DNA of 64,000 nucleotides, taken from contig CALRFD010000006.1 of NCBI GenBank assembly GCA_943356485.1, forward strand, positions 7,450 through 71,449, given 5' to 3'. Positions 1 through 64,000 of the stretch are shown piece after piece. This DNA is from Patescibacteria group bacterium. GTDB taxonomy: Bacteria; Patescibacteriota; Microgenomatia; Daviesbacterales; UBA10151. The stretch's first letter is position 1, and each line of letters starts with the position of its first letter. The notes under the pieces were generated by a model. It saw nothing but the letters and a program-made list of their open reading frames with translations, searched no databases and was not told where the DNA came from. The translations under genes and the position numbers were made by a program.

Positions 1-1220
1 AATACTTTACCTCAGCTAGAGGAGCTCGTAAAGGAGTTGCAGATAAAGCTTTGAAAACAGCAGATGCAGGATACTTAACTAGACGTTTAGTTGATGTTGC
101 GCATGATGTGATTATCCGAATGGATGATTGTCACACGACAAAAGGGTTGGACTATGATATTTCAAAGAGTAATTTTACCAACGCGAGAGAAAAACTTTTA
201 GGAAGAGTGGCTTTGGAAAATATAACGGAACCAAAAAGCAGGAAAGTTTTAGTTAAGGCAGGAGTGATATTGATAGAAGAACATATCCAGGAAATTTTGA
301 AAAGTGGTGTGCAGGTTGTTATGGCAAGATCTACCTTGACTTGTGAAGCAAAATACGGAATTTGTAAAAGCTGTTATGGCTTTGATTTAACAACCAGAGA
401 GTTAGTCAAGATTGGTACTCCGGTTGGAGTTGTTGCCGCTCAAGCTATCGGTGAGCCTGGTACACAGTTAACCATGCGTACTTTCCATACCGGAGGTATT
501 GTTGGTCTAGACATTACGCAAGGTTTACCAAGAGTAGAAGAGCTATATGAAGCTAGAACTCCAAAAGTCGCATCCCCAATTGCCGAGATCGCTGGAAAAG
601 TTTCCGTATTAGAGACTGAGCTTGGAACCAGAATCAGAGTCAGAACAACTTCAAAGCCACATGAAGAAAGAGAATATGTTATTCCTGCAACTGCTACACT
701 GTTAGTTGAAGAAGGTCAGTTAATAGATGCGGGAACTATTCTCGCATCAGGACATATGGACGTCAAAGAGATCTTGAGAATTCAAGGTTTAAGGGCGGCG
801 CAAAGATATATTGTTGATCAGGTGAGACTTGTTTATGAATCTCAGGGAGTACCGATTAATGAAAAGCATTTTGAAGTTATTGTTAGAAAAATGTCTGACA
901 AGGTTAGGGTTGACTCTCAAGGTGACACCAATCTTTTACCGGGTGAGATTATTGATCAAATCAGGTTTGAAGATGAAAACAAAAGAGTCTTGGCAGGTGG
1001 TGGAGAGCCGGCAACAGCAGAGGTTGTGATATTAGGTATAACTAGGGCATCTTTGCAAACAGAGAGCTTCTTATCATCTGCTTCCTTCCAGGAAACAACT
1101 TCAGTCCTCTCGGATGCGGCGATTTCAGGAAAGTCTGATAGGTTAATTGGTTTGAAGGAAAATGTTATAATCGGCCGACTTATCCCGACTTCAGAAGAGA
1201 GAGCAAGAATAGAAGGGTAA
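1..1220 (+). CDS. rpoC: DNA-directed RNA polymerase subunit beta' (C-terminal part; 5' end outside window, reading frame opens at nt 3)
   Basis: Translation from nt 3 gives ...SARGARKGVADKALKTADAGYLTRRLVDVAHD..., the conserved RpoC C-terminal region; it continues the track ORF 51..1220 upstream to the window edge. Confidence 0.9.
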   Translation, partial: YFTSARGARKGVADKALKTADAGYLTRRLVDVAHDVIIRMDDCHTTKGLDYDISKSNFTNAREKLLGRVALENITEPKSRKVLVKAGVILIEEHIQEILKSGVQVVMARSTLTCEAKYGICKSCYGFDLTTRELVKIGTPVGVVAAQAIGEPGTQLTMRTFHTGGIVGLDITQGLPRVEELYEARTPKVASPIAEIAGKVSVLETELGTRIRVRTTSKPHEEREYVIPATATLLVEEGQLIDAGTILASGHMDVKEILRIQGLRAAQRYIVDQVRLVYESQGVPINEKHFEVIVRKMSDKVRVDSQGDTNLLPGEIIDQIRFEDENKRVLAGGGEPATAEVVILGITRASLQTESFLSSASFQETTSVLSDAAISGKSDRLIGLKENVIIGRLIPTSEERARIEG

Positions 1221-1237
1221 GAAGATAAATACATAAG

Positions 1238-1699
1238 ATGCCAACAATTAATCAATTAGTTAGAAAAGGCAGGAAAACTATCGTTAAAAAGATTAAAGCA
1301 ACTGCGCTAAGACGAAGCTTTAATGTAAAGAATCGAAAGTATACACAAAATTTTAATCCTCAAAAAAGAGGCGTGGTCACCTTGGTAAAAACGATGACTC
1401 CTAAAAAACCTAATTCAGCTCTTAGAAAAGTCGCCAGAGTAAGACTTTCAAATAGAGCTGAGGTTACAGCATATATTCAAGGTGAAGGTCATTCCTTGGC
1501 TGAGCACGGGATTGTTTTAGTTAGAGGAGGAAGAGTAAAAGATTTACCAGGAGTTAAGTATCATTTGATCAGAGGAAAGTTTGACTTAGCAGGTGTACAG
1601 GGAAGGAAAAAAGCCAGATCAATATATGGTACAAAGAAAGGTGGAGGTCTAGCTGCAAAGGTAGCTCCGAAAGCAGCTCCGGCAGTACCAGCTGCATAA
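1238..1699 (+). CDS. rpsL: 30S ribosomal protein S12 with ~25-aa Ala/Lys/Pro-rich C-terminal extension
   Basis: [13 protein letters not shown]... and the conserved PNSALRKV motif; 153 aa versus ~124 typical. Confidence 0.93.
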
Positions 1700-1705
1700 A
1701 ATATT

Positions 1706-2182
1706 ATGAGAAGTAAAAAAGCACCAGATAGAATATTGCCTCTTGATCCGATTTATGGTTCAAGGATACTCTCCCGTTTTATTAACAAAGTCATGAAAGA
1801 TGGTAAAAGATCAACTGCACAAAGTGTAGTTTACAAGGCCATGGAGGCAATTAAAGAGCAAAGTAAACAAGAACCATTAAGTGTTTTTGAAAAAGCTATT
1901 GCCAATGTTGCGCCTAAGATGGAAGTTAGACCCAGAAGAGTTGGAGGAGCTTCATATCAGGTGCCTGTTGAGGTACGCGGAGATAGAAAAGAAGCATTAG
2001 CTATCAGATGGTTAATTTCTGCCGCCAGATCAAGGTCAAATGCAGCATTTCATGGTTTTGATAAAAAATTAGCAGCAGAGCTTATGGATGCTGCAAATAA
2101 TGCCGGATCTGCCATGAAGAAAAAAGAAGATATGCAAAAAACAGCCAATGCTAATCGCGCTTTTGCTCATTTTAGGTGGTAA
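1706..2182 (+). CDS. rpsG: 30S ribosomal protein S7
   Basis: MRSKKAPDRILPLDPIYGS...VMKDGKRSTA... typical S7; canonical position after rpsL. Confidence 0.93.
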   Translation: MRSKKAPDRILPLDPIYGSRILSRFINKVMKDGKRSTAQSVVYKAMEAIKEQSKQEPLSVFEKAIANVAPKMEVRPRRVGGASYQVPVEVRGDRKEALAIRWLISAARSRSNAAFHGFDKKLAAELMDAANNAGSAMKKKEDMQKTANANRAFAHFRW

Positions 2183-2185
2183 TTT

Positions 2186-2401
2186 ATGGCTCATTCGCCA
2201 GAAGAAGATTCCGGCAGGATAATACCTTTTAGAAAATCTACAAAGCATTCTTCTTCGGGTTTAAATCCAGAACAAAGAAGTCAACTCTTAAGTGAAATTT
2301 TTCCGCAAAGAATAGAAGGAATAAGTGCTAGACAAATACCCAGGGTATGGGGTTTAAAAAGCTCAGGAGGCAAAATTTTATATTTTCCTAAGTCATATTG
2401 A
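2186..2401 (+). CDS. hypothetical small protein (71 aa)
   Basis: ORF starts 4 nt after the rpsG stop and is preceded by AGGTGG SD; no recognisable family. Confidence 0.3.
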   Translation: MAHSPEEDSGRIIPFRKSTKHSSSGLNPEQRSQLLSEIFPQRIEGISARQIPRVWGLKSSGGKILYFPKSY

Positions 2402-2444
2402 AAAAACCACTAGGTGGTAATAATCAATTTACATGATTGTGGTT

Positions 2445-2474
2445 GACTTTTAGGATCAGATTAATTAAGATTTA
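2445..2474 (+). promoter_or_regulatory. putative sigma70-type promoter (TTGACT-17-TAAGAT)
   Basis: -35 TTGACT, 17-nt spacer, -10 TAAGAT, directly upstream of the hairpin and the greA-NTD-like ORF plus fusA. Confidence 0.35.
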
Positions 2475-2478
2475 CAAA

Positions 2479-2504
2479 GTGACCTCCCAGAGGGGAGGTT
2501 TTTT
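2479..2504 (+). terminator. intrinsic terminator-like hairpin CCTCCC-AGAG-GGGAGG + T6 (possible attenuator in the fusA leader)
   Basis: GC stem followed by a T-run in the AT-rich intergenic region. Confidence 0.5.
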
Positions 2505-2524
2505 ATCGGAGATAAAGATATATT

Positions 2525-2752
2525 ATGATAGACGAAAAGCTGCGACAGGAAAAATTAAAGATGTGGAGAGAGAATCTGAAACAGTTGGAAAAACAACTGC
2601 AGGAGATTCTTATCAAAAAAGGCCAGGCTGCTCAAGAAGGGGATCTTTCAGAAAATGCAGCTTACACTATGGCAATTGAGGATTCAGAAACAGCTAGGGT
2701 TAGGATTGAAGAGATAAAGAAGATCATCCGAGAGTTGGAGGCAGGGAAGTAA
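2525..2752 (+). CDS. GreA/GreB N-terminal coiled-coil domain-only mini-protein (75 aa)
   Basis: ...[34 protein letters not shown] matches the GreA N-terminal finger domain (GDLKENAEYHAAKE...RI.EL); GGAG RBS; stop overlaps the fusA ATG. Confidence 0.45.
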
Positions 2753-4890
2753 TGGCTGTTACTAAAACCAAACGAGATTATCCTCTGGATAGAATCCGTA
2801 ATATCGGAATAATTGCACATATTGATGCAGGTAAAACTACGACTACCGAAAGGATACTTTTTTATACAGGAAGAACCTATAAAATCGGTGATATTGATGA
2901 AGGGACTACTACTACCGACTGGATGGAGCAAGAAAGAGAGCGTGGTATTACTATCGTATCAGCTGCCATCACGACCTTTTGGATTCCAAAGAGCGGACCT
3001 TTTAAAGATTTAGAGACCAGGATTAACTTAATTGATACACCGGGTCATGTTGATTTTACAGCTGAGGTAGAAAGATCATTAAGAGTTCTGGATGGCGGAG
3101 TTATTGTTTTAGACTCTTCTTCCGGAGTGCAATCTCAAACAGAGACTGTTTGGAGGCAGGCTAATAAGTATAAAGTCCCTTTGATTGCTTTCTCTAATAA
3201 AATGGATGTTGTTGGCGCAGATTTTTTAGGTACAATCCAATCTGCCAGAGATAGGCTTGGGGCAAATGCGATTGCTTACAATTTGCCAATAGGTAAGGAG
3301 AATGATTTTAAGGGAGTGGTAGATTTGCTTACAAAAACAGCTTTTATTTGGGAAGGTGATGAAACAGGGGCTAAATTTCATGCAGCTGAGATTCCTCAAG
3401 ATATGGTTTCGGAAGTTGACAGCCATAGAGAAAAATTAGTGGAGGAGATTGCCGGTTCAGATGATGTGTTAATGGAAAAATACCTTGGAGGTGAGGAGAT
3501 CTCAGTTGAAGAGCTAAAAGCAGCTCTTCGAAAAGCAGTTATCGACAATAAAATTGTTCCTGTTTTAGCCGGATCATCCTTGCGGAATAAAGGTGTGCAG
3601 TTAATGCTTGACTGTGTAGTTGAATATTTGCCTTCACCGCAAGATGTGAATGAATTCACCGGAATAAATCCTCAAACGCAGGAGGAAGAAATTAGAAAAG
3701 CTGTTGCCTCCGAGCCTTTAGGCGCTCTGGCTTTTAAAATTCAAGTCGATCCACATGTAGGAAAGTTAACCTATATCAGAATTTACTCAGGTACTTTAAA
3801 GAGCGGAAGCTATGTTTATAACGCCACAAAACAGATTAAAGAAAGAGTCGGCAGGTTGCTACTCATGCACGCTAATGATCGTGAGGAGATTGAAGAGGCC
3901 TATGCAGGGGAAATAGTTGCAGCAGTTGGGCTTAAAGATACAATCACCGGTGATTCACTTTGTGACGAATCTGCTCCTTTAATTTTGGAATCGATTTCTT
4001 TCCCTGATCCTGTTATCTCTCTGGCAATCGAACCAAAAACAAAGTCTGATCAGGAAAAGTTAGGTTATGCTCTGCAGAGACTGGCAGAGGAAGATCCGAC
4101 ATTTAGAGTCAAGTCTGATCCTGAAACACAACAAACAATCATTGCCGGAATGGGTGAGCTTCAACTGGAGATCTTAGTTGACAGGATGAAACGTGAGTTT
4201 AAGGTGGAAGCAAATGTAGGTCAGCCGCAGGTTGCGTATAAAGAAACGATTCAAAAAGAAGCTTTGGGTGAGGGTAAATATATCAGACAAACAGGAGGTC
4301 GCGGACAATACGGACACTGTTTGTTACGTATTGAGCCTCTTCCCAGAGGGCAAGGAAGAGAATTTGTATCAGCTGTTGTTGGCGGATCGATTCCAAGAGA
4401 ATTTATTGGACCGATTGAAAAAGGTGTTATTGAGAAAGAAGATACAGGATTATTAGCAGGTTATCCAGTAACTGACATTAAAGTAACAGTTTATGATGGA
4501 TCTTTCCATGATGTTGATTCATCTGAGATGGCATTTAAGATCGCCGGCAGCTTAGGTTTATCTGAGGCTTCTAAAAAAGCTGACATGATTCTGCTTGAAC
4601 CTATTATGAAGGTAGAAGTTACTACCCCGGATGAATTTTTAGGAGAGATAATTGGAGACTTGTCTTCAAAAAGAGCGCAAATTTTATCATCAGAAACTAG
4701 CGGAAAGGCTAGAGTGATAATTGCTTTGGTGCCTCTGGCTGAAATGCATGGATATGCTACAGCTATCCGGTCTATGTCGCAAGGCCGGGCTACTTACTAT
4801 ATGGAAGCAGATCACTATGAGCCTGTGCCAAGCAATATTACCCAAAAGATTATTGAAACCTCCGGCTTTACCGGACGTGTCGAACACTAA
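2752..4890 (+). CDS. fusA: elongation factor G
   Basis: [15 protein letters not shown]..., 712 aa, all EF-G domains present. Confidence 0.95.
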
Positions 4891-4902
4891 AAGTATTTCA
4901 GT

Positions 4903-5892
4903 ATGATATCTAAAGAGCAGTTAAACCTTGCGGTAGTGCCGGGTGGGAGTATGGGTCAAGCAATAGCTCTAATCGCTGCTCAAAAGGGTCATAATGTCAG
5001 GGTTTATCGAAGAGCGCATGAAGTTGACACCAGAGAAAGAGTTAATCTTCCTGATAATGTTAAAATATTTTCCTCATTGAAAGACACGGTTACGGGGGTT
5101 GATGTTCTTGTTCTAGCTCCGCCTACTCAAATTTTTGAAGAATTAGCCAGAGAGTCATTGTTTTATTTGAAGCGTGAGAGTTTAATTTTAAGCGCTTCAA
5201 AAGGATTACAAAAAGGAACTAATCATAGGCCCTCACAGATATTGGAAAACTTGGATCAGACTTTGCGGCCAAGAATAGCCGTTATGTCTGGTCCTAATTT
5301 AGCTTCAGGCATTCTAAGAGGTGATGAGACTGGAACGGTAATTGCTGCTTATAATTCTAAAGTTGCTAATTATCTTCGGGATAGGCTTGAAAATCCCAAA
5401 TTTATTATTCAAGCAGAGAAAGACCTTATAGGAGTAGAGTTGGGAGGAGCTTTTAAAAATTTAGTAGCCTTGGCTGCAGGTATGTTTGATGAAATAAATA
5501 TGTCAGCAAACACAAAGGCTTATTATATAACCAAGTTAGTAAGCGAATTAGTTGAAGTTGCCCTAAGGCAAGGTGCTAAAAGTTCAACATTCACCGGGTT
5601 GTCCTGGTTGGGGGATATTTTTTTGTGCACTACAGATAATGAAAGTAGAAACTATAGAGCTGGGGAGTTGTTGGTGAAAAATCCAAGGGCAGCTCAGGGT
5701 TTTTTGTCTGAAGATAAACCATGGTTAGCAGAGGGTGTGCATACTATTGCTCCTGCATACGCTTTGGCAAGAGTGAGCAATATAAATTCTACGCCTATAC
5801 TTGATTTGATTAATAACGCAGTATATACAGAACAAAGTCTTGAGGATGCTATTAATAGATTGGGGAATAATCGAGACTACCATGATTCTTGA
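4903..5892 (+). CDS. gpsA: NAD(P)H-dependent glycerol-3-phosphate dehydrogenase
   Basis: N-terminal Rossmann fold; ELGGAFKNLVALAAGMFDE...GLSWLGDIFLCTTDNESRNYRAG matches GpsA VGGALKNVIAIAAG...GLGDLVLTCTS..SRNRRFG. Confidence 0.75.
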   Translation: MISKEQLNLAVVPGGSMGQAIALIAAQKGHNVRVYRRAHEVDTRERVNLPDNVKIFSSLKDTVTGVDVLVLAPPTQIFEELARESLFYLKRESLILSASKGLQKGTNHRPSQILENLDQTLRPRIAVMSGPNLASGILRGDETGTVIAAYNSKVANYLRDRLENPKFIIQAEKDLIGVELGGAFKNLVALAAGMFDEINMSANTKAYYITKLVSELVEVALRQGAKSSTFTGLSWLGDIFLCTTDNESRNYRAGELLVKNPRAAQGFLSEDKPWLAEGVHTIAPAYALARVSNINSTPILDLINNAVYTEQSLEDAINRLGNNRDYHDS

Positions 5893-5924
5893 CAATGCAG
5901 TCTTGAACATGAGAGTCTTAAATT

Positions 5925-6905
5925 ATGGATCAAGTAAATAAAGCTAAAAATTCTTCACTACCACCAATAGGTCAGTTATTTAAAGAGGCCTGGAATACTT
6001 TTAAACGCAGTCTTTTGCAGTTAATTTTATTAAATATTTTAGGAATGGCAGTTTATTTTTTACTGGCTGCTTTGGCATTTGTTATTTTAGTATTAAGCGG
6101 TTTAGGATCCAGCATCCTGCAAAAAGGCTTAATGGGACTAAGTGCAATTACTCCATTATCCGGCATTATTTTTCTTGCAATAGGAGTTATCTCTTTAATT
6201 ATTGCTGCAGCAGCGCAGATTTGTGCAGTCTTAATTGTTAACGATAAAGCACAAACTAAACTAGTTGAGAAATTTAAAAAAAGCTTTAGTTATATCTGGC
6301 CTTTGTTTTTAATTAACTTAGTGACTGGTTTTTTGACAATAGGAGGGTCTTTTTTATTTGTCATTCCCGGAATACTTTTTATAATGCTTTTTTCCTATGT
6401 GCAATTTGAAGTAATTTTGAATAACCAGTTGGGCTTATCCTCCATAAAGCGCTCTGTTGGAATAATCAGTAAAAATTTTGGTGAGATTTTTATCCGGTAT
6501 TTGCTTCTAATTCTGATCTATTTTGGGATATCGATTGTACTTAGCATTTTTAAAAATATTTTGCCACAGGAATTAAAGTGGTTACCAAATATTATCTCCA
6601 GTATCATTCATATGTTCTGGGGTTGGTTTATGTTAGCCTTTAGTATTGTTTTATATAAACAGTCAAAAAGCGTAACAAGCAATGAGGAGGTCAGTAATAT
6701 TATCTGGATTTGGATAGTAGCTGTCTTAGGCTGGTTGATTGCTTTAAGTTTAACTATTATAACCTGGAAAGTGCTATACCCAGAGGTGTTGAAAGATGTA
6801 GAAACTAAACTTCCGCAAACTGTAATTTTAAACTCAGTAAAAGATTTTCCGTTATCAAGTGAGTCCTCGCCTTCAGCGAATAAAAAAACTTTCGGGAAAA
6901 ACTGA
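5925..6905 (+). CDS. hypothetical polytopic membrane protein
   Basis: 326 aa with ~8 hydrophobic helices; no recognisable family. Confidence 0.5.
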   Translation: MDQVNKAKNSSLPPIGQLFKEAWNTFKRSLLQLILLNILGMAVYFLLAALAFVILVLSGLGSSILQKGLMGLSAITPLSGIIFLAIGVISLIIAAAAQICAVLIVNDKAQTKLVEKFKKSFSYIWPLFLINLVTGFLTIGGSFLFVIPGILFIMLFSYVQFEVILNNQLGLSSIKRSVGIISKNFGEIFIRYLLLILIYFGISIVLSIFKNILPQELKWLPNIISSIIHMFWGWFMLAFSIVLYKQSKSVTSNEEVSNIIWIWIVAVLGWLIALSLTIITWKVLYPEVLKDVETKLPQTVILNSVKDFPLSSESSPSANKKTFGKN

Positions 6906-6924
6906 ATGCTGGCAATTGGTCTCT

Positions 6925-7025
6925 TGCATTTTGTTTACAAATGCGATATATTTATAACTACCAGCGAGAAAGAGCTGGATTTTAATGGCCTCTTGCATTA
7001 AAATGCAATTACCGTTAAAATAACA
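6925..7025 (+). promoter_or_regulatory. two tandem promoter-like units upstream of tuf (TTGCAT-17-TATATT and TTGCAT-17-TAAAAT)
   Basis: Repeated CTCTTGCATT -35-like boxes with 17-nt spacers and A/T -10 hexamers; palindrome TTGCATTAAAATGCAA. Confidence 0.35.
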
Positions 7026-7030
7026 AAATT

Positions 7031-8215
7031 ATGGCAGACGCAAAAAAGTTCGATAGAAGTAAACCACACGTAAATATTGGCACCATGGGTCATGTTGACC
7101 ACGGTAAAACAACTCTTACAGCAGCTATAACTACTGTGCTTGCTGGTAAAGGCATGGCAGAAAAAAGATCTGTTGATCAAATTGATAATGCTCCTGAAGA
7201 AAAAGCTCGTGGTATTACGATTAATATTTCTCATCAGGAATACGAGACAGCTAAAAGGCATTATGCTCATATTGATATGCCTGGTCATGCAGATTATATC
7301 AAAAACATGATTACCGGAGCTGCGCAAACTGATGGAGCTATTTTAGTTGTTTCCGCCCCAGATGGTCCTATGCCTCAAACAAGAGAACATTTGTTATTAG
7401 CCCGACAGGTTGGAGTTCCGGCGATTGTAGTTTTCTTAAATAAATGTGACATGGTTGACGACGCCGAACTGCTAGATTTGGTTGAAGAAGAGGTTAGAGA
7501 TTTGCTTAAGAAATATGAATATGATGCAAATTCTCCAATAATTAGAGGATCTGCTAAAAAAGCTTTGGAAGGTGACCCAACAGCTGTAAAAGCCATTGAA
7601 GACTTAATGGATAAGGTAGATGAGTGGATTCCAACTCCTGTTAGGGATAAGGATAAACCATTTTTAATGGCAGTGGAAGATGTTTTCTCTATTAAGGGTA
7701 GAGGAACAGTGGTAACCGGTAGAATTGAAAGAGGAGTAGTAAAAGTTAATGAAGAAATAGAAATTGTGGGAATTAGGCCAACTAAAAAGAGTGTTGTTAC
7801 TGGAATTGAGATGTTTCACAAATTATTAGATCAGGGTGAAGCCGGAGATAATGCCGGAATTTTACTTCGGGGTGTTGAAAAAGATGATGTTGAAAGAGGA
7901 CAAGTTTTAGCCAAACCAGGCTCAATTACTCCTCATTCCGAATTTGAAGCGGAAGTCTACATTCTTTCTAAGGAAGAAGGCGGTAGGCATACTCCATTTT
8001 TCAAAGGTTACAGACCACAATTTTATATCAGAACAACTGACGTGACTGGTGAAGTAACTCTTCCAGAAGGTGTTGAAATGGCTATGCCAGGCGATACAGT
8101 TAAAGTGGTTGGAAAATTAATTACACCGGTTGCTATGGAAGATGGTTTAAGGTTTGCTGTTCGAGAAGGCGGTAAAACTGTTGGAGCCGGAGTTATTACC
8201 AAGATAATTGCCTAA
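7031..8215 (+). CDS. tuf: elongation factor Tu
   Basis: [15 protein letters not shown]..., 394 aa. Confidence 0.96.
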
Positions 8216-8243
8216 CATTTTGGTTGCACATTGAAAGGACTAT

Positions 8244-8552
8244 ATGCCAAGAGGAAGAATCAGAGTAAAACTGAAAAGTTTTGATCACAGAGTGTTAGAT
8301 AACACCTGTGAGTCCCTTTTGGATACAGCCCTTCGAACCGGCGCTAAGATTGTTGGTCCAATCCCCTTACCTACAAAAAGAGAGATGATTACTGTTCTAC
8401 GTTCTCCTCATACAGATAAAGATGCAAGAGAAGCATTTGAGATAAAAACCCACAAAAGAATGATTGATATTATTGAACCAACCCAAAAAACTATTGATTC
8501 GCTGATGCACTTGGAGATTCCCGCTGGCGTTGACATTGAAGTAAAGATGTAG
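8244..8552 (+). CDS. rpsJ: 30S ribosomal protein S10
   Basis: IRVKLKSFDHRVLD...GPIPLPTKRE... typical S10. Confidence 0.93.
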   Translation: MPRGRIRVKLKSFDHRVLDNTCESLLDTALRTGAKIVGPIPLPTKREMITVLRSPHTDKDAREAFEIKTHKRMIDIIEPTQKTIDSLMHLEIPAGVDIEVKM

Positions 8553-8587
8553 TTTTTACATCAACTTGCTTAAAATTATCACTTCTT

Positions 8588-8818
8588 GCAATTTACGCAC
8601 AAGACTGTTAAAATTCCTTTTAGTGATGACCATTTCAAGTGGTTAATTAATATTTGATATTTTCAGTAGATCGCGTCCTTCGCTTCTAAGGCACAGACGT
8701 AGATACGCTCAGGATAAACTGGTCGGTATCTGCAATTTGTCCTGAGAAATAGAATAAGGAAAGAAATACTGAGTGAGTGTTCCCTAAAAAGGACTCACTC
8801 TTTTTTGTGCGTAAATAA
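8588..8818 (+). promoter_or_regulatory. structured 230-nt rpsJ-rplC intergenic leader closed by a 10-bp inverted repeat (ATTTACGCAC ... GTGCGTAAAT) and ending in a GAGTGAGTG...CACTCACTC-T6 hairpin
   Basis: Long-range complementarity bracketing the whole spacer plus internal hairpins. There is no room for a promoter between the hairpin and the rplC start. Confidence 0.35.
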
Positions 8819-8819
8819 T

Positions 8820-9647
8820 ATGATTAATACATTATTAGGTGTAAAAAAGAATATGACTTCAACTTATGACTCTCGTGGCCGTCGGGTTGGCGCAACTATT
8901 TTAGAAATTGCTCCAAATTTTATAACCCAAGTCAAGACTATTGAGGGAAAAGATGGTTATAATGCTATTCAAATTGGAACCGGAACTAAAAAGTCCATTA
9001 AAAAGCCTCAGCTCGGCATTGGAAAAAAAGCTGGAGTTGAAAAACCAATTAGATGGTTTAGGGAAGTCAGAATTATGGAAAATCCCTCGACTTCGCTCGG
9101 GACTTTACAGCCTGGAACAGAAATCAAACTGAACCAGGTTTTTTCAATAGGAGATGCCATAAAAGTAACTGGAATATCTAAGGGTAAAGGATTCCAGGGT
9201 GGAGTTAGAAGACATGGCTTTCATGGCGGATCTAGAACACATGGTCAATCCGATAGAATGCGTGCGCCGGGTTCTATTGGCTCAGGAACAACTCCAGGTA
9301 GAGTTTATAAAGGAAAAAGAATGGCTGGACATATGGGCATGGATACTGTGACCACTAAGAATCTAGAGGTAGTAGGAATTGATAAACAGAAAAATCTATT
9401 AATAGTTAAAGGAGCGATTCCGGGTTCAACAGGCGGATTAATTAAAATAATAAAGCTAGGAAGAATTAAAGGTTATACTCCTCCACCTGAAGAAAAACCA
9501 TCTGAAGAAGAAATTTCAGAAAACTCTGAAAAACTCGGAAAGCCAGAAAACCAGAATTCCGGTGAGTCTGATAATTCTGATAAATCCGGTGCACAGAGTC
9601 CTTCTGAGTCTTCTGAAAAAGAGGAGGTAGTACCAGATGCCAGTTAA
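8820..9647 (+). CDS. rplC: 50S ribosomal protein L3 with acidic Ser/Glu-rich C-terminal extension
   Basis: MINTLLGVKKNMTSTYDSRG... aligns with E. coli MIGLVGKKVGMTRIFTEDG.... The track ORF begins at TTG 8805 and the likely ATG is 8820. The ~55-aa tail ISENSEKLGKPENQNSGESDNSDKSG... is not part of canonical L3. Confidence 0.9.
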   Translation: MINTLLGVKKNMTSTYDSRGRRVGATILEIAPNFITQVKTIEGKDGYNAIQIGTGTKKSIKKPQLGIGKKAGVEKPIRWFREVRIMENPSTSLGTLQPGTEIKLNQVFSIGDAIKVTGISKGKGFQGGVRRHGFHGGSRTHGQSDRMRAPGSIGSGTTPGRVYKGKRMAGHMGMDTVTTKNLEVVGIDKQKNLLIVKGAIPGSTGGLIKIIKLGRIKGYTPPPEEKPSEEEISENSEKLGKPENQNSGESDNSDKSGAQSPSESSEKEEVVPDAS

Positions 9648-10452
9648 AAATCCAAAGATCAAAATTCAAAAGTCAAAAGTTGAAGAAAAAATTGAAAAAG
9701 CGCTGAAACCTGCTACAGCTAAAAAAGCTACAAATTTGTCTATACCTGCTTTTTCTTTGCTGGGAAAAGCAGATGGGACAATAGATTTGCCAAAGGAGAT
9801 CTTTGGAGTTTTAGTAAATAAAGCATTACTGTCTCAAACAGCCAGGGTTTATCTTAATAATCAAAAAACTATCACTGCTTCAACTAAAACCAGAGGTCAG
9901 GTTGAAGGATCCTCAGCTAAGATTTATGCTCAAAAAGGAACAGGTCGGGCAAGACACGGAAGTGTTAGGGCACCCATTTTTGTAGGTGGTGGTATAGTTT
10001 TTGGTCCAACTCCTCGAAAAGTAATAATGGAGTTACCTAAGAAGATGAAAAAAGCAGCTTTGATTTCTGCTTTATCTGATAAAGCAGCAGAGAAGAAAGT
10101 TTTAGGCTTAACAGGCTTAGATAAGACAACCGGTAAAACAAAAGAGATTGCTAGCCTTTTAACTAAATTATCTGATAAAAAGAAAAAGGAAAGCGTTTTA
10201 ATTTTAACTGATAAAAATACGGATAATGTTTTAAGAGCGGTGAGAAATCTTCCTACGGTGAGTGTCTTCTCGGTTGAGACAATTAATGCCTATGAAGTGC
10301 TGAAACATGATTTATTGCTATTAACAAAAGAGGCAGTTGATAAATTAGGCAAAAGAGAGTCAAGTGGCAAGAATGAAGAGTCAAGTGAAAAAGTAGAAAA
10401 AGCAAAAATAAAAGTAAAAACAAAAACAGGAAAGGAAAGTTCTAGACTCTAG
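9637..10452 (+). CDS. rplD: 50S ribosomal protein L4 with Lys-rich N- and C-terminal extensions
   Basis: Core ...AQKGTGRARHGSVRAPIFVGGG... typical L4; 271 aa versus ~205. Confidence 0.9.
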   Translation: MPVKNPKIKIQKSKVEEKIEKALKPATAKKATNLSIPAFSLLGKADGTIDLPKEIFGVLVNKALLSQTARVYLNNQKTITASTKTRGQVEGSSAKIYAQKGTGRARHGSVRAPIFVGGGIVFGPTPRKVIMELPKKMKKAALISALSDKAAEKKVLGLTGLDKTTGKTKEIASLLTKLSDKKKKESVLILTDKNTDNVLRAVRNLPTVSVFSVETINAYEVLKHDLLLLTKEAVDKLGKRESSGKNEESSEKVEKAKIKVKTKTGKESSRL

Positions 10453-10469
10453 CGACTAGCCACTAATTT

Positions 10470-10934
10470 ATGATTATTCTAAAACGACCGATTATAACTG
10501 AAAAATCAATGAGGCTTGCGTCCGCAGGACTCTATACTTTTGAGGTAGACAAAGACGCTACAAAGCCAATGGTTGCTCGAGCTGTGAAAGATAAATTTAA
10601 TGTGAGCGTTTTAAGCGTAAAAGTTATACGTATAAAGGGTCAAACAAAAACACAAAGAACAGTTCGGAAAAATTATAAAGCTAGTGATATTAAGAAAGCT
10701 TTGATTAAAGTGGGTATTGGTCAAAAAATAGCAATCTTTGAAACTCCAAAAGAAGAAGTAGTAGTTACAACAGCAGAAGGCGAGCCTATAATGCTTCGAG
10801 AAAAGAAAGATCTCTTAGGTAGAACCAAAGTAAAAGTTGAAAGAAGTCCTGCCCGCAATGCTTCGCAACGCGTTGCAGGTGGGGCAGTAGGGGCAGCTCC
10901 GACAACTCAAAGAAAGGTAATAACAGGGAAATAA
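10470..10934 (+). CDS. rplW: 50S ribosomal protein L23 (C-terminally extended)
   Basis: Typical L23 N-terminus; 154 aa versus ~95. Confidence 0.88.
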   Translation: MIILKRPIITEKSMRLASAGLYTFEVDKDATKPMVARAVKDKFNVSVLSVKVIRIKGQTKTQRTVRKNYKASDIKKALIKVGIGQKIAIFETPKEEVVVTTAEGEPIMLREKKDLLGRTKVKVERSPARNASQRVAGGAVGAAPTTQRKVITGK

Positions 10935-10938
10935 AGTC

Positions 10939-11703
10939 ATGAAAGTATTAAGTATCAAGAAGCCAAAAAATTTGAAACATTTGCTGAAGAAACATTCCGG
11001 TAGATCATCTGGTGGGATGGTGACTGTACGGGGTCAGGGTGGGAGACATAAGAGATATTATAGAGAGATTGATTTTAAAAGAGATAAATTTGGTGTTGAA
11101 GGTGAGGTTATGGCATTAGAATATGATCCAAACAGGAATGTAGATATAGCTTTGATTAAATATGCAGACGGTGAATTTAGATATATCCTGGCTCCAAAAG
11201 GATTAGGACAGGGAGAGAAGATAGTATCTGGTGAAAAAGTAGAGGTTAAATTAGGAAATGCTTTGAAGCTAAAAAATATTGCAATTGGAACTTTAGTGCA
11301 TAATGTGGAGTTAACTCCGGGACATGGAGGGCAAATTGGTAGATCAGCAGGAATAGGTATACAGATACTGGCAAAAGAAGGTGGATTTGCCCATTTGAAA
11401 ATGCCATCAACAGAGGTTAGAATGATACCCTTAGATTCTTTAGCTACTGTTGGGGTTTTGGGTAACGAAGAGATGAAGAGAATGGTGATTGGCTCGGCAG
11501 GTAGATCCAGACATATGGGTATTAAACCTACGGTTCGTGGTGTTGCTCAGGATCCGGATTCACATCCGCATGGTGGAGGAGAAGGCCGATCAGGCATAGG
11601 TCGTAAGAAGCCAATGACTAAATATGGCAGACCAGCAGTTGGAAAAACCAGAAAAAAGACTAAGCAAAGTAGCAAGTATGTCATAAAAAGGAGGAAACCA
11701 TAA
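10939..11703 (+). CDS. rplB: 50S ribosomal protein L2
   Basis: GRSSGGMVTVRGQGGRHKRYYREIDFKR... and conserved GSAGRSRHMGIKPTVRG. Confidence 0.93.
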   Translation: MKVLSIKKPKNLKHLLKKHSGRSSGGMVTVRGQGGRHKRYYREIDFKRDKFGVEGEVMALEYDPNRNVDIALIKYADGEFRYILAPKGLGQGEKIVSGEKVEVKLGNALKLKNIAIGTLVHNVELTPGHGGQIGRSAGIGIQILAKEGGFAHLKMPSTEVRMIPLDSLATVGVLGNEEMKRMVIGSAGRSRHMGIKPTVRGVAQDPDSHPHGGGEGRSGIGRKKPMTKYGRPAVGKTRKKTKQSSKYVIKRRKP

Positions 11704-11712
11704 AATAAAAAT

Positions 11713-11997
11713 ATGAGTAGATCTATTAAAAAAGGACCATATATTGATGAAAAATTAATGAAAAAAGTGATGATGCAAAAACAAGGTGGCTCTAAAAATG
11801 CTATCAAAACTTGGGCAAGAAGATCACAAATCCCACCTGAATTTGTTGGTGTAACATTTTTGGTGCATCAAGGTAAGAATTTTGTAACTGTATTCGTATC
11901 TGAATCAATGGTAGGCCATAGATTAGGTGAATTTGCACCAACAAGAACTTTTAGAGGTCATGGAAAGGTGACAGAGAAGAGTACATCAAAGACATAA
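11713..11997 (+). CDS. rpsS: 30S ribosomal protein S19
   Basis: [19 protein letters not shown]... typical S19. Confidence 0.93.
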
Positions 11998-12005
11998 AGG
12001 AAAAT

Positions 12006-12431
12006 ATGGAAGTACAAACTATACAAAGATATATCCACAGTAGTCCCCGTAAATTGAGGTTAGTTGCTGATATGGTTAGAAAGATGGCGCCTGTTAGCGC
12101 CTTGAGGATTTTGAGAATTACACCAAAGTATGCAGCGAAGGATCTCTCAAAAGCAATTGAGACAGTCCTGGCAAATGCAAAGCAGCAAGGTATTGATGAA
12201 AATGTTTTATCTTTCAAAAAGCTGGAGGTTGATGAAAGTGTTAAGATGCGAAGATTTCATGCAGGAACAAGAGGAAGGGTTAAGCCTTTCAAGAGAAAGA
12301 TGGCGCATATTAAGATAGTTGTCAGTGACCAGGTTACAGTTAACAGTAAAAAGCAAGTTTCAAATAAAAAAGTAAGTGTAGCTCCTGCTAAGGCAGTAGA
12401 AAAGCTTGAAGAAATAAAGGAGACAAAGTAA
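12006..12431 (+). CDS. rplV: 50S ribosomal protein L22 (Lys-rich C-terminal tail)
   Basis: Typical L22 core; the tail carries a KVSNKKV segment also present in L29. Confidence 0.9.
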   Translation: MEVQTIQRYIHSSPRKLRLVADMVRKMAPVSALRILRITPKYAAKDLSKAIETVLANAKQQGIDENVLSFKKLEVDESVKMRRFHAGTRGRVKPFKRKMAHIKIVVSDQVTVNSKKQVSNKKVSVAPAKAVEKLEEIKETK

Positions 12432-13073
12432 ATGGGACAAAAGATTCATCCAGTAGGTTTTAGAATGGGAATATCCTCGACATGGAAGTCCCGTTGGTTT
12501 GCTCAAGGGTTAAAATACCAGACAAACGTATTAGAGGATATAAAGATCCGGGATATTTTAATGAAGAAATTAAAGCCGGCTGGTATACATTCGATTGAGA
12601 TAGAGAGGGCAGTTAATAAACTGAAAGTAATACTTTTTGTTTCGCGGCCGGGAGTATTGATTGGTAGAGGTGGAAGCGGTTTAAGTGAGCTAAAGAAGTT
12701 TTTGATGAAAAGTTTAAAGATTAAAGAAGAAAATGCTCTAGAAATTATGCCAATGGAGATTAAATCTGCAGATCTGTCATCTTATTTAGTCGCACAAAAT
12801 ATAGCAGAGCAGTTAATAAGAAGGATGCCTGCGCAAAGAATTATGAATCAATCAATTGATAGAGTGATGAGAGCTGGAGCTAAAGGTGTTAGAATTGTCC
12901 TTTCTGGAAGAATTGGTGGGGCTGAGATTGCCAGACGTGAATGGAAAGCATCTGGTACAATGCCTCTCCATACTTTAAGAGCAGACATAGATTTCTCCAT
13001 CTACCCGGCGCTAACAAAGTCCGGATATGTTGGTGTAAAAGTTTGGATTAACAAAGGGGAGGTTAGTATATAA
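12432..13073 (+). CDS. rpsC: 30S ribosomal protein S3
   Basis: [14 protein letters not shown]... with KH and S3-C domains. Confidence 0.93.
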
Positions 13074-13074
13074 T

Positions 13075-13494
13075 ATGGCGCTGCTGCAACCAAGTAGAAC
13101 GAAGCATCGAAAAATGTTTAAAGGCAAAAGAACTGGTGTTGCAACCAGAGGTAGTGCAATCTCTTTTGGTACATTTGGGCTGAAGGCTATGGAATGCGGG
13201 TGGATTAGTGCTAGACAGATTGAATCAGCCCGCCGGGCTATGGCTCATTTTACACAAAGAGGCGGACGTATTTGGATTAGGATTTTTCCGGATAAACCTA
13301 TAACCAAACATCCGGCAGAGTCCAGAATGGGTTCTGGAAAAGGTGACGTTGAAGGTTATGTAGCAGTGATCAAACCAGGTCAGCTAATCTTTGAAATGGG
13401 AGCTGTCACAAAAGATATAGCAACAGAGGCATTAAGGCTGGCTGCGCATAAGTTGCCACTCGATACAAGGTTTGTAGAAAAAGGAATTAACTAA
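13075..13494 (+). CDS. rplP: 50S ribosomal protein L16
   Basis: [17 protein letters not shown]... typical L16. Confidence 0.93.
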
Positions 13495-13495
13495 A

Positions 13496-13798
13496 ATGAA
13501 GAAAAACGAATTTGTGATTATTAAAGGACTTAGTATAAAAGAATTAAAGCAAAAGGCTAAAATTTTTAAAAAAGAAATAGCAGATTTGAATATGGATAAA
13601 AATATGAAGAAACTGAAGGATTTAAAATCCATTGATAAAAAAAGAAAAGACTTAGCTCAGGTTCTAACTGTGTTGAATCAAAAAGAACTTTTAGCAAAAT
13701 TGGAACCGAAAGCAGTGTCAAGTGAAGAGAAAAAAGTGTCAAATAAAAAAGTAGCAAAAATAAAAACAAAAGTAGGAAAGGAGAGTACTAGTCTCTAG
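13496..13798 (+). CDS. rpmC: 50S ribosomal protein L29 with Lys-rich C-terminal extension
   Basis: L29 N-terminal helix; 100 aa versus ~65; the tail and 3' junction duplicate the L4 tail. Confidence 0.8.
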   Translation: MKKNEFVIIKGLSIKELKQKAKIFKKEIADLNMDKNMKKLKDLKSIDKKRKDLAQVLTVLNQKELLAKLEPKAVSSEEKKVSNKKVAKIKTKVGKESTSL

Positions 13799-13823
13799 AC
13801 TCTAGCGACTAGCCACTAACTAT

Positions 13824-14303
13824 ATGACCGGACGAGTAGTATCAATAAAATTAAAAAATACAGCAACTGTTTTAGTCAGCAGAATAGCTATGCATCCTTT
13901 GTACAAAAAGACCTATGTTCGAACTAAAAGATTTTTGGTTGATGATCAAATTGGGGTTAAAGATGGGGATATTGTTGAGATTATAAAATGTAAACCAATA
14001 TCTAGGAATAAGCATTGGAGAATAGTTAAGGTTACCGGTGCAAATTTACAAGAGATAGCAGAAGCTAAACTAAAACAGGCAGCTGCAGAGGTCATCTCTG
14101 AAGCCATGCCGGTAGAGAAAAAAATGACAAGTGTCCCGCCTGTCGGCAGGCAGGTAATGCCAAAGGAAAAAATTTCAGAAAACTCTGAAAAACCGGGAGA
14201 GTCAGAGGATCAGAACGTCAGTGAATCTGATAGTTCTGACAAATCTGATACACAGAGTCATTCTGATAAGAAAAAAACCGGTAAAAAGAAAGAGATAAAA
14301 TAA
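13824..14303 (+). CDS. rpsQ: 30S ribosomal protein S17 with ~70-aa acidic C-terminal extension
   Basis: S17 OB-fold core (...[10 protein letters not shown]...); the tail [25 protein letters not shown]... is homologous at DNA level to the L3 tail. Confidence 0.88.
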
Positions 14304-14304
14304 T

Positions 14305-14673
14305 ATGGTTCAACACAGAACAATGTTAAATGTTGCGGATAATTCAGGAGCCAAAATTTTGATGGTGATACAGCCACTGGGAGGATCAGGTAAACGTAAG
14401 GCGACTTTGGGTCAAAAAGTAGTTGCAGTTGTTAAAGGAGCAAATCCAAATGGTCAGGTAAAAGATCATGAAGTAGTCAAGGTTGTGATAGTTAGATGTA
14501 AGAAAGAGTTGAGACGTGACGATGGCTCATATATAAAATTTGACGATAATGCCGGAGTTGTTATTGATAATGATGGAAATTTGCGCTCAACTAGAATTTT
14601 CGGGCCAATTGCCCGTGAGGTTCGTGACAGCGGATATACGAAGATCGTATCCCTAGCACAGGAGGTATGGTAA
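14305..14673 (+). CDS. rplN: 50S ribosomal protein L14
   Basis: ...NVADNSGAK... typical L14, 122 aa. Confidence 0.93.
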
Positions 14674-14677
14674 AAAT

Positions 14678-15010
14678 ATGAATTTAAAAATGAACATTGT
14701 AAAAACAAAACTAAAAAAAGGGGATAGTGTTAAAATCCTTCTTGGAAAAGATAGTGGAAAAACAGGGAAAATAGAAAAAGTTTTGAATAAGAATGGGAGA
14801 GTTTTTGTTGGAGGGGTGAACCTGTATAAAAGGCATGTAAAGAAAATGGGAGATATGGAAGGTGGGATTATAGATTTGCCAAAATCCCTGCAGTTATCAA
14901 ATGTAGGACTAATTTGTCCTAACTGCAGCAAGGTAACAAGAATTGGCCTTAAGATGGATGGAGCCACAAAGGTGAGATTTTGCAGAAAATGTAAAAAGGA
15001 GATTAAATAA
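14678..15010 (+). CDS. rplX: 50S ribosomal protein L24 with C-terminal CxxC...CxxC zinc-ribbon
   Basis: KOW domain (KKGDSVKILLGKDSGKTGKI) plus CPNCSK...CRKCKK. Confidence 0.88.
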   Translation: MNLKMNIVKTKLKKGDSVKILLGKDSGKTGKIEKVLNKNGRVFVGGVNLYKRHVKKMGDMEGGIIDLPKSLQLSNVGLICPNCSKVTRIGLKMDGATKVRFCRKCKKEIK

Positions 15011-15014
15011 TTAT

Positions 15015-15566
15015 ATGAACAGATTAAAAGAAAAATATATAAATGAAGTTGTTAAGAAGCTACAGGATGAACTTGGCTTAAAAAATAAGCTATCGGTGCC
15101 AGCTATAAAAAAGGTTGTTATTAGTATGGGGTTGGGGGAGGCAAAGGATAACGCTTCAGTTATAGATAAGGCAAAGATCTATCTAACAGCTTTGGCTGGT
15201 CAAAAACCAATGGTAACTGTAGCTAAGAAATCTATAGCCGCCTTTAAAGTAACTCAAGGTCAACCTATAGGTATGATGGTGACCCTAAGGGGTGATAGAA
15301 TGTATTCTTTCTTAGATAAATTAATAAACGTAGTGTTGCCGAAGGTAAGGGATTTTCGAGGGATTTCAGACAAGTCATTTGATGGTTTCGGTAATTTAAA
15401 CATGGGATTTAAAGAACAAACTATTTTTGCAGAAGTTGATTATAAGACAGTTGATAAAACTAGAGGTATGGCTATCACTATTACAACGACAGCTAAAAAT
15501 AAGGATCAGGGTAAAAAATTGCTGGAAGGTTTGGGCATGCCGTTTACAAAAGGAGGTATATCGTAA
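15015..15566 (+). CDS. rplE: 50S ribosomal protein L5
   Basis: Typical L5, 183 aa. Confidence 0.93.
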   Translation: MNRLKEKYINEVVKKLQDELGLKNKLSVPAIKKVVISMGLGEAKDNASVIDKAKIYLTALAGQKPMVTVAKKSIAAFKVTQGQPIGMMVTLRGDRMYSFLDKLINVVLPKVRDFRGISDKSFDGFGNLNMGFKEQTIFAEVDYKTVDKTRGMAITITTTAKNKDQGKKLLEGLGMPFTKGGIS

Positions 15567-15628
15567 ATAGTATATTGCACATCGTTTTAACGATTAACCA
15601 TAAACTATATACAATAAACTAAAAAATT

Positions 15629-15808
15629 ATGGCAAAAGTATCAAATGTAGTAAAAACAAAAGTTAAATTTGAGGTTCAAAAAAAGAGTAGATGTAAAAGA
15701 TGCGGTAGAGCCCATGGGTACATCAGAAAATTTGGACTGTGTAGACTTTGTTTTAGAGAGTTAGCTCACGAAGGGCTATTGCCCGGTGTGAAGAAAGCGA
15801 GTTGGTAA
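15629..15808 (+). CDS. rpsZ: 30S ribosomal protein S14 type Z (zinc-binding, 59 aa)
   Basis: Hand translation: [59 protein letters not shown]. Not in the ORF track because it is under 60 aa. Confidence 0.9.
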
Positions 15809-15812
15809 AGTT

Positions 15813-16187
15813 ATGGATCCAGTAGCAGATGCATTAATAAGAATAAAAAATGGTTACAATGTTGGTAAAGTTTCAGTAGAAATTAAATTTTCTAATCTGA
15901 TCTTAAAATTGATGGAAGTATTAAGAGAGTCAGGTTATATTGGAAAGATTGAGAAACAGGATAGACAAATTATAGTTGAACTGCGGTATGAAGCAAGGAA
16001 GCCTGCCTTAACTGATGTCAGACGAGTTTCAAGACCATCTCTGAGGATTTATAAAGGAGTCAAGAGTCTGCCGAGGGTTTTGAATGGTTTAGGAATTGCA
16101 GTCATCTCAACACCTAAAGGTTTGATGACAGATAAGCAAGCACGAAAACAAAGATTAGGAGGAGAGGTATTAGCCCTCGTATGGTAA
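15813..16187 (+). CDS. rpsH: 30S ribosomal protein S8
   Basis: MDPVADALIRIKNG... typical S8. Confidence 0.93.
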   Translation: MDPVADALIRIKNGYNVGKVSVEIKFSNLILKLMEVLRESGYIGKIEKQDRQIIVELRYEARKPALTDVRRVSRPSLRIYKGVKSLPRVLNGLGIAVISTPKGLMTDKQARKQRLGGEVLALVW

Positions 16188-16188
16188 T

Positions 16189-16749
16189 ATGTCGAGAATA
16201 GGAAATGCACCAATATTAATACCGGCTTCCGTTTCAGTAGAAAAGACTGAAAGGGAAATTTCGGTGACCGGATCAAAAGGCAGTTTAAAGATGGAATTTG
16301 ATCAGTTAGTTGATGTCCAAATTGCAGACGGAGTAGTTAATGTTAAAAGAAAAAATGATCTGAAAAAAGTTAAATCTCTACATGGTTTAACAAGAAGTCT
16401 AATTGCAAATATGATAAATGGTGTAACTACTGGTTGGGATAAGACTTTGGAGTTAGTAGGAGTTGGTTTCAGGGCGCAGGTTAATGGTAATAAATTAGTT
16501 TTAAATGTAGGTTTTTCTCATCAGGTTGAGATAGAGGCACCTGAAGGAATAAAATTTGAAGTAATAGATAATGTAAAACTTAAAGTGTCTGGAATTGATA
16601 AACAATTGGTAGGGCAGATAGCTGCAAACATTAAAAAAGTTAGGATTCCAGATGTGTATAAAGGTAAGGGCATAAGATATTCAGGTGAATATATCAGGAA
16701 AAAAGTTGGAAAAAGCGCTAAAGTTGGTGCAACAGGAGGAGCTAAGTAA
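16189..16749 (+). CDS. rplF: 50S ribosomal protein L6
   Basis: MSRIGNAPILIP... typical L6. Confidence 0.93.
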   Translation: MSRIGNAPILIPASVSVEKTEREISVTGSKGSLKMEFDQLVDVQIADGVVNVKRKNDLKKVKSLHGLTRSLIANMINGVTTGWDKTLELVGVGFRAQVNGNKLVLNVGFSHQVEIEAPEGIKFEVIDNVKLKVSGIDKQLVGQIAANIKKVRIPDVYKGKGIRYSGEYIRKKVGKSAKVGATGGAK

Positions 16750-17081
16750 TGGAAAAATTAAGTAGAGTTAGACGACATAAAACAATAAGAAAGCATCTGA
16801 TTGGTACGAGCGATCGTCCAAGGCTCGCAGTCTTTAGATCTAATCAACATATCTATGCACAGATAATTGATGACAGTCTTGGGAAGACTTTGGTATCAGG
16901 TTCTGATATGAAACAAACAGGGACTAAAAAGCAAAGAGCATATAATTTAGGTAAGAGTTTAGCAGAGAAAGCGCTAAAATCTCAAATCAAAACAATAGTT
17001 TTTGATAGAGGTGGTTTTTTATATCAGGGTAGAATTGCAGAAATTGCCAGAGGTGCCAGAGAAGGAGGGTTATTATTCTAA
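16749..17081 (+). CDS. rplR: 50S ribosomal protein L18
   Basis: ...[20 protein letters not shown]... typical L18. Confidence 0.93.
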
Positions 17082-17581
17082 TGAATATAAATAATCAACG
17101 TGACCAACAATCAGAATATTTTGAAAGGGTGGTTCAGGTTAATCGGGTTTCGAAAAAGACTAAAGGTGGGGATAAAAGATCATTGTCCGTTTTAGTGGTG
17201 GTGGGAGATAGAAAAGGAAAGGTGGGAGTTGGATTAGGTAAAGCCGCAGAAGTGCAATCAGCTGTTCGTAAAGCCACGAGCTATGCTAAAAGGCATATGA
17301 TAGATGTGCCGCTTCGAGGTACAACTATTCCTCATCAGATTTTAGTTAAAAGCGGGGCAGCTATTGTATTGCTTAAGCCCGCTCCTCTTGGAACCGGAGT
17401 CATTGCAGGCGGTGCCGTGAGAGTAGTAGTTGAGGCAGCAGGAATACATGATATTGTTTCTAAATCTCTAGGAACAGAAAACAAAGCCTCAAATGTATAT
17501 GCAACAATGGAGGCTTTATCTAAACTAAAGAAAGTAGTGATAAAGGCTGAAACTGGCGATAAAAAGGATAAGAAAGACTAA
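17081..17581 (+). CDS. rpsE: 30S ribosomal protein S5
   Basis: ...[14 protein letters not shown]... typical S5. Confidence 0.93.
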
Positions 17582-17584
17582 GTT

Positions 17585-18022
17585 ATGAAACTACACACTT
17601 TAATTAAAAGTAAAACAGGTATGAAGAAAAGAGTTGGAAGAGGAATTGGCTCTGGTCTTGGGAAAACTGCCGGAAGGGGGACGAAAGGTCAAAAGGCAAG
17701 AGGTAGCGTTCCAGCTGGATTTACCGGTTCCGGTTTACCTTTGTATAAAAAACTACCTCTAAAAAGAGGTTTGGGAAATACAGTCCTAGCTAAAAAATTA
17801 ATCCCTGTAAATCTCTCAAGTTTGAATGTTTTCAAGGATAAGACTGTAGTGGATATGGATTCTCTGTTAGGTGCAAACATTATTAATAAAAAAGATCTTA
17901 AAAAAGGAGTGAAGATTTTAGGTCATGGTGAACTCAATTCCGCGTTAACTATCAAACTGCCGTCTTCTGCAAGTGCTCGAAAGAAGATAGAAAAGATAGG
18001 CGGAAAGGTTGTAGATGTCTAA
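17585..18022 (+). CDS. rplO: 50S ribosomal protein L15 (no L30 gene between rpsE and rplO)
   Basis: ...[26 protein letters not shown]... typical L15. Confidence 0.92.
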
Positions 18023-19307
18023 TATATTATCTCCCATAATATCTGCGTTTAAAATTAAAGAATTAAGAAATAAAATCCTCGTAACAACACTCATTATAAT
18101 AATTTTTAGAATAGCCTCACACATACCGGTTTCAGGAGTTGATTTAGCTGCCCTGCAGCAGCTTTTTTCCTCAAATCAATTTTTAGGACTTCTGGATATA
18201 TTTTCCGGGGGAACGCTGGCTAATTTTTCAATTATATCCTTAGGACTTAATCCCTACATTAATGCCTCGATAATATTTCAGCTCTTAACAATGATTATTC
18301 CCTCCCTTGAGGCTCTGTCAAAAGAAGGTCAGAGCGGAACGGAATTAATTAACCAGTATACAAGATATTTGACAGTTCCTTTAGCAGTACTACAATCCAT
18401 AGGTATGTTTGTACTGCTTAAAAACCAGGGGGTATTAAGTCAGGTTACTCCAATTCAAATTGCGGCAATAATAGTTGGCATGAGTGCAGGTACAATATTT
18501 TTAATGTGGCTTGGGGAACTAATTACAGAGTATGGAATTGGTAACGGAATATCATTGATAATATTTGCCGGAATTATAGCCAGAGTTCCGGTGGTATTTA
18601 CGCAGACTGCTTCACTGCTCGACCAAACCCAAATTTTAAATATCTTATTTTTTGTAGCAATGGCTATTTTAGTTATAGCTGGGGTGGTATTTGTAAATGA
18701 GGGAAGAAGACAAATTACAGTCCAATATGCCAGAAGATTTATCGGAGGAAGGGAAGTAAAAGCCGGAGCTCAAACATATATCCCACTGAGAGTTAATCAA
18801 GCCGGAGTAATCCCAATTATTTTTGCTGTATCACTTGTTTTAGTGCCGTCTTTTGCCGGAACATATTTGGCACAACTTCCTCAACCTCAACTCTCAGCTA
18901 TAGGCAGACTTTTAGCTGCAAATTTTAATCCGGGAAGCATTACTTACAACATAATTTATTTTATTCTGGTAGTTGGTTTTACGTTTTTTTATACGGCAGT
19001 GATATTTAATCCAACAAAGGTATCCGATGAGATTAAAAAATACGGCGGGTTTTTACCCGGGATCAGGCCAGGTGAGCAGACGGCTGCTTTTTTAAATTAC
19101 GTAATGGTCAGAATCACTTTGGCCGGGGCTTTATTTTTAGGAACGATTGCAATTTTACCTTCTATTGCTTCGCAAATAACCGGGATTAAAACGCTTATTT
19201 TAGGTGGAACAGGACTATTAATCGTTGTGTCAGTTATTTTGGACACCGCCAAGCAGTTTGAGTCTAAATTGATTGAGAAAAGTTATGAGGTATTTGCAAG
19301 AAGATGA
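18015..19307 (+). CDS. secY: protein translocase subunit SecY
   Basis: 10-TM protein, 430 aa, canonical position after rplO. Confidence 0.93.
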
Positions 19308-19834
19308 TGCGCAGAATTTTACTTATTGGTCCGCAAGGAAGCGGGAAGTCCACTCAAGCCGACTTACTGTCTCAATTTTTAAATATTCCAAAAATCTCTA
19401 CAGGGGATATTTTCAGAGATCTATCGAAGGAAAATAGTGAGCAGGCTGCAAAAGTAAAAGAGATTTTGGATCAAGGAAGATTGGTCGATGATACTCTAAC
19501 AGCCACAATTGTCAAAAATAGGCTGCAAGAAACAGATTGTCAGAATGGTTTTATAATGGATGGGTATCCAAGAAATATTCATCAGGTGCAGTTGTTCGAC
19601 CCAGGGTTTCAAAAGATAATTTATTTAAAAACCCCCAAAGAAGAATTACTTAAAAGGCTTATGGCAAGAGGTAGGGCGGATGATACAAGGGAGGCAATTA
19701 ACACCAGGTTGGATTTATATTTTAGTCAGACGCAACCCTTGCTAGATTATTATAAAAACCAGGGAATATTAGTGGAAGTTTCGGGAATAGGGGATGTAAG
19801 TCAAATACAAAATGAAATCAAGAAATCGATATGA
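19304..19834 (+). CDS. adk: adenylate kinase (short-lid type)
   Basis: P-loop [18 protein letters not shown]...; 176 aa. Confidence 0.88.
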
Positions 19835-20591
19835 ATTAAATTTAATGAGAAAAAGCGGGGAAATTGCAGCCGCGGCTTTGAAAAAAGCTATGGAATCTAT
19901 TAATATCGGTGTAACTGAGGTAGAAGTTGACAGGGCAGTTGAAAAAGAGATTTATCGACTGGGAGGGGATTTATCATATAAAACAGTTCCCGGGTATAAG
20001 TATGCAACCTGTATAACGGTGAATGAAGAAGTTGTGCATGGCATTCCGACTGAGAGAAAGTTTCAGGCAGGAGATTTAGTATCTGTAGATTTAGCGGTGA
20101 TGTATAAAGGCTGGCATACAGATTGTGCATGGAGTGTGTTAGTAAAGGGTAAAGGGGAAAGCGTTAAGGGGAAAGAATGGGGGGAGAAGAAGAAATTTTT
20201 GGAAGTAGGGCAACAGGCTCTGTGGGATGGAATAACTCAAGCTGTGGAAGGAAATAGAGTTGGGGATATCTCTTTTGCAATTCAGCAAAAAGTAGAAGAA
20301 GAGGGATATAAGGTGGTACATTCCTTAGTAGGTCATGGGGTTGGAAAGAGCTTACATGAAGATCCTGAGATACCGGGTTACGGAAAACCAGGAACAGGCT
20401 TGGTTTTAAAAGAAGGAATGACACTGGCAATAGAGGTCATCTATGCTAAAAGTTCGTCTGAAGTTGTTTTAGCTTCTGATGGTTGGACCTATCTTTCTAG
20501 TGATGGATCTTGGGGAGGGCTTTTTGAAATGAGTGTAATAGTGGGCAAAAAAGAAGCTGAAGTCTTAACCCGCCTGCCAAAGACTGGCTAG
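19812..20591 (+). CDS. map: methionine aminopeptidase type I; last codons (RLPKTG*) contributed by a GC-rich palindromic insert
   Basis: Pita-bread fold motifs (VHGIP, HSLVGHGVG); the 3' end overlaps repeat family A. Confidence 0.9.
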   Translation: MKSRNRYELNLMRKSGEIAAAALKKAMESINIGVTEVEVDRAVEKEIYRLGGDLSYKTVPGYKYATCITVNEEVVHGIPTERKFQAGDLVSVDLAVMYKGWHTDCAWSVLVKGKGESVKGKEWGEKKKFLEVGQQALWDGITQAVEGNRVGDISFAIQQKVEEEGYKVVHSLVGHGVGKSLHEDPEIPGYGKPGTGLVLKEGMTLAIEVIYAKSSSEVVLASDGWTYLSSDGSWGGLFEMSVIVGKKEAEVLTRLPKTG

Positions 20592-20640
20592 CCCGCTTGC
20601 CGAGCAAAGCGAGGCAGCCAGGGGCACTGGCGGGCAGGCA
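20568..20640. repeat. GC-rich palindromic element family A, long copy (CCCGCCTGCCAAAGACTGGC-[36 nt]-CACTGGCGGGCAGGCAG) at the map 3' end
   Basis: The 20-mer CCCGCCTGCCAAAGACTGGC is identical to 56558-56577; the terminal arms are inverted repeats; locally ~70% GC in a ~36% GC genome. Confidence 0.7.
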
Positions 20641-20696
20641 GATTGGAGAAAAATAGGTAATTAGATACGTCTAATTTAGCTTTGTAATTATGGGTT

Positions 20697-20725
20697 GTAT
20701 TCTGAAGCTAGTTTTGCTAAAATAC
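20697..20725 (+). promoter_or_regulatory. putative promoter for infA (TTGTAT-17-TAAAAT)
   Basis: Hexamer spacing consistent with sigma70. Confidence 0.3.
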
Positions 20726-20738
20726 TCAAAGCCATTTT

Positions 20739-20978
20739 ATGGATGAAGTTATTGAGGTAGAAGGTAAGATCCTGGCGGTTTTGCCTAATACCTTATTTAG
20801 AGTAGTAATTGATCGGTCTGATAAACTGCCTGAAGTTGTAGGTAGAGTGCTTTTATGTCATATCTCAGGTAAAATGAGAATGCACTATATCAGATTGTTA
20901 GAAGGCGATAGGGTGAGAATCGAGATGAGTCCTAGATATGATTTGGACAAAGGAAGAATTACTTTTAGGTTAAAATAA
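20739..20978 (+). CDS. infA: translation initiation factor IF-1
   Basis: S1-like OB fold, 79 aa, typical IF-1. Confidence 0.92.
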
Positions 20979-20982
20979 AAAA

Positions 20983-21099
20983 ATGAAAGTAGCAGCAAGC
21001 ATTAAAGTTAGATGTAAATTTTGTAAGGTTATTAAGCGTGAAGGCATATTATTTGTCATATGTCCTCGTGATCCGAGGCATAAACAAAGGCAAGGATAA
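20983..21099 (+). CDS. rpmJ: 50S ribosomal protein L36 (38 aa)
   Basis: Hand translation [38 protein letters not shown]; below the ORF-track size cutoff. Confidence 0.9.
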
Positions 21100-21101
21100 T
21101 T

Positions 21102-21497
21102 ATGGCAAGAATAGCAGGAGTTGATTTACCGGAAAATAAAAGAGTAGATATCGGATTAACTTATATCTTTGGTATAGGTAGATCAAATGTAGTCAAAATT
21201 ATTAAAGAGGCAAATGTTTCGGATTCAAAAAGAATTAAAGATTTAACAGATGATGAAGTAGGAAGGTTGCAGAAGTCAGTTGATAAATTTAAAGTTGAAG
21301 GAGACTTGAGGCAGGATATAGAAAGAGATATAAAGAGATTAGAAGAAATAGGAAGTTTTAGAGGACTAAGACACAAAAAGGGCTTACCGGCAAGAGGTCA
21401 GAGAACACGTTCGAATGCCAGGACAAAAAGAGGTAAGAGGAAGACAGTTGGTACGGTTAGAAAAGAAGTTGTAGCAAAGACAGGAGACTCTAAATAA
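21102..21497 (+). CDS. rpsM: 30S ribosomal protein S13
   Basis: [10 protein letters not shown]... typical S13. Confidence 0.93.
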
Positions 21498-21512
21498 TTT
21501 TAGGGATTAAAT

Positions 21513-21905
21513 ATGGCTAGTAAAAAAATACAAATTAAAAAACAAAAGACAGAACGTAAGGTTACAAGCGGCCGAGTTTATGTTACAGCGACTTTTAACA
21601 ATACTCTAGTCACCTTAACAGATGCAGCCGGGAATGCTCTAACTTGGGGAACGTCAGGGGCATCAGGATTTAAAGGGGCTAGAAAAGCGACTCCTTTTGC
21701 TGCTATTTCTGCGATGGAAACGGTAGCGAGTAAAGCAAAAGAGATGGGTATGATCTCAGTTGAAGTTTATATAAAAGGTCCAGGACCTGGAAGAGACGCA
21801 ACAGTTAAGGCGCTTAGAGGATCCGGCATAAACATTACTATGATTGCAGATGTAACTCCAATTCCACATAATGGTCCAAGACCGAAGAAAAGGAGAAGAG
21901 TTTAA
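21513..21905 (+). CDS. rpsK: 30S ribosomal protein S11
   Basis: Typical S11 core. Confidence 0.93.
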   Translation: MASKKIQIKKQKTERKVTSGRVYVTATFNNTLVTLTDAAGNALTWGTSGASGFKGARKATPFAAISAMETVASKAKEMGMISVEVYIKGPGPGRDATVKALRGSGINITMIADVTPIPHNGPRPKKRRRV

Positions 21906-22507
21906 TGGCTAGGTATACAGGTCCTAAAAGAAGATTATCAAGGAGAGAGGGTTTACCGCTAACTTCTAAAGATATAAAGTATATGGAGAAAAAAGGTACT
22001 ATTCCTCCAGGTCAACACGGGGTTAGAATGAGAAGAAGAGTTTCTGAATATGGAACTCAACTTAGAGAAAAACAAAAGGCAAAAAGATTGTATGGAATTT
22101 TGGAGAAACAGTTTAAGAATTATTATGAAAAAGCTTCAAAAATTAAAGGTTCAACCGGACTTAGCCTTTTGCAGCTTCTGGAAACTAGGTTAGATAATGT
22201 AGTTTACAGATTAGGATTTACTAAAAGCAGGTATGAAGCCAGGCAGTTTGTATCACATGGACATATCCAGCTTGATAATCAAAAAGTGACTATTCCATCA
22301 GCTAAGGTGTGTATTGGGCAGACTATTGCATTATCTGAAAAAATGAGAGATAATACACAGGTTAAAAAGACTTTAGAAGGTCTTGAGGATCTGCCGGAAT
22401 GGCTTGAGCGAAAAGCCACAGTAGGTAAGATTTTAAGAATTCCTAACAGGGATGAAATGGAACAGTCAATTGACGAACAAATGATTGTTGAGTATTACAG
22501 CCGTTAG
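21905..22507 (+). CDS. rpsD: 30S ribosomal protein S4
   Basis: MARYTGPKRRLSRREG... typical S4. Confidence 0.93.
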   Translation: MARYTGPKRRLSRREGLPLTSKDIKYMEKKGTIPPGQHGVRMRRRVSEYGTQLREKQKAKRLYGILEKQFKNYYEKASKIKGSTGLSLLQLLETRLDNVVYRLGFTKSRYEARQFVSHGHIQLDNQKVTIPSAKVCIGQTIALSEKMRDNTQVKKTLEGLEDLPEWLERKATVGKILRIPNRDEMEQSIDEQMIVEYYSR

Positions 22508-22534
22508 TGGAGTTCGCTCATTCGAGATAAAAAT

Positions 22535-23446
22535 ATGATTAGATTTAAAGTTACAAATGAAATAGAAAAAGATAACTATGCACAAATAGTTATTGAACCC
22601 TTGGAAGCAGGCTTTGGTCATACCCTGGGAAATAGTATTAGAAGAGTTCTCCTAACCTCTCTACCTGGTTCTGCAGTAACCTCTATTAAAATAGACGGCG
22701 TATCACATCCTTTTTCCACAATGGATGGAATTTTAGAAGATGTTATAGAAATCATGCTGAATGTTAAAAAGATTCATCTTAAAGTTGGCTCAGATAAAGA
22801 AATAAAATTGACAGTAAAGGCCTCAGGTAAGAAAACAGTAACCGCAGGTGATTTTGAAATAGAAGGAGATGGGGAAGTTATGAATAAAGATCAACATATT
22901 GTGACTTTGACTGATGCCAAGTCTAAATTTAATATGGAAATGATTGCTCAAAAAGGTAAAGGTTATTCAATGTCAGAAGAGAGAAAGACAAACGAAATTG
23001 GGTCAATCACAGTTGATGCTCTATTTTCACCTGTAATAGCTGTTAACTATACTGTAGAACCAACAAGAGTTGGAAGAAGCGCAGACTACGATAAATTAAT
23101 TTTAGATATAACTACAACCGGAATTATGACTCCTCTTGAAACTGTAAATGAAGCATCCAGAATATTATCAGATGCTTTCCATAAAATTTATGAGCCAGAA
23201 GCAGAAGAAGAGGTTATTGAAAAAGGTTCAACTATTTCTGAGGAAGTTTTGAAATTAACAATAGAAGAGTTAGACTTACCTGTTAGAATTACAAATGCGC
23301 TTAAAGCGATTGAATTAGATACCTTAGAAGATTTAATAAATGTCCCAAGACAAGATCTTTTAAAAGCGAAAAACTTAGGGACAAAGTCTTTGAGTTTAAT
23401 ATCAGAAAAACTTTCTGAGAGGGGGTTGTCTTTGCGTGAGGCATAG
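22535..23446 (+). CDS. rpoA: DNA-directed RNA polymerase subunit alpha
   Basis: NTD and CTD motifs; 303 aa. Confidence 0.92.
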   Translation: MIRFKVTNEIEKDNYAQIVIEPLEAGFGHTLGNSIRRVLLTSLPGSAVTSIKIDGVSHPFSTMDGILEDVIEIMLNVKKIHLKVGSDKEIKLTVKASGKKTVTAGDFEIEGDGEVMNKDQHIVTLTDAKSKFNMEMIAQKGKGYSMSEERKTNEIGSITVDALFSPVIAVNYTVEPTRVGRSADYDKLILDITTTGIMTPLETVNEASRILSDAFHKIYEPEAEEEVIEKGSTISEEVLKLTIEELDLPVRITNALKAIELDTLEDLINVPRQDLLKAKNLGTKSLSLISEKLSERGLSLREA

Positions 23447-23921
23447 AGTTTATGGTAAGAAACTTGGAAGAAATAAAAACGAACGCACTAGACTTTTTAA
23501 GGGTTTAGTTCAAGAGTTATTTCTTCATGGTAGTTTAATTACTTCAGAGACTAAAGCTAAGTCGATAAAAGGCTTAGTTGATAAAATTATTAACTTGGCA
23601 AAAAATAAAAATAGCCAAAGATTACTTCAGGCATATTTTACCAACAAAGCGTTAGAAGAAAGAGTATCTGGCGAGATTGCTCCAAAGTTAGATGGTAGGG
23701 TTTCCGGATATACCTCCATGATACGTTTAGGAGTGCAGGAAGGGGATCGAACAACACTTGTTAAAATGAGTATTATTGGTCAGGAGGAATTAAAACCTTT
23801 AGGAAAAAAAGAAGTTAAAAAAGAAACAGTAACAGTTCTCAAGGTAAAACCTGAATCCAAGAAAACAGGGGAATCAAAGGAGAAAAAGACTACTAAAGTA
23901 GCTAAGAAAGTTAAAAAATAA
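23436..23921 (+). CDS. rplQ: 50S ribosomal protein L17 (Lys-rich C-terminal extension)
   Basis: MRHRVYGKKLGRNKNERTRLFKGL... typical L17. Confidence 0.9.
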   Translation: MRHRVYGKKLGRNKNERTRLFKGLVQELFLHGSLITSETKAKSIKGLVDKIINLAKNKNSQRLLQAYFTNKALEERVSGEIAPKLDGRVSGYTSMIRLGVQEGDRTTLVKMSIIGQEELKPLGKKEVKKETVTVLKVKPESKKTGESKEKKTTKVAKKVKK

Positions 23922-23924
23922 TTT

Positions 23925-24353
23925 ATGAGTACTACATCTGTTTCATCAAAAGATATAAAAAGGCAGTGGCATTTAATAAATGCAGAGGGGAAAATTTTAG
24001 GTAGACTGGCAACAGAGGTAGCAACTATTTTAATGGGCAAGAAAAAACCTTCCTTTGTTCCTTACTTAGATATCGGAGACTATGTGGTAGTAACTAACGC
24101 TAGCAAAGTTCAACTCTCTGGCAAAAAGATGCAAAACAAAACATATACCCGTCACTCAGGTTATCCGGGAGGGCTTAAAGTAGAAACCTTTGATAAGTTA
24201 ATTGTCAGAAGACCGGAAAAGATTATCGAACATGCAGTTGCCGGTATGCTACCAGGAAATAAATTAGGCAAAGCGATGATAAAAAAATTAAAAGTTTTCG
24301 CCAGCTCAGAGCATCCTTATGTTAAAGAAATAAAAAAGGAGACTAAAGAATAG
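23925..24353 (+). CDS. rplM: 50S ribosomal protein L13
   Basis: Typical L13. Confidence 0.92.
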   Translation: MSTTSVSSKDIKRQWHLINAEGKILGRLATEVATILMGKKKPSFVPYLDIGDYVVVTNASKVQLSGKKMQNKTYTRHSGYPGGLKVETFDKLIVRRPEKIIEHAVAGMLPGNKLGKAMIKKLKVFASSEHPYVKEIKKETKE

Positions 24354-24355
24354 TT

Positions 24356-24775
24356 ATGGAAACAAAAGTTAAAAAAACAAAAAACAGTGATACTATTTCT
24401 GTTGTAGGAAGAAGAAAAGAAGCAGTTGCCAGAGTAAGAATTTCTGTCGGAGCAGGAGAGCTAGCGGTTAATGGTAAGCCAATAGCTGAATATTTTCTAG
24501 GCGCTTTATACCAAAAGAAATACCAAAGGCCAATAGAGGTAACTAAAACTGAAGGAAAATATAATATTTCTGCTAAAGTTGTTGGCGGAGGGGTTGTTTC
24601 CCAAGTTGATGCGTTTGTACACGGAGTTGCCAGGGCAATTGCTAAGATTGATCCCTCTTTGCGGACACTTTTAAAAAAAGATGGGCTTCTAACCAGGGAT
24701 GCCAGAGTTAAAGAGAGAAGGAAATATGGTAATGCCCAAAAAGCCCGTGCAAAGAAACAGTCTCCAAAGCGTTAA
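24356..24775 (+). CDS. rpsI: 30S ribosomal protein S9
   Basis: Typical S9 with C-terminal ...KRKYGNAQKARAKKQSPKR. Confidence 0.92.
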   Translation: METKVKKTKNSDTISVVGRRKEAVARVRISVGAGELAVNGKPIAEYFLGALYQKKYQRPIEVTKTEGKYNISAKVVGGGVVSQVDAFVHGVARAIAKIDPSLRTLLKKDGLLTRDARVKERRKYGNAQKARAKKQSPKR

Positions 24776-24858
24776 ATTTAAAATTAACCTGATATAATCT
24801 ATTGTATTCCAGAATAATTCATGCTACATTTCCAGGTATATTCTGCCTAGAAGGATAA

Positions 24859-25290
24859 TTGTTTATGTCAGCAGAGGCTTCTCAGTGGGATCATGGTGCA
24901 CACAAAATAAATGGTAAGTCAGTATTTGATATAGGTGAAGGAGCAGTTGCTTCCAGATTGCACTTAGTTTCATTTTCGGAAGCAGTAGAAGAAGAACAGA
25001 TCAGAGATCTTGTTAACAAAAGACAACTGCGTGGGTTAACTGAGGATGAATGGAATGCATTTGTTGCAACTACCCCCAGACAAGCCTTTGCAGAACTTGA
25101 TTTTTCTATAGCCTTAATGTTTACCGCGCAACGCGATGATACAGAAGCTCATCTTTTAGCGACTGTAGTTTATAATCCCCGTAAGAATATGATAGAGATT
25201 ATTTCTAACTGGATCAAAAGAAGTTGGTCCTGCGACTTTGCATTTATGTTTTCAGAGAAAATCGTACCTAAAATTCCACCTCCCCATTAA
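24859..25290 (+). CDS. hypothetical protein (143 aa)
   Basis: ORF with slightly elevated GC; no recognisable family. Confidence 0.4.
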   Translation: MFMSAEASQWDHGAHKINGKSVFDIGEGAVASRLHLVSFSEAVEEEQIRDLVNKRQLRGLTEDEWNAFVATTPRQAFAELDFSIALMFTAQRDDTEAHLLATVVYNPRKNMIEIISNWIKRSWSCDFAFMFSEKIVPKIPPPH

Positions 25291-25391
25291 ACATTAATAA
25301 GTATTTTCCCTATAAACTTTTCAGCAATTTGTGGTAAAATATTAAAGTTATGAAAATTTTAAATAATAATCTTTGGTTTCACTTTGGCTAT

Positions 25392-25482
25392 CCTCTTAAA
25401 AAGGGAGGCGTTTTTGTGGTTTAAGATAATTTTTAATTAAATAATCGATCCACAAGTAACCTCCCAATTGGGAGGTTTTTTT
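25392..25482 (+). promoter_or_regulatory. leader with two tandem SD-like hairpins (CCTCTT-N-GGGAGG-CGTTTTTGTGG and CCTCCC-AATT-GGGAGG-T7-GTGG) upstream of the 25506 ORF
   Basis: Two terminator-like stems whose 3' arms are GGGAGG; TTTGTGG after hairpin 1 can pair with CCACAAG before hairpin 2 (alternative structure). Confidence 0.4.
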
Positions 25483-25505
25483 GTGGTTGGAAGGAGGTGA
25501 ATATT

Positions 25506-25919
25506 ATGAAAGAAGAAATAAAAAATACAGGAATTGATCTTAGGTCTCAAGTTGCTGTTTTAACTAACAGCCTATTAGAGGCTAATAAAACAAAAGACTT
25601 AAAATTGCAATTAACATCTATGCAAAGTTTGACTGATTTATTGGCAAATACTCCTGGTGCAATAAATGCTTTAAGCCAGCTGCAAGAAAATAGAGATGTC
25701 TTGATAGATAAAAAAGTCTTATTATCACGCAACTCAAGAAAACTAATAAGCAGAGCGGTTGTATTAGGAATTGAGTCGACTGATTTAAAAGCAGAACTGA
25801 CAAATAAGGTAGAGGATGCTAAGAAAAAAGGGAGAGATAGACTAACCCGTGGAGATTTAAAAGATCTTGCTCAGGATGTTAAATCTAGACTAATTCAAAG
25901 GAGGCCTGTCCTTGTCTAA
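25506..25919 (+). CDS. hypothetical protein (~137 aa)
   Basis: GGAGGTG RBS 6 nt upstream of ATG 25506 (track ORF starts at GTG 25497); no recognisable family. Confidence 0.5.
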   Translation: MKEEIKNTGIDLRSQVAVLTNSLLEANKTKDLKLQLTSMQSLTDLLANTPGAINALSQLQENRDVLIDKKVLLSRNSRKLISRAVVLGIESTDLKAELTNKVEDAKKKGRDRLTRGDLKDLAQDVKSRLIQRRPVLV

Positions 25920-26008
25920 AAAATCTAGCGGTTGGGTTATATAAAGCGCGCGCTCAGCCGCTAGGGTGTAAATCTTGCATTGGTCTGGTAAAATACTTTA
26001 TGTACTAA

Positions 26009-27406
26009 ATGGATAAGCAAACACCTCAGGAAAAGATTTTTAAAAGCTACGATATCAGAGGTATATATCCAGAGGAAATTAATGAAGATTTTGCTATTCC
26101 TATAACTAAAGCTATTTATAAACTTCTGCAAACTCAACTGGAAACTACAGAACCTTTAACAATTGCAGTGGGGCGGGATATGAGGCTTTCATCTCCGGCT
26201 ATCTTTGAAGCAGTTTCTAAAACCCTGGTGGAATTGGGTGCACAGGTGATTGATTTAGGGATAGTTTCTACCCCGACCTTTTATTATGCAGTTTATAAAA
26301 ATGGCTTTGACGGGGGGGTGCAAATTACAGCTTCTCATAACCCGGGGGAATATAACGGGATAAAAATTGTCAGAAAATCGCCAACTGGACTGGTAAAGAT
26401 TGGTAAGAGTACAGGAATGGATGATATTAAAAAATGGAGCATAGAAGGAGCAGGTCTTTCTCAGATTGATGGAGGTACTATCACTGAAAAAATGGGAGTT
26501 GTGGTTGAGGAGGTACAAAACGCTTTAAGAATTGCCGGAAACCCAAAACTTAATAAATATAAAATTGTTGCAGATGCTGCAAATGCGCTGGGTGCTTTAT
26601 ATATAGAAGAGCTTTTTAAACATATTCCAGGCGAGCTTGTCAAAATGAACTTTGAGCTGGATGGAACTTTCCCCTCCCATCAGGCAGACCCTTTGCAAAA
26701 AGAAACACTGGTTGATCTGCAAAAAAGAGTGGTTGAAGTAAAGGCAGACTTAGGTTTGGCTCCTGATGGGGATGGGGACAGATTATTTTTTATTGATGAA
26801 AAAGGAGGGATTGTCCCGCCATCAATTATTACCGCCTTAGTGGCCAGAGAACTTTTAAAAAAGCATAAAGGTGCAACGGTTTTAGGGGATATTAGATATA
26901 TTATGACTCCTAAAAAAATAGTAGAAGAATTAGGCGGGACTTTTGTGGTAACAAAAGTAGGTCATTCTTTTATTACAGAAAAACTGCATGAGACCGGAGG
27001 AATTTTTGCCGGAGAATCCTCCTCACATTATTTTTTTAAAGAAACAGGTAATGCAGAGTCACAAATTCCAATGATTTTAATAGTTCTTAAAGTAATGACA
27101 GAGGAAGGTAAAAAACTTTCGGAGATTGTTGATTTCTTAAAAAGATCGCATGAGTCAGGTGAATATAATTTTAAAGTAAAAAATGCTAAAGAAGTAATGG
27201 AGGCGGTGAAAGGCGAATTTCCAGAAGGTGAAGTCTCGGAGTTAGACGGGGTTTCAATATCTTTTGCAGATTGGAGATTATCACTTAGAACCTCAAATAC
27301 CGAACCGCTTTTAAGGCTTAATATAGAAGTGGATATAGATGGAAACATTGAAGAAAAGAAAGATAAATTAATAGGGCTTATCAAAAAACATGGTATTTTT
27401 GAATAG
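26009..27406 (+). CDS. phosphomannomutase/phosphoglucomutase family protein
   Basis: Active-site TASHNPGEYNGIKI and metal-binding GDGDRLFF motifs of alpha-D-phosphohexomutases. Confidence 0.85.
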   Translation: MDKQTPQEKIFKSYDIRGIYPEEINEDFAIPITKAIYKLLQTQLETTEPLTIAVGRDMRLSSPAIFEAVSKTLVELGAQVIDLGIVSTPTFYYAVYKNGFDGGVQITASHNPGEYNGIKIVRKSPTGLVKIGKSTGMDDIKKWSIEGAGLSQIDGGTITEKMGVVVEEVQNALRIAGNPKLNKYKIVADAANALGALYIEELFKHIPGELVKMNFELDGTFPSHQADPLQKETLVDLQKRVVEVKADLGLAPDGDGDRLFFIDEKGGIVPPSIITALVARELLKKHKGATVLGDIRYIMTPKKIVEELGGTFVVTKVGHSFITEKLHETGGIFAGESSSHYFFKETGNAESQIPMILIVLKVMTEEGKKLSEIVDFLKRSHESGEYNFKVKNAKEVMEAVKGEFPEGEVSELDGVSISFADWRLSLRTSNTEPLLRLNIEVDIDGNIEEKKDKLIGLIKKHGIFE

Positions 27407-27439
27407 ATAGAAGTTTTTAGTTTGACTATTGTCAAAGTA

Positions 27440-27596
27440 GTAAACATATGGTTTACTAGTACTGCATTAAGAGTGCCGCTTAAAAAGCGAGCCGGCAACC
27501 GTAAAGTTACGGTGCCAAATCCTTGAGAGAGGAAGATGCGCCCGCCTTTGGCGAGGAAACTTGAAAGCCTCTCTGATGAGAGGTTTTTTTGAATTT
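27440..27596 (+). ncRNA. SAM riboswitch (SAM-I/IV clan) with intrinsic-terminator expression platform
   Basis: Core motifs GAGUGCC ... GCCGGCAACC ... GGUGCCAAAUCC, then antiterminator GAGAGAGG, terminator CCTCTC-TGATG-AGAGG-T7 and the metK ATG. Confidence 0.7.
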
Positions 27597-28709
27597 ATGG
27601 CAAATATCATAACAACATTTACATCTGAATCAGTTTGCTCAGGCCATCCGGATAAAATTTGTGATGCAGTTTCCGATGCTATAGTAGATGCAGTATTGAC
27701 TCAAGACAAACACGGCCATGTTGGGGTTGAAACCATGGCTGCTTTTGGTAAAGTGATTATTGCCGGTGAGGTGAAAGCAAAGGGCAAAACTATTAACTAT
27801 GAAAAAATTGCCAGGGAACAAATTAAAAGACTGGGATATACTGATCCAAAATTTAATTTTTATTATGATTCACCGGTAGCCATGCATGTACACCAGCAAT
27901 CTCCGGAGATTGCTGTGGGAGTAGATAGTGATGGAGCCGGAGATCAGGGAATGATGTTTGGATACGCATGTACAGAGACAGAAGAGCTAATGCCTCTTCC
28001 GATAACTTTGGCGCATCAGTTGGCTAGAAGAATAGATCATGTTAGGGAAGATAAAATTTTAGATTATCTTCGTCCGGATGGAAAAACTCAGGTTACAGTT
28101 GAATATAAAAATGGTAAACCGGTGGCGGTAAGCCATGTAGTAGTTGCTGTTCCTCACAAGGAAAATATTGGCTTGGATCAGGTTAAAAAAGATGTTTATG
28201 AAAAAATAGTTACACCAGTTTTGGCAAAGTATGGCTATAAAGTTTCAATTAAAAATTTAATAGTAAACGGTACTGGTGTTTGGCATAACGGCGGACCAGC
28301 TGCAGATTGTGGTGTAACGGGCAGAAAAATTGTAGTGGATGGATATGGCGGATATGCTAGGGTTGGGGGGGGAGCGTTTTCCGGCAAAGACCCGACAAAG
28401 GTAGATAGATCAGGTGCATACGCCGCCCGTTTCATTGCAAAAAATATTGTAGCTAATAAGTTGGCGAAAAGAGTAGAAGTTAGACTGGCATATTTTATCG
28501 GAGCTAAAAAGCCATTAATGCAGCAAGTCGAAACTTTCGGTACCAATAAAAAGAGCCAGAAAATAATAGATAATTTTGCCGCCAAAATTCTGGATACTTC
28601 AGTAACAGGTATTATAAAAGGGTTGGATTTGTTAAGGCCAATATATTTACCAACTGCTGCCTATGGTCATTTTGGCCGGGATGAATTTCCTTGGGAAAGA
28701 ATTGTTTAG
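27597..28709 (+). CDS. metK: S-adenosylmethionine synthase
   Basis: MANIITTFTSESVCSGHPDKICDAVSDAIVDA...; the track ORF starts upstream at 27561 but the conserved N-terminus and riboswitch terminator place the start at 27597. Confidence 0.9.
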   Translation: MANIITTFTSESVCSGHPDKICDAVSDAIVDAVLTQDKHGHVGVETMAAFGKVIIAGEVKAKGKTINYEKIAREQIKRLGYTDPKFNFYYDSPVAMHVHQQSPEIAVGVDSDGAGDQGMMFGYACTETEELMPLPITLAHQLARRIDHVREDKILDYLRPDGKTQVTVEYKNGKPVAVSHVVVAVPHKENIGLDQVKKDVYEKIVTPVLAKYGYKVSIKNLIVNGTGVWHNGGPAADCGVTGRKIVVDGYGGYARVGGGAFSGKDPTKVDRSGAYAARFIAKNIVANKLAKRVEVRLAYFIGAKKPLMQQVETFGTNKKSQKIIDNFAAKILDTSVTGIIKGLDLLRPIYLPTAAYGHFGRDEFPWERIV

Positions 28710-30265
28710 CCAAACATTATCCAGTATCTATCAGTTTGCATGAATCTTGCTAGCGGAGTTAAGTTGTTTAGATTTATACCAATTATTTTTGCAAGTAATT
28801 CCATGTCTACATTTTTTCTAACGATATCTGCTAAATGGTTATATTCTTCTCCAGCTTTCATATTTTCCTCCAGCGGTAATACTACGCCTTTTTGTCTGGC
28901 TATATTTTCTAAAATGATTCTTCTGGGGCCTTGATTTTGAAGTATGCCATGGTAATAAGTGCCGATAACTGCTTTGTCGACTGATAGGCTAATTGTTTCT
29001 ATAGGAGATCCGTCGATCATTTCCGTTGTGGCCATGTGAATTTCATATCCTGTGATGCTCATGTCTTTTGCCCCCTGTAATAATCCATAATCGCGAGTTA
29101 TTCTGCTCATTGTTTGCTGTGTTATTTTTTCTTTTCCTTTTTCAAATTTTGTGATTACAGGTAAAAGATCTAAGCCTCTTACTTCAGCTTGTCCTGATTC
29201 AACTCCTTCAGGGTCTAAGATAACTTTTCCCAGCATTTGAAACCCTCCGCAAATCCCGATTACTGCTTTGCCATCCAGGGCATGTTTTGTTACTAAATCT
29301 GCCAGTCCCTTTACTCTTAACCAGGTTAAGTCTGATACAGTGCTTTTGCTTCCACCCAATAAAACTAAGTCAGGATTTCCAAATTCTTCCTGTCTATCAA
29401 TAAAACGGACTTGTACCCCCGGGGTTCTAACTAAAGGATCAAACTCGTCAGAATTTTGCAAAGAGGGTGTCCTTAAAACAACTGCATCCAATACAGCATT
29501 TTCTTTAAGTGTATTTTTCCTTGATAATTTATATGTATCTTCATCCGGAATACCATGATCTTCCATAAATGGAATAACACCCAGTATTGGAACTCCTGTA
29601 ACTTCGATTAACTCCTGTAGAACAGATTCCAGATATTTTCTTTCACCTCTAAATTTATTAATAATTAAGCCTTTAATTAACTCTCCAGCTTTTGGATCCT
29701 TTCTTCTGATAATATTCACTGTTCCTTCAAGGGATGCAAAAACTCCTCCGGGATCGATATCTCCTACTAAGATAATTGGAGCTTTTGCATATTTTGCCAT
29801 TCGCACGTTTGCTATATCTGTGTCCATTAAATTTGGTTCAGCAGGGGAACCAGCTCCCTCCATAATAACGACTTCGTATTGGGAAGCAATAATATCAAAG
29901 CTTTCCGTGGCAATAGACCAGAGTCTATCTTTGTAATATTGTTGTTTTAGCTCCTCAGTTGCAACTTTCCCCCGAACAATTAGTTCTCCTCCTACTTTGC
30001 CGTCGGGTTTTACTAAGATTGGTTGCATATCAACTGTTGGCTTAACTCCCGCTGCAATAGCTTGCACAATTTGTCCTCTGCCAATTTCTCCCCCATCTTC
30101 GCTAACTCCTGAATTTAGACCAATATTTTTTGCCTTAAATGGAGCAACAGAAAACCCATCCTGGTATAGAATTCTGCAAAGTCCGGTTGCAACTATACTT
30201 TTCCCTACATTAGAAGCAGTGCCGAGTATCATTATTGATTTGATTTGTTTTCTTTCGGCGTTCAT
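28706..30265 (-). CDS. cobQ: cobyric acid synthase CobQ-like amidotransferase (CobQ/MinD-type ATPase domain + GATase-3 domain)
   Basis: N-terminal [11 protein letters not shown]...PFKAKNIG...DGGEIGRGQ and C-terminal [10 protein letters not shown]...GYEIHMA match CobQ/CbiP. Confidence 0.7.
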
Positions 30266-30408
30266 ATATTTATCTTTTCTCCTTCATAAGTTGTAAAGCG
30301 TTTGCCGCATTTTAGACATTCGCGCCTTCTTCTTATAAGATTTTTATTTTTAACTGTTCTGGTGTTAACAGCTTTTGTTTGGTTTACTCCGCAATATGTG
30401 CAACGCAT
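30262..30408 (-). CDS. NrdR-like zinc-ribbon-only mini-protein (48 aa); stop overlaps the cobQ start (ATGA)
   Basis: Hand translation [48 protein letters not shown] resembles the NrdR N-terminal zinc ribbon (MxCPFC...RRRREC..C..RFTTYE) but lacks the ATP-cone. Confidence 0.5.
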
Positions 30409-30539
30409 AATTTTTATCGAGATGAGGGGAGTAGTATAAAAAACATCTCCTTTGACTCGAAGGATCAGTAAAGCCTTTAAAGTTAGGTCCGACTACAACG
30501 GTTGCGGCACAGTTCTGAGTTTCACAGTATTCAAAACTT

Positions 30540-30620
30540 TAAGAATTAGTTTTATTGAACTAAGGTCTAAGATAGCAGTTATGAAAAATAGGGTCAATAT
30601 ACTGTATGCAGTATACGAGT
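30540..30620 (-). promoter_or_regulatory. putative promoter (TTGACC-17-TATCTT) overlapped by perfect palindrome TATACTGCATACAGTATA
   Basis: The 7-bp-arm palindrome abuts the -35 box upstream of the nrdR-like/cobQ leader, operator-like. Confidence 0.3.
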
Positions 30621-30622
30621 AA

Positions 30623-31558
30623 TCATTTCTGTTTATTTCTGCTTAGAAAAATTACACCAAAAAACATTGGGACAAAGGCAAGCAATTGATATATAGTGGG
30701 AGTTTTTTGTAAAAGTATAAATGCAAAAATTAATGTTATTAAAGGAGCAATGCTGCCAAGGGCAGTTGCTTTCATTACACTGATTCTATGAATTCCCTCT
30801 ACCCAAAGAACTTTTGAAAGACCTAATACAAGTACACCGTTGATTAAGAGAAAAATCAAAGAGGTATTAAAACTGTCATAAGAAAAAGAATTCTGAAATA
30901 GGAATGCAAGAAAGAAAACTACGATAGAACTGAGGAAACTCCTAATAAAAAGAATAGTTTCGCTGCTTACTTTAGATCTTGCTCTTTTTTGATAAAAATT
31001 ACCAAATGGGGCAATAAACGCTCCGGTCAATACTAACAGATCACCAATTTGGAAACTGTGAATACTAGGATAGAAGATGATGACGACACCTATAACTATT
31101 AAAATAGCACCAACAATATGTTCTCTAGGCAGGTCATCTTTTTTCCAAACATGAAAATATAAGTAACTAAAAAATATTTCAGATAATGCAATAATACTGG
31201 CGTTTCCTGGACTGGTGTAACGTAATCCAAAAAAGAACAAAAGATAAAACAGAATACCCAGAATTGTGGTGGCAATAAGTATATCTGCTAAAGCAGAGGT
31301 ATTTCTTAACTCCTGCCATTTATGTTTATAAATAATGATTGAACCAAAGAAGATACAGGAAAATAAAGTACTAAATCCAAGTGAAATAAGAGAGGGTAGC
31401 TTGTTTTGCGACAGAGTTGTCATTATAGGAAATAATCCCCAAAGTATGGCTTCAAAAAAAATAAGAAGTTCCCCAACTCTGTCTTTACCGATTTTCATAT
31501 ATTGAGAGGTATAAGAAACAATGTCGGGGATGGGAGGATTAAACTCCCGACTCCGCAC
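30623..31558 (-). CDS. DMT-superfamily (EamA-like) transporter, 10 TM
   Basis: Two EamA-like repeats. The true start is probably the internal Met at ~31495 (MKIGKDRV...) because the 5' end of the track ORF overlaps a tRNA-like element. Confidence 0.6.
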   Translation of the reverse strand: MRSREFNPPIPDIVSYTSQYMKIGKDRVGELLIFFEAILWGLFPIMTTLSQNKLPSLISLGFSTLFSCIFFGSIIIYKHKWQELRNTSALADILIATTILGILFYLLFFFGLRYTSPGNASIIALSEIFFSYLYFHVWKKDDLPREHIVGAILIVIGVVIIFYPSIHSFQIGDLLVLTGAFIAPFGNFYQKRARSKVSSETILFIRSFLSSIVVFFLAFLFQNSFSYDSFNTSLIFLLINGVLVLGLSKVLWVEGIHRISVMKATALGSIAPLITLIFAFILLQKTPTIYQLLAFVPMFFGVIFLSRNKQK

Positions 31559-31594
31559 CCCCAGCGCGGCGTGTTATCACTATACTAATCCCCG
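31526..31594 (-). tRNA. tRNA-Pro(GGG)-like element with degenerate D-arm and non-canonical T-loop (possible pseudogene/remnant)
   Basis: Minus strand: CGGGGAU-UA-[no D stem]-CCGCG-CUGGGGG-UGCGG-AGUC-GGGAG-UUUAAUC-CUCCC-AUCCCCG. 7-bp acceptor, anticodon GGG with U33/R37; the 3' half resembles bacterial tRNA-Pro. Confidence 0.35.
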
Positions 31595-31722
31595 AAGATT
31601 AATTTTATCAGGTTCAAGGATAATACTCTACTCTGCAAACTATTTATTTATGTATCCATACAGTAGAACAGGATTAATTTTGGGGTATTGACCTTAGGGG
31701 TTTATTTGGGTAAGTTAATAGT

Positions 31723-32790
31723 ATGGCACAAAACAACGATGCTAGAAATGCTGCAGTTTCAGCAGCTATGGCGCAAATTCAAAAAGCTTATGGAAGCGGT
31801 TCTATCATGCGTCTTGGTGAAAGGGTTGAAAAATTCGCAACAGAAGTTATCCCCACAGGATCTATTGCTTTGGATTTGGCACTTGGTGTAGGGGGTTTGC
31901 CAAAGGGTAGAATTATAGAAATCTATGGTCCTGAGGCAGGAGGGAAAACTACTGTTTGTCTGCATGTAATTGCTGAAGCTCAAAAAAAAGGTGGAGTTGC
32001 TGCTTTTATTGATGCAGAACATGCACTGGATCCACAAAGAGCTCAGAAAATTGGTGTTAATTTAGACGAACTGCTAATCTCACAACCAGATACCGGAGAG
32101 CAGGGGTTAGAAATTGCCGAAAGTTTAATCAGATCCGGTGGAATTGATGTGGTAGTCATAGATTCTGTGGCAGCTTTAGTTCCCAGGTCAGAGTTAGAGG
32201 GTGAAATGGGAGACTCTTCAATGGGAGTACAGGCAAGACTCATGTCTCAAGCCTTGAGAAAACTTACTGGTGCAGTTTCTAACACTAATACAATAGTTAT
32301 CTTTACCAATCAATTGAGGCAGAAGATTGGAGTAATGTTTGGAAACCCTGAAACAACCACCGGTGGCTTAGCGCTCAAATTTTACTCCTCTATTAGATTG
32401 GATGTTAGAAAAATTGAAAACATCAAACAAGGTGATATGGTTGTAGGATCAAGGCACCGGGTTAAGGTGGTAAAAAATAAGGTCGCTCCCCCATTCCGGA
32501 TTGCCGAATTTGATATGGATGAAAACGGTATTTCTCATGAAGGAGAGTTGTTGGATGTAGGTATAGAACTAGGGATTCTAACAAAGAGTGGAGCATTTAT
32601 TAAATGGAATGAAAAGATGCTTGGTCAAGGAAGGGTTGCAGCAGCCAGTTATTTGAAAGAAAACAAAAAAGAGGCATTGATTTTAGAAAAAGAGATTAGA
32701 GATGCTTGGGGTAAGCAAAAGGATGGTAAGGAAAAAATTGTAGTAGGTACTGATAATGGTGAAGAAGGTGCTGTTGAAGAAGCGGTATAA
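31723..32790 (+). CDS. recA: recombinase RecA
   Basis: Walker [11 protein letters not shown]1/L2 loops; 355 aa. Confidence 0.96.
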
Positions 32791-32807
32791 TAATACCCCA
32801 TACTTTC

Positions 32808-33467
32808 ATGCCAAAGATTTCTTCTGTTGAATCACAAAAGAACCCGCATAGATTTAATATTTTTCTAGATGGTGTTTTTGTTTTTGGGGCAGATGAGGAT
32901 TTGGTGGTTGATCAACGTTTAGTCATCGGGAAAGAGATTGCGCCAGGCGATTTAGAAAAACTGCTCTTTGAATCTGCGGTGGGAAAATTAATGGAACGTA
33001 TGTATACGCTCTTTAATATTCGACAGAGATCCGAAAAAGAAATTAGGGATTATTTAAAGAATTTATCTTTTAAAAGAAAAGTTAAAGACCAGGATGAACT
33101 TTCAGAGGCAGCAGTGGAATTATTAATCATTAAGCTTAAGCAAAAAGGATTGTTAAATGATGGCGAATTTGCCAAATCCTGGGCGGCGGCCAGAAGAAGA
33201 AGTAAACAAAAAGGGAAGAGACTACTGCAGTATGAATTAGCTCAGAAAGGTATAGCCAAAAATATTATTGACCAGGTACTGGAAAAAGGGTCAGAAGACT
33301 ATAGTGAAGAAGGTCTGGCAACGGTGGCACTGCAGAAAAAGCTGAAACTTTGGCAAAAATTACCTGAACTCGAATTTAAAAAAAAGACTTATCAGTTTTT
33401 AGGAAGAAAAGGTTTTGATTTTGAAACAATCTCGGCTGTAATTGAAAAATTCTTGGAAAAAGAGTAA
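32808..33467 (+). CDS. recX: regulatory protein RecX
   Basis: Position directly after recA; helical repeats with ...RSEKEIRDYLKNLSF.... Confidence 0.6.
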   Translation: MPKISSVESQKNPHRFNIFLDGVFVFGADEDLVVDQRLVIGKEIAPGDLEKLLFESAVGKLMERMYTLFNIRQRSEKEIRDYLKNLSFKRKVKDQDELSEAAVELLIIKLKQKGLLNDGEFAKSWAAARRRSKQKGKRLLQYELAQKGIAKNIIDQVLEKGSEDYSEEGLATVALQKKLKLWQKLPELEFKKKTYQFLGRKGFDFETISAVIEKFLEKE

Positions 33468-33581
33468 AATTAAAAAGTAGTCAGAAGATTTAAGGATAAA
33501 TCTATGAAGATTAAAAATCTTACATTTTCAAATCCTCAAAGCCGAATTTAATTTGGTTTATTTTTTTGACTCATTTAAAAA

Positions 33582-34289
33582 ATGCAACATTCATTTAGTC
33601 CTAAAAATTTTAGCTCACAGCAGTCACCTACAACTAATGATGAACCTGTGACTATTTCATCCGGAGGAGACCTGCCCGCTAGTGCTTCGCAACAAGCGAT
33701 GCAAGCGGGTTTAGCCAAAAGAGAAGGAATTTTAGAAGAAAGAGAAAGACAAATTGCTGAGAAACAAAGGTTAGTCGAAGAAAAGCTCGAAAGTTTAGAA
33801 AAACTTCGAAGAGACCTGGTAGAAAAATTAGAAAAAGTATCGAAATTTTCGGCGGAGGATGCTAAAAAGATTCTTTTAGAAAATCTGGACAAAGATTTAA
33901 GCGCAGAAATCTCCAAAAAGGTTAGAGAGGCAGAAAATGAAATAAAGTTGCAGGCTGATGATAAAGCAAAGAATATTTTAGCCGATGCAATAATACATGG
34001 AGTTACTGATTATGTTTCTGAATTCACGACTTCAAAAGTTAGACTTCCGGATGAGGATATGAAGGGTAAGATAATTGGAAAAGAAGGTAGAAATGTTCGT
34101 ACTTTTGAACAAGTTACGGGAGTTGACGTGGTAATGGATGATGAGATTCCGGATACTTTAATCCTATCCTCATTTGATCCTATTAGGAGGGAGATTGCTA
34201 AAGTCTCCCTAGAGAGATTAATTGAGGATGGCAGGATTCAACCGCAAAGAATAGAGGAAATCGTTGCAAAAACGCAAAACAGATATTAA
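33582..34289 (+). CDS. rny: ribonuclease Y, N-terminal part (coiled-coil + KH domain); broken from the HD part by a frameshift
   Basis: ...[70 protein letters not shown] matches the RNase Y KH region. Confidence 0.8.
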
Positions 34290-34971
34290 TAAGATAATGC
34301 GTTATGCAGTTGAAAAATTATGTCACGATGTGGGAGTATATAATTTACCGGTGGAATTGATTGATCAGTTAGGTCGTTTTAAATACAGATATTCATATGG
34401 ACAAAACTTAATATTGCATACTCAGGAAGAAACGCAGATAGGTGTAGCTTTGGCTCATATGCTTGGGGCAAACGTGAATACTGTCAGACTCGGTTGTTTG
34501 TTTCATGATATCGGTAAAATAGTGGCTGATGAAGAAGGCTCACACGTTGATAAAGGTGTGGCTTTAGCAAAGAAGTTTGGTTTACCGGAAGAAGTTATTA
34601 ACTGCATTGCCGAACATCATGAAGATAAGCCCTTTTCTTCGGTTGAATCAATTATCGTTTGTATTGCTGATTCAATCTCTGGCGGAAGACCAGGGGCAAG
34701 ACATGAAAACGTCCAGGATTATATAAAAAGGTTGTCAGATATTGAAAAGATCGGGATGTCTTTTGAAGGTGTAGAAAAATGTTTCGCTGTACAAGCCGGA
34801 AGAGAGGTTAGAGTTATTGTTACCCCTGAGAAAGTATCCGATGATGAACTGCCTAAATTAACCCATGATATTGCAGATCGAATTTCTAAAGAAGTTATGG
34901 TTCCCGGGACTGTTAGAATTACTGCTATTAGAGAAACAAGAGTCAGTGAAAGTACGAACTCTGTTCAGTAG
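34264..34971 (+). CDS. rny: ribonuclease Y, C-terminal part (HD domain) in +1 frame
   Basis: ...[21 protein letters not shown]...LFHDIGK...AEHHED... matches the RNase Y HD domain; the frame opens at 34255. Confidence 0.8.
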
Positions 34972-35073
34972 CGAGAATTGTTCCCTGAAAGATTAACGAA
35001 TTTTTGTCGATATTTAACATTTAGGTCTTTACAATAGATGGGACATTTGGTAATTTATCAGCACAATACTTTT

Positions 35074-35346
35074 ATGACTAAAAATGAATTAATTGAAAAA
35101 GTCGCCAAGAAATCTAATTTAACAAAAAGAGCAGCGGTTGATAGCGTAAATACAACCTTTAACTTAATTAGAGATGGTTTAATCAGAGGCGAGAAAGTTG
35201 TGATTACCGGATTTGGTACTTTTCTCATTAGATCCAGAGCAGCTAGACGAGGCAGAAATCCGCAAACAGGAGAAACGATTCAAATCCCAAGTAAAAAAAC
35301 TCCTGGTTTCGCCGCAGGTAAAACTTTAAAAAGACTTATTAAATAA
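35074..35346 (+). CDS. hup: DNA-binding protein HU
   Basis: MTKNELIEKVAKKSNLTKRAAVDSV...GFGTFLIRSRAARRGRNPQTGETIQIP typical HU/IHF; the track ORF 35038 has a 12-aa N-terminal overcall. Confidence 0.88.
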   Translation: MTKNELIEKVAKKSNLTKRAAVDSVNTTFNLIRDGLIRGEKVVITGFGTFLIRSRAARRGRNPQTGETIQIPSKKTPGFAAGKTLKRLIK

Positions 35347-35402
35347 TTACAATACCCAGAAGTCCCCTTACAATATCCTTTTAAATATTCTAAAATGACC
35401 TC

Positions 35403-36386
35403 ATGTCAGATTCAATTATTCAAGTTAAGGGTTTAAAGAAGTACTACTCCCTCCAGCAAAAAGAACCCGGGCTGTTGTCTTCCATAAAATCGGTATTTAA
35501 TAGAAAGTATAAAGATATTAAAGCTGTAGATGGAATTTCTCTTGAGATAAAGACAGGAGAGTTGGTTGGATTTATCGGGCCAAACGGAGCAGGCAAAACA
35601 ACTACCTTAAAACTTTTATCCGGTCTTTTGTATCCAACTTCAGGAAACATAAGGGTTTTAGGAAAGGAACCTTTTAAAAGACAAAAGGAATTTCAAATGA
35701 ATATTTCTCTAATAATGGGACAAAAGAATCAACTTTGGTGGGATTTGCCTGCTTGGGATAGTTTTGTATTAAATAGAGAGATATACGAAATAGACGAGGA
35801 AACCTTTAATAGAAATATTAAAAAACTCTCCAAAATGTTGGATGCAGAAGATATATTAAAAGCCCCAGTTAGAAAATTGTCGCTAGGACAAAGGATGAAG
35901 TGTGAGCTAATCGCAGCGCTTTTGCATAACCCGAAAGTATTATTTTTAGACGAACCTACCATAGGATTAGATGTTATAGCACAACAAAATATGAGGGAGT
36001 TTATAAAATCTTATAACGAGGAATTTAATGCGACTATTATTTTAACTTCTCACTATATGGGAGATGTTAAAGAGCTTTGTAAAAGAGTCATCATTATTAA
36101 TGAAGGAAAAATTATTTTTGATGGGCTTCTGGAAAATATAGTTAATAAGTTTGCTCCGTTTAAATTGATAAAAGTAGATTTTGAAAAGGAAGTTAGTTTA
36201 GAAAGATTGGGGGAAATAGGTATTGTAGAGGATTATAATAAGGTTCATGCAACAATACAGGTTAAAAAAAGTGAAGTAGCGTCTAAAGCCAGTAAATTGT
36301 TATCTGATTTTGATGTTTTAGACTTAACGATAGAGGATCCGGCAATTGAAGGAATAATTCGAACGATATTTGCCCAGAATGTGTAA
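35403..36386 (+). CDS. ABC transporter ATP-binding protein
   Basis: Walker A GPNGAGKTTTLKLLSG, signature LSLGQRMK, Walker B LFLDEPT. Confidence 0.9.
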   Translation: MSDSIIQVKGLKKYYSLQQKEPGLLSSIKSVFNRKYKDIKAVDGISLEIKTGELVGFIGPNGAGKTTTLKLLSGLLYPTSGNIRVLGKEPFKRQKEFQMNISLIMGQKNQLWWDLPAWDSFVLNREIYEIDEETFNRNIKKLSKMLDAEDILKAPVRKLSLGQRMKCELIAALLHNPKVLFLDEPTIGLDVIAQQNMREFIKSYNEEFNATIILTSHYMGDVKELCKRVIIINEGKIIFDGLLENIVNKFAPFKLIKVDFEKEVSLERLGEIGIVEDYNKVHATIQVKKSEVASKASKLLSDFDVLDLTIEDPAIEGIIRTIFAQNV

Positions 36387-36441
36387 AACTGGTTTCGTTT
36401 TTTTGACATTTGAGTTTTAAATTTGTTACGCTATTTCTTAA

Positions 36442-36726
36442 GTGTCAAAACCAATAAAAGATAATGATATAAATATACCAGGAGATATACTAAAAGATTT
36501 ACTGACTCAATCAGAAATTAGGATGTTAAAAAACAGGTGGCATATTATTAAACTTCTGGACGAAGGCCTATCTATTAGGGCAGTAGCTGCGCAATTGAAG
36601 GTGGGAACAGATACGGTAGTTAGGACTATTAGAATGATCGAAAAAAGTAATATTTTATCTAAATTTGTTAAAAAGGAAGTAAAAGTAAATCCATCGACAC
36701 CTTGGGTATTTGGTAAATCAGAATGA
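36442..36726 (+). CDS. TrpR-like/YerC-YecD family HTH protein
   Basis: LTQSEIRMLKNRWHIIKLLDEGLSIRAVAAQLKVGTDTV typical of the YerC/YecD Trp-repressor-like family. Confidence 0.6.
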   Translation: MSKPIKDNDINIPGDILKDLLTQSEIRMLKNRWHIIKLLDEGLSIRAVAAQLKVGTDTVVRTIRMIEKSNILSKFVKKEVKVNPSTPWVFGKSE

Positions 36727-36732
36727 ATTTTA

Positions 36733-37527
36733 ATGAGTAAATATTGGGAGATTTTTAAAGTTTCTTGGCAACAAAACTTAATATACAGATTTAATTTTTT
36801 TCTTTGGCGGGTCAGGAATGTAATGCAGCTCTTGTTGGTTTATTTTATCTGGTGGACAGTTTTTCAATCACAAAATTCGATCTTTGGTTATACCACCTCT
36901 ATGTTATTTACATATATTCTAGTCGCGGCATTAATCAGAGCAATTGTATTGTCAACAAGAGTAACAGATATGATGAATCAAATAAACGATGGAAGCATAG
37001 TTAATTTTTTAGTTAAGCCTTTAGGGTTTGTCAGATATTATCTTGCAAGGGATGCTGCAGATAAACTTTTTAACATTTCATTCTATATTGTAGAAGTAAC
37101 TCTCTTAGTTTTAATCTTAAAACCAAGAATATTTATTCAAACAAACGCCTTAGTTATCATACCTTTTTTTACGGCTATAATAGGTGGGTTAATAATCTAT
37201 TTTTGTATAAATTTTATTATTAGCTTAACTTCTTTTTGGGTTGAGAGTTCCTGGGGGCCGCTATTTTTAATGTCTGTATTTTTGGAAGGACTAGGTGGAG
37301 GGATGTTTCCGATAGATATTTTACCAAAGCATATTTTTAATATTCTAATATTAACCCCGTTCCCCTACCTTATTTATTTCCCGTCTAAAATATACTTAGG
37401 AACCTTAGGTAATTATGAGATGGTGCAAGGCTTTAGTATAATATTTATTTGGGTAGTAGTTTTACTTTTTTTAATGCGAATGGTTTTAAAAATGGGCTTT
37501 CGCCATTATAGTTCAGGGGGAAACTAA
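36733..37527 (+). CDS. ABC-2 family transporter permease
   Basis: 6-TM membrane protein following the ABC ATPase. Confidence 0.7.
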   Translation: MSKYWEIFKVSWQQNLIYRFNFFLWRVRNVMQLLLVYFIWWTVFQSQNSIFGYTTSMLFTYILVAALIRAIVLSTRVTDMMNQINDGSIVNFLVKPLGFVRYYLARDAADKLFNISFYIVEVTLLVLILKPRIFIQTNALVIIPFFTAIIGGLIIYFCINFIISLTSFWVESSWGPLFLMSVFLEGLGGGMFPIDILPKHIFNILILTPFPYLIYFPSKIYLGTLGNYEMVQGFSIIFIWVVVLLFLMRMVLKMGFRHYSSGGN

Positions 37528-37546
37528 TATAAAAAAATATATAAGG

Positions 37547-38311
37547 GTGTGGTGGTTATTTACAATCAACTCGTTTAGAATTCAATTAAATTTTAGATGG
37601 GGCTTATTCTTATTTCTGTTTGCGAAAATTCTAAGGTTCACAACTTTCAGTTTCTTTTTGATAATTTTATTAAATAATACTAAAGTTTTGGCAGGATACA
37701 GTCTAAACCAAACGATTTTATTTTTTCTAACCTTTAATCTTTTGGATATTTGTTCCCAACTATTCTTAAGAGAGGTTTATAGATTTAGACCAGCAGTATT
37801 ATCTGGTGTTTTTGATTTTTACCTGATTAAGCCGCTGAGTCCATTATTTAGAAGTTTATTTACGGGTGCGGATTTATTAGATTTAATAACTCTGTTTCCG
37901 CTTATTTATGCAATTATATTTTTTATTATTAAAATGAATTTATTAAACTTATCTAATATATTAATGTATTTATTGATGCTGATCACAGGACTTATAATCG
38001 GTTGTTCTTTTCATATTTTTGTTCTTTGTTTGGGGATCTTAACAACGGAGGTAGATAATGCAATTATGTTATACAGAGATATTATGAATATGGGAAGAAT
38101 GCCAGTAGATATTTATACGGAGCCGATCAGAGGATTAATAACATTTATTATACCTGTTGGGATCATGATGACATTTCCGGCAAAAGCACTTATGGGTATA
38201 CTTAGTCTACAGTTTTTAATCTACGCTATATTTTTTTCCTTACTTTTATTTTATTTATCTATAAAATCATGGCAGTATGCTTTAAAAAACTATTCCTCAG
38301 CAGGCGGCTAA
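37547..38311 (+). CDS. ABC-2 family transporter permease (second subunit)
   Basis: 6-TM membrane protein. Confidence 0.7.
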   Translation: MWWLFTINSFRIQLNFRWGLFLFLFAKILRFTTFSFFLIILLNNTKVLAGYSLNQTILFFLTFNLLDICSQLFLREVYRFRPAVLSGVFDFYLIKPLSPLFRSLFTGADLLDLITLFPLIYAIIFFIIKMNLLNLSNILMYLLMLITGLIIGCSFHIFVLCLGILTTEVDNAIMLYRDIMNMGRMPVDIYTEPIRGLITFIIPVGIMMTFPAKALMGILSLQFLIYAIFFSLLLFYLSIKSWQYALKNYSSAGG

Positions 38312-39519
38312 AAAGGGTTCTTTGATAAATTGCTTAAGAAAAAAACGTTAACCCACATTTTAGGTAAAGGTATTCCCGTTAAGAACGGGAATATTAATAT
38401 AAATGAAATAACAATTAAAAAAAGTAAAATAACCATCTCTTTTTTATACCCTGCTTTTTTAATTTCTGTTAATTGATGTCCTAGAGAGATACAAAGAAAA
38501 GGTACTGAAGGACTGAAGTGGTATAAAAACATAATTCTGGGAGAGATGGACCAGGGGAGCCAGAAAATTATAAAACCTAAACTTAAGACAATTAAATTAA
38601 GCGATCTTTTTTTAATTGTTTGCCATAAAGTTAATATCATCGCAATACTTCCGATCCAGAATACAGGTGGATTTCCGGAAGCAAAAATATTTGCAACTTT
38701 ATCTTTTTGGTAATCTACAAAGTACCAGATGGGATATAAATTAAGCGGCCAAGACCACCAGGGAGATGAATAAGGATGAGTTGCTTTGAGGTGCGTTTGA
38801 TACCACCAAATCTGTCTATGAAGTTCAATAAAATCGCTCCATTTGTATCCAATTAAAAAATATGGTGTATAGCTTAAAAGATAAATCAGTGGAGGGATAA
38901 GAAAGAAATAAATTAAACTTTTAAGTCTTCTTTGGTACACAAGAACCGGTAAATACATTAAGATCAAAAAGATTCCCGGCCATTTAGTAGCCATAGCTAT
39001 CCCCATGAACAATGAAGATAGAAGGTATTTTTTTTGAACAAATAAAATAACGCTAAGGAGGACAAATGCTACCAGATAAATATCATTCATACCTGTTCTG
39101 GATTGAACAAAGACTAATCCATCAACAGAAAAAATAAAAGCAGAAAGCAGACTGGTAAGTTCATTTTTAAAAAGTAGAAACGCTAACTTATAGACTAAGA
39201 ATACTGATAAGATACCGAGTAATGCTCCGGGTATTCTCCAGGCCCAGGCGTCTGTAGTTTTCAAAATAAACATAGAAGATGTCATAATCTCCTTTTCAAT
39301 AGGAGGATGAAGCCACTCAAGAGCAACTCCGGGTTCAGATTTACCCCAGGGACTCCAGGCATCCTTATTCCCTTTTAGGTACTCCTTGGCTGTATAGGCA
39401 TGATAAACTTCGTCAAAGACATATTTGTCTGGAAAGTCCAATCTATATAGACGTAAAATAACTGTAACTAATAAGATTAAAATTAAGATTTTTTTTGTGC
39501 TAATTCTTTTCATATGCAT
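38308..39519 (-). CDS. GT-C membrane glycosyltransferase, family 39/PMT-like
   Basis: N-terminal loop FDEVYHAYTAKEYL (DE motif of GT39/PMT) plus ~10 TM helices. Confidence 0.65.
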   Translation of the reverse strand: MHMKRISTKKILILILLVTVILRLYRLDFPDKYVFDEVYHAYTAKEYLKGNKDAWSPWGKSEPGVALEWLHPPIEKEIMTSSMFILKTTDAWAWRIPGALLGILSVFLVYKLAFLLFKNELTSLLSAFIFSVDGLVFVQSRTGMNDIYLVAFVLLSVILFVQKKYLLSSLFMGIAMATKWPGIFLILMYLPVLVYQRRLKSLIYFFLIPPLIYLLSYTPYFLIGYKWSDFIELHRQIWWYQTHLKATHPYSSPWWSWPLNLYPIWYFVDYQKDKVANIFASGNPPVFWIGSIAMILTLWQTIKKRSLNLIVLSLGFIIFWLPWSISPRIMFLYHFSPSVPFLCISLGHQLTEIKKAGYKKEMVILLFLIVISFILIFPFLTGIPLPKMWVNVFFLSNLSKNPF

Positions 39520-40717
39520 CGTTTAATTTTAATATATTAATACTAATCAAGAAAAATATTAAGGTTGAAAAAAATGAAATTAAAGGTATGTTTTTATCTG
39601 CAAAATTATATATAGAAGCATAGTATATAGTCTGGGGTATTTTTAGATAGAATTGATTATAATAAATATAGACATAATATAAATCTAATAAATGGAGACT
39701 GCTTAATATTATCGTTAAAGATGTAAGAATTTTAGACTTTTTAAGGATTGAAAAAATAATCATAAACACTAGAGCTGGGTAGAGATATCTTTCATGCATT
39801 CTTGTTAATAAAAAGAAAAAACTCAAAGTAGATAAACTAGATAAAGTAAACAAAGAAACTTTCTTGCTAAAATAGAAAAAACCGGTTATCACCCAAAAAA
39901 TTACTAATAAGATAAAACCTATATTTTGATAACTTATATCCAACCATTTTTTATTATCCGGTATCCAAAATCCAAAAATACCCCAAAAATTATAAGCAAA
40001 TATAGAACCATAAGGATAGTAGTCCAAAAGATTAGTTATTAGATCTATTGGTCCCTTGATTGGATTGAAAATAAAAAATGGAAAAAATCCAATAAATATT
40101 GTTAACAAGAAGGGAAAGCTAAGATAAAGTAAATTTTTTGGAGAAAAGTTTTTTAAAATGTACAGGAAAAATACCGGAGATAGAATAATAGCCTGAGGTT
40201 TCAGCAGAAAAGATATTGCCCAAAAAATTGCAGCGAAAATAATTCTCTTTTGAGTTAAAAAATAAATTGATACTACTAAAACTAAACTAAATAAACCATC
40301 AAATTGTCCAAAAATTGCACTATTAAATATGAAGGCAGGATTTAAAATTACAAGAAATAGCGATAGCTTTTTCCAGATGCTATATTTATCCGGAATGATT
40401 TGATAAATAATAGCCCCAAGTATTATTTCTGCAATTATTGATGGAAGCTTAAGAACTATATAAAAATTTGAATCACTAATTTGAAATAAATTTTTTATAA
40501 AGCCTAACAGAGACAATATATATAAAAATCCGGGTGGATATCCAGTCCAAATCTTATCAGAATAAAAGCTTAGAAATCCTACCTCATGCAATCTTTGAGC
40601 CCAGGCAAACCAGGTATCAACATCAAACTTGAAACCTGGGATAGGAGTAAGGATAAGTCTCGTTGAAAGTCCAAGTAGTAAAGACAGAATTAAGAAACGA
40701 TCTTTAAAAATATTCAT
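39500..40717 (-). CDS. GT-C-fold membrane glycosyltransferase (DUF2029/Gpi18-like)
   Basis: FDVDTWFAWAQRL first-loop motif and polytopic topology. Confidence 0.5.
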   Translation of the reverse strand: MNIFKDRFLILSLLLGLSTRLILTPIPGFKFDVDTWFAWAQRLHEVGFLSFYSDKIWTGYPPGFLYILSLLGFIKNLFQISDSNFYIVLKLPSIIAEIILGAIIYQIIPDKYSIWKKLSLFLVILNPAFIFNSAIFGQFDGLFSLVLVVSIYFLTQKRIIFAAIFWAISFLLKPQAIILSPVFFLYILKNFSPKNLLYLSFPFLLTIFIGFFPFFIFNPIKGPIDLITNLLDYYPYGSIFAYNFWGIFGFWIPDNKKWLDISYQNIGFILLVIFWVITGFFYFSKKVSLFTLSSLSTLSFFFLLTRMHERYLYPALVFMIIFSILKKSKILTSLTIILSSLHLLDLYYVYIYYNQFYLKIPQTIYYASIYNFADKNIPLISFFSTLIFFLISINILKLNDAYEKN

Positions 40718-40746
40718 TTGTAATAATTAACAATACTTTTGTTATT

Positions 40747-41901
40747 TTAAAATAAAACATTTATAAAATATATATTTATTAGAAATGTGACTACGGATAA
40801 GATAATAAACTTATAGGAAGCATCTTTTTTAAAGGAGTTTACTAAGATTATAAAAAGAAAAGGGTAGAAATCAATGGCATATCGGAAGCCATATTGCCAC
40901 GATCCATGAGTAAAACTTCCACAGATTGCAACCATCATAATTAAAAATGTAATGGATGCTGATTTTACTTCTAACATTTTCCAATTACTAAATAAAATCC
41001 AAATAAAAATAAAAGATGTGAAAAAAATACTTAATCCTGAACCATCTATCTTTAAATATGGAAACTGCATAATTTCTGTACCAGGAATAAATATAGGTTC
41101 GGGCATTTTTAAAAACAGGTAGTAAAGATTGGTAGCAAAATGAATAGGACTCCAGAGTCCAAATGCTCTGCTAGCGTTAACTGGCCCCTCCAGATATTGC
41201 TTAGAATAGCCAGTTTCTAAAGGATTACCAAATCTAGCATAATTGTAGAAGCCTATTATTAGGATTGATATTATTATTGGTACTACCAGCAAGATAAAGT
41301 TCTTAATTTTTTTCCTTTTAGTTAAATCACAGTAAAGTAAGTTGAGTATAAAAAATAATGTTGTAAAAATTAATGAGACTCTGGTAGCGTAAGCCAGAGC
41401 GATAAGGATTCCTATAATTAACCATGACCTTCTAAAAAAATAAGTCTCTAAACTTAAAAGAATTAAGGTAAAACCAACAACTTGAGCGTAGTACCAAGAC
41501 CAAGGTATAAGGGCTACTCCCAAATATGCGCTGGAAAATAAGATAGCGAAACTTATGGCAACAGAGTTAGTAAGATTGCCGGTAATTTTTTTAGCAATTC
41601 TAAAAAGTAGAAAAACATTTAGAATATTTAAAAAAAATAACAAATATCCTTGTTTCATTAAATTGCCAAATATATAAACAAAAGGCATTAGTAAAACTGC
41701 AGGGAATGGACCTAGTGGCCAATAATAATGACCGCCACTTACGGCAGCATCAAAAGTGTTTGATAGGAAGTAAAGTTTGCCTTGTAAGAAAGAAGAAGCA
41801 AGGCTCACAAATTGTTCTTGTTGAGAGGGTTTAAAGAAGTCATAGTAAACAAATAAAACACCCCCCAAAATATAAAAGAATGATATTATAATCCTCTTCA
41901 T
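40747..41901 (-). CDS. GT-C-fold membrane glycosyltransferase (ArnT/PMT-like), third in a row
   Basis: Polytopic protein with a GT-C-like helix pattern. Confidence 0.45.
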   Translation of the reverse strand: MKRIIISFFYILGGVLFVYYDFFKPSQQEQFVSLASSFLQGKLYFLSNTFDAAVSGGHYYWPLGPFPAVLLMPFVYIFGNLMKQGYLLFFLNILNVFLLFRIAKKITGNLTNSVAISFAILFSSAYLGVALIPWSWYYAQVVGFTLILLSLETYFFRRSWLIIGILIALAYATRVSLIFTTLFFILNLLYCDLTKRKKIKNFILLVVPIIISILIIGFYNYARFGNPLETGYSKQYLEGPVNASRAFGLWSPIHFATNLYYLFLKMPEPIFIPGTEIMQFPYLKIDGSGLSIFFTSFIFIWILFSNWKMLEVKSASITFLIMMVAICGSFTHGSWQYGFRYAIDFYPFLFIILVNSFKKDASYKFIILSVVTFLINIYFINVLF

Positions 41902-42865
41902 GAATAAAGTATTAGTTATTTTAGGTTCGACTGCAACAGGGAAGACGGATCTGGCTCTTCAACTTGCAGGTAAGTTTCAGGGTGAACTTATTTCTTGTGA
42001 CTCTAGACAGGTTTATAAGGATTTAGATTTAGGAACTGGTAAATTACCTGGCGGAAAAGTATCAGTCCAAAAGGGGATAGGCTTTTGGATTTTGGATGGA
42101 ATTAAAATTTGGATGTATGATGTGATAAATCCAAAGAGACAATACACAGTTTTTAATTATGTAAAAGATGCAACTTTAGCAATAGAAGAAATTCAAAAGA
42201 AAGGTAAATTACCAATAATAGTTGGTGGAACGGGTCTTTATCTTAAGGGATTACTGTATGGCTTTTCTAATTTGGAAATTCCGTTAGATAAAAAGCTGCG
42301 AAGTGATCTAAGCAAACTATCGTTGAATGAATTACAAAAAAAACTCCAAAATCTATCAATTAAAAAATGGGAGAGTTTAAATTTATCTGATCAGAAGAAT
42401 CCCAGAAGATTAGTTAGGGCAATAGAACTAGAGATTTCACCTCGGAGGAGTCCATCCGACCACCTCCGAGGTGGTATGGCAACAGATAACATTTTAAAAA
42501 TAGGGTTAAATGCACCGAAAGAAGTTTTGTACCAGAGGATTGATGAACGGGTGATTTCTAGAATTGAGCAAGGTATGGTAAATGAAGCAGGAAAACTATA
42601 TAAAGATGGACTAAGCTTGAAAAGAATGCGACAGCTGGGACTCGAATATGGAGTGCTGGCAGATTATCTCGAGAAAAAGATTGATGAGGACGATTTAGGT
42701 CAAATTATGCAGAGAAAGATTCATAATTATGCTAAACGGCAAATAACCTGGTTTAAAAAAGAACAAGATGTAAATTGGTTTGATATTACAGAAGAAAAAT
42801 ATTACAACGAGTTGGAAAAACTAGTGGCTAAATGGTATTATTCTTCTGATGCCTCGCAAGATTGA
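41900..42865 (+). CDS. miaA: tRNA dimethylallyltransferase; carries an in-frame palindromic insert
   Basis: P-loop ILGSTATGKTDLALQLA and CDSRQVYKDLDLGTGK typical of MiaA. Confidence 0.9.
   Translation: MNKVLVILGSTATGKTDLALQLAGKFQGELISCDSRQVYKDLDLGTGKLPGGKVSVQKGIGFWILDGIKIWMYDVINPKRQYTVFNYVKDATLAIEEIQKKGKLPIIVGGTGLYLKGLLYGFSNLEIPLDKKLRSDLSKLSLNELQKKLQNLSIKKWESLNLSDQKNPRRLVRAIELEISPRRSPSDHLRGGMATDNILKIGLNAPKEVLYQRIDERVISRIEQGMVNEAGKLYKDGLSLKRMRQLGLEYGVLADYLEKKIDEDDLGQIMQRKIHNYAKRQITWFKKEQDVNWFDITEEKYYNELEKLVAKWYYSSDASQD
42438..42474. repeat. GC-rich palindromic element family B (CACCTCGGAGG-N12-CCTCCGAGGTGG) in-frame inside miaA
   Basis: 11-bp perfect inverted-repeat arms identical to those at 54854-54909 in cca. 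Confidence 0.7.
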
Positions 42866-43817
42866 TATTTCTCATAAAACAGTAATTTTTATAACCCTCT
42901 TTATTTTGGGTCTTTGGGTTATATATTTAATCAGGGATTTATTAATTATTTTGTTTATTGCGATTATTTTAATGTCTGCTTTAGAGCCGCTGGTAATCTT
43001 TTTTAATAGGTTAAAAATTCCCAGGGCATTGGGGATTGCAATAACCTATATTACAATAATAGCCATAGTTCTAGGTATTTTGGCGGCTATCTTACCTCCT
43101 TTGGTCGAACAAAGCAGCAGGCTTATCGTAAGTTCCCCTGCTCTTTTAGGACAAGTATCGAGTTTCACTAATATAGACAAGTCTGTATTCCAGTCAGAAA
43201 TAACATCTTTATCTAAAAACCTATTTTCTGTAACTCTGGCAGCCTTTGATAATTTCCTGACTGTAATATTTTTACTTGTAATTACTTTTTACTTATTACT
43301 TGAGAGAAGAGATCTAGAAAATAGAATATCAGGATTATTCATAGGAAATGAAGATCGCTCAAGGCAATTGATGACTAAAATTCAAGAAAAATTAGGTTCC
43401 TGGCTTAGAGGACAAATTTTTTTAAGTATAGTGATTGGAAGTTTATCCTACTTAGGGCTGGTAATATTAAATGTGCCTTTTGCTTTGCCGCTATCGCTAG
43501 TTGCAGCAATAATGGAAGTTGTGCCAGTCATTGGTCCGATAATTTCGGCTGTTCCTGCTATTTTTGTAGCGCTGACTATCTCCCCAATTTTAGGGGTAGG
43601 AGTTGGCGTAATGTATTTTATAATTCAGCAAATGGAAAATCATTTTATAGTTCCACAAGTTATGAAAAAAGCTGTCGGCTTAAATCCTCTGGTAGTAATT
43701 TTAACTATTGCAGTAGGTAGCAGAATATTAGGTTTTTCCGGGGCGCTGCTGGCAGTCCCAATAGCCGTAGTCTTACAAATCCTTGTGACTGAGGTTATTG
43801 AGCAAAGAAAAGTTTAA
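42849..43817 (+). CDS. AI-2E family transporter (PerM/UPF0118)
   Basis: 8-TM protein with AI-2E family topology. Confidence 0.7.
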   Translation: MPRKIDISHKTVIFITLFILGLWVIYLIRDLLIILFIAIILMSALEPLVIFFNRLKIPRALGIAITYITIIAIVLGILAAILPPLVEQSSRLIVSSPALLGQVSSFTNIDKSVFQSEITSLSKNLFSVTLAAFDNFLTVIFLLVITFYLLLERRDLENRISGLFIGNEDRSRQLMTKIQEKLGSWLRGQIFLSIVIGSLSYLGLVILNVPFALPLSLVAAIMEVVPVIGPIISAVPAIFVALTISPILGVGVGVMYFIIQQMENHFIVPQVMKKAVGLNPLVVILTIAVGSRILGFSGALLAVPIAVVLQILVTEVIEQRKV

Positions 43818-43872
43818 TCTCTAAAAGATAATAGTTTGTGTTTTTAGGGCTTTTAACATAAAATTTCTATAA

Positions 43873-44271
43873 ATGACAGAAAATATATTATCAGCTGAAA
43901 AGCCTCAGGTTACAAGAGAACAGGTAATTGATACTTTTAGAAAATTTCCGGAAAAAGGTATTACTCATCCTGATGATCTGTCTCTTGATGATCCAGACGT
44001 GATATCAGCTAATGGACTTCTCCATGATTGGGCTAATCAACAGGAAGTCAAAGCTCGAGAACTTAATACTCCCAAAGCTAACCTGGAATATCAACTTAAT
44101 AGAAGTACTATTTATGTTGATGCAGGCTTTTCAGATCCTGATTATCTGGATGAGGTTGCCAATGATTGGTTAGCACAAGATTTGCAGGAAGCGGAAGATG
44201 TCGGTTTGACAGAGATGGTAGATCGTATTAAGGCTAAAATAGAAGAGATAGAATCAAAGATTGCTAAATAA
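43873..44271 (+). CDS. hypothetical acidic protein
   Basis: 132-aa ORF; no recognisable family. Confidence 0.45.
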   Translation: MTENILSAEKPQVTREQVIDTFRKFPEKGITHPDDLSLDDPDVISANGLLHDWANQQEVKARELNTPKANLEYQLNRSTIYVDAGFSDPDYLDEVANDWLAQDLQEAEDVGLTEMVDRIKAKIEEIESKIAK

Positions 44272-44279
44272 TATTTGTG

Positions 44280-44598
44280 CCTAGGAAGCTAGTAAGCCAG
44301 ATTCTGTTATTAGATGATAATTTATCTAATGCTCTTGATTTCGATCGTATGGCGAACAGCCTGATCGGTTCTAAGATTGCAGCGGGGAGGATTGCCCCTC
44401 GCTACGCTCAGGATAAACCCTCTACATAACGAGTACCCATTAGCTTGGTAGTTTCACTTGGCGCAACCCAAATCTTCACTGTTGCTCTAAACTGGGTCTT
44501 ACGACCTCCGTCTTACAACGGACACCCTTGTTCTATGCTGTCTGGACTTTCCTGAGCGTACCGCATGGTACACCCTAATCATCCTTCTTCCTAGGCAG
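44280..44598 (-). ncRNA. rnpB: RNase P RNA (minimal bacterial type, ~320 nt)
   Basis: Minus strand: P1 CCUAGGAAG/CUUCCUAGG closes the ends; P3 hairpin GUACC-AUGC-GGUAC. P4 5' strand CAGGAAAGUCCAGAC pairs with 3' strand ACAGAAUCUGGCUUA; relative to E. coli GGAAAGUCCGGGC/ACAGAACCCGGCUUA the changes are compensatory. CAUAGAACAAGGGUGUCC and GUGAAACUACC resemble the M1 RNA P5/P10-12 regions. GC-rich island in an AT-rich spacer. Confidence 0.85.
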
Positions 44599-44632
44599 AT
44601 GTATTTTACTATATAATGGGTTTAAGGTTCAA

Positions 44633-46168
44633 ATGCTCTCAAAAGTTTTAACAGGAGCAAATATTGGTTTGGATGCTGTCTCTATCACTTGTGAAGTAGA
44701 TATCACAAAGCAGGGATTACCCTCTTTTGTTATTGTAGGGCTTGCGGATAGAGCAGTTGAAGAAAGTAAAGACAGAGTAAGATCTGCTATTAGAAATTCC
44801 AACGCCCAGTTTCCTCAACATAAAATAATTGTAAATTTAGCGCCGGCTGATTTACCAAAGATGGGACCTATTTTTGATTTGCCTATTGCTTTGGGATTAC
44901 TTTTAGCTTCAGGACAGATTAGTAATCAATCATCCTCAACTATTAATTTAGACAAAACTTTAGTTTTAGGTGAGTTATCTTTGGACGGAACCCTTAGAAA
45001 ATCTGCCGGTGTTCTACCTCTGGCGCTTTTAGCAAAACAAATGGGAATGGAAAATATTATCGTACCTAAGGAAAACGGGAAAGAGGCGGCGATAATTGAA
45101 GGCATAAAAGTTTTTGCGCCTAATTCACTTCAGGAGATCATTAAAGCGGTGCTGGGACAAAAAGATCTGGAAGTAGTCAGGAGAACAGCACTAGATTTAG
45201 AAGAAGATTTAGAGTATGAATATGATTTTTCTCAAATAAAGGGTCAGGAACAGGCAAAAAGAGTAATGGAAATTGCTGCTGCAGGCGGACACAATGTTCT
45301 ATTAAAAGGCCCTCCTGGAGCTGGAAAAACCTTATTGGCTAGAGCTTTTCCTTCTATTCTACCCCCGCTTGAATTTAGTGAGGCAATAGAGGTAACTAAA
45401 ATATATTCAATTATTGGTCAGTTAGATGCAAGAGGAGCTCTTATTAGAAGGAGACCTTTTCGCGCCCCTCACCATAGCGCTTCACATGTTGGATTGATTG
45501 GAGGAGGAAATAATATCCGCCCGGGAGATATTTCTTTAGCTCATAGGGGAGTTTTGTTTTTAGATGAGGTTGCAGAATTTCCGAGGCATGTTTTGGAAAG
45601 TTTAAGACAGCCGCTGGAAGATCATCAGATTACAATTTCTAGGGCGTCCGGTTCGCTAACTTTTCCGGCAAAGTTTATTTTAATTGCTGCGCAAAATCCT
45701 TGTCCCTGCGGATTTTTAGGTGATAAAAAGAGAAACTGTAGCTGTATGCCTGGGCAAATTGCCAAATATAAGAGAAGAATATCAGGCCCTTTACTCGATA
45801 GAATTGATCTTTATCTTGACATGCCGGCTGTAGAGGTAGAAAAATTAGTAGTTGACGCAACAGTGGAAAGCTCAGTTGTTATCAGGGAAAGAGTTGCCTC
45901 TGCCAGAAAAAAACAGCAGGAACGTTTTAAAGGAGAGCCTTTAACTAATTCCGAGATGACAAATACTGAGATCAAACAATTTTGCAGTATTACTCAAGAT
46001 GGATTAGACCTTTTGAAGATGGCAATATCCTCACTTAACTTATCTGCCAGAGGTTACCATCGGGTGTTGAAGCTATCTAGGACTATTGCTGATTTAGCAA
46101 AAGCTGAGAATATTACTTCCGAACATATTGCTGAAAGCTTGCAATATCGTGTTAGGGAGGAAACTTAA
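44633..46168 (+). CDS. comM: YifB/ComM family Mg-chelatase-like AAA+ ATPase
   Basis: N-terminal Lon-like domain then AAA+ domain (LLKGPPGAGKT...); 511 aa. Confidence 0.9.
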   Translation: MLSKVLTGANIGLDAVSITCEVDITKQGLPSFVIVGLADRAVEESKDRVRSAIRNSNAQFPQHKIIVNLAPADLPKMGPIFDLPIALGLLLASGQISNQSSSTINLDKTLVLGELSLDGTLRKSAGVLPLALLAKQMGMENIIVPKENGKEAAIIEGIKVFAPNSLQEIIKAVLGQKDLEVVRRTALDLEEDLEYEYDFSQIKGQEQAKRVMEIAAAGGHNVLLKGPPGAGKTLLARAFPSILPPLEFSEAIEVTKIYSIIGQLDARGALIRRRPFRAPHHSASHVGLIGGGNNIRPGDISLAHRGVLFLDEVAEFPRHVLESLRQPLEDHQITISRASGSLTFPAKFILIAAQNPCPCGFLGDKKRNCSCMPGQIAKYKRRISGPLLDRIDLYLDMPAVEVEKLVVDATVESSVVIRERVASARKKQQERFKGEPLTNSEMTNTEIKQFCSITQDGLDLLKMAISSLNLSARGYHRVLKLSRTIADLAKAENITSEHIAESLQYRVREET

Positions 46169-46195
46169 AATTTTTAGCCGATCTGAAAAACGAAA

Positions 46196-46232
46196 AAGCC
46201 CCTAAAGATTAGGGACTTTTTCGAAAATGGTT
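46196..46232 (+). terminator. intrinsic terminator after comM
   Basis: AAAAAGCCCCTAAAGATTAGGGACTTTTT hairpin with T-run. Confidence 0.5.
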
Positions 46233-46274
46233 GCTCCTCAAAATAATTGAGGATCCATAAAAGTTTAAGATAGG

Positions 46275-46412
46275 TTAACCGCCGATCTTAAACATAGAAG
46301 TGCTACAAACTGGGCAAGTTCCTCTGTTTGCTTTTTTACCATTTTTCATGGTAACTTCTTGTACGTTTTCAGCATCTCTCTTAGCTCTACATTTAACACA
46401 GTACATTTGCAT
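46275..46412 (-). CDS. small C4 zinc-ribbon protein (45 aa, DUF5679-like)
   Basis: Hand translation MQMYCVKCRAKRDAENVQEVTMKNGKKANRGTCPVCSTSMFKIGG; strong GGAGGTG RBS; below the ORF-track cutoff. Confidence 0.6.
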   Translation of the reverse strand: MQMYCVKCRAKRDAENVQEVTMKNGKKANRGTCPVCSTSMFKIGG

Positions 46413-46800
46413 GATGTTTTCACCTCCTCTCAAAATAAGTTAAAATTCAAAATATGGTTTTGTAATAAATGATATAGAATTATCTGTGTTCCGATTGCAA
46501 GAGTTGAAAAGAAAAATATTTTTAATAGATCCTGTTTTAAGTAAACTATATCTGAGGTTGAAACTTCTGTTTGTCGACGATAATTCTGATTCTCTGACGC
46601 ACTGATTTGCGGTGCTGCAGACTTGCCATAAACTTGATAGCGTAGGAGTTTTAAACGTTTTTCTAGATTGGATTGTTTTTTGGAAAGTTGGATAGACATG
46701 CTTGAATACGCACAATTGAGCCTAGCACGTTCAAAACAGAGTGTCAAGGATCAAGTGAATAAAGTTAAAAATAACTCATTATTTTGTTATAATTTTTGTT

Positions 46801-47472
46801 GTGAGTGTAAATGTTGTAATGGTCAAAAATAAAATAGATGGTTCAAGAAAAGCTTTAGATTTGTTAAAGAAAGTAGTAAGTAAAGATACATTATTATTGC
46901 TATCAGGCGGCAGCTCCCCAACTCATTTATATAGGTTGATTGCAGATGAGAAAACCCTAAAACCTGGCGGGGTTGTTTTAATTGACGAAAGATACGGATT
47001 GTTAATGCATGATAAGAGTAATGAAAAAATGATAAAAGACTCAGGTTTGCTTTCTTATTTAAATAATGAAGGAATACCTTTTTGTGGAATTTTGGAAGAT
47101 TTAAGTTTGCAGGAAACCGTAAAACAGTTTGAAATAAAATTGGGTCAAATATTAAATAAATTTCCAAAAAAAGTGGCAATTATGGGTATTGGAGCTGATA
47201 GCCATACTGCAGGCATTAAGCCCGATTTAGAATATGATCATTTCGATTTGGTTACCTGTTTTGATGATGAATTAGGATATTTTGGCAAAAGGGTAACTAT
47301 TACTTTTGAAGGTTTAATGAAGATAGATAAATTTATCTTGCTTGTATTTGGAGACAATAAGAAGCAAGCTTTGCAAAATATATTCAAAAAAGAAGACCAA
47401 AAACATTTTCCGGCAGTTTTTTACGCTAAGGCATCAGCCGAAGTTACGATTATAACCGATATAAGCGTATAA
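46801..47472 (+). CDS. 6-phosphogluconolactonase/glucosamine-6-phosphate deaminase family protein
   Basis: LLLSGGSSP... and GIGADSHTAGI motifs of the NagB/Pgl/SOL family. Confidence 0.65.
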   Translation: MSVNVVMVKNKIDGSRKALDLLKKVVSKDTLLLLSGGSSPTHLYRLIADEKTLKPGGVVLIDERYGLLMHDKSNEKMIKDSGLLSYLNNEGIPFCGILEDLSLQETVKQFEIKLGQILNKFPKKVAIMGIGADSHTAGIKPDLEYDHFDLVTCFDDELGYFGKRVTITFEGLMKIDKFILLVFGDNKKQALQNIFKKEDQKHFPAVFYAKASAEVTIITDISV

Positions 47473-47519
47473 TTGTGGTTGACAAAATTTACCAACATGT
47501 TATATTTAAAGAGTAACTT

Positions 47520-47981
47520 ATGTATTCGGCCTGGGGCGTATTGGTTGGTATTTTTTTTATTTGGGCTGGAGGATTAAGTTTTCTTATTTGGCAGCAAAAT
47601 AAATTTTTAAGATCTGTTTTTCCAAAAAATGGAGAAAGAGATATTAGAAAGAAGTTCGAAGAAATTTTGGGCAGTATCTTAGGATTTGAGGAAAGATTAG
47701 CTGATCTAGAAAAAAAAATTAATGAATTGGGGATCGATGGATTAAAGCATATCCAAAAAGTGGAGTTAATGCGGTTTAATCCTTATGATGATACAGGTGG
47801 TGATCAGAGTTTTGCCGTTGCGCTTTTAGATCGTAACGGAACGGGGGTGGTAGTTACAAGTTTACATGCAAGGTCTGGAACAAGGGTTTTTGCAAAAGGT
47901 GTTATAGAAGGAAAACCGGATAAATATCAGTTTTCAGAGGAAGAGAAAAAAATAATTAAAAAAGTATTAAATGAAAAATGA
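47520..47981 (+). CDS. DUF4446 family protein
   Basis: N-terminal TM then ...RFNPYDDTGGDQSFAVALLDRNGTGVVVTSLHAR... characteristic of DUF4446. Confidence 0.6.
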   Translation: MYSAWGVLVGIFFIWAGGLSFLIWQQNKFLRSVFPKNGERDIRKKFEEILGSILGFEERLADLEKKINELGIDGLKHIQKVELMRFNPYDDTGGDQSFAVALLDRNGTGVVVTSLHARSGTRVFAKGVIEGKPDKYQFSEEEKKIIKKVLNEK

Positions 47982-49165
47982 ATAACATTATTAAAATATT
48001 CCAAAATTTAACTAATATACAAAAGGTTTTAGTTCTCATAATCTTAGCAACTATTTTTTACGGTTTTTCAACCAGCATAGCTTATTCCCTATTTAGTAAA
48101 GTTTCATTTACCTCGCAAACTAAAACTTCAACCTCTGGTGCTTCGGTGCCTGCTCCTGCAAGTGTAGTTATGGAAGATCCAAATGAGCCAAAGACTGAAA
48201 GTTGTCCTTTGAATGGGTCGCTGCATACAAAAAGAGCTAAAGACTCTTGGGATCAAAGAAGACCTTTGGCTGTTATGATTGAAAATCATTCAGAAGCAAG
48301 GCCTCAGTCAGGACTATCCAGTGCAGATGTTGTTTATGAAGCTGTTGCAGAAGGTGGAATAACTAGGTTTATGGGGCTTTTTTATTGTAATCTTTCTGAT
48401 ATACAGGTAGGTCCTGTAAGATCAGCGAGAACTTATTTTGTTGACTGGTTAAGTGAATATAATGCTCTGTATGCTCATGTGGGTGGAGCAAATACTCCTG
48501 GTCCAGCTGATGCTTTAGGTCAAATTATTAAATATGATATTAAAGATTTGAACCAATTTAGCATTGGGTTTCCTGTTTATTGGAGGGACTACCAAAGATT
48601 AGGTCATCCGGTTGCAACAGAGCATACGATGTATTCAACTACTCAAAAATTGTGGGAGGTTGGTAGCAAGAGAGGCTGGACAGCAACAGATTCAGCTGGC
48701 ATAAAATGGGATGTAAAATTTACTCCCTGGAAGTTTGCTAAGGATGAAAAAGGTGGTGGTACAACCAGCAAAATCACTGTTAACTTTTGGGAAAGTCAGC
48801 CTGAATATGCTGTTGAGTGGAACTATGATTCTGCCTCAAATACTTACAAAAGAAAAAATGGAGGTGCCGCCCATATGGATTTGGATAATAATATGCAACT
48901 TTCACCTAAGTCAGTTGTTATTCAATTTGAGAAAGAAGCTAATGCTAATGACGGATATCCGGGGAACGTACATTTATTATATGGAACTATTGGTAGCGGT
49001 AAAGCCTTATTTTTCCAAAACGGAACTGTGGTTGAAGGTAAGTGGAATAAATCATCAAGACTCGCGAGAAGTAAATATGTAGATTCAGCTGGCAAGGAGA
49101 TTGAATTCGATAAAGGGCAAATTTGGATTCAAACTGTCCCGGAGGGATCCAAGGTAAGTTATTAA
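47978..49165 (+). CDS. DUF3048 domain-containing exported protein
   Basis: RPLAVMIENHSEARPQSGLSSADVVYEAVAEGGITRFMGLF matches the DUF3048 N-terminal domain; N-terminal TM/signal. Confidence 0.65.
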   Translation: MNNIIKIFQNLTNIQKVLVLIILATIFYGFSTSIAYSLFSKVSFTSQTKTSTSGASVPAPASVVMEDPNEPKTESCPLNGSLHTKRAKDSWDQRRPLAVMIENHSEARPQSGLSSADVVYEAVAEGGITRFMGLFYCNLSDIQVGPVRSARTYFVDWLSEYNALYAHVGGANTPGPADALGQIIKYDIKDLNQFSIGFPVYWRDYQRLGHPVATEHTMYSTTQKLWEVGSKRGWTATDSAGIKWDVKFTPWKFAKDEKGGGTTSKITVNFWESQPEYAVEWNYDSASNTYKRKNGGAAHMDLDNNMQLSPKSVVIQFEKEANANDGYPGNVHLLYGTIGSGKALFFQNGTVVEGKWNKSSRLARSKYVDSAGKEIEFDKGQIWIQTVPEGSKVSY

Positions 49166-49219
49166 ACAAATCTTTATAAGGGTTTGTTTCATTGATTGCC
49201 TGCCTGAAAGGAGGTAGCA

Positions 49220-49810
49220 ATGCTGGAAGAACTATTTGTTTCAAGAGTCCGGGTAAAAATATTACAACTTTTTTTGACTGCTCCACAAGAATCTCTATTT
49301 CATGTTCGTGAGATTGTGCGTAGAGTTTCTGAAGAGATAAACGCCGTTCGTAGGGAGCTTGCACGGATGGAAAAGTTTGGCGAAGTTACTTCAGAATGGC
49401 GGGCGAACAGAAGACTATATAGATTTAGAAAAGATTACGTTTACTACAAGGAATTACTCTCGCTTGTAGCAAAATCTACCGGATTGGGCGGTAATTTAAT
49501 TAAGAATAAAAATAAACTTGGTAAAATTAAGTTTGCTTTTGTCTCAACTCTTTTTTTAAAAGGGGTTTCTTCCTCACAAGGTGATATTGATTTGCTGGTT
49601 GTAGGAAGTATCGTTTTGCCAGAGCTTCAAGCAATTATCGCAGATGAACAGGCGAAAAGGGAATCCGAAATAAATTATTCCTTTATGGATGAGGCAGAAT
49701 TTAAGTTTAGAGTTAAGAGAAGAGATCCTTTTATATTGCATGTATTAATACAGCCTAAAGTAATGCTGATAGGTGATGAAGATGAGTTATTAGAAGGAGT
49801 AATGGTATAG
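49220..49810 (+). CDS. hypothetical winged-helix regulator-like protein
   Basis: Predicted wHTH N-terminus (..VRVKILQLF....HVREIVRRV...); C-terminal domain of unknown function. Confidence 0.4.
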   Translation: MLEELFVSRVRVKILQLFLTAPQESLFHVREIVRRVSEEINAVRRELARMEKFGEVTSEWRANRRLYRFRKDYVYYKELLSLVAKSTGLGGNLIKNKNKLGKIKFAFVSTLFLKGVSSSQGDIDLLVVGSIVLPELQAIIADEQAKRESEINYSFMDEAEFKFRVKRRDPFILHVLIQPKVMLIGDEDELLEGVMV

Positions 49811-49886
49811 CTTTAAAATCTATCGTCTGGATCACTTATCGCAAATCATGATATTGTTAACTAATCTTAAGGTTTAATATTAATAT

Positions 49887-51173
49887 ATGAAAAGCAACCC
49901 AACAATTTGGTTTATTTTATTTTTAGTGTTTGTTGCTTTAGTAATAGATTTTCCAACAATACCCAGATTTAAGATATTAGGAAGAAGTGTTGAATTAAAA
50001 TTTAACTTAAAGCTAGGTTTGGATTTACAAGGAGGCTCACAACTTATTCTGCAGGCCGAAACAGATAAATTAAAGATTGAAGATCGCGATGATGCTTTGG
50101 CATCAGTAAGGGAAGTTATCGAAAGAAGGGTTAATAATTTTGGGGTTTCAGAAAGTAGGGTTCAAACCTCAAAAATTGGCGAACAAAGAAGGGTGATAGT
50201 TGATTTACCCGGATTAAAAGACTCAACAGCAGCAGCAGAGTTAGTAGGCAAGACTGCCAAGTTGGATTTTCGTGAATTACCGGCAACTCTTTCTGCCCAG
50301 GCTACGGGGTCAGCGATAATTGCTATTTTGGAATCTGTACCGACCGGTTTGACAGGAGCGGATTTGATTAAAGCCAGCCCAACTTTTGGAGGTGGCCGAA
50401 GCAGTGGTCCTCAAATTGGTTTAAAATTTAATGATGAGGGGGCAAAAAAGTTTGAAGCCATTACTAAAAGAAACATTGGAAAACCGCTAGCAATATTCCT
50501 AGACGATCAGTTGCTTGAAGCTCCGACTGTTCAAGGAGAAATCATAGGCTCAGATGCAGTTATTACAGGTAAGTTTACAATAGATCAGGTTAAAACAATC
50601 GCTACCCAATTAAATGCAGGAGCCTTAAAAGTCCCGGTTAAAATTATTGATCAGCATTCTATTGGTCCGGAATTAGGACAGCAGTCAATCAACAAAAGTT
50701 TGGCTGCTGGAGTTATAGGACTTAGTATAGTTATGTTTTATATGGCTTTTAACTATGGTTTTTTTGGAATAATTGCAGATGTTGCATTAATTATTTATTC
50801 AATTTTAGTTTTGGCAATTTTTAAAACAGGATTGTTTATCTTACCACCAATAACCTTAAGTTTATCAGGAATTGCCGGGTTTATTCTATCAATTGGAATG
50901 GCAGTTGATGCTAATATTTTGATTTTTGAGAGAATGAAGGAAGAAAGAAGATGGGGAAAGAGTCAATTATTAGCCTTGGAGCTAGGTTTTAAAAGAGCCT
51001 GGTCTTCTATTTGGGCTTCAAACGTCTCTTCACTTATTACTGCAATCATTTTATATAGTATGGGTCAATCTTTAGTTCGTGGCTTTGCGATAACGTTAGC
51101 TATTGGAGTTCTGGTGTCAATGTTTACGGCAGTTGTAGTAACAAAGACTCTTTTAAAATTAATAGTTAGATAA
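49887..51173 (+). CDS. secD: protein translocase subunit SecD
   Basis: N-terminal TM, periplasmic domain, C-terminal 6-TM bundle; ...LGLDLQGG... motif. Confidence 0.88.
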   Translation: MKSNPTIWFILFLVFVALVIDFPTIPRFKILGRSVELKFNLKLGLDLQGGSQLILQAETDKLKIEDRDDALASVREVIERRVNNFGVSESRVQTSKIGEQRRVIVDLPGLKDSTAAAELVGKTAKLDFRELPATLSAQATGSAIIAILESVPTGLTGADLIKASPTFGGGRSSGPQIGLKFNDEGAKKFEAITKRNIGKPLAIFLDDQLLEAPTVQGEIIGSDAVITGKFTIDQVKTIATQLNAGALKVPVKIIDQHSIGPELGQQSINKSLAAGVIGLSIVMFYMAFNYGFFGIIADVALIIYSILVLAIFKTGLFILPPITLSLSGIAGFILSIGMAVDANILIFERMKEERRWGKSQLLALELGFKRAWSSIWASNVSSLITAIILYSMGQSLVRGFAITLAIGVLVSMFTAVVVTKTLLKLIVR

Positions 51174-51184
51174 AAGTTGGAAAT

Positions 51185-52060
51185 ATGCAATTTATAAGTA
51201 AAAAACCTGAATTTGAATATTTAAAAAACAAATGGGGTGTTCGTCAAAAAAAAGCCCAAAATAATTTTTGGGATAAACATGCAGATGCATTAAAACATAT
51301 TGCGCTAGGATCCTTAGGTGGATTGATCTTACTCTCCCCTCCTTCTCAGATTCAGATACCGGAACATAATTTATTGGTCAGCAGTGATGATATTATAAAG
51401 GGTTTTGATAAAAATATACTTTTAGCTAAAGTTTTATCTGATAAATTACCTGAGCCGGTTGCTCCACTGGATTCTAAATTAGAGAAAGATATTACTGATA
51501 TTTTATCTTCCCAATTTGGTTTTAAAGTTACGTCAGAGTTAGATAATATTAAACTAAACAGAAACTATGGATTTATAGGGGGAGAACAGCATTTATATCG
51601 GTATCCGGGAGATAATCTATATGCTCACGCTGAAAATGCGATTGATTGGGCAAAATATGGCGATGCGGGAGTGGCGCCTGGTTTAGGAGCATGGGGGTAT
51701 TTTGCTACCTCCAAAGAAGCATTTACAAAGCAAGATCAACAGAGAGAGCGTTATTATTTAGCAATTCAAACATTTTTAGCACCAGGATTTTCTGAAAATG
51801 TTGATAGGTATAGGGATTTTTTTAAGTTTAGAAAAATGCTGGTAGTTAACCCTATAACTGGACAGGCGGTTGTTGCGGTAATAGGGGACGCTGGACCAGC
51901 TGAATTTACAGGTAAGCATTTAGGAGGATCTCCTGAAGTTATGGATGCACTAGGTCTTGCGACAGGATCCAGAAAAGGTGCAGTATTGTATTTTTTTATC
52001 GATGATTATGAAGATAAAATTCCACTGGGGCCTGTTAAAGTAGCAGATACAAAGGCTTAA
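51185..52060 (+). CDS. membrane-anchored hypothetical protein with C-terminal RlpA-like double-psi beta-barrel-like segment
   Basis: TM near the N-terminus; C-terminal VVAVIGDAGPAEFTGKHLGGSPEVMDALGL resembles the RlpA/DPBB signature (D.GP...G...S.A...LG). Confidence 0.35.
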   Translation: MQFISKKPEFEYLKNKWGVRQKKAQNNFWDKHADALKHIALGSLGGLILLSPPSQIQIPEHNLLVSSDDIIKGFDKNILLAKVLSDKLPEPVAPLDSKLEKDITDILSSQFGFKVTSELDNIKLNRNYGFIGGEQHLYRYPGDNLYAHAENAIDWAKYGDAGVAPGLGAWGYFATSKEAFTKQDQQRERYYLAIQTFLAPGFSENVDRYRDFFKFRKMLVVNPITGQAVVAVIGDAGPAEFTGKHLGGSPEVMDALGLATGSRKGAVLYFFIDDYEDKIPLGPVKVADTKA

Positions 52061-52094
52061 GGTGAAGTGTTACGATATAAAAATTAATTAAAAT

Positions 52095-52454
52095 ATGAGT
52101 CTTTTTTATAGTCATTTAATTGAGATAGAATCTATAATCGTAGAATTAGATCAGATGGGTTTAAGCTCCCGGGAAAAAACGCGCCTAGCAGCTATTTTAG
52201 ACGATTCACTGCACCACACAATTTTAGATGCAATATTTACTCAACTAAGTGATGAGGATAAAAAAGTTTTTGTAATGCATTTATCTAAAGGTTCGCATGA
52301 TAAGATCTGGGATTTTTTAAACAAGAAGATTGATCATGTTGAAGATAAAATTAAAGCTGTAGCAGAGGAGTTGAAAAAAGAGCTTCATAAAGATATATTG
52401 GAGGCTCGTAAAAGGCGAAGTTCGGTGGAGGCAACAAAGAAAACAAATGATTAA
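52095..52454 (+). CDS. hypothetical protein (119 aa)
   Basis: ORF between secD and secF that overlaps the secF start; no recognisable family. Confidence 0.4.
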   Translation: MSLFYSHLIEIESIIVELDQMGLSSREKTRLAAILDDSLHHTILDAIFTQLSDEDKKVFVMHLSKGSHDKIWDFLNKKIDHVEDKIKAVAEELKKELHKDILEARKRRSSVEATKKTND

Positions 52455-53334
52455 TCTGATGCGTTTTAAGGTTTTATATTTTGTTTTTTCTTTATTAATT
52501 ATACTGCCTGGCTTATACTATCTTCTAACTTCAGGATTAAAATTAGGGATAGATTTTACAGGTGGGGCGTTAATTGAATACAAATTTAATAAAAATATAA
52601 GCATAGAAGAATTAAAACAAGCCATAACAAAAGATGGTGTTGAAGTTGGTGGTATTAGCTTAACTGATAGCAAGACTTATATTATAAGGACAAAACCAAT
52701 TGAGCAAGCAAAGATCAATTCCTTAAAGGTTAATTTAAGCAGTAAGTTTGGTAATGTTGAGGAAAGAAGAGTAGAAAATGTAGGTCCTGTGATAGGGTCA
52801 GAATTAAAACAAAAAGCAACCTTAGCCCTAATATTATCTTCCTTGGCGATAGTTTTGTATATAGCATTTTCTTTTAGAAAAATACCAAAGCCAGAGTCTT
52901 CTTTACGGTTTGGTATAGCCGCAGTTGTTGCATTAATTCATGATATTTTGGTTGTAGTAGGAATTTTTGCTATTTTAGGAAAATATTGGGGAGTTGAGAT
53001 AGACACACTTTTTGTAACAGCATTACTAACTATAGTTGGTTTTTCAGTACATGACACCATTGTTGTTTTTGATAGAATCAGGGAGAACTTAACAAAAAAT
53101 ATTGGGAAAAAATTTATTGATGTGGCAAATATTTCTGTGGTACAAACCTTAGGCAGGTCTTTGAATACCTCCTTAACAGTTATTTTTGTTCTTTTAGCAT
53201 TACTACTTTTTGGAGGTGAAACCATAAAATGGTTTGTCTTTGCCCTTTTAGTTGGAATTATCTCTGGGACTTATTCCTCAATTTTTAATGCTACAGCTTT
53301 ACTGGTTTGGTGGGAAGAAAAATTAGGTCATTAA
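52447..53334 (+). CDS. secF: protein translocase subunit SecF
   Basis: ...LGIDFTGGALIEY... and 6-TM bundle typical of SecF. Confidence 0.88.
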   Translation: MINLMRFKVLYFVFSLLIILPGLYYLLTSGLKLGIDFTGGALIEYKFNKNISIEELKQAITKDGVEVGGISLTDSKTYIIRTKPIEQAKINSLKVNLSSKFGNVEERRVENVGPVIGSELKQKATLALILSSLAIVLYIAFSFRKIPKPESSLRFGIAAVVALIHDILVVVGIFAILGKYWGVEIDTLFVTALLTIVGFSVHDTIVVFDRIRENLTKNIGKKFIDVANISVVQTLGRSLNTSLTVIFVLLALLLFGGETIKWFVFALLVGIISGTYSSIFNATALLVWWEEKLGH

Positions 53335-53426
53335 TTAGAATCAAGCTACTAGAATTTAGAATTAAGCTTTTGGTTCAATAAATTCTTTTGAACCTTTAAT
53401 TAAACCATTTATTAGTTTGTTTACTT

Positions 53427-53750
53427 CTATTGTTTGATTGGCAATCTCAAGGAATTTTCATTGCTAATATACCCTACGTCTCTTGAAACAAGCAGTTGGT
53501 TTTGTAGCTCAGTGGAAGAACCCAGAGACATGTAGTAGAACTGAACCTTTTCTTTAAAAGATTTACGAGAAAATCCTTCAGCAATATTACTTGTAATTGA
53601 GATTGCACATCTTCGCATTTGGTCTACTAAAGAATATATTTCTTCTTTTGGAAATGACTTAGTGACTACATAAACAGATAAAACTAACTGATGAGCTTTT
53701 TGCCACGTAATTAAATCAGTGAATGATTTAATTTTCAAAGCTTGATTCAT
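53427..53750 (-). CDS. four-helix-bundle protein (TIGR02436 / 23S rRNA IVS-protein family)
   Basis: ITWQKAHQLVLSVY..TKSFPKEEIYSLVDQMRRCAISITSNIAEGFSRKS signature. Confidence 0.7.
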   Translation of the reverse strand: MNQALKIKSFTDLITWQKAHQLVLSVYVVTKSFPKEEIYSLVDQMRRCAISITSNIAEGFSRKSFKEKVQFYYMSLGSSTELQNQLLVSRDVGYISNENSLRLPIKQ

Positions 53751-55132
53751 GATTCTAAATTCTCGATTCTAGCTAAAAGATAATCGCGATTATTTTTAGC
53801 TGAATTCTCTTGTACTTCCTCAAAAAGTTTTTGTAGCATTTCTCCCACTTTTCGTCCGGGTTTTATGTTTAAAGTTTCCATCACGTCTTTTCCGTTTACT
53901 TTTAGATCAGAGATAGAAAAAGGCTTTTTTAAAACCTCCTGTATTCTTTCTTTAAATTTTTCCATTCTCCAAGAGACTGCATTTTGTGTTCCTCCGCCCA
54001 GTCTATCTGCAACTCTGACTGCCATCATATCATCTATATTCTCTGTCCCTACATTTTTGATAAATCTGCGGATGGCTGAATCTGTTTGTTTCTCATCTAG
54101 GGTAAACATATGCCACCTTACTAACTTGTATAACTTATCAGTTTCTTTTTTAGACAGGTTGAATCGTCTGGCGATATTTAAAACAATTTTCCCGCCTACA
54201 AAATCATGGTTATAGAAAGTTACATTTTCATCTGCTTGAGTTTGAACGGTGTCCGGTTTACCTATATCATGAAGTAATGCAGCGAGCCGTACTAAAGGAT
54301 CAGAAGAAGGGCAGGTTTTTAAAGAAAGAAACGAATGCTCGCCAATATCATATATTCTATCGTGTTTTGGTCCTTCCTGTTGCAGTCCAAAACATCTTTC
54401 AAGTTCCGGTAATATAATCTGCAGAATCCCTGTTTCTCTAAGTTTAAGGATACCTTCATAATGATTTTCAGAGGCAAGGATTTTAAAAAGTTCATCCCTG
54501 ACTCTTTCGCTGGCAATATCTTTAATTAAGGTAACATTTTTTGCGATCGCATTTTTTGTTGCCATTTCAATTTCAAAGTTTAATTTTGCAGCAATCCTGA
54601 TAGCTCTGATAAGACGAAGAGCATCTTCCTGAAAGCGGGTATCAGGATTTCCTACGCATCGAATAATTTTATTTTTAATATCATTTTGACCCTTAAAGGG
54701 ATCAACTATTTTTTCATCAGAAGACAGAGCGATCGCATTTACTGTAAAGTCGCGCCTGGCTAAATCTTCCTCAATTTTATCTGTCCAGGAAACTTCCACT
54801 GGATGACGATGATCTTTATATATGCCTTCTTTCCGCATGGTTGTTATCTCATACACCTCGGAGGAGGGTTTACTCGAGAGTTCAACGGACTCACTCCCCT
54901 CCGAGGTGGTTTTTACTGGTATTCCAACTGTGCCAAATTTATTATCATTAAAGGCATCCGGGTATAGTTTTAAAATTTCCTCAGGTTTGGCATCAGTGGA
55001 AAAATCCCAATCAGAAACGGGTTTACCCATTAAAAGATCACGAACAGCTCCTCCAACAATATAAATTTGGAATTTTTCTTTTTCAAATTTTTCTAAAATA
55101 TTTCTTACTGCTTCAGGTAGTGTATAATTCAT
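53747..55132 (-). CDS. cca: CCA-adding tRNA nucleotidyltransferase with HD domain; carries an in-frame palindromic insert
   Basis: PolyA-pol head IVGGAVRDLLMGKPVSDWDFST and HD motif LLHDIGKP. Confidence 0.88.
   Translation of the reverse strand: MNYTLPEAVRNILEKFEKEKFQIYIVGGAVRDLLMGKPVSDWDFSTDAKPEEILKLYPDAFNDNKFGTVGIPVKTTSEGSESVELSSKPSSEVYEITTMRKEGIYKDHRHPVEVSWTDKIEEDLARRDFTVNAIALSSDEKIVDPFKGQNDIKNKIIRCVGNPDTRFQEDALRLIRAIRIAAKLNFEIEMATKNAIAKNVTLIKDIASERVRDELFKILASENHYEGILKLRETGILQIILPELERCFGLQQEGPKHDRIYDIGEHSFLSLKTCPSSDPLVRLAALLHDIGKPDTVQTQADENVTFYNHDFVGGKIVLNIARRFNLSKKETDKLYKLVRWHMFTLDEKQTDSAIRRFIKNVGTENIDDMMAVRVADRLGGGTQNAVSWRMEKFKERIQEVLKKPFSISDLKVNGKDVMETLNIKPGRKVGEMLQKLFEEVQENSAKNNRDYLLARIENLES
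54854..54909. repeat. GC-rich palindromic element family B (CACCTCGGAGG-N33-CCTCCGAGGTGG) in-frame inside cca
   Basis: Same 11-bp inverted-repeat arms as the miaA copy at 42438-42474. Confidence 0.7.
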
Positions 55133-55155
55133 AGCGTAATTGTAACTAATGTACT

Positions 55156-56805
55156 ATGAAATGGAAAGTGGCTCCGAAATCTTCTGATGATATTGTAGAA
55201 CAAATATTAATAAATCGTGGAATAAAAACTTTGGAGGAACGTGAAGACTTTTTTAATCCTAAAATATCCGATTATGAAAAAGATATGCAGATACCAGGAA
55301 TTGAAAAAGCATTAGAAAGAATTAAAAAGGCGATAGAAGAAAAAGAGTTAATAATTGTTTTTGGAGATTATGATGTTGATGGGATCTCTGCCTGTGCAAT
55401 TTTATATAAAAGTTTAACTTCAATTGGAGCAAAGGTGCTACCCTATATTCCACACCGGGAAAAAGAAGGTTATGGTTTATCCAGACAAGGATTGGAATTT
55501 GCCAAAAGTTCCGGGGCACAAGTAGTAATCACTGTAGATAATGGAATTGTAGCAATAGAACAAGCAAAATTTGCAAAAACATTAGGGCTGGATTTAATAA
55601 TAACTGATCATCATCTGCCTTTGGATAAACTACCTGAGGCTTATGCCATAGTTCATTCTACCAAAATGTGTGGGGCAGCGGTGGCCTGGTGCTTGATAAA
55701 AGACTCAATAAGTAAAGACCTAGCAAAAGAGCTTCTGCAGTTTGTGGCCATTGCCACAGTTTGTGATTTAATCCCGCTAATTGGTTTAGGAAGAGCGTTT
55801 GTTTTTGAAGGGTTGAAGCTATTAAATAAAACTAAAAATTTAGGGCTAATTGAATTAATAAATGAATCAGGAATAAAAGGAGAGATCGGCTCCTTTGAGA
55901 TAGGGTATATATTAGGACCAAGATTAAATGCGATTGGCAGACTAGAGCATGCCATTGATGCTTTAAGACTGCTTTGTACAAAAGATTTAACCAAAGCCCG
56001 CAAATTAGCAAAAGTTTTATGTGAGGTCAATATCCAGCGGCAAACTCTAACTAAAACTGCCATAGAGGAAGCGAAATTATTAATTTCCAAAGATAAAAAG
56101 ATACATGTTTTATTCAGTAAGGATTGGGCATCAGGGATAATTGGACTAATTGCCGGCAAAATTGCTGAAGAATATTCTAGGCCGACAATTGCCATATCTG
56201 TTGGAGAAACCTTCTCTAAAGGTTCAGCCAGGTCAGTGGCTGGAGTTAATATTGTGGAGCTGATCAGGGAATTTTCTGATATCTTAGTTGACGTAGGTGG
56301 ACATCCGGGTGCAGCGGGATTTTCTATAGAAACAAAACATCTAGCAGTTTTTAAATCCAGAATAGAAAAAAGCGTTTTATCCCTACCGGATGGGGCAGAA
56401 CAGATTTTGGAAGTAGACGCACTAGTTGACACTAATCAATTAAACAAGAGTCTGGTGGAAAGTTTACAAAAATTTCAACCCTTTGGTTTTAAAAATCCCA
56501 GACCAATACTAATAACATATGGGGTAAGAATTTCAGATATAAAAACAGTGGGTCAAGCCCGCCTGCCAAAGACTGGCACTGTCGGGCAGGGCAAGCATTT
56601 AAAATTTAAAGTTTCCCCTCCTGTCATCCTGAGTGGAGCACAGCGAAGCGAAGGATCTATAGATTGTATTGCTTTTAATATGGGTCAACTGCAGGGTAGT
56701 CTGCAAAAAGCTCATGAGATTGATCTGGCATATACTCCAGAAATTGATAGCTATAATGGTTTTGAAAAACTGCAGTTAAAAATTAAAGATATAAAAATTA
56801 AATAA
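55156..56805 (+). CDS. recJ: single-stranded-DNA-specific exonuclease RecJ; carries an in-frame palindromic insert near the C-terminus
   Basis: DHH motifs (VFGDYDVDGISA, ITDHH) and DHHA1 domain; 549 aa. Confidence 0.88.
   Translation: MKWKVAPKSSDDIVEQILINRGIKTLEEREDFFNPKISDYEKDMQIPGIEKALERIKKAIEEKELIIVFGDYDVDGISACAILYKSLTSIGAKVLPYIPHREKEGYGLSRQGLEFAKSSGAQVVITVDNGIVAIEQAKFAKTLGLDLIITDHHLPLDKLPEAYAIVHSTKMCGAAVAWCLIKDSISKDLAKELLQFVAIATVCDLIPLIGLGRAFVFEGLKLLNKTKNLGLIELINESGIKGEIGSFEIGYILGPRLNAIGRLEHAIDALRLLCTKDLTKARKLAKVLCEVNIQRQTLTKTAIEEAKLLISKDKKIHVLFSKDWASGIIGLIAGKIAEEYSRPTIAISVGETFSKGSARSVAGVNIVELIREFSDILVDVGGHPGAAGFSIETKHLAVFKSRIEKSVLSLPDGAEQILEVDALVDTNQLNKSLVESLQKFQPFGFKNPRPILITYGVRISDIKTVGQARLPKTGTVGQGKHLKFKVSPPVILSGAQRSEGSIDCIAFNMGQLQGSLQKAHEIDLAYTPEIDSYNGFEKLQLKIKDIKIK
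56558..56590. repeat. GC-rich palindromic element family A, short copy (CCCGCCTGCCAAAGACTGGCACTGTCGGGCAGG) in-frame inside recJ
   Basis: 20-mer identical to the map 3' end (20568-20587); stem CCTGCC/GGCAGG; encodes ARLPKTGTVGQ. Confidence 0.7.
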
Positions 56806-56816
56806 TTTGAAATACC

Positions 56817-57179
56817 TCAATATTTTCTACCATTTCTTTGTTTTATTAATTCACGTCTTTTCCTGCTAATTATTGCTTCTACTTCCACCATTAAATCTAC
56901 AACCTCTTCAATTCTTTTCTGTGTTTGGTTTAATGTGTTGGCTAAAGTATTCAAATTAAGGTCTTCTCTAAATATTTCAGGCTGTCCTTCCGGTAGAACA
57001 AAAGACATTATAGTTCCCATTTCCCTTGCTAAATTTAATCTACCTTCCGTATCATCAGGTGCTAACCCTCTTAATATTCCAGTCTCAATCCATTGTTGAG
57101 TATAACTAAAAGGATTCGTTGCTGCTTGTTCAAATCTTTCAACCCAGACTTGCTGATGTGTTTTTACTTCTACTGCCAT
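56817..57179 (-). CDS. hypothetical protein (120 aa)
   Basis: ORF with its own leader hairpin, U7 tract and mini-uORF; no recognisable family. Confidence 0.45.
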   Translation of the reverse strand: MAVEVKTHQQVWVERFEQAATNPFSYTQQWIETGILRGLAPDDTEGRLNLAREMGTIMSFVLPEGQPEIFREDLNLNTLANTLNQTQKRIEEVVDLMVEVEAIISRKRRELIKQRNGRKY

Positions 57180-57356
57180 ATTTATCCGCCCTCTTTCTTA
57201 ATCATAAAAAAACCTCCCTTTAGGGAGGCTTGTCGCTTGGGTAATTTATTTAAAACTACCTGAACAAACCTCCCCTTCGTGAGGTAATAATAATTCCAAT
57301 AATTTGTATTGTCTTTGTTAGCATTTTTCTATAATACTACAAAGATTGTACAAAGT

Positions 57357-57743
57357 CTAGTTTTTTTCTTTCTTGCCTGTTAGTTCTTCTAGTCTTGATT
57401 GCATATGCTGAGATAGACTAGTTGCAATAACCAATGCTTTTTGTTGTAGCGAATTGTTACTGTGATTAACCATCGCTGTTAGATGGTCTGTTAAAAATCT
57501 TGCTTGTTCCGTTGCATAAGATTCTCTAGTTTCAGCATCTGGATCATATACAGATTGATCTGAGATAGTCCTCTCTCCCCCAGCTCTTCTTGCCATAATA
57601 GCAGAGTAAGCACTTTGTCTGGAAAGCCTGGTAACAGTGCGAGCCCCATACGGTTCTATTTGAGCAAGATCTGTCATTAGCCCATGTAAGGCGTCTACTA
57701 TTTGCATAGGTGCAATTTTTGTTTCTGTTGTCATTTTATTCAC
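57357..57743 (-). CDS. hypothetical protein (~125 aa)
   Basis: Likely start is ATG 57734 (MTTETK...), 9 nt after AAGGAGG; the track lists GTG 57743. Confidence 0.45.
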   Translation of the reverse strand: MNKMTTETKIAPMQIVDALHGLMTDLAQIEPYGARTVTRLSRQSAYSAIMARRAGGERTISDQSVYDPDAETRESYATEQARFLTDHLTAMVNHSNNSLQQKALVIATSLSQHMQSRLEELTGKKEKN

Positions 57744-57750
57744 CTCCTTT

Positions 57751-57838
57751 CATATTTTTTCCATAAAAAAACCTCCCATTTCGGGAGGTCTATTCCTTTC
57801 TCTTTTAGATTTTAATTAATCTAAAAAGACCTCCCTAA
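57751..57838 (-). repeat. 88-bp leader element, copy 1 (identical to 58505-58592): terminator/SD-sequestering hairpin + U7 + AUG mini-uORF, with upstream competing GGGAGG
   Basis: Exact 88/88 match. Minus strand reads UUAGGGAGGUCUUUUUAGAUUAAUUAAAAUCUAAAAGAGAAAGGAAUAGACCUCCCGAAAUGGGAGGUUUUUUUAUGG. Confidence 0.85.
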
Positions 57839-57952
57839 CGTTATCCCCCAAAAGGAGACTTTGTGTAAGAAGGCTAAGTAATAAGTTAAAATTTAGTTTT
57901 AAAGTTTTAATCATAAGATTGAATATATATTTAAATCATTTAATTGTCAAGT

Positions 57953-58507
57953 TTAAAAACAAGCAAATTGTCTTTCTAAATCTTTAATACTATTTATTCC
58001 AGGGACAACCCTGGGTTGTTTTCCTGTAGCAATTTGTTTAAAAGAAGATAGTGTTTCAGCTGAAGCTCTAATTAAATCTTGAACTAAAGCATCTGTAGAA
58101 AGTGGGTTACTATCACCATTTTCTCTTAATGCATCAATTACTTGTTCCGGTGTTGCTATTAGGCATGGCAGGTTACTAATACGAAATTTTCCAGAGTATC
58201 TTGCTCTATGATGACCATCAATAATAAATAATTGTATATTTTTGTTAGGAATAGCACAGACTAGAATAGGATTTTCATTCAAGTAGTTTATGCCTTGTTG
58301 AGCTAACCTTCGTTCTACCGAGGATCTTTTGCAACCGTCGTATTCCTCTCTAGTTTGAATTCCAAAAAGATGTATTCTTGGAATTAACAATCTAGGTGTC
58401 TTTGATTCTAAACTTTCTTTTAATTTATTCCCCTCTACGAATTGAAAGCTAGAGCAAGATAGCTGTCGTCTATCAATAATAGGTTTTTCCATTTCTAAAT
58501 AATTCAT
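57953..58507 (-). CDS. ParB/sulfiredoxin-fold (ParB-like nuclease domain) protein
   Basis: ...NPILVCAIPNKNIQLFIIDGHHRARYSGK... has the DGHHR-type motif of the ParB/Srx superfamily; 184 aa. Confidence 0.5.
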   Translation of the reverse strand: MNYLEMEKPIIDRRQLSCSSFQFVEGNKLKESLESKTPRLLIPRIHLFGIQTREEYDGCKRSSVERRLAQQGINYLNENPILVCAIPNKNIQLFIIDGHHRARYSGKFRISNLPCLIATPEQVIDALRENGDSNPLSTDALVQDLIRASAETLSSFKQIATGKQPRVVPGINSIKDLERQFACF

Positions 58508-58592
58508 ATTTTTTCCATAAAAAAACCTCCCATTTCGGGAGGTCTATTCCTTTCTCTTTTAGATTTTAATTAATCTAAAAAGACCTCCCTAA
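58505..58592 (-). repeat. 88-bp leader element, copy 2 (identical to 57751-57838); its uORF MEKI* overlaps the ATG of the ParB-like gene (ATGA)
   Basis: Exact duplicate; upstream promoter-like TTGACT-17-TACAAT at ~58700. Confidence 0.85.
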
Positions 58593-58752
58593 ATAACCAC
58601 CTGAAATGGTGGCCATAATAAGATGGAGGACGTATTTAATATTATTGATTTGATTTACTTTTAACATATATTTAAAAAAACTACAGACCTAAAGTCTATA
58701 GAATATATGAATTGTAATCCTAAATATTATAAAAGTCAAATTTGAAAAATAT

Positions 58753-59922
58753 TTATAGTAAAACTAATCTGCTGCTATGGCTTTTCAATTCATCAATTGC
58801 CTCGCCCTGTTTTAAGTGATTGTTTGTGGCAAAAGATAAATAAAAAGCATATTCGCCTAACATTCCGGTAGCCAAAGAATCTATTGCTATTAAATCTATA
58901 CCTCTTGTATGGAAAGGTTTTATCGCATTTTTTAAACTCCCGACAGTATCTCTTAGTGTAAAAACTACAGTTGTTTTATCCTGGTATTTTGTCCCATTAA
59001 TTACTCCACCTCTAAGCTTTTCTACGATTTCTTCCATGTTTAATTCCCAAGGTATACTTGGTGGTAAATACTGTGCAATTGGATATGAACCAGCAGATCT
59101 AATTCCTACACCCTGTTTATATAATCCGCTTAGAGCTTTTATTAATGGCCGATCCTCCTGATGTCCTAATAAATCCATCCAGATGGTTTCAAAACCTCCA
59201 ACTTCGCCCAGAGACTTTATTCTTGAGAGGTTTATTCCCTCGTCTGTTAAAACTTCAAGAGCTGAAAATAAGCCGCCAGGTCTGTTTGGTATTTGAGCGA
59301 TTAAGGTTGATTTACTTTCTCCTTCATGTGGGTTTGTTTCTCCATTTTGAATACCAACAACTGCAAAGCGGGTAGTATTTAAGGCGTTGTCTTGTTGGTT
59401 ATTTAATTGTTGTAAAATATCGGTCAATTGATTTATAGCTCCTGCCATGCTTGGGCCAACCCCAGCAAGTTTTGGATTTCCTGCTGCTTCCAGGATTGCA
59501 GCTACTGTACTATCTCTATCTTCAAACTTAGCATTAGGAAAGTTTTTATTGGCGTTTTTTCTAACCTGTCCTAGTGCTGTATCTTTGGATGCAACAATTT
59601 CGATTTCTTCCCTAGGGACGCCTTTTTGCCAATAAATACTTTGACTAATTGGATGGTTTATCTCGCGGATGATTCTAAAAGGAATATTTTTAAAAGCAAT
59701 TAAAGCATCATTAACTGCTCCTTCAGTAGAATTTTCTATTGGTACTATTCCCTGTTGAGCTTTTCTCTCGAATACCGCCTGACAAACTAAAGCGATATTG
59801 GAGCATGGAATTAGAGTTGTATTCTTGTATTCAGAGCCGGAGAGCCTTACTCCGGTAGCTACCTCATAGGAGAAGGATCCTTCTGGACTTAAGTATGCTA
59901 ATGTTTCTATTTGTTTATTCAT
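58753..59922 (-). CDS. pheA: prephenate dehydratase-like protein (PDT domain + tandem ACT domains)
   Basis: YLSPEGSFSYEVA..., VPIENSTEGAVND..., ...TTRFAVVG..., ACT region STLIAQIPNRPGGLFSALEVLTDEGINLSRIKS; extra C-terminal ACT-like domain. Confidence 0.7.
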   Translation of the reverse strand: MNKQIETLAYLSPEGSFSYEVATGVRLSGSEYKNTTLIPCSNIALVCQAVFERKAQQGIVPIENSTEGAVNDALIAFKNIPFRIIREINHPISQSIYWQKGVPREEIEIVASKDTALGQVRKNANKNFPNAKFEDRDSTVAAILEAAGNPKLAGVGPSMAGAINQLTDILQQLNNQQDNALNTTRFAVVGIQNGETNPHEGESKSTLIAQIPNRPGGLFSALEVLTDEGINLSRIKSLGEVGGFETIWMDLLGHQEDRPLIKALSGLYKQGVGIRSAGSYPIAQYLPPSIPWELNMEEIVEKLRGGVINGTKYQDKTTVVFTLRDTVGSLKNAIKPFHTRGIDLIAIDSLATGMLGEYAFYLSFATNNHLKQGEAIDELKSHSSRLVLL

Positions 59923-60060
59923 ATATTTTTCTCCCTGTCCGCAACGACTTCGTAAACTCGTCTTGCGTGTCGGGCGGGCATAAAAAAACCTCCGGTATAA
60001 AACGGAGGTAAGTTGATTTTCACAAAAACCAACCTCCGTTTAAACGAAGGTAAAAAAGAA
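59923..60060 (-). promoter_or_regulatory. pheA-like leader: two SD-like hairpins (CCUUCG..CGGAGG; CCUCCG-UUUUAUAC-CGGAGG-U7) then AUG of a 20-codon uORF whose UGA overlaps the pheA AUG
   Basis: Same grammar as the 88-bp element; uORF MPARHARRVYEVVADREKNI*. Confidence 0.45.
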
Positions 60061-60144
60061 ATTAAAGTTTTCTCTTTGGTTTTGCATGTAGGTTAATTTA
60101 TCAAAGATTCTTCATCTTGTCAACTATTATCTTTAGCTGTTATT

Positions 60145-61497
60145 ATGCAATGGATGAAAGATCGGACATTAATTTTAGATTGTAAAAATGAAATTGGAAA
60201 GCAGGTCAATATTTATGGCTTTGTGCAGGTTAGGCGCGACCATGGCAAAATTCAGTTTTTAGATGTTTCAGACAGAACCGGAATTATGCAGGTTGTTTTG
60301 GGTGGGGGGAAGGGGACTGATATCAGGGCGCAAGATGTTGTTAAGATCTTAGGACAGGTTAACAAAAGGCCGGAGCATTTAGTTAATAAAAACATTCCAA
60401 CCGGTGAGATAGAAATTTACTCTGAAGAATTTGAAGTCTTATCAAAAGCTGAAGAGTTGCCTTTCGATATGGGGGGGAAGGATTTAAACCTGCAACTACC
60501 AACCTTATTAGACTTTAGGCCGCTAACTTTAAGACATCCAAAAGTTAAACAGATATTTAAAGTGCAAGAGGCTATTATTGATGGATTTCGAAGAACCTGC
60601 CAAAGTTTAGGTTGTACAGAAATAGTTGTTCCTACAATAGCTGCATCATCTACAGAAGGAGGAGCTGAAGTTTTTAAGTTAGATTACTTTGGTCACAAAG
60701 CCTTTATGACTCAAAGCCCCCAGCTTTACAAACAGATGCTAATTCCTGTATTTGAAAGAGTCTATACAATTTCTCATGCTTATCGTGCAGAGCCGTCTGT
60801 AACAACAAGACACCTGACAGAGGTTACTCAGATGGACTTAGAATTTGGATTTTGCGAATTTCCAGAGTTATTAGATCTTTTAGAAAAAGTTGCAACAGAC
60901 ACTTTGAAATATGCCGAAGATCAAAATGAAAAAGCTCTGAAGGAATTTGGTATAGAAAAAATAGCTTTTGGCTCGCCTCGTGGCGAAGCGGGGAGTATCC
61001 CCAGACTTACTTTAAGGGAAGCACAGGAGTTAATTTTAAAGGAATTTGGGCGGGATAATAGAAAGGAAAAAGATTTAACTCCGCAAGATGAGCTAGATTT
61101 ATGTAAGTGGGCTTTAGAAAAACATAATAGTGATTTTGTAACTGTGACCCACTTTCCTACAAAAGCTAAACCTTTTTATACAAAACCAGATCCAAAAGAT
61201 CCTGAATATTCCTTGAGCTATGATTTGTTATTTAGAGGTGTTGAAGTTTTGAGCGGTAGTCAGAGAATTAATGATTATAAGCAGTTAGTGGAGAGTATTA
61301 AATTAAGAGGTATGGATCCTAAGGAGTTTGAGTTATATCTGATGGCTTTCAAATTCGGAATGCCTCTTGAGGGTGGATTTTCATTTGGGTTGGAAAGATT
61401 AACTATGCATATGTTAAATTTAGCTAATGTTAGAGAAGCAAGTCTTTTTCCAAGAGACATGGAGAGGGTAGATATCAGGTTAAATAAAAGTTCCTAA
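60145..61497 (+). CDS. aspS: class IIb aminoacyl-tRNA synthetase, archaeal-type AspRS/AsnRS (~450 aa)
   Basis: N-terminal OB anticodon-binding domain; class II motifs (FRGVEVLSGSQR, GGFSFGLERL). Confidence 0.8.
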   Translation: MQWMKDRTLILDCKNEIGKQVNIYGFVQVRRDHGKIQFLDVSDRTGIMQVVLGGGKGTDIRAQDVVKILGQVNKRPEHLVNKNIPTGEIEIYSEEFEVLSKAEELPFDMGGKDLNLQLPTLLDFRPLTLRHPKVKQIFKVQEAIIDGFRRTCQSLGCTEIVVPTIAASSTEGGAEVFKLDYFGHKAFMTQSPQLYKQMLIPVFERVYTISHAYRAEPSVTTRHLTEVTQMDLEFGFCEFPELLDLLEKVATDTLKYAEDQNEKALKEFGIEKIAFGSPRGEAGSIPRLTLREAQELILKEFGRDNRKEKDLTPQDELDLCKWALEKHNSDFVTVTHFPTKAKPFYTKPDPKDPEYSLSYDLLFRGVEVLSGSQRINDYKQLVESIKLRGMDPKEFELYLMAFKFGMPLEGGFSFGLERLTMHMLNLANVREASLFPRDMERVDIRLNKSS

Positions 61498-61505
61498 CTG
61501 TAATA

Positions 61506-62423
61506 ATGAGATATTATTTTTATTCAATTGGTATAATTATTTTTGCATGCTTTTTAGCAACGGTATTACCAATATTCGCAAATTCTATCGATGAGAATCT
61601 AGTCTCACTAGAAATACCTAAAAACAACTCTGCGATAGCAGGGATTCAAAAATATAACATACCCCCTATTAGTAAAAACATAGAGGTACCTCAACTCTCC
61701 GCCAGGGCAATCTTTGTTAAGGATTTAACTACAGGAACTATACTTTATCAAAAAAATGCTACAGATCAGATCCCTATAGCCTCTACTACAAAAATTATGA
61801 CTGCCTTAGTTGCGAGCGAATACTTTAATCAAAATTCGCTTTTGGTGATAAAGCAATCAGCTCAAACTCCCGGTTCAAAGGTGGGTTTAAATTTTGGTGA
61901 GAGTTTATCTTTTCGATCTTTGCTTTATGGTATGCTGCTTAACTCCGGTAATGACGCTGCTTTTGCTATTGCAGAAAATTATCCAGGTGGAGTTTTAGGG
62001 TTTATTTCAGCGATGAATAAAAAAGTTATGAGTTTAGGATTAAAAAATACCCATTTTGATAATCCTGCAGGATTTGATAGTCTTAGCCATTATTCATCTG
62101 CAAAAGATTTAGATGCAATCACGGAAGAGGCACTAAAGTATGATCAATTGGCCAAAATTTTTGCAACAAGAGAAACAAATATCGTCTCTGCCGATAAAAA
62201 ATACACACACCAGCTAACTAATTTGAATAAATTGCTGACATCAGTAAAAGGAGTATTAGGAGTAAAGACAGGATATACGGATATAGCTAAGGAAAATCTT
62301 GTGACTTTGGTTGAAAGAAATGAGCATAGGATATTAACAGTAGTTTTAGGTTCGGACGATAGATTTACAGACTCAACTAAATTAATTGAATGGGCGTATG
62401 TAAACTTTTTTTGGCCTTCATAG
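61506..62423 (+). CDS. D-alanyl-D-alanine carboxypeptidase (S11 family, PBP5/6-like)
   Basis: SxxK (ASTTKIMT), SGN (LNSGNDAA) and KTG motifs; N-terminal signal/TM. Confidence 0.8.
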   Translation: MRYYFYSIGIIIFACFLATVLPIFANSIDENLVSLEIPKNNSAIAGIQKYNIPPISKNIEVPQLSARAIFVKDLTTGTILYQKNATDQIPIASTTKIMTALVASEYFNQNSLLVIKQSAQTPGSKVGLNFGESLSFRSLLYGMLLNSGNDAAFAIAENYPGGVLGFISAMNKKVMSLGLKNTHFDNPAGFDSLSHYSSAKDLDAITEEALKYDQLAKIFATRETNIVSADKKYTHQLTNLNKLLTSVKGVLGVKTGYTDIAKENLVTLVERNEHRILTVVLGSDDRFTDSTKLIEWAYVNFFWPS

Positions 62424-62430
62424 CTTACAT

Positions 62431-63480
62431 TTACTTAGACGAATCAGTAAAATCATCAGAGATTGCAGGAACATATGCTAAAAAACCCTGACCTTCAAAT
62501 ACATAGATAGGCTGCAGATATGGGGTATAATTTTCAGGTAGGTAGTATCCTAAATAGATCGATGAAATAGAAACCTGAGCTTTATTTGGCTCTGAAATAA
62601 TAACTCCTTTCCCACCCTTTAAGTCAGCGTAGGCAGATTCTGTTGTTTTAATTGGATAGGTCGCACCAGTTGTTATATCTATTGGGAAGTAAATATATTG
62701 TAATGACAGATAATTTTCTAAATTTTCAGCAGACTTTACAACTATGGCGCTGACTAAGGCTTTGTTAAAATCCGGTGTAAATATCGACTTGTTATTTATA
62801 TTTTGTGGCCAAATAGATATTTGTACTGCTTGAGCTTCTGTTCTTAATTTTGTCTGAATAAAATCTTTGCCGTCAATTTTAAGCAGAGTTATTTTAGTTC
62901 TGCCTTTTTTAAATTCGTCTTTTAATACACCTAACGTACTCAAAACGTTTTCAAAATCTGTGATCAGTTTATCATCATTGTCTAAAGCTTCGTGTCCGGA
63001 AACAGTTGCATCTTTTGTATATAAAAAATTTCCTGTATCCAGGTTTATGCTTAGTGTTTTATCCTGGATTTGGAATTTATATTCTGTTTCGGATAAAATT
63101 TTAGGATCAAGGCTTATTCCAAATTTATCAGCCAGGTTTTGTGATTTTTCAGGCGAGAGTAAGGTAGCAAAAGATTTTGATACGTAATAGACCTTCATGA
63201 TTTTATCAAATCCAGGATCAGTGCCTATTTTGGGAAGAATTCCGGTTGAGGTGTCTATTGAATATGAAAAATTCGAGCTGGATACTGAGGATGTGGGTAG
63301 ATCAGGGTGAGGGAGTAAACCAAATTTTAGGTCTGGTTTTTCTTCAATCGGAGGCAGGTGAGCAATATAATATGCGTGCCATATTTTATATCCACTAAAG
63401 CTGATTGTGCCTAAAAAAGACATGACTAAAAAAATTGCAATTACTCTTTTTGTTAAGGCAGCAGTTTGAGTCAGAGTCAT
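62431..63480 (-). CDS. hypothetical exported/membrane-anchored protein (349 aa)
   Basis: N-terminal TM helix; Ser/Thr-rich; no recognisable family. Confidence 0.45.
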   Translation of the reverse strand: MTLTQTAALTKRVIAIFLVMSFLGTISFSGYKIWHAYYIAHLPPIEEKPDLKFGLLPHPDLPTSSVSSSNFSYSIDTSTGILPKIGTDPGFDKIMKVYYVSKSFATLLSPEKSQNLADKFGISLDPKILSETEYKFQIQDKTLSINLDTGNFLYTKDATVSGHEALDNDDKLITDFENVLSTLGVLKDEFKKGRTKITLLKIDGKDFIQTKLRTEAQAVQISIWPQNINNKSIFTPDFNKALVSAIVVKSAENLENYLSLQYIYFPIDITTGATYPIKTTESAYADLKGGKGVIISEPNKAQVSISSIYLGYYLPENYTPYLQPIYVFEGQGFLAYVPAISDDFTDSSK

Positions 63481-63530
63481 ATTCGGAATACTATTATTAT
63501 ACTAGAATGGACAGTATAATATGAGCATCT

Positions 63531-64000
63531 ATGAATATTAGAACTAGAATAGCTCCTTCTCCAACAGGTGAAGATCTGCATATTGGAAATATCTATACAG
63601 GATTAATTAACTGGACTTTTGCAAACAAAAATAAAGGTCAGTTTATTATCAGGATTGAAGATACGGATAGAACCCGCTTGGTTGAAGGCTCGGAACAAAG
63701 AATACTAAACTCTCTCAAAAAATTTGGTTTAAATTATAACGAGGGTCCGGATATTGGAGGGGAATATGCTCCGTATAGACAATCAGAAAGAAAAGAAACT
63801 TATAAAAAATATGCGGAAGAGTTAGTAGAAAAAGGAGCAGCATATTATTGTTTTTGCTCAAAAGAGAAATTAGAAGAGATTAAGTCAAAAGAACAAAAGA
63901 AAGGAGATTTTAAAAGACATATTTTTTTATGTGAGGAATTTGATAAAAATTTGATTAAAGAAAAAATAGAAAATAAAGAAAGTTTTGTAATTAGGTTAAA
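63531..64000 (+). CDS. gltX: glutamyl-tRNA synthetase (N-terminal fragment; continues past window end)
   Basis: MNIRTRIAPSPTGEDLHIGNIYTGLINWTFA...IIRIEDTDRTR (HIGH-region motifs); TATAAT at 63514. Confidence 0.85.
   Translation, partial: MNIRTRIAPSPTGEDLHIGNIYTGLINWTFANKNKGQFIIRIEDTDRTRLVEGSEQRILNSLKKFGLNYNEGPDIGGEYAPYRQSERKETYKKYAEELVEKGAAYYCFCSKEKLEEIKSKEQKKGDFKRHIFLCEEFDKNLIKEKIENKESFVIRL

Follow-up and report, generated by a model that had tools for sequence, protein, structure and literature searches.

A repeated sequence in front of two adjacent genes

Two adjacent minus-strand genes in a 64,000-nucleotide stretch of Patescibacteria DNA (the whole stretch analysed, referred to here as the window) are preceded by one and the same sequence, which raises the question of what this repeat does and whether both genes answer to a single signal. 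Based on the analysis of its sequence, we conclude that the repeat probably supplies regions 2, 3 and 4, which make up the expression platform, in each of two transcription attenuators of the ribosome-mediated, leader-peptide kind.

The exact direct repeat lies at 57749-57838 (copy B) and 58503-58592 (copy A) and is identical at 90 of 90 nt. The first-pass annotation of this DNA had given 88 of 88; the duplication is real and extends 2 nt further. On the minus strand each copy is ordered UUAGGGAGGUCU-UUUUAGAUUAAUUAAAAUCUAAAA-GAGAAAGGAAU-AGACCUCCC-GAAAU-GGGAGGU-U7-AUGGAAAAAAUAUGA. A consensus scan placed a terminator-like hairpin with a U-run at 58545-58523 and 57791-57769 (10 pairs, 5 of them G-C), and the motif CCTCC-N3-8-GGAGGTTTT was found 5 times in the window compared with 0 expected. 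The competing structure, an antiterminator, is a 9 bp pairing of GGGAGGUCU (box1) with AGACCUCCC (box2). Comparison of the free energies of both folds, a check that had been proposed earlier, indicated that they are iso-energetic (terminator at -13.9 plus AU hairpin at -6.7, versus the box1:box2 antiterminator at -20.7 kcal/mol).

Architecture of elements A and B

The sensor part of both elements lies upstream of the repeat, beyond the stretch covered by the first-pass annotation. Element A consists of the following features.

58711-58739, minus strand: promoter-like site TTGACT-17-TACAAT
58674-58701, minus strand: 5' hairpin and U7, immediately following the promoter; the leader AUG comes 6 nt later
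58575-58667, minus strand: leader ORF A, MLKVNQINNIKYVLHLIMATISGGYLGRSF followed by stop, running through box0, P1 and box1
58625-58629, minus strand: box0 CCUCC, which pairs with box1 (anti-antiterminator)
58595-58614, minus strand: hairpin P1, GGCCACC/GGUGGUU, within the leader ORF
58503-58592, minus strand: copy A platform (box1, hairpin P2, box2, box3/SD, U7, loading AUG)
58581-58589, minus strand: box1 GGGAGGUCU, region 2, with box0 or box2 as partner
58557-58581, minus strand: AU-rich hairpin P2, containing the leader stop UAG
58519-58545, minus strand: intrinsic terminator made of box2 AGACCUCCC, loop GAAAU, box3 GGGAGGU (the SD) and U7
58504-58518, minus strand: mini-uORF AUG GAA AAA AUA UGA (MEKI and stop), 7 nt past box3
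57953-58507, minus strand: A-controlled gene, encoding a protein of 184 aa that contains a DGHHR motif

Element B has the same order of parts.

57922-57950, minus strand: promoter-like site TTGACA-17-TATATT
57816-57914, minus strand: leader ORF B, MIKTLKLNFNLLLSLLTQSLLLGDNVREVFLD followed by stop
57866-57874, minus strand: box0 GCCUUCUUA, with box1 as partner
57843-57859, minus strand: hairpin P1, GUCUCC/GGGGGAU
57749-57838, minus strand: copy B platform, identical to A
57765-57835, minus strand: box1, P2, box2, box3 and U7, the same as in A
57736-57764, minus strand: mini-uORFs MEKI and stop (57750-57764) and MKGGE and stop (57736-57753)
57357-57734, minus strand: B-controlled gene, a 125-aa orphan protein

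The two promoter-like sites are present as previously described. As a class such matches are not enriched (16 found against 22 expected from shuffles), and the A and B sites are taken as real because they are conserved in relatives; L123 and L128 carry TTGACA-17-TATAAT/TATTAT at the position equivalent to the A promoter. The 5' hairpin of A is conserved in the same two relatives with a different stem sequence and may serve as a 5' stabiliser and/or as the terminator of the upstream PDT gene; with its U7 it has the look of a complete terminator. In both L123 and L128 the ortholog of element A has kept the promoter, the leader ORF (MLRINQINNIKYVLHFIMATISGGYLRRSF and stop in L123), the boxes and the downstream gene. 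Leader A shows no single enriched amino acid (Leu 4/30). The box0 to box1 region of A, P1 included, folds at -19.8 kcal/mol and the terminator at -13.9 kcal/mol, and for the full untranslated RNA of this element the terminated state is favoured (-42.7 versus -34.2 kcal/mol). The UGA of MEKI overlaps the start of the 184-aa ORF (ATGA, 58504-58507), in agreement with the earlier description. No Pfam family was found for the 184-aa protein and no PDB match in a profile search; its AlphaFold model is of low confidence (pLDDT 57) and Foldseek returned no fold match for it (best E 0.73). The DGHHR motif is the sole support for the "ParB-like" label previously given to this gene.

In element B the leader AUG stands 7 nt after the end of the -10 box, so the mRNA would be leaderless or nearly so. 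Eleven of the 32 residues of leader B are Leu, which makes it a Leu-type leader, and a close relative is found in L128 (MSLSSALNLNNNLLLSLLTKELLLGAFAGRSF and stop). Its box0 to box1 region, including P1, folds at -18.4 kcal/mol. In L128 all three boxes of the B element are changed jointly (GCGGGG / CCCCGC / GCGGGG). The path from MEKI through MKGGE to the main AUG at 57734 is as had been claimed, and the MKGGE uORF contains the main SD AAGGAGGUG. The 125-aa protein, which has no family, gave no homolog other than itself. Leader B is rich in Leu and leader A is not, so genes A and B share a platform and not necessarily an input. What the two have in common over 90 nt is the output module, and the earlier proposal that both genes share a regulatory input is not supported in that form.

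Further elements in the window

The window holds at least four further elements of the A/B design. A covariance model, R1, scored copy A at 95.9 bits over 58519-58637 and copy B at 107.1 bits over 57765-57884; where it matched the others, the score is given with the feature.

57182-57324, minus strand: element C, Ile-type leader MLTKTIQIIGIIITSRRGGLFR followed by stop (R1 38.1 bits)
59919-60123, minus strand: element D, a classical Phe attenuator upstream of the PDT+ACT gene 58753-59922
25350-25500, plus strand: element E, aromatic-type leader MKILNNNLWFHFGYPLKKGGVFVV followed by stop, same box design (R1 32.0 bits)
2414-2505, plus strand: element F, a degenerate relative (R1 31.8 bits)

Element C, with boxes GGGGAGGUUUG / CAAGCCUCCC / GGGAGG-U7 and the mini-uORF MIKKEGG and stop, precedes a 120-aa ORF (56817-57179). 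Element E, whose mini-uORF contains the main SD, precedes a 137-aa ORF (25506-25919). Element F has the terminator CCUCCC-AGAG-GGGAGG-U6 and a weak box1, and precedes a 75-aa GreA-N-like ORF between rpsG and fusA. Assignment of this DNA to the CPR is based on the named relatives, on the groundwater small-filter fractions from which matching sequences came, and on the missing L30 gene.

Element D comprises a promoter (60095-60123), the Phe-rich leader MQNQRENFNFFFTFV and stop (60040-60087), the boxes ACCUUCG/CGGAGGU/ACCUCCG/CGGAGGU-U7 and a 20-codon uORF (59919-59981) whose UGA overlaps the main AUG. Its counterparts at 4 orthologous loci (47-75% protein identity) have the same boxes, and in 4/4 the leader M..F.FFFTF(A/V) and stop begins 7 nt past an extended -10; a D-type leader precedes PDT (prephenate dehydratase) in 5 genomes. 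The covariance model R1 did not match at element D, whose relationship to the others is thus one of layout, with no detectable sequence similarity. All five elements from A to E have four boxes whose pairings exclude one another; the bases flanking box1 and box2 in C, D and E differ from those in A/B yet remain complementary. In the folds, box1 pairs with box2 once box2 has been transcribed, and the terminator appears when box1 is masked.

A family of related platforms

A pattern scan recovered 39 distinct copies of the A/B platform. For a genome collection the pattern CCTCC-N3-10-GGAGG-T7-RTG proved too general: its 120 matches were spread over all phyla and most were ordinary terminators, about a dozen loci of CPR type being useful. 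Over the 39 sequences the terminated state has 90.4% of cells paired and the antiterminated state 88.7%, while slid partners reach at most 64%. The terminator helix is 99.7% paired, with compensatory changes at 3 pairs. The box1:box2 helix is 97.4% paired (three sequences have A-U in place of G-C; double changes are seen at one pair, which four sequences break); covariation here is thin because the search pattern fixed much of both boxes. The box0:box1 helix is 93% paired across the family. RNAalifold on a MAFFT alignment recovered the terminator alone, because the variable hairpins were out of register, and named structures and per-sequence folds were therefore scored instead. Terminator stems are 9-10 bp with 5-6 G-C, the U-run is 6-7 nt in 37/39 and the start codon lies 0-2 nt past it in 35/39. 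A search of related genomes had been proposed as a check on the locus. The terminator/antiterminator logic, the SD hidden in the terminator 3' arm and the start codon that follows the U-run and opens mini-uORFs are conserved across these 39 copies and thereby supported.

Leader ORFs were counted in the 38 of 39 copies with at least 120 nt upstream. A 25-codon frame is open up to box1 in 37/38, compared with 47% of shuffles, and the other two frames of the leader region contain 1.8 and 3.4 stops. Counted from the first G of the GGAGG in box1, the leader stop is at +11 (16 copies), +15 (20 copies) or +16 (one copy). Leu makes up 27% of leader residues versus 7.6% in the downstream proteins, and the Leu codons are clustered 15-48 nt upstream of box1; Leu-richness may partly come from CUCC/CUU-rich boxes being read in frame. 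P1 was found in 37/38 members, with a mean dG of -10.4, a z of -3.6 and a stem that occurs in 34 distinct versions, and is a probable pause hairpin.

The Leu-type peptides look like single-pass membrane peptides. The ORF could therefore be a small membrane-protein gene, its hydrophobic product of about 30 aa (MSK..DLKR.E.LL.LLL.LL.GA.LG) being for example a membrane peptide or toxin, with the hairpin merely its terminator and the downstream gene expressed by leaky read-through. The peptides begin with a polar stretch and continue with about 20 hydrophobic residues, as in a single transmembrane helix; this and the common N-terminal MSK fit such a product, and leader peptides with a function in trans exist, peTrpL being one (PMC7298713). 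We nevertheless regard this explanation as improbable. The C-terminal residues are box1 read in three frames (GRSF, GGLFR and REVFLD, each followed by stop), which indicates that what is conserved in box1 is the RNA rather than the peptide, and box1 is complementary to the terminator 5' arm in 97% of cells. The Ile-type (20-23 aa), aromatic-type and Phe-type (15-17 aa) peptides are too short for a membrane helix and have the same design. When the N-terminal part of the leaders was tested by codon position, there was no sign of coding selection: over the N-terminal 12 codons, entropy by codon position was 12.0/10.6/11.1, without third-position excess, with 212 synonymous versus 1708 nonsynonymous pairwise codon differences. 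No curated protein family matched, NCBIfam having none for any leader peptide. A functional membrane peptide and attenuation could also coexist.

The platform had been described as riboswitch-like or attenuator-like, with an unidentified sensing input. In a metabolite-binding riboswitch an aptamer would bind the ligand and select terminator or antiterminator, and translation would be irrelevant. The platform does resemble those of many transcriptional riboswitches, and the conserved hairpins P1 and P2 show covariation (at the variable pair of P2: A-U 21, G-C 8, G.U 7, A.C 0). The conserved structures are, however, two simple hairpins with varying stems and loops, lacking a multi-helix junction or conserved unpaired core, and P2, which lies between the boxes, is a simple AU hairpin with a variable loop. 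Nothing in the region reached the Rfam gathering threshold; a permissive scan gave only Phe_leader (RF01859) matches below the 55-bit threshold of that model, with 28.9 bits at B, 27.2 at A, 26.0 at C and 20.4 at D. What is conserved upstream is an ORF, intact in 37/38 and with its stop fixed beside box1, and its composition follows the pathway of the downstream enzyme (see below), a match that a ligand-binding RNA would not need. We judge a riboswitch to be very improbable; a conserved aptamer is absent and the predicted input is the translated leader ORF upstream.

Individual genomes carry several copies, in many cases within arrays of small orphan genes (L158, L148, L165 and L164 each have three within a few kb), and most copies, A and B included, precede small proteins without a family. 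Copies A and B, 754 nt apart, are 100% identical with sharp borders, and the 9-bp inverted repeat GGGAGGUCU/AGACCUCCC could be taken for the termini of a spreading MITE-like or integron attC-like cassette of 90 nt that is gene-proximal by accident. Such an origin is hardly credible in light of the constant orientation of the platform, its fixed distance to the start codon and the promoter and leader ORF upstream of it. Elements are also kept before orthologous genes (in front of PDT in 5 genomes and of the DGHHR protein in 3), no target-site duplication was seen at the borders of copies A and B, there is no transposase, and 2.9 million viral contigs contained no platform match. The sharp-edged identity of A and B is better explained by gene conversion than by transposition; in L128 the two syntenic platforms differ from each other.

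Leader class and downstream pathway

Regulatory codons over segment 1 are Leu in B and the family, Phe in D, Ile in C and aromatic in E, with none evident in A. Several relatives precede biosynthetic genes. Leu-type leaders stand before a 2-isopropylmalate synthase (L148:2434; 549.6 bits, cutoff 532) and an HMGL-like gene (L167), an Ile-type leader before a citramalate-synthase-like gene (L148:8116), a mixed Ile/Val/Leu leader before an acetolactate synthase (L151:1013), and aromatic-type leaders before DAHP synthase (L165:851; L091) and prephenate dehydratase (L158:2715). Controlled gene and sensed amino acid share a pathway in D and in the leuA, cimA-like, ilvB, DAHP synthase and PDT relatives, but not in A and B, whose genes are not amino-acid biosynthesis genes; such a match is usual for leader-peptide attenuators and not strictly defining. 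From these pairings we infer that the family would sense the supply of Leu, Ile or aromatic amino acids and control the matching biosynthetic genes together with many tiny genes.

In ermC, a ribosome stalled on segment 1 allows segment 2 to pair with segment 3, which unmasks the SD in segment 4, and in ermK transcriptional and translational attenuation are combined. A translational attenuator or nascent-peptide sensor of the erm type, stalled by a drug, a metabolite or failed membrane insertion, with SD unmasking as the main effect and the U-run as a spacer, would account for box3 being a perfect SD 7 nt before the AUG in 35/39 and for a four-segment design equal to that of ermC-type leaders. 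It would also suit leader A, with its lack of an obvious regulatory amino acid, and the mostly non-biosynthetic targets. We think this unlikely, as the hairpin with U6-7 fully fits an intrinsic terminator and the same module stands before pheA, leuA, cimA-like, ilvB and aroG-type genes with leaders rich in the cognate amino acid. Unmasking is already contained in the attenuator model, from which this explanation differs in the signal and in the denial of termination. The signal in ermC/ermK is a macrolide-stalled ribosome and the target a resistance gene, whereas the leader composition here points to aminoacyl-tRNA supply.

Proposed mechanism

Both A and B have the features of a leader-peptide attenuator: a 5' ORF overlapping the segments, a predicted terminator before the gene, a segment 2:3 antiterminator, a segment 1:2 pairing and a stop over segment 2. 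Leader translation, termination at U7 and a response to amino acids are what the sequences, complementarities, ORFs, conservation and agreement of leader class with pathway would predict. A sigma-70-type promoter would give a transcript whose leader ORF of 30-32 codons is translated immediately. This ORF crosses the CCUCC-like box0, P1 (the probable pause site) and box1 (GGGAGGUCU), and its stop lies 11-16 nt past the start of box1. A ribosome that reaches the stop would cover box1, leaving box2 (AGACCUCCC) to pair with box3 (GGGAGGU), so that the U7 terminator forms and the SD is buried; if the leader were not translated, box0 would pair with box1 and the terminator would likewise form. A ribosome stalled over box0 and P1 would leave box1 free to take box2 once it is transcribed, and no terminator would form. 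In this antiterminated state box3 would be exposed as an SD 7 nt before the AUG, which would load ribosomes that pass to the main start directly, by way of a stop codon overlapping the start (AUGA), or by moving on beyond a second SD. In B the most likely stalling signal is scarce Leu-tRNA. Several observations weigh against the model: the lack of third-position excess in the leaders, the thin covariation of box1 and box2, leader A with no enriched amino acid, the non-biosynthetic genes behind A and B, the terminator-like hairpin right behind the promoter in A-type elements, the possible contribution of the boxes to Leu-richness and the membrane-peptide look of the Leu-type leaders.

Comparison with known attenuators

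Element D resembles E. coli pheL-pheA in its Phe-rich leader ending in ...FFFTF and in four CCUCC-/GGAGG-like segments with the terminator after segment 4, and a 15-mer, TTCTTTTTTACCTTC, is identical in the two. In E. coli, pheL is preceded by an SD and a 5' UTR of its own, whereas the leader AUG here is 6-9 nt past the -10 box (leaderless); in E. coli a separate SD follows about 20 nt past the terminator, whereas here the terminator 3' arm is the SD and the AUG comes right after the U-run. The leu, ilvGMEDA and ilvBN leaders of Proteobacteria are likewise hydrophobic peptides with runs of Leu/Ile/Val codons that control the first branched-chain enzymes, and the ilvBNC leader of Corynebacterium is hydrophobic, has branched-chain codon runs and exerts the same control (PMC11857589). 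The family described here shows no detected sequence relationship to leu/ilv leaders (no match to Rfam Leu_leader or to an NCBIfam leader peptide) and, unlike them, controls many small non-biosynthetic genes as well.

Leaderless leader peptides in attenuators have been reported in Deinococcus deserti (PMC4007540), mycobacteria (bioRxiv 10.1101/834739) and Corynebacterium glutamicum (PMC3890552). They share with our elements SD-less translation from the 5' end of the transcript and a composition that reflects the pathway, but they belong to other phyla, are unrelated in sequence, control amino-acid and tRNA-synthetase genes rather than arrays of orphan genes, and have no shared stereotyped platform.

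Significance

Gene regulation in Patescibacteria/CPR has been described as virtually unknown (PMC11665869), and we found no report of attenuators from this group in the literature. The mechanism itself, ribosome-mediated attenuation, is known; the variant is new and undescribed in this lineage. With its built-in SD and loading AUG, a single hairpin would gate both transcription and translation. The attenuator appears to be reused as a module, in which one output platform is combined with different sensor peptides and may be copied verbatim to a neighbouring gene. The 15-nt identity with E. coli pheL poses the choice between ancient descent and a convergence dictated by the Phe codons.

Members of the family are recognisable by sequence alone (promoter, leaderless ORF, four CCUCC/GGAGG boxes and U7), which would permit regulon annotation in thousands of uncultured genomes. 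Many small proteins without a family would thereby be tied to a shortage of Leu, Ile or aromatic amino acids, which would give a first clue to their function. More tentatively, a few classes of leader-peptide attenuator (for Leu, Ile, aromatic residues and perhaps Cys) might be a main genome-wide regulatory device of these ultra-small host-dependent bacteria and constitute an amino-acid-starvation regulon, a possibility that we consider less likely than not. If so, there would be about one element per 10 kb, on the order of a hundred per genome, and dozens of lineage-specific small proteins would be wired in besides the few remaining biosynthetic genes. The stereotyped platform would then be a portable module copied between genes, as in the verbatim duplication of A and B, and the cell would read the host-derived amino-acid supply via tRNA charging and turn on a set of effector genes.

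Four-box leaders across the window

The 88-nt identity that the first-pass annotation described in front of two adjacent minus-strand genes is real and extends 2 nt further (90/90 identical):

58503-58592, minus strand: repeat in leader element A, before the gene for a 184-aa DGHHR-motif protein (57953-58507, minus)
57749-57838, minus strand: repeat in leader element B, before a 125-aa ORF (57357-57734, minus)

Each copy reads UUAGGGAGGUCU, AU hairpin, spacer, AGACCUCCC, GAAAU, GGGAGGU, U7 and AUGGAAAAAAUAUGA on the minus strand. The proposed terminator was recovered, as hairpin plus U-run were terminator-like by consensus scan in both copies, and so were the mini-ORFs: in copy A, MEKI-stop overlaps the start codon of the 184-aa ORF, and in copy B it leads to MKGGE-stop, which carries the main SD, and then to the AUG at 57734. 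Both proposed promoters were found as promoter-like sites by scan, but promoter matches as a class were not above shuffles. Folding of the repeat alone gave iso-energetic states (terminator -13.9 plus AU hairpin -6.7, versus -20.7 kcal/mol for box1:box2).

The window contains five occurrences of the pattern CCTCC-N3-8-GGAGGTTTT, where none is expected, and the same design stands ahead of four consecutive minus-strand genes (elements A to D) and of two on the plus strand (elements E and F). Every element has an upstream GGAGG box (box1) with flanks that remain complementary to the sequence 5' of the terminator (A and B, UCU/AGA; C, UUUG/CAAG; D, CGGAGGU/ACCUCCG), and, upstream of it, a CCUCC-like box0 which can pair with box1; box2 and box3 are the terminator arms. 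Predicted folds give box1:box2 once box2 is transcribed and the terminator when box1 is masked, and for the full untranslated RNA of element A folding favoured box0:box1 plus terminator (-42.7 vs -34.2 kcal/mol). Every element also has a short ORF that starts near the promoter, passes through box0 and has its stop next to box1 (in D, just before it). The first-pass annotation had named no sensing input; this leader ORF is the predicted sensor.

2414-2752, plus strand: region of element F, with a 75-aa stand-alone GreA/GreB N-terminal domain protein (PF03449) between rpsG and fusA

The gene at this site is preceded by a degenerate platform copy and a 6-codon ORF, MIVVDF-stop.

A phenylalanine leader in element D

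Element D precedes a prephenate dehydratase gene (PDT+ACT) and has the leader ORF MQNQRENFNFFFTFV-stop. All four orthologous PDT loci fetched (protein identity 47-75%) have M..F.FFFTF(A/V)-stop, starting 7 nt past an extended -10 (TGATAAATT), and the same four boxes, from which we infer that D is a classical Phe attenuator, conserved between genomes, whose leader peptide is leaderless. The E. coli pheL-pheA leader has the same logic and comparable boxes (GGGAGGCG, GGCCUCCC, GGGGGGCC-U6), and this likeness accounts for the matches of the Rfam Phe_leader model on A-D (20-29 bits, below the threshold of 55). The 15-mer TTCTTTTTTACCTTC, encoding FFFTF, is identical between pheL and D (59919-60123, minus, versus locus L170, 1600-1745), an identity due either to deep homology or to convergent evolution under the constraint of the Phe codons.

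59919-59981, minus strand: interval from terminator to PDT start, with a 20-codon uORF, MPARHARRVYEVVADREKNI-stop, holding a G+C-rich hairpin

Since the closest relative (locus L123) has only MEKNI-stop here, the uORF looks like a recent insertion of ~45 nt.

A family of 39 platform copies

A metagenome scan with a pattern specific for the platform (box1 to loading AUG) returned 37 loci, one of them false; adding the window, L123 and L128, another fetched locus, brings the family to 39 distinct copies, 38 with at least 120 nt upstream. A frame of at least 25 codons is open up to box1 in 37/38 copies versus 47% of shuffles, and the other two frames contain on average 1.8 and 3.4 stops. Leader stops lie at +11, +15 or +16 from box1, giving ...GRSF-stop, ...GGLFR-stop and ...REVFLD-stop, so that box1 is read in three frames and, by this comparison, is conserved as RNA. 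A -10-like hexamer was present 5-11 nt upstream of the leader AUG in 26/38. Excess third-position variation was looked for in the leader N-terminal codons and not found.

Leucine makes up 27% of leader residues versus 7.6% in the downstream proteins, and the Leu codons lie 15-48 nt ahead of box1, in the stretch covering box0 and the 5' arm of hairpin P1; a ribosome stalled there would free box1. P1 was found in 37/38 copies with 34 distinct stems (mean z -3.6), and the variable pair of the second hairpin, P2, is A-U, G-C or G.U, never A.C. In the 39-sequence alignment 90.4% of cells were paired in the terminated and 88.7% in the antiterminated state, against at most 64% in slid controls. By helix, pairing was 99.7% (terminator), 97.4% (box1:box2) and 93% (box0:box1), box1 and box2 being partly fixed by the search pattern.

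A start codon lies 0-2 nt past the U-run in 35/39 copies and is missing in four. In 7 copies it is the start of the main ORF itself, and in 28 it opens a mini-ORF, whose stop overlaps an AUG in 11 and which contains a strong second SD in 9. With such variable outcomes behind a recurrent start, what is conserved is not the mini-uORF peptide but a predicted ribosome loading site, gated by the hairpin of the terminator.

Leader classes and controlled genes

A covariance model of the A/B family (R1) recovered A at 95.9 and B at 107.1 bits, matched C, E and F weakly but significantly, and gave 70 matches in related loci totalling 266 kb, where a single locus often had two or three. Leader peptides sort into Leu, Ile and aromatic classes, and recognisable downstream genes fit the class.

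Leader classes and recognisable downstream genes
Leu: 2-isopropylmalate synthase, L148:2434 (above NCBIfam cutoff); L167, HMGL-like
Ile: citramalate-synthase-like gene, L148:8116
Ile/Val/Leu mix: acetolactate synthase, L151:1013
Aromatic: DAHP synthase, L165:851; L091
Aromatic/Phe: prephenate dehydratase, L158:2715 and element D

The majority of controlled genes encode small proteins (55-200 aa) with no assigned family. In L158, L148, L165, L164 and L095 small genes form arrays of two or three within 1-3 kb, every gene with a separate promoter and leader, and several of the small proteins fall into families that recur (for example ...FPGER...NPEY... in L144/L145/L165; ...GGDxRSVAG...GWQPDY(D/E)ARDAR in L148/L150). 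Leaders of the same design containing Cys suggest a putative Cys class:

L116, ~3440-3555: MIIVNNSVCCCAPLS-stop
L015, ~4060-4173: MKFRKAVNCSCTIPS-stop
L031, ~650-746: ...KKDCCSEDNQGGCCCS-stop, fused to the upstream ORF end

Orthologs of A and B and the origin of the repeat

The protein behind A has four homologs; homologs of the protein behind B were looked for and none found, leaving it an orphan. L123 (56% identity) retains the A leader, including the ORF MLRINQINNIKYVLHFIMATISGGYLRRSF-stop, with a compensatory G-C to A-U change at the antiterminator helix end and the AUG past the U-run in frame with the gene. L128 (44% identity) has both A-type and B-type elements in the same synteny; the inner hairpin arms are swapped in its A-type, and its B-type element has the leader MSLSSALNLNNNLLLSLLTKELLLGAFAGRSF-stop and the three boxes changed in concert to GCGGGG, CCCCGC and GCGGGG.

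A/B identity has its upstream limit precisely at box1 and its downstream limit at the mini-uORF, sensor ORFs and genes differ, and the two syntenic L128 platforms are not identical. The identity is therefore best read as probable recent gene conversion, or copying of an output module, between neighbours 754 nt apart. The regulatory input previously claimed to be shared by the two genes does not follow, as the identical part is the output module and the sensors differ: that of B is typical Leu-type, and that of A falls in a divergent sub-type, shared with L123, L128-A and L158, which has no obvious regulatory residue. This sub-type has an additional 5' hairpin and U7 directly past the promoter:

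58674-58701, minus strand: window
~2700-2745: L123
~225-260: L128

It starts 8-9 nt past the -10 and ends 6 nt before the leader AUG, the hairpin being conserved and its stem sequences different. It resembles a terminator and may be a 5' stabiliser, an upstream-gene terminator or an extra attenuation step.

In three different genomes the DGHHR-motif gene is the neighbour of a prephenate dehydratase gene (window 57953-59922, minus; L123; L131, 3001-4447, where the neighbours have no leader), which may indicate a function connected with aromatic amino-acid metabolism and not with ParB-type DNA functions.

Lineage and spread

In the window an S5 gene is followed by an L15 gene with no L30 gene between (17081-18022, plus), an absence in keeping with a CPR/Patescibacteria genome. 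Relatives either bear the label Curtissbacteria, Levyibacteriota, Beckwithbacteria or Roizmanbacteria or come from groundwater small-filter fractions; a search of 2.9 million viral contigs found no platform. Typical family leaders and CPR-like gene content were also seen in low-GC MAGs labelled 'uncultured Gammaproteobacteria/Pseudomonadales' (L023, L043, L058, L065, L109, L116), labels that may be wrong.

Attenuators with leaderless leader peptides are known from Deinococcus and actinobacteria (PMC4007540; bioRxiv 10.1101/834739). Regulation in Patescibacteria has been termed virtually unknown (PMC11665869), and our literature search found no description of attenuators in the group. The A/B elements are best read as leader-peptide attenuation, a mechanism already known, in a variant and a lineage new to it, notable for a modular platform held in common, with its built-in SD, and for targets that are mainly unknown small genes.
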